DNA from: Anthoceros angustus
Lineage: Eukaryota > Plantae > Anthocerotophyta
Direction: 5' to 3'
NCBI GenBank assembly: GCA_010909165.1
Contig: MU008184.1
Coordinates: 62,001 to 126,000, forward strand
Length of the DNA stretch: 64,000 nucleotides
Both the position numbers and the translations under genes were made by a program. The notes below the pieces were generated by a model, which was given only the letters and a program-made list of their open reading frames with translations, made no database searches and was not told the origin of the DNA. Below are positions 1 through 64,000 of the stretch, in pieces (positions within the stretch are counted from its first letter, which is position 1; every line of letters begins with the position of its first letter).

Positions 1-9938
<9,938 letters not shown>

Positions 9939-10513
9939 CCCTCTGCCTCTATGCTGCTGTGAAGTTGAAGTTTGGAAGCTGCGGTCCCAGCTGCCCACAT
10001 GGCCCAATCCGCAGGGCCTGAAGCGAGCCTCCCACTCAAATCTCCTCTGGATTGCCAGCTGCTGCTGCTACTGCTCCTGCTCCTGCTCCGCTCTGCCTAC
10101 ATGTATCGTCCACCACAATTAGCTGTTCTTTTCACACGGCGGCAGGAAATGTGGGATCGCTGCACAAGTTGGAGGCAGAATTTGAAGGCTCTGTGGAATC
10201 TGCAACAAGTTGTAGCCAAAAGCATTTGGATATCCCTCGACCCGCTGGATTTCAGTTTGCATCGAGTCGCGGTCCAAGAAAGCACTGTGCCCATTGGGTG
10301 TGTGCATTCGTTTTTCGAGACGTGCCTCTCTTCCTTGTAAGCAGCTAGTCTATCATCTTCATTGGACGACGGGGGACATGCTGACATGTGCATGCCTAAG
10401 CTACGACGCTACTGTACGGTAGACGTATATATGTAGTTAATCTCGCTCACCCATGGATATGAAGCTGCGTGGTAAGTAGTGCACTGTGCGAGCAATGGAG
10501 GCCGCCTTGAAGG

Positions 10514-10975
10514 ATGGCGCATGGTCCGCCTGTCGGCCATGACCTTGCCGGGAATGCGTCAATGCGACTTGGTGGCGCCAAAAGCCTGCTCCCTTGCGCC
10601 AGCTCTTCGCTGCTGCATCGGATCGAGGCGGGACTCGGCATCGGGATCGGGAACTGGCCCTTGAGATACCAACGGCCAGCTCCTACCTCCATCTTCTTGC
10701 CGAAGACCATCTATCCGCACTGCTCGCTGCGTTCGTCGCTGCCGTTAGGGAGCATGACGACAGATCCGGGGACCGAGAAGAAAGATGCCGAGCAGCAGCA
10801 GCAGGTGGAGGCGTCTGAGAGCAAGCCGGAGGCTGAGGAGCTCGGGGATCCTCCGGAGAAGCCTCTGCCGGGGGACTGCTGCGGACAGGGATGCGTGAGA
10901 TGCGTTTGGGATGTGTATTTTGAGGAGCTAGCGGAATACAAAAAGCGCCAAGAGCTCTTGAAAATCCAGGACTGA
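10514..10975 (+). CDS. Oxidoreductase-like domain protein (PPxKPxPxDCCxxGCxxCVWDxY motif), single exon; start codon uncertain (10514, 10562 or 10754)
   Basis: C-terminus PPEKPLPGDCCGQGCVRCVWDVYFEELAEY matches the Oxidored-like domain. The N-terminal extension may be an organelle targeting peptide. Confidence 0.85.
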   Translation: MAHGPPVGHDLAGNASMRLGGAKSLLPCASSSLLHRIEAGLGIGIGNWPLRYQRPAPTSIFLPKTIYPHCSLRSSLPLGSMTTDPGTEKKDAEQQQQVEASESKPEAEELGDPPEKPLPGDCCGQGCVRCVWDVYFEELAEYKKRQELLKIQD

Positions 10976-11101
10976 TCAGCATGTATCCGGGCCGGGAGCA
11001 AGGCAAGGCTGTCACATTTCCATGAGGTCTCTTGGGAATCTTCACATTTTTACAACTACACTATGAACTGCCAATGCGGCTGGCAAGGAGTATCTAACGA
11101 T

Positions 11102-13480
11102 CTAGCTTTCTAAATACCCTGAAACGCCTGCGCATTCCCGGAGACCGCGCCTGCCTTGGTTGTTATCAGGTCACCACTATCCAAAGGCACCCCCTGTGTC
11201 CAGCGGCGGATCATTTCAAGGGAGTTCTTAGGCTGGTCCATTGGCACCATGTGACCTGCATCATGGACCTGCACACGAAAGAAGACCTGTTACTCTCGCT
11301 CTTGCTGCATGAAGGTGATAAGGTAGCAATTGGTAGGAGGGATTTACCTTGAGGAATGTCAGTGGTCCATAGCTTGTTACTGAACCAGCCTCTTTGTTAT
11401 CGACCAAGAAGGGCTTCCATGGTGACTTAGCATACTCTTGCTGACCGGACCAGGGCATTGCTGTCACCCACCTTGAATTCCCTGCGCACTCAAAACCACA
11501 ACGTAGAATGTTGCGTGTCATGTCAGGCTGTAACACTTGCATTCTTTTTGTATTGATTCCACGACAAGAAGGGATTCTTCCGTACCTAGCCAATTGCAAA
11601 TGAGGTCGTACTCCCCGGCATACACAAGCAACTGGAGGCCGTCTTCCAACAGCTCTGGGATTCCCGTCTCCAAGTTCCGCATCCAGTCGATCAGCATGGC
11701 CTGGTACACTACGGGGCTGCAGGACACAAATTTCCGGTTGCCAACTCCGAGAGCCTCCCTTGTGGCAGGTAGGTTCATAAATACGTCCAAGTTTGAGAAG
11801 TCGTAGCATAGTTGTCCTGTGCACTCCTTCCGAATGTCGTAATACTGGGAAGCAGATGGCAAAGTTAGCAAGACCTGTTCTACCAGCTGTAACATGAAAC
11901 TGACTAGCCAGAAAAGAAACCAGTACATCATCCGAAGCCGAGGGTTTTGCCAGTTCAGCAGTGGCTCACATTAATGTTACCAGCAACTGACATAATAGAA
12001 TTGAAGATGCTATTGCAAATGAAGTATGCAGCAAGACATGTGACTGTCCCCTCCGTTCCTGCATACACTCAAATAGGACACATCAAGGCTTGTAGCGATA
12101 TAGGCAAAAGCTCTCAGTCAGATGACACAGATGAGAGACTCTGAGTGTGTGTCATGAAGAGGTTTGTATTACTCCAACAGTCTTAAACAGAACCTGGCAA
12201 CTTACCGCAAAGTTTGATTGCGGTTTGACAAGCTGGATAAATTTTTTCCACGCGTTTGTAGTCCTCTTTAGTGATTATCCCATTATCCAATGCAAAATCT
12301 GCATAAGCTTCGTACTGGATATCCGGTTGCGTAAGGCCGTTACCAATAGCGAAACCCTAGATCACAAGGGCAACAGACGTCAAAAGAACGTGCCACATTA
12401 AGCTGCAAACACAGGATTTGACAAAAGTTTGTTTCTTTAAACCTTCAAGTTGATGCTAGCACCATCCTTCTTTATGGCCTGATGCAGCCGACTTGTTACC
12501 GCTGGCACATAGTGTCCAGCATAAGATTCCCCTGTTATGAAGAGATCATTCTTGGCATACGTAGGATGAGCCTCGAAAAATGCCTGCCTCAAACAAAAAA
12601 AGCAGCCTTCAGTCGTAAGTGCTCATCCAAATACCTGAAAGCAGCAAATACCAGAACACGAGATTCACAATGCATACCTGAAAGAAGTCATACATATCCT
12701 CAGCAACACCTTGCTCATCATGCCTGATGTCCCGCAAATCGGTACTGTAACTGAAGCCGGTTCCAATTGGCTGATCCACGAACAAAATGCTTGATGCCTG
12801 GCACAAGGGCAAAAACTCTCAACAACCCATTCGTCTTCGCAGCATTCAAGTCCTCAACTTAGCATCCTGCAATTGAGCAGGACACACACCTTGTCCCAGC
12901 CGTAGTCATTCCACACCAAAGTAAGGTCGTCGGTGATCTGAAAAGGTCCATTTTCATAGAACAGGGCCAATTCACTAGCACAACCTGGTCCTCCGGTCAT
13001 CCACAAGATGAGCGGATCCTTAGTTTTGTCCCCTCTTGATTCAAAGAAAAAGTAGAACATCCTGCAGAAGGAGCCATGCGGTGAGCAAGTGCATACAAGA
13101 TGACGTCAGGGAAACAGTGCAAGGAAAATGGCAACGCACTTAGCAGCATGGGTTCTTTCCAACTGGAAGTAGCCCGCATATTGCCCCAGCTCGTCAGTGG
13201 AGATGGAAGCGTTCCCCTGAATGTCCAGGTGAACTCGCTTCTCAAGCAGCCTGGGCCCCTCGAGAAAATTCTTGTCAATTTCCCCGTCGACAATTCCTTC
13301 GGCCACGCCGGGGAGCAGGTTGAGAGCCTTGATGAGGCGCTCCGCCTGGCCTTGGGGAGACCTATCGTACCCACCAGACATCCTGGGCAACTTCAACCTG
13401 CTGATCGCAGAGATGCTGAGAGGCATACAGAGCAGCAGAACCAGCGGCAGAAACGCCCACAGACATCCCGCCGACTTCAT
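11102..13480 (-). CDS. Serine carboxypeptidase-like protein (peptidase S10, SCPL48/49-like), multi-exon, signal peptide
   Basis: Motifs WMTGGPGCASE, DQPIGTGFSY, ITGESYAGHY (catalytic Ser), GEYDLICNWLG (Asp), AGHMVPMDQP (His). Stop TAG at 11102-11104. Confidence 0.95.
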
Positions 13481-14653
13481 GGCTCCCGACCTTCCTTACT
13501 GCCACAGCGAGCCTCCCCCCTTGTTTTATACAGAGTCCTGTCCAATTCTGCACTTGAGGCAATGAAAGAATCTTGTGCAAAGTTCCAGCCGAATAAGAGT
13601 TTATTTCAAGGAGACGGCCCGTCGAAACGGTCACAAAGTTTAGTTGCTATTTCGCTGAATAGGCAGCAAAATTCAGTTGGCATTCATGACTCAACGTAAG
13701 TGCTGTGAGCAGCGACATCATACTAGGTAGTATGTACATGGCTGCCAATGATCAACCATGTTCGGGTAATTCTGTCAAATGCTGCAAATCTTTCGTGGCC
13801 TGCAGCTGGAGAGGTCTCGGTTGGAGCTGGCTGGCCGTACTAATCTGCTGCTATCGGGTGTTTCCCAGATGTTCGTGATGCTATCTGATAGGTTATCCGA
13901 AGTAGAGACTTAGTACCGTAGGTACCCCAGATAGAGACTTGGTGAACCATGATCACACGATGTATCCTTAGTAACGGCTTGTCAGGACGCCCTTCCTTGT
14001 TATGAGATCACGCCGAAGGAGGTCATCTGTTCTATCGAGAAAGCATGCTCTTATGGTGAAGCGGCTCTTGAAGGCACACAACGCTGAGGATGGCGTCGTG
14101 TGGTGATCACGCTGAGTGCTTTCCAAACCCATGCAGTCATTGAAAGTTGAAACCTCAAACCATGGAGACTGCGGGTGTGCTGATGGCCAATGGATACTAA
14201 TATGAAACTGCTGGTACTACCAGTGTCCAGTGGCTAGGAGGAACTGCCCCTCTGTGACATGCGGGGAGACTCTTGTCCTCGTCCACACCTGCTTCCAAGT
14301 GCTACTAAGCCTTCAAATTGTCCCGGAATAAGCCCCTCGAACGGCTTTGGCTGTGGACCGTCGGACAAGCGCCCTCTCTCGAGTCCGGATCCCATTCGAG
14401 ACCTGCAGGTCTTTCAAGTCCTGCGAGTCTCCTGAGAGGCTACATTGGGATGTCATCGTAGGGTATTTGAGGACACACCGGCTGAATTTTTCGTCTCGGC
14501 CTCTGTTGACAACTTGAGAATAATTGTTGGGAAGGCAAATAAGCGCAAGAAGGGTGGCACAAGTAACGGAGGAGGGCTGCGCTGGCGGGGTAATTGAAGG
14601 AAGAGAGCCGTTAGGGGTAAGCATACGACCCTATGAGGCGAAACAGTTTTGGG

Positions 14654-16050
14654 GGTGATACACTAGAGACCACCCGTCATGAACTTCATGACGGGTGGTC
14701 TCTAGTGTATCACGCTTGCAAAGTCTCTCTTTTAAGTGTCACTAGTGTATCACCGATGCGGCACAAATGGACCCAGCTACCTTAAAAACATCTCAAGCGC
14801 TCTACTCCGTAAGGGGAACCCGGATGGGGTACCTTGAGAGAAATGCCTTTGGTGCTAGTAGTTTAATGTATTCCATAGGGCAAGTTGCCCAAGGAACCGA
14901 GTCCCATGGCAGCATGTCCATCTTTAGAGGACTTCAACTAAATTTGTTTGTTTGGCATACTAGTGACACTCTTGCGGTACACGCCCCGTAATTGTGGCTC
15001 GTGCAACACTGCTTGCGATAGCGTTTGAATTGTGAATAACACCAATAAGCAAGAATTGAATACTTTTCACAAACCCTCTCCGTTTGCCTTGCGAAAGGGT
15101 ATGCACGCCTTTGCAAAGCTCGCCGATTTCTCAAAGATTTGCCTACATGTTGTAGTCATTTCCAGCAGGAAACTCTTCTGCATGCTCAGGATATGGTAGT
15201 ACTCTCTCCCCCTCTCACATAAAGCTACATGTGTGCTTATATTCTCAAATGTTACAATTTGTGCCTGTAGTTGCAAGTAGTGGACGTTTGCCCTTGCAAT
15301 AGACTATGTTAAGTAACTCATCAATTCTGGTCACTATGCCTCGTATAAGCCATCGTAAACAGGTACTGGAGACAGTGGCTCAAGGTTTGGATTTGAGTAT
15401 AATAATGGAGGCTGATGGTTTCGAAGAAAATCCTCACATGCAAATTGCAATCAACCAAACAGACCAAGCAAACTTGCAATTGATTTTCAATAGTTGTCCA
15501 TTACTTTTGCAATGGTTAGAGATCGATGTATTCATGCATTGAGCAAAGAACAAACTTAGGACATGGTACACATTGTTCTTCAAAATGAAGGCATGTTATA
15601 TGTTGTTCTTTAAAAAGAGGACAGGTTACACATTGTTTTTCAAAAAGAAGACATTTTACACATTGTTCTTCCCAAAGAATGGCTAAACTTAAGTAACAAA
15701 CCCTTAATGCGCAACTTTTCCACTGCTATAAAAAAAGATGGCAACAACAACAACCATATAAGCCTAAATTTCATCAAGTAATTAGTTTGCTTAAAAAGCT
15801 CAACCATAAGCATACATTGCCTAGCGGATCTCGCAGCGCAATCTATATATTGAACATCAGTGCGCATTTGTTTGAGCTTGAGTCTTTGCTCCATCTTTGT
15901 AGACCCCTGTTGAAATCAAAATTTCATTAGCTTGAGTCCTTCTTCATACTAAATTCTATTTCTGGTAGGTGATTTTGGTTGTGTAGGGAAATCACATATC
16001 ATTGCATAGTTCTCTGAGTCAAATTGGTCCATATGTTGTTAGTCCCTATG
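14654..16050. mobile_element. Possible internally deleted DNA-transposon relic (PIF/Harbinger-like)
   Basis: Repeated 'atacactag/ctagtgtat' motifs at the left end. Short + strand fragment MPRISHRKQVL (15306-15542) resembles a Harbinger transposase N-terminus, with a convergent coiled-coil-like fragment at 15640-15894. No catalytic motifs seen. Confidence 0.25.
14655..14713. repeat. Perfect inverted repeat: 29-bp arms, 1-nt spacer
   Basis: gtgatacactagagaccacccgtcatgaa-c-ttcatgacgggtggtctctagtgtatcac. A further copy of the arm end (ctagtgtatcacc) lies at 14742-14754. Confidence 0.97.
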
Positions 16051-16499
16051 GAATACCGATCTTGTCATGGGGCATCCACATTTTTTTAGGGTTGTGGACA
16101 GAAAGAAATAGTCCCGACGCATACGGCAAAACTATTTTGATATGTCACGACGCATGACCATATCGGTCGGGGATGCGGCCCCCCGGTGTCCTGATGTCGT
16201 CAACCTACCCCATAATGCACGAAAAGATTTCACGATACACAGAAACTTTTCTTCTCTCGGGTTTAGGGTTGCGTTTAGGTCATTTGCGTTGCCGCGCCAT
16301 TGCGGCACGCAATATTCCATATTTGGCGCGACATCCACATTTTTTTAGGGTTGTCAGCGGTTGCGTTAATGCTACGCTTACCGTTTGCAATGGCGTTTGT
16401 GCCGCATCATCGTCAGGTTTGCGCGGCGTGAAAGTTGCTTGCTCACGCAGTGTTTGGCACTGGCTTCATACAGGGCTGGAATGTTTCCTAGGCCTGCTG

Positions 16500-18000
16500 C
16501 CTATGGGGGTGCAGTTTCACATAGCACTAACTACCCCGAAACAAGCTTGTACCAGAAGGACCAGCAGAGAAGGGCTTCCATGAAAACAATCGCACACATA
16601 TAAGGCTTGTACCCAAAAAAGCCTACAGTGCACAAGCGTACAGTTCAAAGAGCCTACTGGACTACATAATGCAGTAGGGTGATCCCTGTCCACGCCCACG
16701 GCGTAGCTTCACCCTGCGTCCACTGCTGGAGGTATTCGGGCAGTGCCTCCCCCCTGCTCCTGCACTCCCTGCACAAGGTCGTTAGTACCAAGTGCAGATG
16801 GTACATATCGAGGAGGAAGTTCATGCCCTCCAAGCCTTTCGCATAGGCATTGTCCCTCGTGACATGCAGTTCCTGCACGGTGCAGGAACTGCAGTGACGG
16901 TGCACAGCAGTGGCACACACGTTTGAGTTTCTAGCAGCTGCAATGCTCAAGGGATGGAACCTTACATGATGGAAAATAACTGCAACCTACACACAGAAAG
17001 ACATGTGTGCTGCAGTTGAGGACTCACCCCGGACAACAACTCAATCACGCCTAGCGGTGGGATCTCGGGGGCCACGTTCTATGCATATTGAGGACCACAG
17101 ACATCAAACTCCTCGCCATCATCCTCCGCAGTCCCACATGCGGGTGGCTGCACCCACCCTTGGAGCCGAGCCTCTTCCTGGAATGCTATTGCAGGCACAT
17201 GGCCGGGGATGTCCTGGTCCGAGGCCCTTATCCTGTGCACCATGTGCCTGTTCCACACCTGCCTCCAACATTCCAGCTCCACCCTCATGGTGAGCATGAA
17301 GGTGACAAGAAAACTTGTATGTTGGACACCATAATCAGTGTCAAGGCAGATCATTGTGACCTGCACAATTTCACAGAGGCCAACAAACGTTGCACAGGTG
17401 CCACTTTTCTCGTATCACGCAGTGAATGGTGCATCATAAGACTATTTTCCTTCATTTGCCGAGCTTGTAGGACCATCTCATCTGTGAAATCCTTTTGAAG
17501 TTGCTTGAAAAGTAAGACCCTTGCACAGAGTTAGTCCTGGCTGCCTGACTGAACAAAAATTGTGAAACAAAGGTGGCACACGGTAAGGATACAACACGCA
17601 ACTGTATGAACACGGCGTCTCTGCAAGATCTTGTGTGTGTCAGAGTCCAATTTCTGACCATCTCCAGCTCCATGACAGCTCTCCTTTTTGCTGTCCTTGT
17701 CCTTGACGCTGTTGACACAAGCCCTGAGACAAGCAGCAACTAAATTGTCACATGCCCACACCGCACAATCACCTAATATGCTCAGTGCACAAAAAGCGTA
17801 ACAATTCGTCCTCACATGTTTCATCTCCTAAGAGACGCAGGGTCACTCTGAGCGGGCATAGATGCAGCATGAGGAACAGGGTGTTGGATGTCAGGCCGGT
17901 CATGACAAAGCAGCCCCGGATGCGATTCAAATCATCTTCGTCTCAAGTCGCCCCATACATCCAATCGCAAGCATAAGCATCTTAGTAGTCAACCACACCG
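16500..18000 (-). mobile_element. Degenerate integrase-core/DDE-like transposon relic
   Basis: Fragment ELECWRQVWNRHMVHRIR...PGHVP..F (17079-17366) resembles the 'WNxHxIR...PxGxP' C-terminal motif of eukaryotic integrase-core elements. A QSDP fragment lies near 17845 and Cys-rich fragments lie downstream. The frame is disrupted. Confidence 0.3.
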
Positions 18001-19360
18001 AAACGTAGGGACTGCACCCATAGCCTCTCCGTACTGCACATACAGCGAAAGCAACACGTCTAAGCGAAGGATTTGCGTTCAGTTTCTCGGCCAACGAGGG
18101 CCATACTTGCGAACAAAAATTTGTGTATGTGTGTCTTGCCCGCCTGTTTAACATGCGTGTGTGGTGATCGGATGGAAACCGTAAAACCCTAAACAATAAA
18201 ACATGTGCATGACACAATCGGAACACTAGGCCTATGAACATGTCATAGAAAGTTTTTGCCCCATGCATGAACGTACAGCAGCTGATGTGGCACATATTAT
18301 ACATGTATTGTATGCAAGTATCTGAAAGATGCCGTGGCATATTTCCGTAGCGTACACCAAAAAAAAAAACAAAGTCACACACACACTACCGTGTGATTGG
18401 ATCGGTATTTCATAAGTCCCTTTGTCGAAGAAGAAGTTTATTATAGTCCACTCTTCTTGAGAAGAAAAAGAAGAAGAGCTTTATTATAGTCCACCAAGAA
18501 CGGATAACTTTCATGGAATGAAATACAATATTACATATAAGGAGGACAAAATATCAAAAATAGTTTAAGGTAACACTATCTAGGATTTTCTAGTAGATGC
18601 ATCCTTTTTTTTTCTCAGTGAAAATGCATCCTCTTTTCACAGTTTCGAGATCTGAGGTGTGAGAACTTAATATCGTATCGTAGGCCTTGGACAAGGTAAA
18701 TTTTATTTTCTCAGTGAAACTGATCAATAGATTTCTTTAATGACTAGATGTAGGAAGCCTCTGAAATACGAGAAAGGGTGGGGATGCACAATTGCACATA
18801 CGAAGTTCCAATGGAAAGAACCTCCTGGACAAGGCGAGTCATGTGTTATAGACTAACATCATTAGGGTTCACTAGCGGGTACAATAAGTGCGAGTCGTGG
18901 AACGCTGTTGCGCGCGAAGGTTCATGCAGTGAAACACGGAATCCAAGCTCACCAGCAAGTAGCAAAATGTGGTAATCGACTGCGATCCAGGCGAGGCACC
19001 CCACTTCCTCGCTGCTGCCTTGCAGCAATGTCGCTGTCAGATCCACCGGGACTTGCAGGAAAGGAAGGAGACGCATCCGCGAGCGCTGGGAGAAGGAAGT
19101 CCTCGAAGACTCCGCCGCTCAACACTCAGCAGCAGGAATCGAGTGTGCAACAGCCATCGCACTAGAGAGATCAGAGCAGAGCACACAGAGGACCCAGGGC
19201 ACACAGAGCAGAGCAGAACAGGAGCCTGGGCCTGTCAATCTGGCGTGTGTAGGTTCAAAAGTTCGTCAATCTGGCGTGGAGATCTTTGAGAAGGGGTTCG
19301 GGAAGTGGTGCCAAAAGCTGGCCGACTGTGGTGGCTTTGCTGTTTAGGCCTCGCTTTGCA

Positions 19361-21108
19361 ATGGCGTGGAATGTATTTAAATTTTGCACGGGCCTCCGAG
19401 TTGTAGGTTCCATCATGATTCTGGTGGTCCTTGCGGTTGTTGGAGTATCGTATTATGCTGTCGTCGTATCCAATTATGGCCCTGATCTGCTCAAAGGTGG
19501 TTCCCACGCTGTGACTGCGGTTTCGGTCCTCACCTGCTTCCATGTTCTGGTAAGCTGGGAGCAGCCTCCCTGCGGGTGTGTCGAGCTCCGTGCCTCTCTT
19601 GTGTTGTCGAGCTTGTTTTGATTGTGAGCATGTCTGCCGCTTGCAGCTGATGATGCTACTGTGGTGTTACTTTTCGGTGGTTTTTACGGATCCCGGTGGT
19701 GTACCTGCAAGCTGGAGACCCACAGACGTGGAGGAGGATGTTGAGGGCCAGACACTTCTGTCGGCAACCAATGCTACCCCTGGTGTGATCCCCATGAATC
19801 CTGCTGCAGCAGCTGCTAGCAATCCGCAGAATCCAAGATTTCGGTACTGCAGAAAGTGCTCGCAGTTTAAGCCTCCTCGCTGCCATCATTGCTCTGTCTG
19901 TGAGTATTTAGTTCCTTCCTCTTTGTAGTTGATGATTTGAGGCCGCTGTTTGGAAGACAGTTCTCAGTAGTGCGACACTGCCTGTAGTAGTGGTGTCTTC
20001 CTTTAGGTCAGTTTCTACAGCAATAGGCTGGTGAACTTCCATTTGTCCGCTTCCTCCAGGACTCAGGTGCTACTATTGTCCAACAGGGATTGGACGAAGA
20101 GTCTCATTTTAGTGAACTGCTGTTTTGGTCCAGGTGGGCGGTGTATTCTGAAAATGGACCATCATTGTGTCTGGGTTGTTAATTGTGTTGGAGCCCGTAA
20201 CTACAAGTTTTTTCTCCTTTTCCTGGTAGGTGTTGCGAATTAGATGTATGGTTGTCAATCTAGGGGCATTGTCATTTCTAAGTGGATTTCTCTATGCTGC
20301 TAACGCTGGTTATTGATGATCTGCAACAGCTCTACACTTTCTTGGAAACATTTTTGGTGACAGTTGCACTTCTTCCACATTTTATTTCCTTCTTTGGAGA
20401 TATTGATGAAGAGGGCACCCAACCTGGGAGCCTTGCCTCCACCTTTCTAGGCTTTGGTAGCTCATTTGACCCTAATCTGAATGTGAGACCTCATGTGCAT
20501 CTGCGATTGCAGCTTCTATTTTCTTTCATTTCTGACAACGTTTCGCTGTGTTGGCAGTTCTGAATCTTGCGTTTGCACTCAGTGTCCTGGGTTTCTTAAT
20601 TATGCACGTGTCATTGGTCTCCGGCAATACTACAACAATAGAGGTCAGTTCTGCATTTGTTTAGCTGGGCCTGGAGGCTCCATTGGTAGTCTTCTTATGG
20701 TCTAAGGGATTGTGAAGGTGGTGACGAGAGCCAAAGTGTACGATAAGTGGTCGGCAGATCACTTCATGACATTTGTGTTTGGTTGTATCACAGGCATATG
20801 AGAAAAAAGCATCAACTAGGTGGAGGTTTGACTTGGGTCGCAGAAAGAATTTTGAGCAGGTGCGCTCGCGTCTTTTCTTTGACTAGTCTCAACCCACCCG
20901 CCTACCAGGCATCTGAATGAACGTCTGCGTTTGCATTTGGATAGAGAGCTGCTTATCTGACTGTATGATTGTGCCTGAATAGGTCTTCGGCACAAGAAAG
21001 TTGTTCTGGCTACTCCCCCTTTATGCTGAAGAGGATCTGCGGAAGATGCTCGTCCTTCACGGACTCGATTACCCTGTGAGACCTGAAGTTGATGGACAAG
21101 AGTTCTAA
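19361..21108 (+). CDS. PAT14: DHHC protein S-acyltransferase (PAT13/14-like), 7 exons
   Basis: [13 protein letters not shown] start; [18 protein letters not shown]; [19 protein letters not shown]; NTTTIE motif; last exon [14 protein letters not shown]...GQEF* (TAA 21106-21108). Confidence 0.93.
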
Positions 21109-22447
21109 GCTGGCAGTGACATGAAAAAACGACACACCGTGGACTGTTATGTGGAAGTATCCCCCCGGCAATGGACAGCAGGCTCCTGTGCATGCTCCTT
21201 GGAGACAAGCACATGCGTACGAATATGTGGCCGCAAGGTTCTAGGAAACCCCTTGGACAAAACCGGGATCCAAAACCATGGGAGCTTCCTTTGCTGTGGG
21301 CGCTGCCCTGTTATGTTTTGCCATCATGTGGGCAAGAGAATGAAGACCAACCTGGTAGTGCAAGCGGTATCCAGGATGTCCCCAGGAGGGGCAGCCCGGG
21401 CACTGGTTCTCCTGTGTACACTGAATTGTGAAGTTCACACTGGCGAAGGGCAGCACCTGCTAGATGATCAAGTGTGAGCGGACTGGCTAATTTAACCTCC
21501 CTTGTCTCGGTAGGAATCTCTGAAAGCGTCTGGAGTGTCTGGTTTGCCCTCTGGATCCATCTGATACGAGGCAGGAAATTCCTTTCCACTGTACTGCATG
21601 TAGGGTACATGTGACCCTCTGGGTTCCTTGCATGTACTCCGGGCTGTACAAGTTGCCAGGAAGCGGGCCCGCCACACCTGCCGAGATGGGGCAGTGGGGC
21701 CCGGGCGCTGCCGAAGGGAGCGGTCCAACGCCAGCTGCCGCGTACAGTAGCTCAATCACAGTTTCACGACTCACGCACCGGCGTCCTGTGTCCTTTCCCC
21801 CTTCGCAGCCACCCAGATCCTGTGCGCTGCCCACCATGGCGCGCAGAAGGCGAGCGTGGCCTAGGAGACTGGTCCATCCAGCATGAGCGACTCTTATTAT
21901 CGCCGGTGCCAGCTGGAACGTGCCGTGCTCCAAATCGATCTCTCTCTCGGTCGTCTGTCATTATCCTCAAGCTTCTGATGAGCACAAGATGGAGAAATGA
22001 GATCGCCTTCAAGGAGGTAAAAATTGCGCTATCTCCGTCAGCGTTGCAGCGTCCCTGCCGCTCCCCTCTCTCCTCACTCTTTCCCGCGCCAGCCAGAACT
22101 GTTCACTCTCCACCTGCGGTGCAACGAGGAGGACACGCAGTGCCGGCAGCGGCTTCGACTCCTGTGATGGAGCAGAGAAGAAGCATCAGGCGGCATCCCC
22201 ATGACAGTTGCTTGAGCAGCAGGCGCCGCAATCTGCGTCCCGAGCAATGTGTGTCGAATGCTGCCTGCCCTCACGTGATCGTTGCTGGATCCGTCCTGCG
22301 CTGTGGGATGCAGCCCGGCTCCTGCCCTGATCGTTGCTCACTGCGGCTTGTCTTGTTCCCTGTCACAGATTGCTGATCGATGCGCTGAATACGGCGGGCA
22401 AGGGCAAGGGCAAGGGCGAGGGCGAGGGCGAGGCGAGCTCCGGCACC

Positions 22448-23578
22448 ATGTTTCCGCGGACGAGGCCGACGATGCCGAGCGGGAGGAAGGCCCGGAGCGT
22501 GCACATTGTGTGGTTTCTGGCGGTGGCGTACCTGTGCGGGGTGCTGACGGTGCCCCTGGTGACGCTCTCCGGGAGCGTAGTGGGACGCAGGCCCGCCGCG
22601 GGAGCTGAGCAGGTGAAGGTGGCGGATCCGGAGCCCGCGAGCATCGTCGCGGCTAGCATGGATGTGGCAAGGGCAAACCCTATCACCAGGCGGCCTCAGG
22701 CGGAGTCGAAGCCGCTGCAGTTCGATCCTTATTTGGTGCTGGACAGGAAGCATCCCACGGACTTCTACAGATTCAAGTCGGAGTGCCCCGCCGCGGTCAC
22801 CAATGCCGAGGATGTGCACGCCTTCATCCTGAACACGCTCTTCGACGGGGTGAGCCCGTTCGAGAACTTCCCCCCCGAGCACGCCGTGCCGTATCTGCAG
22901 AAGAACAATGTGAAGGGCTGGGGGTCTCGGACTAAGGTGTTCGAGCGGCTGGTGAACGAGGTGCAGCCGGAGGTGGTGATCGAGCTGGGAGCCTTCCTCG
23001 GGGCGTCCGCCATCCACATGGCCAACCTCACCCGGAACCTGGGCCTGCAGAGCATCATTCTGTGCGTGGACGACTTCCGGGGCTGGGCCGGCTTCCGCAA
23101 CATGTACCCGAAGCTCAACTTGGCGCAGGTGAACGGCAACGTCATGTTGCTCTATCAATTCATGCAGAACGTGGTGTCGGAGGGCTTCCACAACACCATC
23201 ATCCCCATCCCCTACGCCACCACCTCGGCGCTGTCCAAGTTCTGCGACTGGGGCCTGAAGGCGGATCTGATCGAGGTGGACGCGGGCCACGACTTCCACT
23301 CCGCCTGGCTCGACATCAACGAGGCCTTCCGAGTGCTCAAGCCCGGCGGAGTCATGTTCGGCCACGACTACTTTAACAAGTACATCGCAGCTACCTGACA
23401 ATCGCCTTCTCTTGTGCTACATGCTTGTTCTCACATTGCTCTCTTCTGCTCTGCTCTGCTGTTTCCTTACAGTTACGACAAGAAGGGTGTGGCCCGGGCA
23501 GTCGATCTGTTTGCCAAGACTTACGGCTTCCGGGTGGAGCCGGATGGCCAGCATTGGATCCTGCGGGACACTCCTTGA
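22448..23578 (+). CDS. Membrane-anchored SAM-dependent methyltransferase (Methyltransf_24-like), 2 exons
   Basis: N-terminal TM segment; VIELGAFLGASA, DLIEVDAGHDF and RVLKPGGVMFGHDY motifs; intron 23380-23472; last exon ...GVARAVDLFA...DGQHWILRDTP*. Confidence 0.9.
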
Positions 23579-23949
23579 CGCCGTTGCAACGTCCGACTCA
23601 ACTTCTTGCATCCTCAACCATTGCAGAATGCAGACCGATTCCAGACAGACTCATAATGTAGTCTAGATAGGCCCCAAGAAATGTAACTCATCGAGATGTT
23701 TCTGGTACAGCGACCGATGAACGCACCCCGGGCGGTAGCTTGGTCCTTTATCCTAAGATTCTACAATGTTTGCCTTGCCCCAACGCAGAGAAACGCATCC
23801 TCCTGAGAATTAAAAATTACTACCGAGGAGGTTCAGAGGAAAAAAGATTAGATGCTAGGTAGAACCTACACGGTGCTGGCGAATTGAGAACCGACGTATG
23901 TACAACTACTCATAAACAATGTCGTTCACATATCGTGACTTCAGATATA

Positions 23950-24125
23950 TACAGTCGGCCCCCCTAATTAGGAACTCTATAAATGGGATTTCTCTCTAAA
24001 TGGGACCTCCCATCCTATTCCCTTTAGTTTACAATGTAATAAATGGGACTTTTTCTTAGATGATAATTGGGACCTTTTGAAACATACATTCATATTAGTT
24101 TCACCTTCCTAAATGGAATTTCTAA
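23950..24125 (+). mobile_element. Possible left terminus of a Tc1/pogo-like element (TA-CAGT start with repeated taaatggga motifs)
   Basis: 'tacagtcggcccccctaattagg' followed by about 5 copies of taa(a/t)tgg(g/a)a. No matching right end found. Confidence 0.3.
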
Positions 24126-24458
24126 TTTTTTTACTAAAAACAATTAAAAAAATAAAAAAGAATCGATTATTTCAAAGCACAATAGACTTTTAGTTGTGAT
24201 TGAAGACTCTTAAACTAAGCTTTTTCCTTTTATGATAGGTAGAGGTTTTTTGATGTTGCTTGGAAAGAGTATGGCATACCAAAGACGGGATGGGGCTGTT
24301 TTTTTCTCGCGAAACGCACGCAAGGCATATGCATCTACAGGAATATACCCTAGATTCCAGTATGGATTGTTTTCTCACAGCACATGGTGTTATGTCCGCT
24401 TTGGCGCCTTAACCAAGAGCGGCCAAGCACCAAAGGGGACACACTCTTTTCCTCCTCG

Positions 24459-25370
24459 AAACCCTAAGTTTGGCTTCAAATTTTTTGTGTCCTTCCAACT
24501 TTGAAAACAAAGAGCCGGGACACTATGTTTTCAAGTTTTCCACACTTCCTTCTGCGATTAAGTTTTCTTCGATGCTATCCCATGCCCGCCAAACCCTAAC
24601 TACCGCTGCATCAACTGGTTGCCAAACCCTACCTCAGCCATGGTCCCGCATAATGACGGTCCGGCCAAGACGGGCCCCGCATTTGCCTCAATTCCCTCCT
24701 TCACCCCGCCTGTGCCTCGCCTCGCCCGGCGGCCTGTCGGCCGCCTAAAAGCTGGGCCAAGGTTCTCGCCCTTCCTAAACCCCGCCTCCACCCTCCTAAG
24801 AGATGAACCCTAAAAACGGGCAGGTGGCTTGCTTAACCCTAAGCACCTGGCGCACCCTAAAATGGAAGAGAGCGCGCGCGAAAAAACACAATGAGTGGGG
24901 TGAAAAAAAATAAATTCCCTTTTTGTGTACCGTGGCCTTGAAGTGGCGCCCACTTTGGCTACCCCATTTCGGTCGGGTTACCAAACCGGACACCAAAACG
25001 ACGTGTGGTGTGAACAAAAGTTTTGCGCGTGAAAAAATGGTGCGTCCACTTTGGGCTACCCCATTTCGGTCGGGTTACCAAACCGGACACCAAAACGACG
25101 TGTGGTGTGAACAAAAGTTTTGCGCGTGAAAAAAAAAGCCCTGTCCCCTCTGTCCTCTTTGGTATGCCATAAGAGAGTGCTAGTTTTCAAACAACTATAT
25201 AGAGAAGTGATAAAAGTTATTTTTAGTGAAAACTATCAATTAAAATTTAAATTTCTTTTTTTGAATATTTTTTGATTTTTAGAGTTTATAATATTTTTAT
25301 TATTTTTAAATAGGGAAAATATAATAAACTCTAATTCCAGTTGGTAACCTAAACTATAAAACCCCTAAAA
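24459..25370 (+). promoter_or_regulatory. Cluster of telo-box-like (AAACCCTA) motifs upstream of RPL36a
   Basis: aaaccctaa-like motifs at about 24459, 24591, 24623, 24807, 24835 and 25358. Telo-boxes are typical of plant translation-machinery promoters. Confidence 0.5.
24949..25137. repeat. Near-perfect tandem duplication, period about 97 bp, 2 copies
   Basis: ccacttt(g)ggctaccccatttcggtcgggttaccaaaccggacaccaaaacgacgtgtggtgtgaacaaaagttttgcgcgtgaaaaaa occurs twice. Confidence 0.93.
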
Positions 25371-25438
25371 CGCGACACTCGGTATTGAAGTTCACAGAAA
25401 GCATCCGGGCAAGACTGAGGAACATACGAGCCAGAACC

Positions 25439-26083
<645 letters not shown>

Positions 26084-26118
26084 GGAAGCCATGATCATAT
26101 TTGGTTTCACACTCGCCA

Positions 26119-26271
26119 GCCTCTGTTTGACAGACTGGAGTTTGTACCTCTAGTGTAGCCATTCACGCCGGCCTCTGTTTGACAGACTGGAGTTTGTACC
26201 TCTAGTGTAGCCATTCACGCCGGCCTCTGTTCGACAGACTGGAGTTTGTACCTCTAGTGTAGCCATTCACG
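26119..26271. repeat. 52-bp tandem repeat, 3 copies; followed by a 21-bp repeat of about 2.5 copies at 26285-26333
   Basis: gcctctgtttgacagactggagtttgtacctctagtgtagccattcacgccg starts at 26119, 26171 and 26223; gtaaaccggaagtgcgaaact repeats follow. Confidence 0.95.
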
Positions 26272-27101
26272 TGAGTGTGAAAGTGTAAACCGGAAGTGCG
26301 AAACTGTAAACCGGAAGTGCGAAACTGTAAACCGCATGTGTTTGGTTGTGGGGATGCTGTTGTGATGCATTGATAATTTAATCTCTGTACGATTCGATTG
26401 AATCCCCCTCGTCTAAACTTCTGTGGACCACCGTTGCAAGTGGAGGTACCTCCAGTTGCAATTGGAGAGTTGTCACGGTTCCAGGCTGTAGATGCAGGAC
26501 GGAACCACAGTAATGGCCAGAGACACACACATCTGGTCAGATATGCTTCAGTTGCAACACGGCACTATGGCCAACTTGGTTGCTTTTGATGCCGCTCTGA
26601 TGAGGGACAGGAAGGTGCACAGAACACCTGGCGAATACACGTAACTGGCATCTCATTTTCGTCAGAAAGTAGTACAGGTGAGATAGTTATAGCTAAGCAA
26701 GTTACAGCTGGAAAGGCAAGCCAGCAGCTGATGCCACAGCCACATGAGATGGAAGGAATCAGGGACTGGAAATCAACCTGCAGCAATTGCAGCAGGTTCT
26801 CAATATACGTGGTAGATACTTCCGCGAGTTTACAGCCGAAATGTGAAAAGGATCAAAACGTGGCATGCACTAGCCACCTAAAGTATTAAGATCTAGAGCT
26901 ATGCAGCTCTCTTGCGAGAGAGGGGGGTACCTAGTGTCTTCGAGACCGTCAGAAACGGTGTGCCCAACCTACATGTCCTGATGACTAAAGAGGCAAGAAT
27001 ACATACTTCCAAGGGCCTAAAATCATGATCAAACCGTTGCCAAGAGCAACGGAAAACCACAAAGGCAAGGCCAGGCAGGGCAAGGAAAAGACTCCCTTCA
27101 C

Positions 27102-28031
27102 TCACTCAGACCTCGCAGCAAACCGCTCCACCTTCTTGTCCGAGAGGTTAATTCCCACCATGGCCTCTCCCAAACCTGCGCTCACTTCAGCCAGGACGAC
27201 GGGGTCGTTGAAGTGCGCCACCGCCTGCACGATAGCCCGGGCTCGTTTGGCAGGGTCCCCGCTCTTGAAGATGCCGGAGCCAACAAAGACGCCATCGCAG
27301 CCGAGCTGCATCATAAGCGCCGCGTCCGCGGGAGTAGCCACCCCGCCTGCAGCAAAGTTCACAACAGGTAGCCTCCCGAGCTGCTTCGTCTGCCGCACCA
27401 GCTCATACGGCGCCTGGATGCTCTTGGAAAACGCAAACACCTCATCGTCCTCCATGCTCTGCAGCATCCTGATGGACCCGAGCACCGACCTCGAGTGCCT
27501 GACAGCCTCGATGATGTTCCCGGTACCCGCCTCGCCCTTGGTACGGATCATGGCGGCGCCCTCGGTGATCCGGCGCAACGCCTCCCCCAAATCGCGGCAG
27601 CCGCACACGAAGGGCACGCGAAAATTGTGCTTGTTGATATGGTTGTGGTCGTCCGCGGGGGTCAGCACCTCGCTCTCGTCCACATAATCCACTCCGAGAG
27701 CCTCCAGGATCTGCGCCTCCACGAAGTGCCCGATCCTGGCCTTGGCCATGACCGGGATGGTGACCGCGGCCTTGATCTCCTTGATCAGCTGCGGGTCGCT
27801 CATCCTGGCCACCCCGCCCTCCGCTCTGATGTCCGCCGGCACCCGCTCCAGGGCCATGACCGCGGCCGCTCCCGCCTCTTCCGCAATTCGTGCCTGCGCC
27901 GCGTCCACCACGTCCATGATCACGCCGCCTCGCAGCATTTGCGCCAGGCCTACCTTCACAGCGTACGACGATTTCTTGCTGTCGGTCATGACGCCATTGC
28001 CGTAGAGCGCCACCACGCCGTTGTTGGCCAT
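27102..28031 (-). CDS. PDX1: Pyridoxal 5'-phosphate synthase subunit PDX1, intronless, 309 aa
   Basis: [63 protein letters not shown]. Confidence 0.99.
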
Positions 28032-28308
28032 GCCCGCCGAATTTGGCGCACCCGCAGCGGCAGCGGCAGATCACTAGCAGCCCGACCAAGGCAGGGGCGG
28101 GGCGGGGCGGGCAGGGCAAAATTGTTGCGGCAGCTGCCGACACTCGAGCGTGTTGCTGCACAGGGCGGGGCGTGCGTCAGCCACACACACCCAAGCTCAC
28201 GCCGGTGACGCGGATCAAGCAGACGCAGAGAGCTTGAGGCTAAGCCTGAGGGAATATAAGGAGCAGGGGATCGCAGCACACAATGCAAAAATCGGAGTAG
28301 GAGGCCGT

Positions 28309-28316
28309 GACGTGGC
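28309..28316. promoter_or_regulatory. ABRE/G-box-like element (GACGTGGC) upstream of PDX1
   Basis: Consensus ACGTGGC about 280 bp upstream of the PDX1 ATG; motif match only. Confidence 0.3.
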
Positions 28317-30777
28317 CGATGCTATCCCTGCCGGACGTTGCTTGTCCCCCAAGCCTCTCTTATGTACTGCTTGCTTTCTCGTGAACATGTCCCTCTAGGG
28401 CTTTCCAGCGTCCGCCCTGCTCACCGCGGCCTCTCTAGAGCCTGCTACCCTAAACACATTATTACGTAACTCCTTTCTTCCCGATCCTTACATGCAGCCT
28501 GCAGGTAATGCGTCCTTTCATATTCAATTAATTATGTTTCTTTTTTATAATTTAAGTTTCACTAAAAGAAAGATCACAGTAATATATGCTTTCAACATGC
28601 AAGGCATGTTCATTCATAGAGGTACTTTTATGAGAAGGCTTTCCACCATTCTCCCAAAACTATTGTCTAAAATGAAAAGGCTCTACATCATCTAGACATT
28701 AGTATTTGAAGGCTCTACATCATGTATCATTGCTCTCTTTTCAACAAACAAATTATGTTCCCACAGGGTAACATCATAGAAAACCCTTCTGCAGTATATC
28801 GCATATCTTACGTCACAAACCCACTCTAAGGCAATCAAGGTTGTAGGTAGGAATATAATTCCAATTCCTCTAATCATTCCTCTAGTGAAGGGTTGTATGT
28901 ATCACGTCTGAACGGACAGTTCGGTTTTGCAACGAACTTTTTCTTGAAAGGAACCATGCATGTCCACTTTTTCTTGAACGTAGCGAGCACGGACATTGTT
29001 TTTTGCGCTGTACATTTTTTGAAGCTGACCACCCACCAGATTTTTGTCCCTCCATACGCCTGTACATACATATGTATGTCAACATACCAAACGTACAAGA
29101 TCACGAAGTCTTCTCTTTCCCATGTACATATGTACATACAAGGCAAGGATAATCAAATTGCACTGTCACAATATACTATGTACATAAATATGTACATATG
29201 TACTTACATACTACATAATATGGCAAAGCACACAATCCATGTCGATCGGTCCTTCTACATATGTACATATATCAGGGACCCTTTGGATGTGCAAGGACCA
29301 CAAACAGTTACTAGTACTAAAACGTGTTTGTCTTGTAGGGGTTCCTTTGAATGGGGTAAAGAGTATGTAAGAGAATGGTTATTGGTACAAGTTCTTGGTG
29401 TACTAGTCCCTCGCAACGTGTAAGAACTACGAGGAATATGACACTTTCTGCCAAATATGCAAAGTATATAATCTAGCAGAGTACATATGTTAAAAGGACC
29501 AAGAACATGTCACTTTCCTTCTGATATGCAGGGCATTTAATGTGGCAAAGTCAGATCCTCCATTGCCCTTTCCTCCACATGTCAAAGGGCCATACAATCT
29601 AATGGTGTCCGGTCTTGGAGGCTACATAATCTCGTACGAAAGAACTCTGGCGTGGGAGTGCGGCGTCGTTTCGGAGAGTAGTCTCGTGTGGAAGAACTCT
29701 AGCGTGAAGTCACGCACCATAGGGTGGGACAACATGCATAAGATATCCAATTTTGGATAATCGATTTTTGAATCACCCTATATGTAGCTAGTATTGCGGA
29801 TAATATTACATGAACATAAGAGAACCTCATCCCAGCTATATAATATTGTACTAAACATGAGAGAATTGATCCACCCCTACCACTTTAGGTTAGTTGTGGT
29901 TTGTACCCTAGATGCGTTGTGCAAGTGCAGGACGGCCATGATGGCTCACACCAAGGGTGCTGAGTCCGTAGTAATCATGAGAAGGAGAAGGACCAACTGC
30001 TGCTCGAATCCGAGCGTGAAGATGGCAATGGGCGCTGAGCAAAAGGGGAAGAGGGCGCACATTGTGGTTGTTGTTGAACTCGCGCCAGGAAGCACTATGA
30101 ATGAAAGGGAACCTTGCAATTTTCTTGGCTCTGAGAGTGTGAAATATGCTAAATAATGTTTCCCTTGCGATTGCGCCTGTGGGTGTGATCTATGGCATGT
30201 GTGCGCGATTTACAGACTGCCAGCCTCACGCGATCGTGAGGCTTCTCTTCTTCTATCAGCAGCATTGCTGTCCAACAGCATGTCTACTGTCTTCACTTCA
30301 ACAACCACGTGAGCGGGCGCTGGGAGTTGGAGCGTGGGAGTTACGGATCAGCCAAGAGGCGCTGTCTAGCAAATACAGTGGGTCACCAGCACACTTGCAA
30401 GATCTAGAGCACCCACGACGGGTTCCTAGAACGCGTGAGACACGGGGGAGGAGCCACGCAATTAGAGCAGCAGCACCCCAGCATTCAACATTGGAGGCAA
30501 CTTGCAGCTACAGCGGGATAGTCACCTTTGATCTTCAATTTCTTGTGGACAGCATTGTAACTACAACGAGGCATTCATTCTGGTTACATGGTGGGCATTG
30601 TGGCGTGAGATTGCTGGACGTGCCTAGCATTTACAGCCAGGCTGCACATTTGGAGGCTTAGAGTCCTTTCCAACATTCAATTTCTAGTGCCGGCTAGGGA
30701 TCCATCCTAGTTATTTTGTGGATTCTTTGACAACAAATCTATGACACTAGGCCATGACAAGCAGGCATTGCTAGCAC

Positions 30778-31737
30778 ATTGAGCATAGATTGCAGCCAGG
30801 TGTTTTGTTTTTTTCAGATTTAAATTTGTCTCCTTCGGGTTTGCTGTAAACTCACAACCCCTTTTCAGCCTTCAATCTCTTGGATCTGTTGCTGGGCCAA
30901 GATACCTAGCTGCACTCTAGAGGTTGCCCTAATCTGCCACTTATTTTTGCTCCACAGGTCACAGTTCGTCAGCGCTGTGCAGCCTTAGGCAAAGCCATGG
31001 ATCTCACCGCTCTCACTTGGCTAGTAAGTGTTTGCCTTGCCTTTCAGCTATTGTCCCGATCCGGGCATTCACTGGCTTTGGGCGGTCCCAGCACACGTGT
31101 GCTGCTGATGCCGTGCACCTTCCATTTCCTGGATACACCACCTGGTCCTACTGGCTGGATGTAGGGGGGGGGGAGCACGAGGCATGGATGCCCATGCTTG
31201 CTTTTTCAGCATCCAGTCCCGGTGGTGGATGGAGGCCTGATGGCAAGTATAGTCCTGGGAGTCTCGGGACTGGGGACAAGTCATCAGATGTGAAGCCCAA
31301 GCTATGTGCTGAGAATTTCCCTTGGACTATGGGGCCCAAGCTCAACACTGAACAGCAAGCAGCATTGCGCGCCTTGATACTTCGGTATAAGGATTGCTCC
31401 GCCCTCTCCACGAAGGAGCTGAAGCGCTGCAATGTGGCCGTCTTCCACATCAACCTGACTAACAAAGAGCCCATCTACCGGAGGCGCTATCGGCTCAGCA
31501 AGACGGAGTGGGATATGGTAGATGCGCGCTGCCAAGAACTGCTGGATGGCAGGCTGATTCGCCCTTCTCACTCGGACTATGCTGCTACCACGGGCATGCC
31601 ATCTAAGAAGGACATTGAGCATAGATTGCAGTCAGGTGTTTCTTTTTTTTCAGATTTGCCTCCTTCGGATTTGTAGATCTATGAACTCACAGCCCTTTTT
31701 CAGCCTTCAATCTCTTGGATCTGTTGCTGGGACAAGA
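30778..31737. repeat. Diverged direct repeats of about 125 bp (30778-30902 and 31613-31737) flanking the RT fragment
   Basis: attgagcatagattgcag(c/t)caggtgttt...ttttcagccttcaatctcttggatctgttgctggg occurs twice. Confidence 0.9.
31280..31612 (+). mobile_element. Ty3/gypsy pol fragment (linker and N-terminal reverse transcriptase), truncated
   Basis: LNTEQQAALRALILRYKD...FHINLTNKEPIYRRRYRLSKTEWDMVDARCQELLDGRLIRPSHSDYA..MPSKKD is a typical gypsy RT N-terminus. It stops before the CxDYR motif. Confidence 0.85.
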
Positions 31738-31837
31738 AAACTCGGTCTTTGGTGCAGGGTTGGCACAATTGGCAGTCCATGGCGAGAAGGGGAACTTCAG
31801 AATTGCCAATGTGGGGAAAGAGGAAGAGGATACTCAC

Positions 31838-31943
31838 GACAGTCCCGGTATGAGCCATACTCGGGACCGTCCCGGTATGAGCCATACTCGGGACCGTCCC
31901 GGTATGAGCCATACTCGGGACAGTCCCAGTATCAGCCATACTC
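31838..31943. repeat. 27-bp tandem repeat, 4 copies
   Basis: gaccgtcccggtatgagccatactcgg unit; reads SRYEPYSGP in one frame. Confidence 0.95.
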
Positions 31944-32300
31944 TAGGCACCTTGACCTCGCACGACAAAGGTAGCAAACCATAAGCATGCCAAGGGAGTC
32001 ATGTTCCTAGTGGACTTCTCTATTCATTCACTTCCGTGCCACTTTTTTTATATGCACAGGGGCACAGATTCCAAGATACATTGTAAGGGAGCCTATCGAG
32101 CATTCTTTCTAACGTCCTGACATTCCTTATTGCTTGTCCAGTGACTAGAAAAGTACGGATTCCAAGTTACATCCTAAGGGAGCCCAAGATGCATTCTTCC
32201 TAGTGTCTTCACATTCCTTATAACTTGTGTAGTGACTAGAAAGCACATACCCCAAGGCTGTCCCTCATCATCATGCTTAATTAAGACTACACTTCAACAA

Positions 32301-32498
32301 AACTCCACACTTTTCCTAACAATCCATAGTGTGCACTTGCTAACTCCACACTTTTCCTAACAATCCATAGTGTGCACTTGCTAACTCCACACTTTTCCTA
32401 ACAATCCATAGTGTGCACTTGCTAACTCCACACTTTTCCTAACAATACATAGTGTGCACTAGCTAACTCCACACTTTTCCTTACAGTAATAGTGTGCA
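32301..32498. repeat. 41-bp minisatellite, about 5 copies; preceded by a diverged ~90-bp duplication at about 32068-32243
   Basis: aactccacacttttcctaacaatccatagtgtgcacttgct unit. Confidence 0.95.
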
Positions 32499-32553
32499 GC
32501 AACATACATATGCAAATTATATTAAAGGCTTCTATCATAGTGGTCAGCTCTAG

Positions 32554-32624
32554 GGGGCATTGCGAGAACCGAACTCAGGGCCTCTCTGACCCGAAGCGAA
32601 AATCATACCACTAACCAAATGCCC
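32554..32624 (-). pseudogene. tRNA-Pro(CGG) pseudogene
   Basis: Reverse complement GGGCATTTGGTTAGTGGTATGATTTTCGCTTCGGGTCAGAGAGGCCCTGAGTTCGGTTCTCGCAATGCCCC matches plant tRNA-Pro but has a D-arm deletion and a disrupted anticodon stem. Confidence 0.85.
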
Positions 32625-33002
32625 AAGTATTTCTATTTTGGCCCCCTTTAATATCACTCTAATGCTACGATCTTCTCATAGAGAAGCCAATGTGCCGGCC
32701 CGACTCCGTTAGGTGAGGGGAAAGCATCGACAGGCTTTGAGGGTGAGAAAGCTGAACTCTGGTTGCTAGGCTAGGGAGTTTCCTTGTTAGCACTGGCAGT
32801 GCTTATGGTGCTCAACATTGTCACTGACGATAACCTGGACAGCGGGGATAAGAAGCACATGCAAGCATGAAATGTAGCACAAGACGCGTGGCCGCGGAGC
32901 CGTCCCTTTCCTCTTCCGACGCCCCTGCACAGCACGTACAAATGGAGCGGGGGAGGGAACATTCGTCCAGGACATGTACCACTACCACACACGCTCGACA
33001 TC

Positions 33003-33999
33003 ATGGCGAGCAAAGGAAAGGTTGCTATCGTCGCTGTGGCCCTGCTCGGGCTTGTCGCTCTGGCTGCGCTGCCGAGCGTGAGAGCAGAGAATGCAGGGTG
33101 CACCGGCGCGGGAGGCCCGGCCGGCCTCGTCAAGAGCTGGATCCATCACGCCCTCAAGCCCCTGCACCTGTCGCCGTTCTCGGACGCGTGCGAGCCTAAT
33201 CTGCGCGCGCTCTGCATCCCCGCCACCGCGCAGCTGCTGGAGAATCACGAGGGCCGCCACAAATGCGTGTACGAGGATATCGACGGCCACTTCCGCGTCG
33301 GCGTCGGCTACCGCCTCGACAGCGAGCGGGAGTCTCGCAGGAAGGAGCTCGGTGCGCTGCTCGCGGACTACCAGAAGGTCTGGTAATTCAATTCATCCGT
33401 TTTGTTGTGGTTGTGGATCGGGATCTGCATCCGCTGCAATGCTGATTTTGAAGACGCGGAGTTTCGAGATTGAAATGTTCGCTTTCTTTGTCGGCTTGCC
33501 GTGGTTGTTGCAGGTGCTGGAAGGAGAGACCTGTCTGAATGACTTCCAGATCAACGCGCTGCTGGCGCTGGACGGGAAGCGGGTTCTTGATCAGGCTGCG
33601 GACCAGGTGAAGGCCCTGGACGAGTTCTGCTGTGATGTTGCGGCCGTTTTCGGGGACATCGTGCATTCAGCCGGTACATACCTTAACCTTCCATGATGGC
33701 CTTTCACGTGCATGATGCGTCTCCTTCGAGACAAGAGAAATTAGGCTAGGCGGGAGCGTTTCCGATGCGCTGCTCACGATCGGTTGCAAATTGCCGTGGC
33801 AGGGCGGAAGGCGCTCGGCGGCAGCGATTTCCAGAGGTTCATCGAGAAGGCAAGCGCCAAGCGGTGGGAGGATGCCGCCGACGAGCTGCAAGAAACCAGG
33901 TGGTGTGACAAGCACAGGGATCGCTGCCAGGATAACATCGAAATCGTTAGAAAAGGCTGCGGTTCATCCTCCAGCTTCAGTTTCCGGCGTGGCGATTAG
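33003..33999 (+). CDS. Secreted phage/T4-type (GH24-like) lysozyme-fold protein, 3 exons (33003-33377, 33514-33673, 33803-33999), 243 aa
   Basis: Signal peptide MASKGKVAIVAVALLGLVALAALPSVRA. HEGRHKCVYEDIDGHFRVGVGY aligns to T4L [21 protein letters not shown]. C-terminal RWEDAADELQETRWCDKHRDRC..IVRKG aligns to T4L [26 protein letters not shown]. GT-AG introns join in phase (732 nt). Confidence 0.8.
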
Positions 34000-34434
34000 A
34001 TTGTAGATCATACCATGGTCGTTCTAGCTTGTCACTAGTGTGAAAGCATAGTGACAAGTCTGTGCGCACATTGCTATATGTAGGTACCGTGTTTCGATAC
34101 TGTCTAAGAAGCAAGAAATGGAGATAATATGGGTTCAATATTAAATCTGCTTTGTGCTACGCTGTTGTCATCGCACCATGCCCTGCTCGATTTCACAAAA
34201 CGAAATGAACGGAATGGAAGTGCCTGATTGAAAGGCGAGGGTAAAGTAATAAGGTGCCAAGGTGCCTGAGAAGATGCCACTCTCAGTTAGGTCTTTGTTG
34301 CTGTTGCTTAAGCGCACAGGCTCGCTGCATGGTGCGAGGTGATGGCGTTGGGGGCCTGGAGAGGACAAGACGCAAATCGGGGGGGGCTATAGGGCCGCGG
34401 CTTGGATCGGGGGGATTGTTAGCTCTGGAGCGCC

Positions 34435-35979
34435 ATGGGTGACGAAGCGGGAGAGAAGGAAGGTTCCGGTGCGGGGTGGGGATGGGGAGGCTGGGGCTCC
34501 TCCGCCTTCTCCGTGCTGTCGGGCCTGCAGAAGGCGGCGGGGGAGGTGTCCAAGACGGCGGTGGCGGCAGCTAAGTCGGCGGTGGATGGAGTTGCGGGGC
34601 TGCAGAACAGCTTGGTGGAGGAAGGAGAGGGCGCGGAGGAGGAAGAGGACGGGGACTATGTTGCGCTCAAGAGCGCGGAAGATCTGGACTTGGACAACGC
34701 CCCGGCCATGCTGGAGGCCGTCTCCGGCTTGGATGAGCAATTGCGGAAGACTTCCTTGGATAAGCTGGAAGCGGCCAGCAAGGAGTCGATTCTTGGCCAC
34801 GGGCTCAAGGTGCTGGATGAATCCGTGGAGAGCCTCACGTCGGGAGCGTTCCAGGCGCTGGAGACGGCGTGGAAGGGAGGTGTCAATCTTGTGCAAAAGT
34901 TCGAAGTTTCGGCTGAGCAGCTGGCCGGGAGCCTGCAGCAGACCGGATCTGGGATCACTGCCAAGGCGGGCTCGCTGGCGCCGCAGCTTATTGAGAGTAG
35001 CAGAGCCTTGACGGCCAAGGGGATCCATGTCTTGGAGATGGTGGGGAGGGAGACTATGGAGATCCTGGCTACCGAGACGGGGATTGAGCTTGAGGAGGAT
35101 GGGAAGGAGACTGACGGGGGTGATGCGGGAGACGATGAGGAGTTTGCGGACGAGTTGTCTTTCGATCGGTGCTTTTACATATATGGCGGGCCGGAACATA
35201 TGGAGGAATTGGAGGCTCTGTCCAATCACCACTCCTTGTTGTGCAATCGAGCGAGGGCTAAGCTTTCTGGAGAGCAGAGGGCCTCGTTTGATACTCTTTT
35301 AAAGCAGCTGCATCACACTTTGTTTCGTGATAATATTGACGGAGTGGCCGGCCCGTTTAAAGGCAAGAATGTGGATCTGGATTCTGCCCTCATCAGGAGT
35401 GAGGTGATGAGTTTGCGGGAGGCCAGTGTTGCCAAGGCTAAAGAGATGGCAACTGGTTTGGGACCTACTCTTGCCGGTTTGGCCGTATCGGAGATCGTCC
35501 AGAAGACTGCGGATCGGCTTGAGGAGATAAGGACAGAGGGCGTGCACAGGGTCTCGGAGCTGTGTGCTCTCTGTATTTCCCAGCTGCTTCAGTTAGGTAA
35601 CTCGGTCCTGGCAACCTCTGCTGACGAAAAGGGAAAGGCAGTGGATGATGGCATTGACTGGCCTGCCGAGGGCACTGATAAAGCTGCTCTTCTGGAGGCC
35701 CAGGCCCAAGCCTTGGTTGACGACATTCAACTTGTTTCGAGATGCTTCATCTCTGGACTTGTAGATGTGATTGCTGGATTCAATGCTGCCGTCAAGTCGG
35801 ATGCAGTCGTGGCCAAGGGAGATGCCGAACTTGATATTCTTAAGGATGGGTTTGTTGAAGAGAAGGCAGCAGCAGTGGGCAGAGAACTGAAGCTTCACAG
35901 TGATGCTGCTTCAGAAAAAGTTCACGAGGGGCTCAAACATCTCACGCCTGTTGTCCTGTGGACTTGTGTGAAGAACTGA
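34435..35979 (+). CDS. Conserved plant protein, At2g15860/BAT2-like (FAM114-related), intronless, 514 aa
   Basis: GWGWGGWG N-terminus; GLKVLDESVE; FDRCFYIYGGPEHMEELEALSNH. Confidence 0.8.
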   Translation: MGDEAGEKEGSGAGWGWGGWGSSAFSVLSGLQKAAGEVSKTAVAAAKSAVDGVAGLQNSLVEEGEGAEEEEDGDYVALKSAEDLDLDNAPAMLEAVSGLDEQLRKTSLDKLEAASKESILGHGLKVLDESVESLTSGAFQALETAWKGGVNLVQKFEVSAEQLAGSLQQTGSGITAKAGSLAPQLIESSRALTAKGIHVLEMVGRETMEILATETGIELEEDGKETDGGDAGDDEEFADELSFDRCFYIYGGPEHMEELEALSNHHSLLCNRARAKLSGEQRASFDTLLKQLHHTLFRDNIDGVAGPFKGKNVDLDSALIRSEVMSLREASVAKAKEMATGLGPTLAGLAVSEIVQKTADRLEEIRTEGVHRVSELCALCISQLLQLGNSVLATSADEKGKAVDDGIDWPAEGTDKAALLEAQAQALVDDIQLVSRCFISGLVDVIAGFNAAVKSDAVVAKGDAELDILKDGFVEEKAAAVGRELKLHSDAASEKVHEGLKHLTPVVLWTCVKN

Positions 35980-36529
35980 GTGAGTCAGCAAGCAGGCTCT
36001 GGGGTCCATGGAGATACGGTTGAGAACATGCTATTTGTTCTCGAGCTCTTATTTGTGCACGGTAGGAGGTTCTGGCTAGTTTCGTTCACAAAGTGTTGGC
36101 GTCGTAGGTGCCCACCCCATTTCAACATGTACAGATATTCCGTGAATTGTAATATATTGCTGCATCTGCAGGGTATGTAATGTGCAACTGGCTCCAGTGC
36201 AGCTCATAGTTGACCCATACACAAAACAATTTCTCTTTGGTCCCAAAACGATTACAAAACTTGCTTGGACCAAGCCACTGTACAGTTCCTTCACAGGTCA
36301 CAAACGAAAAAACACCCTGTGCCTCGAGGACTCTAAATGTCTTACATTGTGAAGGATCTACATCCAAAACGGCTAAGTGTCAATCTGGTAGCCTGCCACA
36401 TAGTTCAGTAACCGACTCCAGTGACACAGCTTCCAGCAAAATTTCTCAATCTCCACAGATATGCAAGGTGCATTATTCACAGAAACAAAAGCCTCGCAGA
36501 AATGTCTTCATTGCCAACAGCAACTATCT

Positions 36530-37215
36530 TCACTCCTTGTCTTTCTCGCGTGACTCCTTGCGCGAATTTGTCAGCACATAGCCTATGCCAACCAGTCCGA
36601 TGATCCCTGCGAACACGGCAATTGTCTTACTGTTGTCAGCGGGCTTGTGAGACGAGCTCCCTGAGGCAGGATTCCCTGGATTCGCGGTGTCATGGGGTCC
36701 GGCCTCTCCAGGATTGACTCCCTGCCACCATAAGGAACACAAATACAAGACCGACATGAATCACGTGCTGTATCTCTTACACAAGAAGCAGAAAAACAAG
36801 CTAATTTTCCAACATGCCTTACGGCTTACGCTACCTGCCGTGCAGCTTTCTCTGCCCTCTCCTTTTCCATCTTCTGCAAAAGGCAAGGGCAAACCGTGAC
36901 TCCCTTACCCTTGGAAGGCCTCAATCAACTGTCCGAAAAAATGGTCTGAAGGCCGTAGGAGCCGCCAAACTCCTTGCAAACGACGCTCACTTGACATACC
37001 AGCTGTGAACAAACTGAACACAGGCAGGAAATCAAAACTGCTCAAGGCCGGGGAAGGAGCGGCTTCAGCCAGCTAACCTTGATGTACACGTTCTCCGCAG
37101 CTCTCTCCTCATCACTGAGCACCCGGCCCTTGTCGCTGAAGTGCCGGCGCACACCAGTGCGGGACTTGGCAGCCGCCTCGGCGAACCATCTTCGAGCCGC
37201 AACCCGCATCGCCAT
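36530..37215 (-). CDS. Mitochondrial At2g27730-like protein (IF1-related; complex I-associated P2), 3 exons
   Basis: Presequence + FSDKGRVLSDEERAAENVYIK | KMEKERAEKAARQ | ...NSKTIAVFAGIIGLVGIGYVL (C-terminal TM segment). Confidence 0.85.
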
Positions 37216-37786
37216 CTCCCGCAGCTGGAGGAACACAGTCTAGCTGCAGCCACGGCAGGATCAGGCAAAACACACGAGATCGTAAATCGCCAGATGCGAA
37301 GGGGAGCCAGGCAAATCCACAAATGCCCGTGGCGACACGAAGGAGCTAGGTCGCAACTTGCTAGTGCATCAGTCCCTTCGTAGAAGAAGAGCCTGGAACA
37401 TCGTCGTATGCTGACGAAAATTAACGTAAAATGCCGTCGACGTATCTCTCAGGTTCAGAGCAACGGTTAGTTCGTTACAGGAACTCGAGCTTCTTACGAA
37501 AGAAGCTCCGGCTCTTGGAAGCTGTTGGATGTCCATTTGGCCTAAGAACGCCATTGATAAGCATCCCGCTTGAAGATCGATACTTAGATGGGCGCCTGCA
37601 GGGAATGGATGCCCTTGGTGCAAGTGGCTTAGGCACAACATGGTATAAGTTGTACCGAGTCCCATGACAGGAACATCCCGTCCAAGTGGACTAAGTAATG
37701 ATCTTTTGTGGTGTTTCAAAGGCGAAAGGCTCTCCAAGTGGACTAGTGGACTAAACGACTCTTCTTTCTTCGATCTCCCTGCAGGA

Positions 37787-37853
37787 ATGGGAGTGGCGCA
37801 GTCATGGTGGGGCCATAACCCACAGGCCCCAGGATCGAAACCTGGGAGTGACA
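37787..37853 (+). pseudogene. Initiator tRNA-Met (CAT) pseudogene
   Basis: gagtggcgcag...ggtggggccataacccacaggccccaggatcgaaacctgg retains the iMet anticodon arm and the diagnostic ATCGAAA T-loop. The D-loop is partly deleted and the acceptor stem is unpaired. Confidence 0.8.
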
Positions 37854-38476
37854 TAGTCGCTTTAACTACCCCGTTTTCGGGGTTGTTCATGAACGTTCTA
37901 TTCATAAGAGTCCGACCTAAGGAGTTGGAGTTGCCCCGCCGCCCGCTCTCCGTCCCGTGCATTCTCCTGCCTCCAACGCACGCTCGCGAGTGACAAGGGG
38001 TGGTAGGTATGCGGAGCCCATGATTTTCGTTGAACGGACCGCCACCACTCCAAGTTGGCGTTTACGGGTGGGAAACGCACTCACGAAGTGGCGGTCCGAG
38101 GCGGCAACCAAAGAAGACTGGCCGGTTGGCTTTGTCGCCTACCGACGCTGTGTGACGTGATGCAGGCGGAGACTGCTCCTGCCTGACGCGGTCGGGTGGT
38201 TGTATGCACTCGCTCGCTCGCTCGCGTTGCCTCGAGACTGCCTCGGTGGTCGCTGCCGCTGCGCGGGGCCTTGATCGGGGCGGTGCAGGCCGTGAGGAAT
38301 TTTTTCCCTCTTGGAAGCTGAATTGCTTGGAGATGTGGCGGCCCAGGGGACGAGTCACCAGCAGCTCTGTTTCCCAAGCTCTGACACAATTGGAGCCCGC
38401 TTCCGCTGTACCGCTCTTGCGTGAGCACCGCGTGTTGCGCATTTCCCTTGACGTCTGCAGCTTGTTTTAGACGCTG

Positions 38477-39382
38477 ATGTCGTCTTTGGGGCCCGACGCA
38501 GCCCCGACTAGCAGAGAAATTCTGGCCTCGTACGTGGTGGAGCTGGCCTCTCCCTGTCAGGAGGAGCAACGGAGAGCAGTGACGGAGCTCAGAGTGCTGT
38601 CCAAGTGGAACGCCGGCAACAGGAATACGATTGCGGACATGGGAGCGCTCCCGCTGCTGATCAGGATGCTGCGCTCCACGGACGACAGCATTCAGCAGAG
38701 CGCCGTGACCACGCTGCATAACTTGTCGGTCCAAGGGAAGAACAGGGAGCGGATTATCAAGGTCCCGGGGGCGCTGGATGGGGTTGTGGCGGCTGTTCGG
38801 GAGGGGATTACGATGGAGACGCGGGAGAATGCAGCGGCGCTATTGTTTAGCTTGCTGGTGGTGACGGAGTTCAGGGTCACCGTAGGGAATCATGCTACCG
38901 CAATTGAGGCGCTTATGGAGCTCTTTAGGGATGGGAGCGGGCGGGGGAAGAAGGATGCCATCAAGGCCTTGTTTCATCTGTCTTTGTGTCCGGGGAACAA
39001 GCCTAAGGTTGTGGCCGCCGGGATTATTCCTAGCATCGTGTGCTTGCTGCTTGATAGAGATGCCCCGGCTCTGGTGGAGGATGCCTTGGCTCTGCTCGCG
39101 GTTTTGGCCACTTGTGCGGAAGCTCAGGCCGTGGTGGCCGAGGTCGGTGCCGTTCCGGTGCTGGTGAATGAGCTGGGAATTGGCTCTCCCCGCTCTAAGG
39201 AGCAGGCGGCCAGCACCTTGCTTGTGCTGTGTGAGCACGGCGGGCAGACCATGGTGGCCGAGGTTGTGGCGGAGACTCGATTGATGTCGTACCTTAATTT
39301 GCTGCAGGCCAGGGGCACGGAGCGGGGCAGGACAAAGGCTAATTCTCTCATTACGTTCTTGGTAACCTATGAGGCACAGTAA
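38477..39382 (+). CDS. ARM-repeat-only protein (PUB-type ARM domain without a U-box), intronless, 301 aa
   Basis: ELRVLSK..NRNTIADMGALPLL, RENAAALLFSL, RGKKDAIKALFHLS, KEQAASTLL; no U-box in the ORF. Confidence 0.9.
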   Translation: MSSLGPDAAPTSREILASYVVELASPCQEEQRRAVTELRVLSKWNAGNRNTIADMGALPLLIRMLRSTDDSIQQSAVTTLHNLSVQGKNRERIIKVPGALDGVVAAVREGITMETRENAAALLFSLLVVTEFRVTVGNHATAIEALMELFRDGSGRGKKDAIKALFHLSLCPGNKPKVVAAGIIPSIVCLLLDRDAPALVEDALALLAVLATCAEAQAVVAEVGAVPVLVNELGIGSPRSKEQAASTLLVLCEHGGQTMVAEVVAETRLMSYLNLLQARGTERGRTKANSLITFLVTYEAQ

Positions 39383-40022
39383 CACTCCCAGCCAGGCCAG
39401 AGGTTGCCCATCCCACAAAATGCAGCTCTGTCTTCTGAATCAAATCGGGAGAAGCTTGGTCACTGGCCATGAACAAACAGGACACCGGTCGGTAGGAGGC
39501 GTACCAGGGACATGCTCATGTGCATCACCTACCCGAGGGCTGGACACGGGGGTGATTCCCAGTTGTGGACTTTGGGCCCCAGACCAGGAGGACTTGACCA
39601 CGATGATCTCATGGTCCATCTCCGACTTTGCTGAAATACAGGGCAACAGGTTTACAAGCTCCATCATCTATCAGCAGCAAGCCAAAGAATTTCTGTCTCC
39701 ACCGTAAGCTCTTTCATCTGCAGCGTCCCCTGAATTCCAATGAAAGGATTCTCTGCTCCCTGGTGTATCTTTTCTTTTGTCATCCATGTATTGTTCCTAT
39801 CCAATTTTTTTGTTGATTGCGCAATGTAGGAACAGACTATGCTGCTGGCAAATGCTTGCTCAGGCAGTCCATGTTTCCGACATTCTACACATGACCACGG
39901 AAACCTAACCATATATGATGAGTTGTGACGTCGACGTCTGTGGCTCTGCTGAAGAGCATGGCTCACCTACATAGGACTACACCGACTAGGAAGCAGAGCT
40001 GATAATGTGAACAAGAGGGGAG

Positions 40023-40031
40023 GCACGTGGT
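40023..40031. promoter_or_regulatory. G-box/ABRE (CACGTGG) upstream of the USP gene
   Basis: gcacgtggt about 370 bp upstream of the ATG; motif match only. Confidence 0.3.
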
Positions 40032-40394
40032 GGCACGACTTCTCTCACCCACCGACTTCACCGACCCGACCCAAGGACGACCCGGTCTTTAGCGTACAGG
40101 CTAGAATTTTTGTTATGTAGGTAGGTAGAGTATGTCTGCGTGTTCTCTGGAAGGCGAAGAAGAAGGATTCTACTTCAGTCTGGACTACCGTGAGTCTGAT
40201 TGGCGCTCATTAAGTGTGGGATTGTCGAAAGGATTTAACCCGGGTTCTCCGGTCCTCCAAACCAACAGTTTCACTACCAGACATACTTGAAGTCGCTGCC
40301 AAGTGGCGAGGCTACATGCCGGCGGAGTCGCTCTGCTCGCTTTTCATACAGCCTACAACAGAATGGATTTTTATACTTGCTCCAAGTTGCAGCC

Positions 40395-41324
40395 ATGGCC
40401 GAAACTGATAAAGGCAATCCGAACACAATTGCGCAATCTCGTCCTGAAGGCGGCGGAGCGAACTCAGAAGAGCATGTGTCCAAATCAAGGAGTCCAGATC
40501 CTGTGGGGAGAGATGAAACAAGATACTCGGCAGATCACCAGGATGAGGTTCCTTTGCCTAGACAGAAACCGCCGCCCAGAAGAATCTTGATTGCAGTGGA
40601 CGGAACCCCCGGTAGTATGCATACAGTGGAGTACGCTCTCTCCAAGGTTGTTACGAGGGACGACCAAGTTATCCTTGTAAACGCCTACCCAGACGTGGAA
40701 GGTACAGCAGGAGTCCAAGATTTACTGATGACATCATGTGGAAGCATTGACGGAAAGTTGAAGGAAATGACATGTCTTGCATTGCAGTGATGGTGTTTCC
40801 GTACGGGTCTGCAGCTGCGGAGAAGCTGATGGAGGCGCAAGAGAAGGTCCGGAGGAAAAGCGAGCAGCTGCTGGAGACGCTGGCGGGGCCACTTGAGCAA
40901 ATCAAGGTGAGCGTCGGGTCGTCAGCAAATATTTTTGTCCCGGCACCGAGATATCCAAAAACCTTGAATAACTGGACATGTTGCAGATGAGCGTGACGAA
41001 GGTCAGTCTCATGGGGGATGGAAGAGACGTAATTGATTACAGTATCAGAAGTCTTGAACCTGACATGCTCATCATCGGAAGCCATGGTTGTGGCGCGCTT
41101 AAACGGTGACGTTGCTCGAACCCTGATGTTAAGTAGAGAATGCTGCGGGTGGAAAGTCCCGTGCTCAACCGTCTGGTTGCCCTGATTGCAGAGCACTGTT
41201 AGGAAGTGTGAGCGACTACGCCGCCCATCACGTCCCATGCCCTGTCCTGATTGTAAAGACGCCACCCAGTACCCTCCCAGCTTCGGGTGGCAGACAGGGC
41301 ACACCATGCGGAGGATGTGGCTAG
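40395..41324 (+). CDS. Universal stress protein A-like (USP), 4 exons
   Basis: RRILIAVDG; GDGRDVI; DMLIIGSHGCGALKR | ALLGSVSDYAAHHVPCPVLIVK; ends ...TPCGGCG*. Confidence 0.93.
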
Positions 41325-41823
41325 TCGGAGACGAGCTTCACGAGCTGTAGCTTACAATGCGTATACATGTATGCCACCTTGTCTGAAACCTTTTCTGGCT
41401 AAGCGGAGGGAAATAAAATGCTGGTCTCCACGAAGCCCTTGGTTTGCAAAGGCTCATTGTGCCACCTTGATCATCTCCACCAACAATGTGGTCGGACTTA
41501 AAACAGACAATATGATGGGAGCAACATGGAGCCATAGAACACAGAGCATACGTGGTGTGATATACCTAGACGGACAAATTATTTCTGACTACCCTATGTA
41601 CATTATTACACACCCGATTCTATACACGTTTCGTCACACGGTGCTAAGCTACGACGTAGAACGTCTTCAGTAGAGCAGACCGCGACTAAGGGCGCAAATG
41701 TGTGAACGGGATCAGGAAAAAACTAGTTTATCGCTTCAGTGTCGACCAGACTGAACCTCGACATGGGAGTTGATTTCCGAAGAGACTAGCGAGCCGGCAG
41801 CCGCCGTCCGTGCGACCGGAAGT

Positions 41824-44800
41824 ATGGCGCCGGTTGTACTCATGGTTTATCTCTCATCTTGGATCTTTCTGGTTTTGATTCCCCTCTGACTGAGCATCTC
41901 TTGCAATCGAACCCTGCCCTTGTCTGGAACAATAGATTGATGTTAACAGGGCTAAATGGCAAGATTAACTCTAATGTTGGTTTCTTCTGCTGGGTGCAAC
42001 AGGTAGCAGAGAAGCCCAGCATTGCAACTTCCATTTCGAATTTCCTCTCTGGTGGCAGGGTAATGACTTCCATACCTTAGCAGCTTGTGTATGGTGATGA
42101 GGATAAGGTTTTCAGGAATGATTTTAAACGGAAAAGAGGTCGTCCAGCATGTAAGTCTGAATGTCGTGAAGAGGGGTGAACAGGCCATTGTAATAGTTGC
42201 CCTCACCAATGTAGTGCTACATTGATGTCCTGAGTTTGTTGCTTGGCGCAGATGACGACGAGGAAATCTTACCTGGATGTCCATGAGTTTGATGGGACGT
42301 TTAGGGGTCAGCATGTGCGCTACAAAGTGACATCTGTCATTGGACATGTTCTCAGGTAGCATAGTCTTTGCTGAACTTGAGCCTGTTCCAATGTCCAAGA
42401 GTTTGGTTGAGCACGCAGTTGACAATGCCGTTGCTCTGTTTCAGTATCGACTTTCCACCCAAGTATCAGAATTGGGACACCACAGACCCGTTTGAGCTCT
42501 TCACTGCGCCAACAATAAAGAGTGAAGCAAATCCCAAGGCAGGACTGCATGCAAGACTGAAGCTCTTAAGGTTTTGTTTGATTTCACTTGCAGTTCAAGA
42601 TGAGTAGTACTTGGTGCACATGTTCCTGCAGGCTCATGTTTGTAAGCATCTGCAACAAGAGGCACGTGGATGTGATGCCCTTGTTCTGTGGCTGGATTGT
42701 GATCGTGAAGGGGAAAACATTTGCTTTGAAGGTAGTTATGCCACCAGCCATCTGCACTTTCCTTTCCCCTTTCCTTCACATGGGCTACGGACATTTGTGT
42801 TGCCAGCTTGCCAAGAAACCTGATTATTGGACCATGTCACGTTTGCAGTCATGGAAAGTGTCGTACCTGTTATGAGGAAGGGTCAAGGGCAGCAGCAAGT
42901 TTTTCGGGCACGCTTCTCTGCTATTAGCGAGAAGGATATTCACACTGCAATGAGATCTCTTGTTGAACCCAACAAGAATGAGGCCCTTGCGGTTGATGCT
43001 CGCCAGGAGATTGACTTAAAAGTGGGTGTAGCATTCACTCGCTTCCAGACACGATTCTTTCAAGGCAAATATGGCAACCTTGATTCCAGTGTCATATCGT
43101 ACGTTTTTGTTCTGCGGTGGACCTAGACTTTGCTGTTATTGCAATCGTTTGACACACTAGGTTTGGTTGCATAGAGGAAAGCCTGAAATTTCAAAAGAAT
43201 GCGTTAAAGGCATAGAATAATTATGATCGGGTCTATTCGGTTGTAGCTTGTAGACTCACCATTTTATTTTTTCCTCAAGGTTTCTCTCAGTGAGCCATAT
43301 GTTATTAACATAACGTTCTGTGGTTAATGTTCCAGGTATGGACCTTGCCAAACGCCCACGCTTGGCTTCTGTGTGGAGCGGCACATTGCAATATCAACGT
43401 TCACTCCTGAGCCTTTCTGGATTGTGCGTCCCCATGTGAACAAGGGTGGACACTTTATTCTACTGGAATGGGACCGTAGCAGACTGTTTGATCGTGATGT
43501 AAGCTGATAATCTGGTCAAATATCCTTGCAGTCATACAAAGTCTAGTCAGTCAAGTTGGATGCAACTCTATCAGCTTAGTGTTATTTAATGGCCTGCAAG
43601 ATGCTATCCTTGCCACAGGTCTGATACCACTCACTGTTATCTGCCAGATAGCTGCAATTTACCAAAAGCTGGTGCTGGATGCTGGGGCCTTGAGAGTGAG
43701 CGACGTGGTGAAGAAGGATGATCGTAAGGGTCGTCCAACTGGACTTAACACAGTTGACATGCTGAAGGTGAGTAAGGATTTCGTTTTGCATGACTGCAGT
43801 TTTTCTCAGTGCTATTCAGATTTGCTGTTGGATTGTATTGGTCTTGACAACTTGCCCTTCCATGCATTTCAGATAGCCTCAAGTGCTCTGAATATGGGGC
43901 CCCATCATGCAATGCAAATTGCTGAAAGACTCTACATTCAAGGCTATATGAGGTCTGGTTGTGTTTTTGTACTTCACCCTTCTGCATGATCTGAAATTAT
44001 TCTTTTGAGGAGAAATCTGTACCCAGCATGTTGAGGATGAAACTTGCTACGTCTGTCATCTGGGCATGTTTGGCACTGTACAGTTATCCTCGCACAGAAA
44101 GTACTGCATATCCAGCAAGCTTTGATATAAAGGGATCCCTGGCTCTCCAAAGAAACCATCCTATCTGGGGGGACTATGCACTGTCTCTTATGGCAAGTGG
44201 ACCACATCCACCAAAGGGTGGAGTTGATGTTGGTGATCACCCCCCTATTATCCCAATGCGATCAGCGACAGAGGCTGAACTTGGAGGAGGTGACATGTGG
44301 AGACTATATGAGTATGTTACACGACATTTTCTGGGAAGTGTTAGTCCTGATTGCAAGTACACACGGTGAGCCCCTTCCTATAGCATAGGCAACAAGGCTT
44401 TCAGTCAACAGGAATAGTAGCCCTTGCAGTTCATCTTTTGTGGATCACAGTATGTGTGTGGCGTAACCTTGTAGGACCAAGGTTGTGCTCACTTCTGGAG
44501 GAGAGAAGTTCTCTTGTAGCGGCAGGACCTTGATTTCACCAGGATTTACTGCTGTTATGCCCTGGCTTGCCATTACAGATGAGGGCTTACCACCATTTTC
44601 AATTGGTGAATCGGTGCCATTTACGGAAGTAGAACTTTACCAGGTACTGTTCTGCTTACAGGTTGTCTGCAGCTTCTTTCTGTTCCCTGCAACCCTGCTG
44701 GTTTGACGTGGGCTATTGTGCTGCATGCAGGGACGCACTTCTCCTCCAGACTACTTGACAGAAAGTGAACTCATCACACTAATGGAGAAGCATGGAATTG

Positions 44801-46160
44801 GCACAGATGCATCAATCCCTGTGCACATCAACAATATATGCGAGCGAAACTATGCTCAGGTGCTGCTTCTCCCATCAATTCAAGGCGGTTCGCAGCTCAG
44901 CCATTGTGGTACTAGCTATTTGGAACTAATATACTTGCTGAAATTCAGGTTCAAGCTGGAAGGCGTGTGGTACCTACTGCTCTAGGGGTCACCTTGGTTC
45001 GTGGGTATCAGACTATTGATGTAGATCTGTGCCTTCCAGACATTCGACGGTTTATCGAGCAGCAAATAACCCTCATTGCCAAGGGGCAAGCAGATTATAA
45101 GCTTGTTGTTCATCACTCGTTACGCGATTTTGCTGCAAAGTTTGCATATTTTGTGAGCCAGGTGTGATCCTCACTTTCTCTCCAGGCACCCTGCAAGTAG
45201 AATCCTAGGTTTTTGCAGGAGGTGGTTTAAGTCTAACGGGGATGAGCTGGTGTTCAGATTGAGCGAATGGATTCCCTGTTCGAAGCTCAATTCTCACCTT
45301 TGGCTGAATCTGGCAAGCCCTTGAGCAAGTGCGGCAAGTGCAGCCGGTACATGAAGTATATTGCGATGAGACCGGCCAGACTGTATTGTCCCACATGTGA
45401 AGAGGTCCATGCACTACCTCAGCATGGCTCCATCAAGGTAGGCAATCCAGCTGCTTGGCAGTTCACAACGAAATTTTCAGGGGTAGCTCTGCTGAGCCTA
45501 TGCACTGTCTTGCAGCTGTACAAGGAATTGACGTGTCCCTTGGACAACTATGAGCTTGTCCTTTTCTCGCTAGCTGGACCGGATGGGAAGTCATACCCTC
45601 TATGCCCTTATTGTTACAACCACCCACCGTTCGAAGAAGCTGATCAGGCGTTTGGAGGTGTTGGAGGGAAGGAGACAACTAAAGGTGGACATTCTGGTGG
45701 CATGCCCTGCACTCACTGTCTGCACCCCACCTGTCGACACTCTCTGATCAGGCAAGGCGTGTGCGCATGCCCTGAGTGCGATGGAACCTTGGTTCTGGAT
45801 CCTGTCAGTGCTCCCAAGTGGAGGCTTGACTGCAACAAATGTAGCTGCCTGGTTTACCTTCCTCACAATGCCCACAGAATAGTCACCACAGAAGAGCATT
45901 GTGAGGAGTGTGGCTCTATCATCCTCGAGGTGGACTTCAACAAGAACTCCACCCCTCTTCCAGATAAGGCCACTTTACACCGAGCCTGCGTCTTATGTGA
46001 CGACCTGCTGCACTCTCTGGTGGAGGTGAAGCACGGAAAATCTTTCTTCAGAAGGTCGGGAAGGGGTAGAGGACGAGGGAGAGGAAGAGGGAGGGGTAGA
46101 AGTAGAGGGAGAGGGAAGAAGAGTGGCGAGGATCCCCGAATGAGCTTCAGAGACTTTTAG
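41824..46160 (+). CDS. TOP3B: DNA topoisomerase III beta, multi-exon
   Basis: VLM|VAEKPSIA; [15 protein letters not shown]; [11 protein letters not shown]; GYMSYPRTES (catalytic Tyr); [12 protein letters not shown]; C-terminal zinc ribbons and RGRG tail. Confidence 0.97.
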
Positions 46161-49034
46161 GAGCATTTTTTCTTTTTCTATCGGCACTCTTAGGAACTTT
46201 GACAAATGTACTTCCTAACACTATGCAGCGGTGTCTGACGCTGGAAGGGTGGTATTTTATATCCAGGTTCCGTGCACATGTCCATTCACGGTACCGAAAG
46301 GTGTTGTTGCAACTAGTGTCTCACCCGTGTGTGGTTCATGGAAACACGTCTGCTGGTGTCTGTGGTTGTGGAGGCTCGCGGATTGCGGCTGCCCTCTAGA
46401 GTCAGCTAAGGTGTCCATTTTGCGGGAGCCGAAGTTGTTGTGTAGTTTTCAATTAGTCTTCTGGTGGTGGGTTGTGGGCAGCTCATTGCAGGCAGGAGGG
46501 GTACGTGTACATACACGGTAAGGTGTAACGTGCCCATCTCCAGTCCGAGATGGTCCGGGAGACAGGCCATCAATGGCTTGCCAAGCAACCCCTGATCTGT
46601 TCACCAGCAGAGAGTACTGAACACCTACAGACATGCTTTCGAGATCCCAGGACCACTGTTCTAGCACGTATAGGCTGCCATATGTTGAATGAGGTGTTTG
46701 GATAAGTTGTGACTCGGAAAAGCAAGGCACTGTTTCTGCACCTGACCAAGACATATTAGACTACATAGAAACGTGGGGCGGTGTGTTAGTGTGACGCCCC
46801 TCGCACTCACAGTGGGCCTCTTGGGTGTGGGCCTGGTAGGGTGAAAGGTGGAGCACGCTAGAAGAGGAGATGCACATGGAGGAACTGGCAGGATAGAGAC
46901 GGCGAGGAAGGGGAGATGGAGATGCGGTGCGCTGTCCAGAAATGGCGTGAGGTAGAAGTGGGCCACCCACCAGCAGCATTAGAGGCCGGTTGCACTCCCA
47001 TGCCCCGCTAGCAGTAAGGTACTTCACGAGCTTGCACGCCGGACGCCCTAGGCCGGAAGAAAGCAACGGGAGCTGCGAGCTCAGCCATGGGCCGTGTACT
47101 GCCCTGTCCCAGACCTGCCTGAGAAGTGGGCATCTCCTCTGTCTGGGAGCCGTGGCACTCTCTCCTCTTCCACTGTTGGGGACTGTGACTCTCAGTCACG
47201 GTTGTCTGGCTGGATGCTGGATGGATCATCTCGGAGGTGCTGCCGCTGTTGCGTCACCTTGCCTGCTTTATTCTGCTATCTTCGTACTCTCATATTCTGG
47301 CCTATTAAATACGGAGGGGAATCAATTCCCCACCTCCCCTCCAATGAAGGGACGGCTCACATAGCTGTTGGTCACATGGGTCAGATTCGGGCAGGGCAGT
47401 TTATGAAGCATCGGGAAGCCGGTTGCAGGCGTCTCAACGTCCTTAATCATAACTTGTACGTAGCATCACCCCTGCAAATGGCCCGTTGATGCAGCCATCA
47501 TCCTGCCACATGTGTGCGTGCTTCCACGCTTGTTGACTGGCCAATACCATAGAAAACACAAGTGCCCCCATGTACTGTGACAGGATGTCTTTGTACATAC
47601 ATTAACAAGGTCGTGTAGTACAGGGCACCTCCTCTTCCTGTGTATGTACATACATGTGCATGTACAGCTAGCTTCCCTGGAAGTTTGAACAAGTCTCGGG
47701 GGAAACCCTAGACGACCTCCAGAAAACCCTGACGCTGCAGACTTGCAAAAATCTACCAACCCAACATGGACGACATTTTCCGACTTGCGAGCGGCAAGCA
47801 TGTAGACTATGCTAGCAGCGACTGCCGAATGCATTCATGACCGACGGTGCTGGGACCTGGGTCAAGGTCGGCAAGCCGCATTGAAGCACAAGAAGACGTC
47901 ACACACAGGCTTGACATGTGGGAGCTGGCCTTCGAGTTCAAGTGAGGACCTGCCTTGCCGGATTTGCCAACTGGATCGCTCCCCATTTCCTGGCAGGAAC
48001 CACAGCATGACGCCAGCCGATGCTGCACCGGTACCGGATCGAGTAACGACTCACAAAGAGGCATGTATGTATACACAATCAAGTCGTACGCACATACGTA
48101 CGCGATATGGTAAGCACAACTTGCCACACGGTAAAACCAAGCGATCCAAGTTCATCCAACCAGGCCCATCCTCCCTCGGGTGCAGTGAATCTGTGACTCG
48201 GCACCTACTGCCTGGCGACAAAAAGATCCGAGCGGGCTGCTATTGGTCCCATGTGATTTCTGCGCTGGCTCACTGGCCTGAAACACAACTGTCGTCGAAC
48301 AGCAACCCTAAACCTAATAACCAACCACAGGCCGCCCTGGCTGCCTCCTCCACTCACAGGCCCTGTACACTCCTTCCTTGCTCGGCCAGTCCAGTCTGGG
48401 CTGTCAGTCGGTCTGCCTTTTGCCTTGCGAGTGCCACCCCAGGAGCACGGCAGCTCCATTATTTTTCATCCCTGTTCGATGTCCGACGGATCCATGAAAC
48501 GAGGGAACCCGGCTAAAGATACACATTTCCCTGGACCCTGCCTCTTTACCGAGGCGGGGCATGCGCATCGCGTTCCCCCGACCCTGTTCCTGATTGCACA
48601 GTCTTCCGGAGCCCCGCTGGATGTGGCCAGGAGATTGAGGGATCACCCAAGGCTTTAGCGTCCACTACTGTAGGCCGTGCGCCCTTTACAACTACGCATC
48701 ATCGCAGACTGCTATCCTCTCATATCTGAATGTTTTTCGTTGGGGAGCGCATGTGACATGGAGTTGTTGATTGTCGTCCAAATCCTGCTCCATAGCGCTA
48801 GCTGGTCAAGTTTCTCTTCGCCTTGGGATTTGAGCAAATGAGCTGGCTCAAACCCTTCTTTTCGTTTTCCCATACTACATAGATCAACCAAAACATTGAA
48901 TTTAGACCTTGTAGATTATCTTTTAATACAATCTACGGGATATATGTAGTATATGTCCACAAGAAGTCTATTATGTGTATGGTTCTCTAAGGCCATCTAT
49001 AGTACTATAAATGCTTGCGTAAGTGGGGCCACAT

Positions 49035-49188
49035 AAAAGTTGAGTCCTGCGAACGGGGTACTCTATAACTGCAGCCGGCGGAAAAGTTAGTTGAGTCCTA
49101 TGAACGGAGTACTATATAACTGCAGCCCGCGAAAAAGTTAGTTGATTCCTATGAACGGCGAAAGTACTCTATAACTGGCCGTGGAAAA
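49035..49188. repeat. Diverged tandem repeat of about 50 bp, 3 copies; a separate ~50-bp duplication lies at 49436-49533
   Basis: aaaagttagttgagtcctatgaacggagtactatataactgcagcc-like units; agtaggac/tg.gctctcgatttcctt.tccttcacttctcat.tgata occurs twice. Confidence 0.85.
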
Positions 49189-51535
49189 TTTTAGTCATGA
49201 GGATTGAGTACTTGGCTACTGGTAAAGAAGTTAGCCGTTAGGTATATATGGACACTAGATTCGTAAAGAAGTTAGTCGTTGGCATGTAAGGACACAAGAT
49301 CTCTGATGCGAATAAAATCAATATAGAGATATATGTCCAAGCTGTGCAATCCGAATCCCGGCCAATCCTAGTACATGCAGTGCATAATGACAATTTCGAA
49401 CACAGTCCGGTCGTTCGCAACTCGTCACATCATTCAGTAGGACGCGCTCTCGATTTCCTTGTCCTTCACTTCTCATATGATATTTAGTAGGATGAGCTCT
49501 CGATTTCCTTATCCTTCACTTCTCATGTGATACTCTTTGCGGATCCTTCACGACTTGTCACATCATTCGACAACACATGTTCTCAAATTTCCCTATCCTC
49601 CATGTACATGTTTCTCATCCGTAACTTCTTTCGACTTCCTAGTCAAAATCAGAGTACGCGTTTTGCACATGAGTTTAAACATGAGTGTACTTTGTTCATG
49701 ATTCATACTGAGTCCTTGTGAAATCGCGTGTTACATACATATGGAGCTGTTGTTTATTAATATTTGATCATCATTCTATCACACTGTGTACTACATTGTA
49801 AGCCGATGCATGCACTTTATAGCCTGTTAGCATGAGGCGGCCATGCGCCGAGGGAGCCGCGGTGGGAACTGTGGTATGCGAGATAAAACTGGCGTCATTG
49901 CCGGGTTTGGGTTTCGATCCCGATCCCTATCCCTGGGAGAACGGTTGCTGATCAGTGCAGTCCAGTAAGCTCAAGTAATGCAGATTTTGCACCAATCTGA
50001 TGACTGGGCTGCATCCTCCTGACTGCCGGCCACTCTCTGACTCCTGACTGCTACAAACACAACATACGGCATGTACAGTATTTTTGTGTGGAGGAGATGG
50101 CGGCAGCCTTCCAGCCAGCTCCACTGTCTGACACCTTCTCCCACGCCCCCTATTAACAACACGTACCTGTAGCCTGTTATCCGCGACTGCCCAAAGGCCG
50201 TCTCTGTAACACCTTGTTTTTAACTCGCGCGCTAAGCTCCAGGATTAGCACACATTCAAACAAAGCCAAAGCCGGGCATGGCCGGGCCGAGTGCATGTTG
50301 GGCTCCGACTCCCGATCCAACAACAGAAGAAAAGAATCCTTGCTTGGAAACACATGTTTGGGGAATCACGACCAACTCTGGGTATTCTTCCCTTGCCAGC
50401 TGCCAGCCTTGGTGGAATATACATTTGATTTCGCATCTGCATCTCGATGCGCTCCCCCCTCCTTTGACTTGGATTCAAAGTTTTGAATTGAAACAAGTGA
50501 ATTTCGGCACTGCACTCTCTGGCTCTCGGAGTCCAGCCGAGTTCGGTGATATTTCAGGCCGTGGCAAGCGGCGAGCAGGGCTCCCGGATATTTGTTTATG
50601 ACGGTTCCGGGCGGCGGTTCCGGGCGGCGGTCCCGGTCACCCACGCGTACACGCGTCTGCTTACCCGAGCCGCTCCCGGATTGTGTCCGCGTATCGTATG
50701 TGTGCGTGCGACGGGTAGCCTTCTGCCACGAGGATATGGACGGCGCGGGGAGGGTAATCAAACCCCGGGTTGGGCCCCCCCTTGCCGCTGCCGCCTTCGG
50801 GGAAGCAGCGCTGCTGGCCCGCACTTGCCCGGTCTGTTCAAGGCCGAGAGCGGGCGGGTAAGAGTGAACAGTGATGGAGAGAGGGGAGAGAGTGGTAGAG
50901 CGAGAGGCTGAGCGAGCGAGTTCCAGAGAGAGGGAGAGAGTGGTAATGCGGCTTTAAGGAAGGGTCCTGCGTCTTGCTGCAGGGTTGAAGCGCTTGCCAT
51001 AGCTGATGAGCTGTGCGTGACTGGGAGAACAGCGTGAGCGAGTGAGCGCGAGAAGCACACAAGTAGAAGCGGACGCAGAAGCAGTCTCGGAAGCGGAGTC
51101 CAGTTGAGCAGGGCTTGTGGCCTGTCTCCCTCCTTCCTCTTGTCAACGTAAGTCGGCAGAAGAAGAAGCCTCTGGGTGTGGTGGCGGTGGCGGTGCCGGT
51201 GGCGGTTGGCTGTCTTGTATGTGAAGCCTGCCAGGGGAGACCATTCTGCCATCACTCCTGCATCTTGTAGCTCGCGACCGGGGCTTGCTGTCGGTGTCGT
51301 CGAGACCGGGGAACGTGGCCGCAACACAGCCTGGGGTTGCGGTGCTGAGGGGAAGCCTACATGTTGGCAGGGGATGCGGTTCTGGTGAGGGTGAGGTGAC
51401 GATGCGGAAGGGATCGCGGCTGCTGTTGCTGTGACGGAGCGGAGATCTGCCTGAGCTGCTGCTCAATATTGAGTGTTGGTGAAGTGAAAAGCTTGTGAGT
51501 GGAGTGGTGTGCGGTGTCGGTGTCGGTGTGCGGGT

Positions 51536-53830
51536 ATGGCATTCCCTTCCGAGCCTACGTCGGGGGGAAGTGCGAAGGATCCTCCTGCGGAGCACAGGAG
51601 GAAGTATACGGAGTTAGGGGCCCGGCCTTCTCCGCCCTCGCTCATGAGGCGGAGGTGGCCGGTGTTTGTGTCGGCGGGGTCGCCGTCTAGTCCTTCGGCG
51701 ATGTCGCTGGTGCGGCTTTTGATCGGGCTGGTGCAGGATGTGGCGGCTTGCGAGAAGCCGCGGGTTGTGCAGCGGAGGAACGCGGCGAATATCATGCGGA
51801 GGATCAAGTTGCTTTCGCCATTGTTCGAGGAGCTGAAGGATAACCGCCCGCCTCTGCCGCCTTCTGCGGTTCTGGCCTTCCGGGAGCTGCATGTGATTCT
51901 CCAGCGGGTGAAGCTGTTGCTCGATGATTGCAGGGAAGGGAGTTGCATGTTCTTGCTCATCGAGAACGAGGCGGTGGCGAGGGACTTTTTTGACCATACG
52001 CAGCAGATCGCCGGTGCCCTGGAAGGTGTGCCCTTGGAGTTGCTCGATCTGTCGGACGAGGTGAAGGAGCAGATAGAGCTGGTGCGGGCGCAAGTGAAGC
52101 GGGCCAAGATCTATCTCGATCCGCAGGAGGAGCAGCTGAGGAATGAGGTGCTGGAGCTGCTCAAAGAAGTAGAGAGAAAAGAAGCGCCAGAAACCGGACG
52201 CCTTGGTTCCTTGTTTCAGCGGCTGCGCCTGTGCAATACCAGGGACTGCCAGAGAGAGATGCAGCTGCTGGAGGAGGAGATGTCCAATCAGCTTAGCAGC
52301 AGCAAGGATGTTGCTGCCTTCATCAACAGTTTGATCAGTTTTGTGAGATTTGGCAAGTGTGTGTTGTACGGCGTTGCGGAGATCGAGCCGGATAGTCCCC
52401 GAGACCTGTCCAGAGCTAACTCTAGCTCGGAGGTGTCCACCAGCGGCCAGGACACGCTCGTCAACCCCCCCGACGAGTACCGGTGTCCAATCAGTCTGGA
52501 TCTGATGAGAGACCCTGTGATAGTTGCTACAGGTCAGACTTATGATCGGGCGTCCATCGTTCGGTGGCTGGATGCAGGCAACTCTACATGCCCCAAGACT
52601 GGACAGAAGCTCATTCATGTGTCTTTGATTCCCAACTATGCCCTGCGAAGCCTCATCAGCCAGTGGTGCGAGGATAATCGTGTTCCTTTTGACAACTTTG
52701 ACAAGGACAGCAGGCATGCAGGGGTTGATCATATCGAGATTACTAAGGCAGCTTTGGAGGCTACCAAGATGACTGCTGCATTTTTGGTCGGGAAGTTGGC
52801 AACAGGCTCTCCTGAGGTGCAGAAGCAGGTAGCTTACGAGTTGAGACTGTTGGCTAAGTGCGGGATGGACAACCGGATGTGTATTGCGGAAGCGGGGGCT
52901 ATCCCGTTCTTGGTCCCTCTGCTTGCCTCCAGAGACTCCAAGACTCAGGAGAACGCCGTGACGGCTCTTCTTAATCTTTCCATCTATGAGAATAACAAGA
53001 AGCTTATCATGGCCGCTGGGGCTTTGGATCCCATCTTGGATGTGCTTAAGGATGGCATCACTATGGAGTCCAGGGAGAATGCTGCAGCCACCCTCTTCAG
53101 CTTGTCAGTCGTTCATGAGTACAAGATAACCATTGGCAATAGGCCTTCAGCCATACCGGCGTTGGTTGATCTTCTTAGGGAGGGCACCACCAGAGGGAAG
53201 AAGGATGCTGCTACGGCTCTCTTCAACCTTTCTTTCTACCAGGGCAACAAGCTCAAGGTTGTTGCTGCTGGAGGCATCCCTCTACTGGTGGACCTTCTCA
53301 CAGACGAGAGAGCGGGACTCACTGACGACGTGCTGGCAGTGTTGGCCATCCTAGCTGTGAGTTCTGAAGGCCTCAACGCCATTGCTCAAACTGCAGCTAT
53401 TCCAGTGCTGGTGAACTTGTTGAGATTCGGATCAGCCAAGGGAAAGGAGAACTCCATTGCTGTACTGCTGGCCTTGTGTAAGAACGGAGGAGATGATATC
53501 ATCCAGATGGTTTTCAAGATGAACACTGCTATTCCCTCACTCTACACGTTACTCACCAACGGCACCTTGAGGGCCAAGAGGAAGGCAAGCTCTCTACTGA
53601 AGACTCTCCACCGGTGGGAGCCGAGTGCAGTGAATAATGCTGCTGCCCAGGGACATTTCCGGGATGCTGGACATCACAACGTGCGAGTGGAACCATCAGG
53701 ACCCCAGGTGATCTCACAGCCTCCCGTAGCAAGTTTGAACCATGCCAACCAGCGGGACCCGGTGTTCACCGCTCAGCAGAACAACTTGCACGACATCACC
53801 TCTCGGTTTTCCAACTTGGTGAGTGTCTAA
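51536..53830 (+). CDS. Plant U-box E3 ubiquitin ligase (UND + U-box + ARM; PUB17-like), intronless
   Basis: U-box PPDEYRCPISLDLMRDPVIVATGQTYDR..CPKTGQ..LIPNYALRSLISQWC; ARM repeats AYELRLLAK, RENAAATLFSL, GKKDAATALFNL. Confidence 0.95.
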   Translation: MAFPSEPTSGGSAKDPPAEHRRKYTELGARPSPPSLMRRRWPVFVSAGSPSSPSAMSLVRLLIGLVQDVAACEKPRVVQRRNAANIMRRIKLLSPLFEELKDNRPPLPPSAVLAFRELHVILQRVKLLLDDCREGSCMFLLIENEAVARDFFDHTQQIAGALEGVPLELLDLSDEVKEQIELVRAQVKRAKIYLDPQEEQLRNEVLELLKEVERKEAPETGRLGSLFQRLRLCNTRDCQREMQLLEEEMSNQLSSSKDVAAFINSLISFVRFGKCVLYGVAEIEPDSPRDLSRANSSSEVSTSGQDTLVNPPDEYRCPISLDLMRDPVIVATGQTYDRASIVRWLDAGNSTCPKTGQKLIHVSLIPNYALRSLISQWCEDNRVPFDNFDKDSRHAGVDHIEITKAALEATKMTAAFLVGKLATGSPEVQKQVAYELRLLAKCGMDNRMCIAEAGAIPFLVPLLASRDSKTQENAVTALLNLSIYENNKKLIMAAGALDPILDVLKDGITMESRENAAATLFSLSVVHEYKITIGNRPSAIPALVDLLREGTTRGKKDAATALFNLSFYQGNKLKVVAAGGIPLLVDLLTDERAGLTDDVLAVLAILAVSSEGLNAIAQTAAIPVLVNLLRFGSAKGKENSIAVLLALCKNGGDDIIQMVFKMNTAIPSLYTLLTNGTLRAKRKASSLLKTLHRWEPSAVNNAAAQGHFRDAGHHNVRVEPSGPQVISQPPVASLNHANQRDPVFTAQQNNLHDITSRFSNLVSV

Positions 53831-54754
53831 GCCCAAGGCTGAGAGTGAAGTCAATTCTTCGCAGGGTTCTTGGATTTGAGAGGATGGGTTTTGGTAAAAA
53901 GTAGCCGAGAGTCGGATCAGGAGCTCTTGCAAGTCGCCTGAGTTTTATCCAGTGAAGTAAAGTCCATGTCGGGCTTCATGGCATTGGGTCTGTCATGGTG
54001 TTGGTTGGACGAATCACCTGAAGCACGGCATCAACCTGCCACCCTCGCCATGGAATCAAGAGGCTCCGGCAGTTGAGTCTATAGAGGGCATTCTTTTCGT
54101 TAGAGTATGTATCTCAAGGGGAAGTCCTGATGTACATATGTGACGAGTCTCATGGTTTCGTGGTGATCTATTCATCGATTCTTTTCACTCAATTCAATAA
54201 AAGCTTCCGCAAGGAGTCCCGCTCTCAAGTGCGTGTGCCCTCCCAATACCCGCCGTATCTCTTCTTTCCACCTCCCCCTCCTGACAAAAGCTGTCCACTC
54301 TCTCACCTCTGTTCAGCAAGCAGCACGCAAAGATCCGCCCATCCTGGGCCACACCGGTTGAATCGCCGTCGAAAGCGCGCCCAAGTTGGGCAGTTGAGCT
54401 CGGCGGTAGCGTGACTGACCCTCACCGTGTCGTCACCAATCCGCCTTCTGGAGTCATCTAGAAGCCGTCAGTCACCGGGATTTGTTAGACAGACTTATAG
54501 CAGCACCCCGGCTGTATGCTGTATCGCTGTATCCGGCGGCCAGGTCAAGAATCGTATCTTATGTACAGATGTCATAAGCTAGATTCAGCTAACAACATTA
54601 TCTATACCTACTGCTAAAAAAACGCTAACTACATTACCTGTCACTAACCATGAAACTGCAATCACACGAAGAACGATGGACACCAGCGGCAGCAGCTCCA
54701 GCCATGGTTGATCTAGCTTGTGCGACTGACAATCGTGCACGCGACTGTGAACAG

Positions 54755-56309
54755 AATGCTGGCTGTCAGGACCGGGCCCTGTTGCTCTGATTTGGTGTGC
54801 AACCCTCGGCCAACAGGGGCCTACGATGCGGGCCGCAATGCGAGGAACAGGAACTTGCTTCATCTAGGCTACCGTGTATCGCATCCCTCCTCAACGATTT
54901 GGACTGGCAGGAGACGGGGGCCGAGCTGTGGAGTTTCAGGAGGGGCCTTAGGAGCGAGCATGGCGGCTGTGGAAGCTCCGGTAGGGCTTCCGAGCTGGGA
55001 GACTCTGCAGGAGAGGCTGGAAGGGTTTAAGCCCAAGAACGGAGGTGTGAGGCTGGCGCATGCCACAGAGCGGCTCTTCGGCTCAGACACGGCCCCCGCG
55101 CTGCTTCTGTACAGGGACAACTCCGCATGGTGCCCTTACTGCGAGCGAGTGTGGCTGCAGCTGGAGGAAAAGCAGATTTCCTACGCCGTGGAGAAGATCA
55201 ACATGCGATGCTACGGCCCCAAGCCCGACTGGTTCACAAAGATGGTGCCCTCCGGCCTGCTCCCGGTCATAAAGCTGGACGGCAAGGTTGTCACGGAATC
55301 CCTGGACATTATGCTGCTGCTGGAGACGAGGTTCCCGGATCGGAATCCGCTGCTGCCAGCCAAGGGCACCCCGGAGAACGATGCACTGCCGGGGCTCCTC
55401 AGGCTGGAGAGGGTCCTCATGGGGAGCTGGCTCTCTTGCATCAAGAGCTTCTGGGATACATCCTCTGATTTTTCTAATTCTCTTGATAAGGTGGATGCTG
55501 CATTGCGGACATTCGGGGGCCCTTATTTCCTGGGTAGCAAGGTATTGCCTGTGTCTCACCCCCTGTGCTGTATGTGTACATTGAACTGGGGGAGCTTTTG
55601 GGAGGATTATGCTTGTGGTTCACACTGGTCTTTGGCTCACAGGTGTCTTTTGTCTCATGTGCAGTTCTCATTGGTGGATGCTGTTTACGCACCTTTCCTT
55701 GAGAGGATGGCTGCTTCAGTTCCGTATTGGGCAGGTCTCATCATACGTGGGTCACCGAGGTGGCCAGCACTGAATGCTTGGTACGATGCTATGGACACTA
55801 GGCCAATTTATCATGCCATCAAGTCGGATGACTTCACCATCACTCACACGCTGGAGCCTCAAATTGGTCCTACAAGCTCTAAGCCTAAAGGAGCTGCTTA
55901 CCGAGAAAAGATTGATGGAAAAGGTGGTCACTGGGATTTACCTCTCAAATCAGAAGAGACTGCCTGGGGCAAGGACGATGGTACTGGTGGGGGCGGGGCG
56001 AAGGAAGAAGCTGCACTAGCTCTAGCAGGCAACCACCACGCTGCTGTAGGATTTGGCCTCCGGGGTGTGCAAGATGGAGAAAGGTTCCGGAACGATGTGG
56101 ACTTGGCTTTTCGTCACGCTGCATATGCCTTGCTGGTGGGAGTCGAGAATGCAGGCAAGTTTCCCACGGGTCTACCACAACAAGTTGCTGTCGCGGCTGC
56201 TTACTTGAGAGACAGGGTGGGCGTGCCCCGTGACTTGACTTACCCTGCAGCCAGGCAGTTGCGAGCTCACTTGCAGTGGGTTGTTAGAGAACTGGGATCA
56301 GATTTGTGA
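54755..56309 (+). CDS. Cys-type glutathione transferase, iota-class-like, with plastid-transit-like N-terminus; intron 55542-55664; start codon uncertain
   Basis: YRDNSAWCPYCERVWLQLEEK, KINMRCYGPKP and VTESLDI motifs; C-terminal YLRDRVGVPRD..AARQLRAHL extension typical of algal and cyanobacterial iota-like GSTs. Confidence 0.85.
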
Positions 56310-56365
56310 AAATTGTCCAAGAATCCGAGAACTGGAATCACATTTGTGAAAATTGTTCCAGAATC
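56287..56365. repeat. 40-bp tandem duplication spanning the GST stop codon
   Basis: gagaactgg(g/a)atca(g/c)atttgtgaaaattgt..agaatc occurs twice. Confidence 0.8.
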
Positions 56366-57374
56366 TCCCAGTATTCTTCGTTCTTCTTTGGAGATTACGG
56401 AAGTTCTTCTTCGGGGACTACTGAAGAGACCCATCGAAGGGAGACCTACTGAAAAGATCAAGATGCGAAGACAGTATGGGGGACTACCGATTACTGAATT
56501 GGAAGCTATTGACGAGACTACCGAATACCGGCTGGAAGGAAGGGAAGGTATTTCAACTCGGAACCAAGGGAAATTATGGGAAGGTATGGGGTATGTGACG
56601 TTGGTAAGAGGGAAGCATAAAAGACAGGTACAAAATTGGGTTTTCGAAGAGCTGGAGAAGAGAATTAAATTGATGTAAAATAAAAAATTAATTCAATGTT
56701 CAAAATGAAATAATGCATAGTAGAAAGTAAAAATGATCCAACTTTTAAAAGTCCTTCAATACACTCGTAAAATTTGTCAATTCGTAAAGTATTGCCTTTG
56801 CTGCAGGATTCTCCGAGGTAAGCTGAGAATTAGATGATTTTGAAACTTTTCCTGATAAACCTAAAACTACTTGTACAAATGGAACCTTTGATTCGTACAA
56901 TGGAAATATTGCTCATACTATAAATTTTTTTACCCATATAATAAAATATTTTTATAATAAACTAAGAAAGGAATGATAATTATAATATAAATATCTATTA
57001 TGCCTTTCATATATACCTCTATTTCTCGAAATCTGTTACAGGAGCTCATTTAAGAAATTAAAATTACAACATCGTGTCAGAAATTTAATATATTACACTA
57101 TATATCAGAAAAAATAATTTCAAATAATACTAATATAATATATACCTTGCATAACTGTCACCCTTGTATGGAAAGAAGAAAGTTCATACAACAATAATGA
57201 CAGCTGAATCAAATGGAGAAAACAATGTGCTGGTCATCACGGGCCTAGCTCTTGAAGTGTGTCACTGATAGATAGTTCATAATACCCAAGCTGTTCCAAA
57301 TAAGACCAAAAATTATTAGTATCAAAACAAGGCAAAGCATATCAAAAAGAGGCCAACATATACTGGTCCATAAT

Positions 57375-59470
57375 TAATCAACGATTCCTGCCGCTTGACC
57401 ACCTAAAGCTCCTGCTACGACAGCTCCGACCACATTAGCATGATTGTGAGAGGGGCAACGGAGGAACAAACGAGCATACCAACTACGAGAAGTAGGAAGT
57501 CGCCAGTCCACGTACACCTGCAAATAACACAAACTTATAAGACCTGTAATCGTGTTAGAAAATTATCATGAATCCTATCATAGTGAATGCCGATAACCCT
57601 AACATCCATGCAGGCCTCAGTCAGCTCACCTTATGCAAGAAGCACGCCAGACCACCCATGCCTAGACCGAAAAGCAACATAGCCCATAACATCTCTTCGA
57701 GGCCAATAACATCTCTTTTCCGGTGGCCTTAGGTCTAAGATAAGCCTGCACATATCGTGAACATCGTGTTGAACCCCGTCCTCTGCTATTAATTGCACTC
57801 TTACAATTTTTTGTCATGTCAAGATCCCTTGTAGCCCTTGTATATTACCTTGTAGATTTCGTAAGTGAAAATTGAACTCATATCAATGAATTCTGCGGAG
57901 TCAGCAGAATTTACCGCCATGAATACCATCATCAAGATAAGTACCACTCCACCTCGACGTATGAGCACATGTCAAAACTTGTCAAGGCTCGTAGATGATC
58001 ACCTGTCATGAAGGAGGTGGGTGGAAGTCAAAGCTTTAAGCTGGAGGTAAGGCTTTCACAAATGACATCTTAATCTTGAAAACATACCTGTCAGATCCCA
58101 GAAGGAATTGTGCAGCTGCTACTGGTATCAAGCCTGGGCTGGCTTCATGGGACGTAATGAGAAGATCCAAAGCGCTTGCTGACAATCCTAGTGATGTCGC
58201 TAGAGCAAACGGGATTGGCAACCACAAAATTGACCCCAGCAAGTATCCTTTGTAAGACGCCTCTGGACCAGCAGCTATAGCTCTGTGCTCTGTACCTGAA
58301 ACTGGAACGGCATGCGCATAGTCGGTGAGGTTTTTCCAGACTTTGATAATGCCTCCTATCGGATCCTTGTCGGATGCATATACTTAGCACAGTCACAGTC
58401 GTATCTGTGAGCCAAACTAATGCTAAGATGCGGAATGAACAATTCCCAACTATCACAAGACGCCGTAAGGATTTCAAGAAACTTACCTTGAAGACGAAAA
58501 TATTGATCGTGATGTAGATGATGATCGTGTGCAGGTAGGAGGAGGTAAATGTTGCTTTGAGTCCTCCGGAAACAGTGTAGATGATGACGCTCACCGGAAT
58601 TATCATCAACGCTGCATACACGTTCATGCCTGCAGACCACCGGTTCCAGTTGATTCCTTTCAGAGATCATGAATTGCTATCACACATGCCTAAGGGCTAA
58701 CAAGAGCTCTTGGACAAACCTGTTGAGGCCACCAGAACATTCCCAGCTCCAATTATCAGAAGAGAACTGACTATGACATTTGTTCAAATAGCATAGGTAC
58801 ATAGACACCTGCAAACCACCAACTTGTAAGCAGCGAGGATGGCAAAATTTACCACCACTTGTAAAAGCCAAGCATTGGATTGAAAGACTTTGATGCAGAA
58901 CACTGATATTGACGTACAAAACCGACAGCATGACCCCATCTTCGTCGAACTAACTCTACAACCGTGTGCGCCTTTGGTGCTCTACGCTTGATCTGCAATG
59001 CCACTGGTACAGTACCAAATAGAAAGTATTGCACAGCAGCGCATGATCCATACCTGCCAATACCACATATGATGCAGTGTAAGCCTCATCATCACAAGAA
59101 TCCAGTTTTGCGATTGATATCAAAGCTTCCAGAATGCTTACCAAAGGCCCCCGCTGACTCCATATTTAAATGCTTCATTGCTGGATTGCAAGAGGGTAGA
59201 CACCCTGTACAATGCACGAGAAAATCTGTATGTGCACATTTCTAGAAACATTGTACACCCAAACTTCTGCATTGTAGTTGTTGTCGCTTACCATGTTCCT
59301 TGACTGACGATGTCCACGGCGGTGAGTCCCGTTTTGATGGTTCTCCCAGCAGTGTTCAATTCCTCCGAATGATAGACGCTGCCAGCAAACTGCTTATCCA
59401 ACTGCCTATTCGTAATTGTTACGACTGCAAAAAACAGCCCGAACCCACAGACAATGGCGTATCCAACATC
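57375..59470 (-). pseudogene. DUR3: DUR3 urea/proton symporter pseudogene
   Basis: NTAGRTIKTGLTAVDIVSQ, LQSSNEAFKYGVSG, IKRRAPKAHT, GGLKATF and RAIAAGPEASYKGYLLG motifs. There is a +1 frameshift near 58780, a deletion near 58290 and degraded 3' exons. Confidence 0.85.
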
Positions 59471-61082
59471 CTGCAGATCCATGTTTACCAAAATTGCACA
59501 GTCAAAACTCAGATCTTCCGCATTTCTCCAGAAACACACATTTTGGCTGCAGGGGCTGTAGGTGCTCAATGTCGCATGCTATGGTTCGCTTTCGCAGGAT
59601 GTGGCATGGAATGGCAGCTCCCGGGGCTTCACAAGGTGAAGCACATGGACTAACGAGAACTAAGATGGGCAGCAGTATCCCATCACGGTTGTGCCTGACA
59701 CGCCTCTCCACCACTGGTTCCAGGAGTCGCTCACTCTGAAGCAGCTGGCGGGAAGGTTCAAGCCCATGGCTTTTGCGCCCGTTGGTCTGACGAAGGCCAT
59801 GTGCGACCCGGATGCCTACCATCCCCGACCAGGGCCGCTTCATCTATATCCCTCAACAGCCCTGGTGTCTCGGAGGCGCAAAGAAGCGATCCTGTCGTGC
59901 ATGCTTCAAGTTGAGCAGATGATAGACGCTTTGGAACAAGTCTTTAAGCTCTGGACTGCTTTCATCCAGACGTTTGTCCTGGTTTGTTGACTCAGACGGG
60001 AAGCAGGTGGGGATCGGATAGCGAGCAGGCGCCTCGATGAGCTGAGATTGCATGACTGCCGTGGCGAGTGCCCCATCTGCTGCTAACGTTTGCGGCTGAG
60101 CGGAAAGCTGAGGAGGATGAAGTTGACAAGGTCAAGGGCTCAAGGCTAATGAAAGCTATAGGCTTGAACCTGCCTTGTCCAGGCTCTTCAAGGCCTTGTC
60201 CATGGCTTTGAAGCTGGAGGTGAGCCTGGACAAGGCAGTAACTTTCACCGGCTCGGTGGGCGATGGATTGGCAGGGGAGAGCCGGGATGAGGGCTTCTCA
60301 AGGTTCTCCAACCTCCAGTACCAAAGCGGCTTCGTGAACAACCCGCTTGTTTGCCCCTACGGCCTATGTGCCGAGCAAATTTCCGGGACTGCCTTCACTG
60401 CCCCTTGAAAAGTGGATAAGCGAATTCAAACGCATGAGCACTTTCTTCCTTCAAGTTTGTGCGTCAATTTGCTGGAAGCGGATTCTGATGGTGGCTGAAT
60501 TTTGCTGGATCTGTGTTGCGTGAATCCCACTCAGCTACGCCGGACGCATGTTGATTTTCCAGAGACTCCCACAGACTTCATAGCCGGGATGATTACGGTT
60601 TGTGGAGTTGGTACTCCTGCTTGTCGGCATGGCTATGCTGTCCAGCTTGCACCGTTAGGTGAAACGATGAAGTTCTGGAGGAGGAAATGAAGGCTTTCTG
60701 GAGTTCTTGTTGTTTGACTTGACAATGTGCTGCTCGGATTCCTGTCTGGCTTTATAAATCGATGGAGAACTCAGCCTTCGCAAATGCCGGTGGTGACTTT
60801 CCCATCGTTCCACAACAAGGAAGGAAGGGCTGTGCCTCTCTGCCGGATTGTATAAGATGGAGGCTGAGGTTGTGGGCAGGTCATTGGCGTCTTCAGGAGA
60901 AGCATAGTCCTAGACTTTGTGTTGCCTCCAGGGTTGTATCTCGTAGCATACGGGAGTATCAGTCCAAGTCGTGAGAACCACGCCCGTAAGCCTTCCCGGA
61001 TCAATGGTCCCGAAGTAAGGCGAACCCTGTCCTACGTTAACTTTCCTCGACAATTGATAAATGTTACGCCACGTTACAAATG

Positions 61083-64000
61083 TCACTCTCCTAACCAGTC
61101 TGACTGTGGCTTCCTATCTCTGAACGTCCTGAATGCATCCGATTCCTGCGTGCCATCTGATTCAGCGGGGTAACTACTCTTGAGCCGGATCTCTCTCCGT
61201 TGATCCCTAAGGCCCCTGGCCAGCTTCGTGTAAGAGAAGGCCACGTCTTGCAACCTGAAACTAATCCCAGGGTTGGATGTTGCACTAGGCTGGAGAAAGT
61301 TTTGGATAGCCGCAGAACTAAGCCGGATTTTCCCCCACGTTCGACGTCTCTCGCATCGCAAACGCAGTCTCCTCAACAAAGCCATAACGGCTTGACCAGT
61401 CCTGTTCCAACCACCTGAGGAGGTTAGCAGGTACGGAGATAACTTGCAACCTTGAGTGTGGTGAAAGGGCACTCGCGTCTGCCAGCTCTTCAAAAACTTC
61501 AACAATGGAACCGAGCCAGGAAATGGAGACAGAGCCGTGGGGAGGGAGTTACCTGCCAAACACAAAGATCTTCTTGTTGTCGTTCTTTGCGATAAAAGTT
61601 TCCTTCCTCTCAGTCGGCAAGCAGATGATAATAGGCTGGATTTTTGCGCCTGAGGGCAAACATAATCAGCCAAAGCGCCGCTGCCATGGGACACAAACGA
61701 ACAAAAGCGGAGAAATACGTACCAGCCGCAAGTCGATGTTTCAGACCCTTCAGAACCGTTAGAATGCAGACCTGCTTGCATCCCCAGCATCACACCATTC
61801 AGTTCAAGTGCTCCACAAAACCAAGAGATGACGTGGGAGAGTAAAAATAAGGTCTGACAGGAGGCTTGCCTCAGCAACATATGGAGGCATATCCTCTGTT
61901 TGGACCACCAATGGCCCTGCAGTGTAAGAAAAATGTGGGACAACCCCTAAACCAGCAGCTTCCTGAACCAGCAAAAAAGAGACATAGTTAGTACACAAGC
62001 AGAGATCCACATTGACGCCAGTCGGGTTGCAGGTTCTAAGCAAAGCAGCATCACCAATCTCTTTCACCTCAAAAAGAGAGAGTGCACGGGGGTCGTAGAT
62101 CCTAGAGCCATCCAACATGGTATAGCTGGTAAATGTGTCCTCTTTCACTTGAGAGAACAGTCCCCCATTTTCTCCCCCGACACTAGTCCTGAACTCTGAC
62201 TCTGGGGTGCGTAAACATCCAAACAGTTGAGCAAGTGCGTAGATTGTAGGAACAATTCCTGCTGAGATAGTCTGCCGATAAATGGCAAGAGCCCAGGATG
62301 CCCTGAAAAAGACAACAGCTTGTTATCATGAATACCCTTCACAATGCACACAAGGTGACAGACAAGACATTCCTCCAGCGTATCTCAGTTGCATTTATGA
62401 ACAGGGCATAACGCACCATTGTTCATGAGCAGCTCCCTTGCACAAGTCTGCCTGAAGGGGTCCAAGGTGACAAGAAAATTCGGGCGCAGGTGCAGATGCC
62501 TGGACACGTCTCAAGCAAATGCCTAAGCGCTAAAAGGAAAATGTTAGAACATCAAATCAGTAACCTAAACCAATGGCAAACGGGTTGCCAGCAGTGAATG
62601 AATGACTGCCACAATAAATGTCTACACAGACCTGTGATACAGTCGCAAATGGTAAGACTTGGAGATAAGCCCTCAGACATCATGCTCATGTGGAGATCAA
62701 ATGCGTGCTCTGCTTCATTTGACCTGCCAATGGGATGTTAAAGCCGTGAATCTACAATTGTGAAACGTCTGACACAAGATAACAAGATGCAGTGCACACC
62801 TCCCACTTACCTTTTACACGCATTTAGTAAAATTGTGTACGTGATCTGATCAGGCGAGACTCCTGCATCCCGAATTTCCTTCAAAAGATCAATTGCCTTC
62901 AGCAAGAGCTTTCCGCTACCTGGATTGGGATGGGAAAATAACAAATTAATAATAAATTAAGGAAAAATCACAGAACTTGCATGAAACTCTAGGACCAGAG
63001 AATGTGGAGGTTTAGCATGAGAAGTGCACATACAGAGAGCGTTCATGAGAGCATTCAAAGTTGAAACAGTTGGAATCACTTCAGTCTTCTTCATCTCTTC
63101 ATAGACAACTAGGGCCTTGTCCCAATCCTTCATCTGCATCCCAGACGTGGATCAGGATGAGAACAAACAGGAAGGATCTTGTCAAACGTAGTGAAGAATG
63201 CGTCTTACAATGCTGCAGACACCCATCATCGCACTGTAGGCAGGAGGACCAGGTGTCATTGAGCTTTTCCTCATTTCCTCCAAGATACTGTAGGCTACAT
63301 CGATCTTCCTTGCTTGTCCAGCAACGTCAATCAAGGCACTGAAAAATACCTGTTGTTCACAAAAAGTCATATAGAAATCAGGCAACTGCTTCCTTCAACT
63401 CTTTACAAAGTACCTGAGCTGTCAAAGGTTGGCAAGAAGAACATGCTTGTTCGTCAAAATGCTCAGTACATCATCTGGCTTCACGCCCTTTGTTCGCAAG
63501 TCATTGAGCACTTCGAAAGCACCATCCACGTTTTTCGTGAGACTGTGCGCATGCACAGCTGCAGTGTAGACTTCAGGACTTCCAACAAATCCACCGTCAT
63601 GCATCATCTTGTATACTTCAAGTCCTCTGTCTACCTGCGAAATCCTTGTTTAGCTTCCTCACCACTAAACACTTCAAGAATGCAGATGCACATACAGCAA
63701 AATGCTGAGATCCGATTGGCCCTGACCTGTCCGGCACGAATGCAAGCGCAAATGAGTGCACCATATGTCACGTGATCAGGTTCGACCCTTGTGTCTTCAT
63801 TCTTCATGTCACTCAAGACATCAAATGCACGATCCACGGCTCCAGCACGGCCGCAGGCATTGATGAGGGAATTGAAAATGACAATATCCGGTTTCACATT
63901 CTGCACACCAAAGAGCACGACCATGAGGCAAGGCCAGATGGCAAAAACAGCCGGATCAGGTAGCTGTTGCTGACCTTTGAAAGCATGATCCCATACACTC
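61083..64000 (-). CDS. MRL1: Chloroplast PPR protein MRL1 (maturation of rbcL), 5' part beyond the window
   Basis: P-type PPR repeats (VKPDIVIFNSLINACGRAG, FSALIDVAG) plus the MRL1 C-domain YDPRALSLFE|EAAGLGVVP...PPYVAE..., GQAVMALLRRL, DQRREIR. Confidence 0.9.

Follow-up and report, generated by a model that had tools for sequence, protein, structure and literature searches.

An intron-containing hornwort gene from an unnamed streptophyte family related to T4 lysozyme

Gene structure, transcripts and surroundings

When the 64,000-nucleotide stretch of Anthoceros angustus DNA (the window) was inspected, a gene of three exons was found on the forward strand (Table 1). As read from the sequence, its 732 coding nucleotides correspond to 243 codons and a stop, and internal stops are absent. 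An earlier note on this DNA had proposed the same 3-exon, 243-aa model, which was thereby confirmed.

Table 1 Features of the gene and its transcripts (positions in the window; X1, X4, X6 and X10 are runs)
Feature	Position	Strand	Description
5' UTR (minimum)	32989..33002	+	X6 and X10 contigs of relatives begin at 32989 and 32990
Exon 1	33003..33377	+	125 codons; open reading frame and donor AAG/GT, spliced contigs, alignments to T4 lysozyme 6-35 and family homologues
Leader (within exon 1)	33003-33086	+	Signal-peptide-like
N-terminal extension (within exon 1)	33087-33209	+	Lineage-specific, 2 Cys
Catalytic N-lobe	rest of exon 1 after 33209	+	CIP..HEG..VGVGY..LADYQK
Glu83 codon (GAG)	33249..33251	+	Equivalent of T4 lysozyme Glu11, general acid
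Asp92 codon (GAT)	33276..33278	+	T4 lysozyme Asp20 by position; synonymous change only in relatives
Arg98 codon (CGC)	33294..33296	+	T4 lysozyme Thr26 by position
Intron 1	33378..33513	+	136 nt, GT..AG, phase 0; spliced in X4, X6 and X10 contigs, retained in X1
Exon 2	33514..33673	+	160 nt; central helices, CLND..QI..ALLALD..CCDV motifs
Intron 2	33674..33802	+	129 nt, GT..AG, phase 1; spliced exactly in X6 and X10
Exon 3 (including stop codon)	33803..33999	+	C-terminal lobe, KRWEDAADEL..TRWC..DRC..GC; aligned to T4 lysozyme 110-157
3' UTR (at least)	34000..34098	+	X4 and X6 contigs reach 34098 and further

The transcript contigs were taken from runs X4, X6 and X10, which represent three studies and three coded organisms and are about 93-96 % identical to the window. 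Both GT..AG introns are precisely removed in the contigs of these three related organisms, and X1 corresponds to the unspliced form. At intron 2 the X4 contig has the same joint, with two altered letters either side. Numerous small indels were seen in the 3' UTR of the X4 and X6 contigs, as expected of untranslated sequence. The locus is a real, expressed and spliced nuclear plant gene.

Constraint was apparent when the window was compared with these relatives: approximately 10 % of sites differed in intron 1, against 3-5 % in the exons and 2.4 % in the stretch of the domain encoded by exon 1, where the replacements were exclusively Ser to Thr. The GC3 of the exons (0.73-0.83) lies inside the range of the neighbouring ORFs (0.64-0.88). 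Of the ORFs scanned in the window, those with a Pfam match belong to ordinary plant genes and the others are without one, and no direct repeat of at least 120 nt was found within the 64-kb window. Thus, the TE-rich island described earlier as adjoining the gene was not recovered. One neighbouring ORF is PDX1-like.

The signal peptide named in the earlier note stood as a hydrophobic, secreted-looking leader, judged by eye and by hydropathy only: a basic start is followed by a 17-residue hydrophobic core and then VRA/E, with a 12-aa Kyte-Doolittle mean of 3.14. Comparable hydrophobic leaders were present in all full-length relatives examined. The protein contains ten cysteines (residues 33, 63, 71, 88, 132, 164, 165, 213, 220 and 231), not the approximately nine counted before, and eight cysteines are conserved across the family. 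Judging from these features, the 243-aa protein is predicted to be secreted and probably carries four or five disulfides.

Relationship to T4 lysozyme and eukaryotic GH24 proteins

The three exon products were scanned one by one against Pfam and gave zero matches even at an E-value of 10; a PDB sequence search with exon 2 as the query also gave zero matches. Full-length homologues scored 14.1-19.2 bits against PF00959 or did not match, and the gathering threshold of 22.3 bits was reached neither by the window's exons nor by the streptophyte homologues scored. A precomputed Pfam domain was found in none of the streptophyte homologues listed with Pfam data. When T4 lysozyme (T4L) was aligned directly, residues 78-107 of exon 1 matched T4L 6-35 (E about 0.4) and exon 3 matched T4L 110-157 (E 0.006), including KRW, W138 and R145, in agreement with the likeness noticed before between the C-terminal RWEDAADEL..RW helix and T4L. 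The family profile was collinear with T4L 6-157 (E 5e-4).

For structural comparison, an AF2 model was obtained for the homologue P0014, whose identity to the exons of the window is 35-51 % and which aligns with no gap at the exon joints. With the window's exons included in the alignment, the domain had a pLDDT >93. Foldseek matched this model to T4L with a probability of 1.0 (TMt 0.72-0.77), the lysozyme fold being predicted in the homologue. VIA gave Z scores of 16.6-16.8 for T4L, 14.1 for pesticin, 13.7 for P22 lysozyme, 12.6 for the SpmX muramidase domain (6h9d) and 12.4 for a fungal GH24 enzyme (8b2s). In the ESM Atlas, the neighbours found by features and by shape were all Phage_lysozyme clusters, and the shape search gave an rmsd of 1.9 over 162 residues. 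By way of the gap-free alignment to P0014, the window's own protein would adopt the T4L fold. An affinity to GH46 chitosanase was considered and rejected (Z 8.1 vs 16.8 for T4L).

The comparison with T4L (gpe; GH24; PF00959) thus extends over a two-lobe fold of about 150-160 residues, and equivalents of Glu11, Gly28/Gly30, Trp126, Trp138 and Arg145 are found in the window's protein. In contrast to T4L, to which it is approximately 20 % identical, the plant protein is predicted to be secreted, has the eight conserved cysteines and is encoded by a nuclear, eukaryotic, intron-containing gene.

The closest sequence group outside streptophytes consists of haptophyte-type secreted GH24 proteins (for example Prymnesium polylepis P0057 and the marine metagenome relatives P0056-P0070). 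When the streptophyte family (A5) was compared with this group (A4, in which 5 of 6 rows carry PF00959) using hhalign, a match with a probability of 99.8 % and an E-value of 2.8e-29 was obtained over 154 columns, and all seven cysteines covered by the alignment correspond. The two groups have the same eight-cysteine pattern, N-terminal leaders and the motifs HEG, GxGYNL, ADYD, CLxDxQ, CCxVQ, WC, RC and GC. They differ in that the haptophyte-type proteins have an intact canonical triad of Glu, Asp at +9 and Thr at +15, with Pro/Lys-Thr at the place of the streptophyte Arg/Lys-Ala, and in that 10 of the 22 haptophyte-type proteins listed pass PF00959 whereas the streptophyte homologues fall below the cut-off. 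The streptophyte family appears sister-like to the haptophyte-type eukaryotic GH24 lysozymes. Taking together the collinear T4L alignment, the family profile, the fold match of P0014 and the hhalign match to canonical members, we consider the assignment of the protein as a GH24/T4-lysozyme homologue, made in the earlier note, to be solid.

Phage lysozymes are the top neighbours by structure and in the Atlas, and an origin from phage or bacterial DNA, as a contaminant or by recent transfer, therefore has to be weighed, as has a chance ORF. However, two spliceosomal introns are spliced out in three related organisms, as their transcripts show, other streptophytes have homologues with these same introns, the codon composition is host-like, the neighbours are plant genes and the closest sequence relatives among the proteins searched are eukaryotic. 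We regard this origin as so improbable that it was rejected on the spliced introns, the common intron positions, the host-like composition and the eukaryotic relatives. Direct transfer from a phage or bacterium into a land plant is not indicated by the data, the nearest canonical relatives being the cysteine-rich haptophyte-type proteins. The claim that the gene is an old resident gained support from its introns, its GC3 and its broad distribution in streptophytes.

GH24 genes in eukaryotes are not without precedent. Bivalve phage-type lysozymes are resident genes with a secreted antibacterial use (PMC5303276), and a GH24 muramidase of the fungus Trichophaea saccata, likewise such a precedent, carries an added SH3-like wall-binding domain (PMC10394673, PDB 8b2s). 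These belong to other lineages and are active muramidases according to the abstracts; no plant or streptophyte member was found in the two papers.

Distribution and age of the streptophyte family

Named homologues, all annotated as hypothetical, were found in Chara braunii, Closterium, Spirogloea, Riccia and Calypogeia; the Closterium proteins have two tandem domains. When 1.84 billion proteins were searched with a 97-aa query, 17 representatives were obtained, none of which was a seed-plant protein. No more than 8 proteins were retrieved in a profile search with alignment A1, and the window's own protein was absent from them. The exon-2 part of the 201-aa ORF at 33091-33693 had a single match, the product of L001, a sister copy whose exon 2 product is 78-79 % identical to that of the window. 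Both intron positions of the window's gene are shared with L001 and L002 (two contigs compared).

Exon 2 had a pN of 0.15 and a pS of 0.77 against L001; synonymous sites are saturated in this comparison (pS 0.74-0.87) and dN/dS is not estimable. A family tree was drawn from 14 domains. It was almost unresolved, support being confined to the grouping of the window and L001 (91/81), and it has no power to test vertical descent or to identify a donor.

On the evidence of the homologues and their introns, we concluded that this unnamed family is common to charophyte algae, liverworts and hornworts and is not a hornwort oddity. It would have been already present before the divergence of Charophyceae, Zygnematophyceae and land plants. 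The earlier note had also asked whether orthologues with a known non-lysozyme role are widespread in land plants; the orthologues found are all uncharacterised. No support was found for the role in managing cyanobacterial symbionts for which it had named the gene a candidate, and the family is not an invention of hornworts to handle Nostoc, because it also occurs in the non-symbiotic Chara, Closterium and Spirogloea and in liverworts.

In plants, lysozyme activity is usually attributed to chitinases of GH18 and GH19, and the transfer of a lysozyme into plants that has been published reportedly concerned GH25. Here, a phage-type (GH24-fold) family emerges as a component of charophyte algae, liverworts and hornworts that is old, conserved and expressed. 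The family escapes standard domain annotation and is therefore missing both in CAZyme surveys and in the published list of horizontally transferred hornwort genes, in which lysozyme is not mentioned (PMC7027989). In the literature on GH24, phage lysozyme or PF00959 in bryophytes, hornworts, streptophytes or Anthoceros, no description of the family was found. The word lysozyme in Anthoceros papers refers to the lysis of E. coli.

Catalytic site and putative function

Asp92 and Arg98 lie at +9 and +15 from Glu83, and the spacing of T4L E11/D20/T26 seen in the earlier note was confirmed in the register of the three codons (Table 1). When the site was compared across 28 variants of the family, 23 had Glu at the acid position and 5 had Asp, so that a carboxylate is present in all 28. 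Asp at +9 was found in only two variants. At +15, Ala was observed in 24, Gly in two, Thr in one (the haptophyte-type P0017) and Arg in one, which is the window's lineage. A counterpart of T4L Arg145 is present in most full-length members and one of Trp138 in all.

In T4L, Asp20 and Thr26 form the pair that activates water, and both are required for hydrolysis. The streptophyte family has, according to this residue pattern, kept the catalytic carboxylate and lost the pair, with Ala at the Thr26 position and the Asp20 position not conserved. The rewired triad of the earlier note held as far as the Arg at the Thr site is concerned, but an altered triad is family-wide and not special to this gene; what is peculiar to the window is Asp at +9 together with Arg at +15.

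Lambda lysozyme, a lytic transglycosylase with a GH24-type fold, and the goose-type lysozymes of GH23 have one essential Glu and lack the Asp/Thr water-activating pair. The situation of the streptophyte family resembles theirs in having a single acid, and Glu kept with Asp and Thr lost is compatible, as a residue pattern, with a single-Glu mechanism of the lytic transglycosylase type. The reading that we favour, with moderate confidence, is that the gene encodes a secreted GH24-fold protein of an ancient streptophyte family which acts on peptidoglycan in the apoplast with a single catalytic acid. The protein would be exported to the apoplast or mucilage, bind a peptidoglycan-type glycan in a T4L-like cleft and cleave it, Glu83 being the one acid required. 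Cleavage would then proceed by a single-carboxylate mechanism like that of goose-type lysozymes and of lambda lysozyme and other lytic transglycosylases, and not by the inverting mechanism of T4L. The biological role could be antibacterial or lie in the processing of peptidoglycan fragments.

As the whole family lacks two of the three residues with which T4L catalyses hydrolysis, the protein may also be inactive. In that case the T4L fold would be kept in a secreted protein that binds peptidoglycan or another glycan and does not hydrolyse it, for example as a sensor or decoy, or as a module that sequesters fragments or serves localisation; we consider this appreciably less probable than cleavage by a single acid. 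Besides the lost pair, Asp replaces Glu in the five variants mentioned above, a change that nearly abolishes activity in T4L and hen lysozyme. The tandem domains of Closterium are reminiscent of a lectin-like arrangement. The structural neighbours include the muramidase domain of SpmX, which has the T4L fold and a mainly localising, largely non-lytic use; SpmX is a bacterial polar organiser anchored in the cytoplasmic membrane and retains its catalytic residues. However, an acid-site carboxylate in every variant and an Arg145 counterpart in most full-length members, maintained over hundreds of millions of years, would not be expected for binding alone.

Plastid peptidoglycan is retained by charophytes, bryophytes, lycophytes and ferns and largely lost in seed plants. 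Because the known range of the family coincides with lineages keeping it, this peptidoglycan of the plant itself, or peptidoglycan fragments used in signalling, could be the substrate. There is a small chance that the family represents a streptophyte class of T4L-fold proteins with different chemistry, for instance the first plant lytic transglycosylases, acting on such a substrate. A slimmer chance is given to the view that the family remodels plastid peptidoglycan and is not aimed at foreign bacteria. It would suit the restriction of named members to charophyte algae, liverworts and a hornwort, with seed plants missing from the 17 representatives, but this taxon range is based on a 97-aa query and few named sequences. 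In addition, the N-terminus looks like a hydrophobic leader of the classical secretory type and not like a Ser/Thr-rich transit peptide, and conservation of eight cysteines is in keeping with an oxidising compartment outside the cell.

With a carboxylate always kept at the acid site but not the remainder of the T4L triad, the family is a natural experiment in how far the most-studied model enzyme fold can go on a single catalytic residue, and a candidate player in the dealings of early-diverging plants with bacteria or peptidoglycan. It is readily testable, as the protein is small and Anthoceros agrestis and Marchantia-type liverworts are transformable.

In the case of the hornwort copy itself, a T4L-style triad could have been re-created from Glu83, Asp92 and Arg98 in place of Thr, giving a hydrolytic muramidase of altered stereochemistry or specificity. 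Almost all other family members lack an Asp at +9, and the differences listed for the three related organisms include no change to any of the three residues. Substitutions of Thr26 are also able to switch the mechanism of T4L, the T26H enzyme being reported as retaining (PMC5606550). However, the loop of L001 is different and longer at this place and has two extra cysteines, and in the pairwise alignment with L001 Arg98 stands opposite the conserved +14 Arg of the family, which suggests a register shift of one residue. We know of no case in which a bulky cation at the water site supports T4L-type hydrolysis, and Arg at the Thr26 position would take the place of the attacking water. We consider a re-created triad improbable. 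Arg98 may instead be the conserved +14 Arg displaced by one position, and Asp92 may be the +8 Asp/Asn/Glu of the family after the same shift.

Gene structure, constraint and genomic surroundings

When the exons of the lysozyme-like gene were joined, 732 nt (243 codons and a stop) without an internal stop were obtained. The three-exon, 243-aa gene described in the earlier note was borne out by this ORF reading and by spliced contigs of the sequencing runs X4, X6 and X10 (three studies, three coded organisms, approximately 93-96 % identity to the window), which skip both introns exactly. At the second joint in X4, four letters are altered across the junction and the splice site is not different. 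A contig of a further run, X1, represents the unspliced form. All of these runs come from relatives and not from the window's own strain, and their RNA label is guessed, though the spliced contigs must derive from processed transcripts. Transcript contigs of X6 and X10 begin at 32989/32990 (minimum 5' UTR) and those of X4 and X6 extend beyond 34098 (minimum 3' UTR). The GC3 of the exons (0.73-0.83) is like that of the neighbouring plant ORFs (0.64-0.88), as had been proposed, and the introns have 47-53 % GC.

Features of the lysozyme-like gene and its neighbours (window coordinates)
Feature	Coordinates	Strand	Basis or remark
Methyltransferase	22334-23398		
PDX1-type SOR/SNZ gene	27105-28031	-	
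Exon 1	33003-33377	+	Sequence and ORF reading; spliced contigs
Intron 1	33378-33513	+	GT..AG; skipped in contigs X4, X6, X10
Exon 2	33514-33673	+	Sequence and ORF reading; spliced contigs
Intron 2	33674-33802	+	GT..AG; skipped in contigs X4, X6, X10
Exon 3	33803-33999	+	Sequence and ORF reading
DUF7798 gene	34435-35979	+	514-aa uninterrupted ORF, directly downstream, 436 nt from lysozyme-like gene; E 5.5e-85
PUB-ARM/U-box E3-ligase-type ORF	38477-39382	+	
PUB-ARM/U-box E3-ligase-type ORF	51509-53830	+	
GST-like gene	54720-56309	+	

The neighbours are ordinary plant genes, and three ORFs at 28.9-31.7 kb gave no meaningful Pfam match. An adjoining TE-rich island had also been suggested. It was not confirmed, as no transposon domains were found in the ORFs scanned and no direct repeat of at least 120 nt was found in the window.

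Purifying selection acts on the gene. In the comparison with the relatives, 13 of the 136 listed positions of intron 1 are changed, and approximately 3-5 % of exon positions. Within the part of the domain encoded by exon 1 there are 4 changes in 168 positions (two synonymous and two Ser-to-Thr). For exon 2 against L001, the contig carrying the closest homologue, pN was 0.15 versus a pS of 0.77, with synonymous sites saturated. Amino-acid differences among the relatives lie mostly in the leader and the N-terminal extension, where the X6 transcript contig has an in-frame 6-nt insertion (two residues) at window:33109.

Similarity to T4 lysozyme and predicted fold

The exons were searched one at a time, and the joined exons were used only for codon and Cys counts and a small tree. 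None of the three exons matched the Pfam Phage_lysozyme model (PF00959) in these separate searches, and three relatives scored 14-19 bits, under the 22.3-bit cut-off. The exon-by-exon matches to phage T4 lysozyme (T4L) are individually weak. In a PDB sequence search, exon 1 residues 78-107 aligned to T4L 6-35, placing Glu83 (GAG, 33249), Asp92 (GAT, 33276) and Arg98 (CGC, 33294), all at the positions previously reported, opposite Glu11, Asp20 and Thr26. Exon 3 aligned to T4L 110-157 (E 0.006; matches at Lys124-Arg125-Trp126, Leu133, Arg137-Trp138, Arg145 and Gly156), in agreement with the proposed likeness of the C-terminal helix. The three exon products tile full-length homologues with no gaps at the exon joints. 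A profile from 14 family members aligned in a single stretch to T4L 6-157 (E 5e-4), and its top PDB matches were all T4L.

An AlphaFold2 model was built for the homologue P0014 from a 28-row alignment with the window and L001 exons as separate rows (pLDDT > 93 across residues 50-215). When this model was compared with the PDB using Foldseek, T4L was matched with a probability of 1.0 and a TM (by target) of 0.72-0.77. VIA gave T4L at Z 16.6-16.8 (e.g. 201l, rmsd 2.7 over 150 residues), and pesticin (14.1), P22 lysozyme (13.7), DLP12 endolysin (13.5), SpmX muramidase domain (12.6), fungal GH24 muramidase (12.4) and GH46 chitosanase (8.1). Only Phage_lysozyme clusters were found in ESM Atlas by features and shape. 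The T4L fold and GH24 homology are established for the streptophyte family (the relatives in charophyte algae, liverworts and hornwort), and both would follow for the window's own protein from its alignment to the family. The predicted model is thus consistent with the lysozyme fold proposed earlier.

The N-terminus starts basic and continues with a hydrophobic core of 17 residues and VRA|E, which fits the putative signal peptide of the earlier note. The protein is Cys-rich, as noted there, with ten cysteines instead of about nine: eight are family-conserved and two are lineage-specific, located in an N-terminal extension common to the window and L001.

Distribution, age and relatives of the family

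In an exhaustive HMMER search of 1.84 billion representatives with the 97-aa mature portion of exon 1, only 17 proteins were found at E ≤ 1e-3. Named members come from Closterium spp. and Spirogloea muscicola (Zygnematophyceae), Chara braunii (Charophyceae), and Riccia fluitans and Calypogeia fissa (liverworts), under the titles 'hypothetical', 'unnamed' or 'secreted' proteins. The remaining members are transcript-sized contigs and eukaryotic contigs in metagenomes. No seed-plant members were found with the 97-aa query among sequences of which few carry names. Many matches are exon-1-only gene calls that stop just past 'LADYDK-V', as would be expected of a prokaryote-style gene caller reading into the intron 1 donor.

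The closest relative (L001, 5382-6530, Logan contig of SRR33208241; 63 % identity over the domain) forms with the window gene the only supported sister pair in an otherwise unresolved tree. Both intron positions and phases are the same in L001, L002 and the window gene. The gene has long been part of streptophyte genomes and predates the split of Charophyceae, Zygnematophyceae and land plants. The earlier view of an old, domesticated acquisition therefore holds for the age, given the members in these algae and in liverworts and the common introns, but not for an acquisition by hornworts. The Anthoceros angustus genome paper gives 14 HGT families, with no mention of lysozyme (PMC7027989).

L001 also has three exons and an N-terminal extension of the hornwort type, including both of its Cys. 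L002:3400-5198, on a 159-kb ENA metagenome scaffold from a eukaryote frequent in environmental metagenomes, has two introns as in the window and apparently an additional upstream exon encoding a signal peptide. P0019 (Closterium sp. NIES-68, 397 aa) consists of a signal peptide and two tandem T4L-like domains in one polypeptide, which group closest to each other in the tree.

Of the 17 matches the weakest, P0017, carries the canonical Glu, Asp(+9) and Thr(+15), counted from the acid-site Glu. Its relatives include a protein of the haptophyte Prymnesium polylepis (P0057) and numerous sequences of marine origin, of which ten pass PF00959. This haptophyte-type group is secreted-looking and shares its eight-cysteine pattern with the streptophyte family (a Cys ahead of HEG, followed by CVY, CL.D.Q, CC.VQ, WC, RC and GC), and profile-profile comparison of the two gave 99.8 % (E 2.8e-29, 154 columns). 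As T4L, in contrast, is without these disulfides, both groups appear to be one disulfide-rich eukaryotic GH24 branch, whose original source in phages or bacteria would lie further back. P0056-P0070, haptophyte-type proteins whose Glu/Asp/Thr triad is canonical and which share the eight-cysteine pattern, point to such a branch.

The fold and superfamily are already thoroughly known. Among eukaryotes, GH24 has been described from bivalves (PMC5303276) and from fungi (PMC10394673), and the lysozyme transfer into plants that these two papers cite is GH25. The literature searched contained no paper describing a protein of the GH24 or T4L type from plants or streptophyte algae. What appears to be new is a streptophyte GH24 family that Pfam does not see, rich in disulfides and with a reduced triad.

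Catalytic site and proposed activity

Among 28 distinct variants of the catalytic loop, the acid site (T4L Glu11) is Glu in 23 and Asp in five, and nothing else. Position +8 (Lys19) is Asp, Asn or Glu in 26/28, and +14 (Tyr25) is Arg or Lys in 26/28. Asp is found at +9 (Asp20) only in the window and P0017, the others having Leu, His, Ser, Lys or Thr, and +15 (Thr26) is Ala in 24, Gly in two, Thr in P0017 and Arg in the window. From these variants, loss of the Asp/Thr pair is a family-wide trait older than land plants. In a sub-group of the family comprising P0008, P0009, P0010, P0021, P0023, P0024, P0051 and P0054 (metagenome/transcript contigs) the catalytic Glu is Asp, with HDG, HDK or HDA in place of HEG and the remainder of the domain conserved.

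The window copy stands apart from the rest in having Glu-Asp at +8/+9 and Phe-Arg at +14/+15. Global alignment with L001 put Arg98 opposite the family's conserved Arg and left the +15 residue unmatched, so that the apparent exchange of Thr for Arg may reflect a conserved Arg shifted by one residue in register and not a new catalytic residue. Among the relatives, the listed differences, which appear complete up to 33525, leave Glu83, Phe97 and Arg98 unchanged and alter the Asp92 codon only synonymously. A working rewired triad, as first proposed, is improbable: its residues are in place, but Arg98 may be register-shifted.

The gene is expressed and conserved, and its product has a hydrophobic leader, conserved cysteines and a T4L-type cleft that keeps the acid Glu, its Arg145 partner and Trp138. 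In T4L, Arg145 pairs with the acid Glu. The product would be exported to the apoplast or mucilage, where it may bind a peptidoglycan-type glycan and could cleave it with Glu83 alone, without the Asp20/Thr26-activated water of T4L. Goose-type lysozymes, lambda lysozyme and other lytic transglycosylases cleave with Glu alone. We lean towards such a single-acid enzyme over a pure glycan binder, mainly because a carboxylate is strictly kept at the acid site over this time span. Doubt is raised above all by the absence of the base and by the subclade with Asp in place of Glu; both would suit a protein that binds glycan without cleavage, which strict carboxylate retention makes the less probable reading. 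A role on plastid peptidoglycan, suggested by the taxonomic range only, is contradicted by the putative secretory leader and is very unlikely. As for the proposed role in Nostoc symbiosis, nothing in this analysis links the gene to it, and the family is older than the symbiosis and occurs in non-symbiotic algae.

The catalytic hairpin of L001 is three residues longer than that of the window and has two extra cysteines (VYHCGEVEDKRDRCIGVGY).
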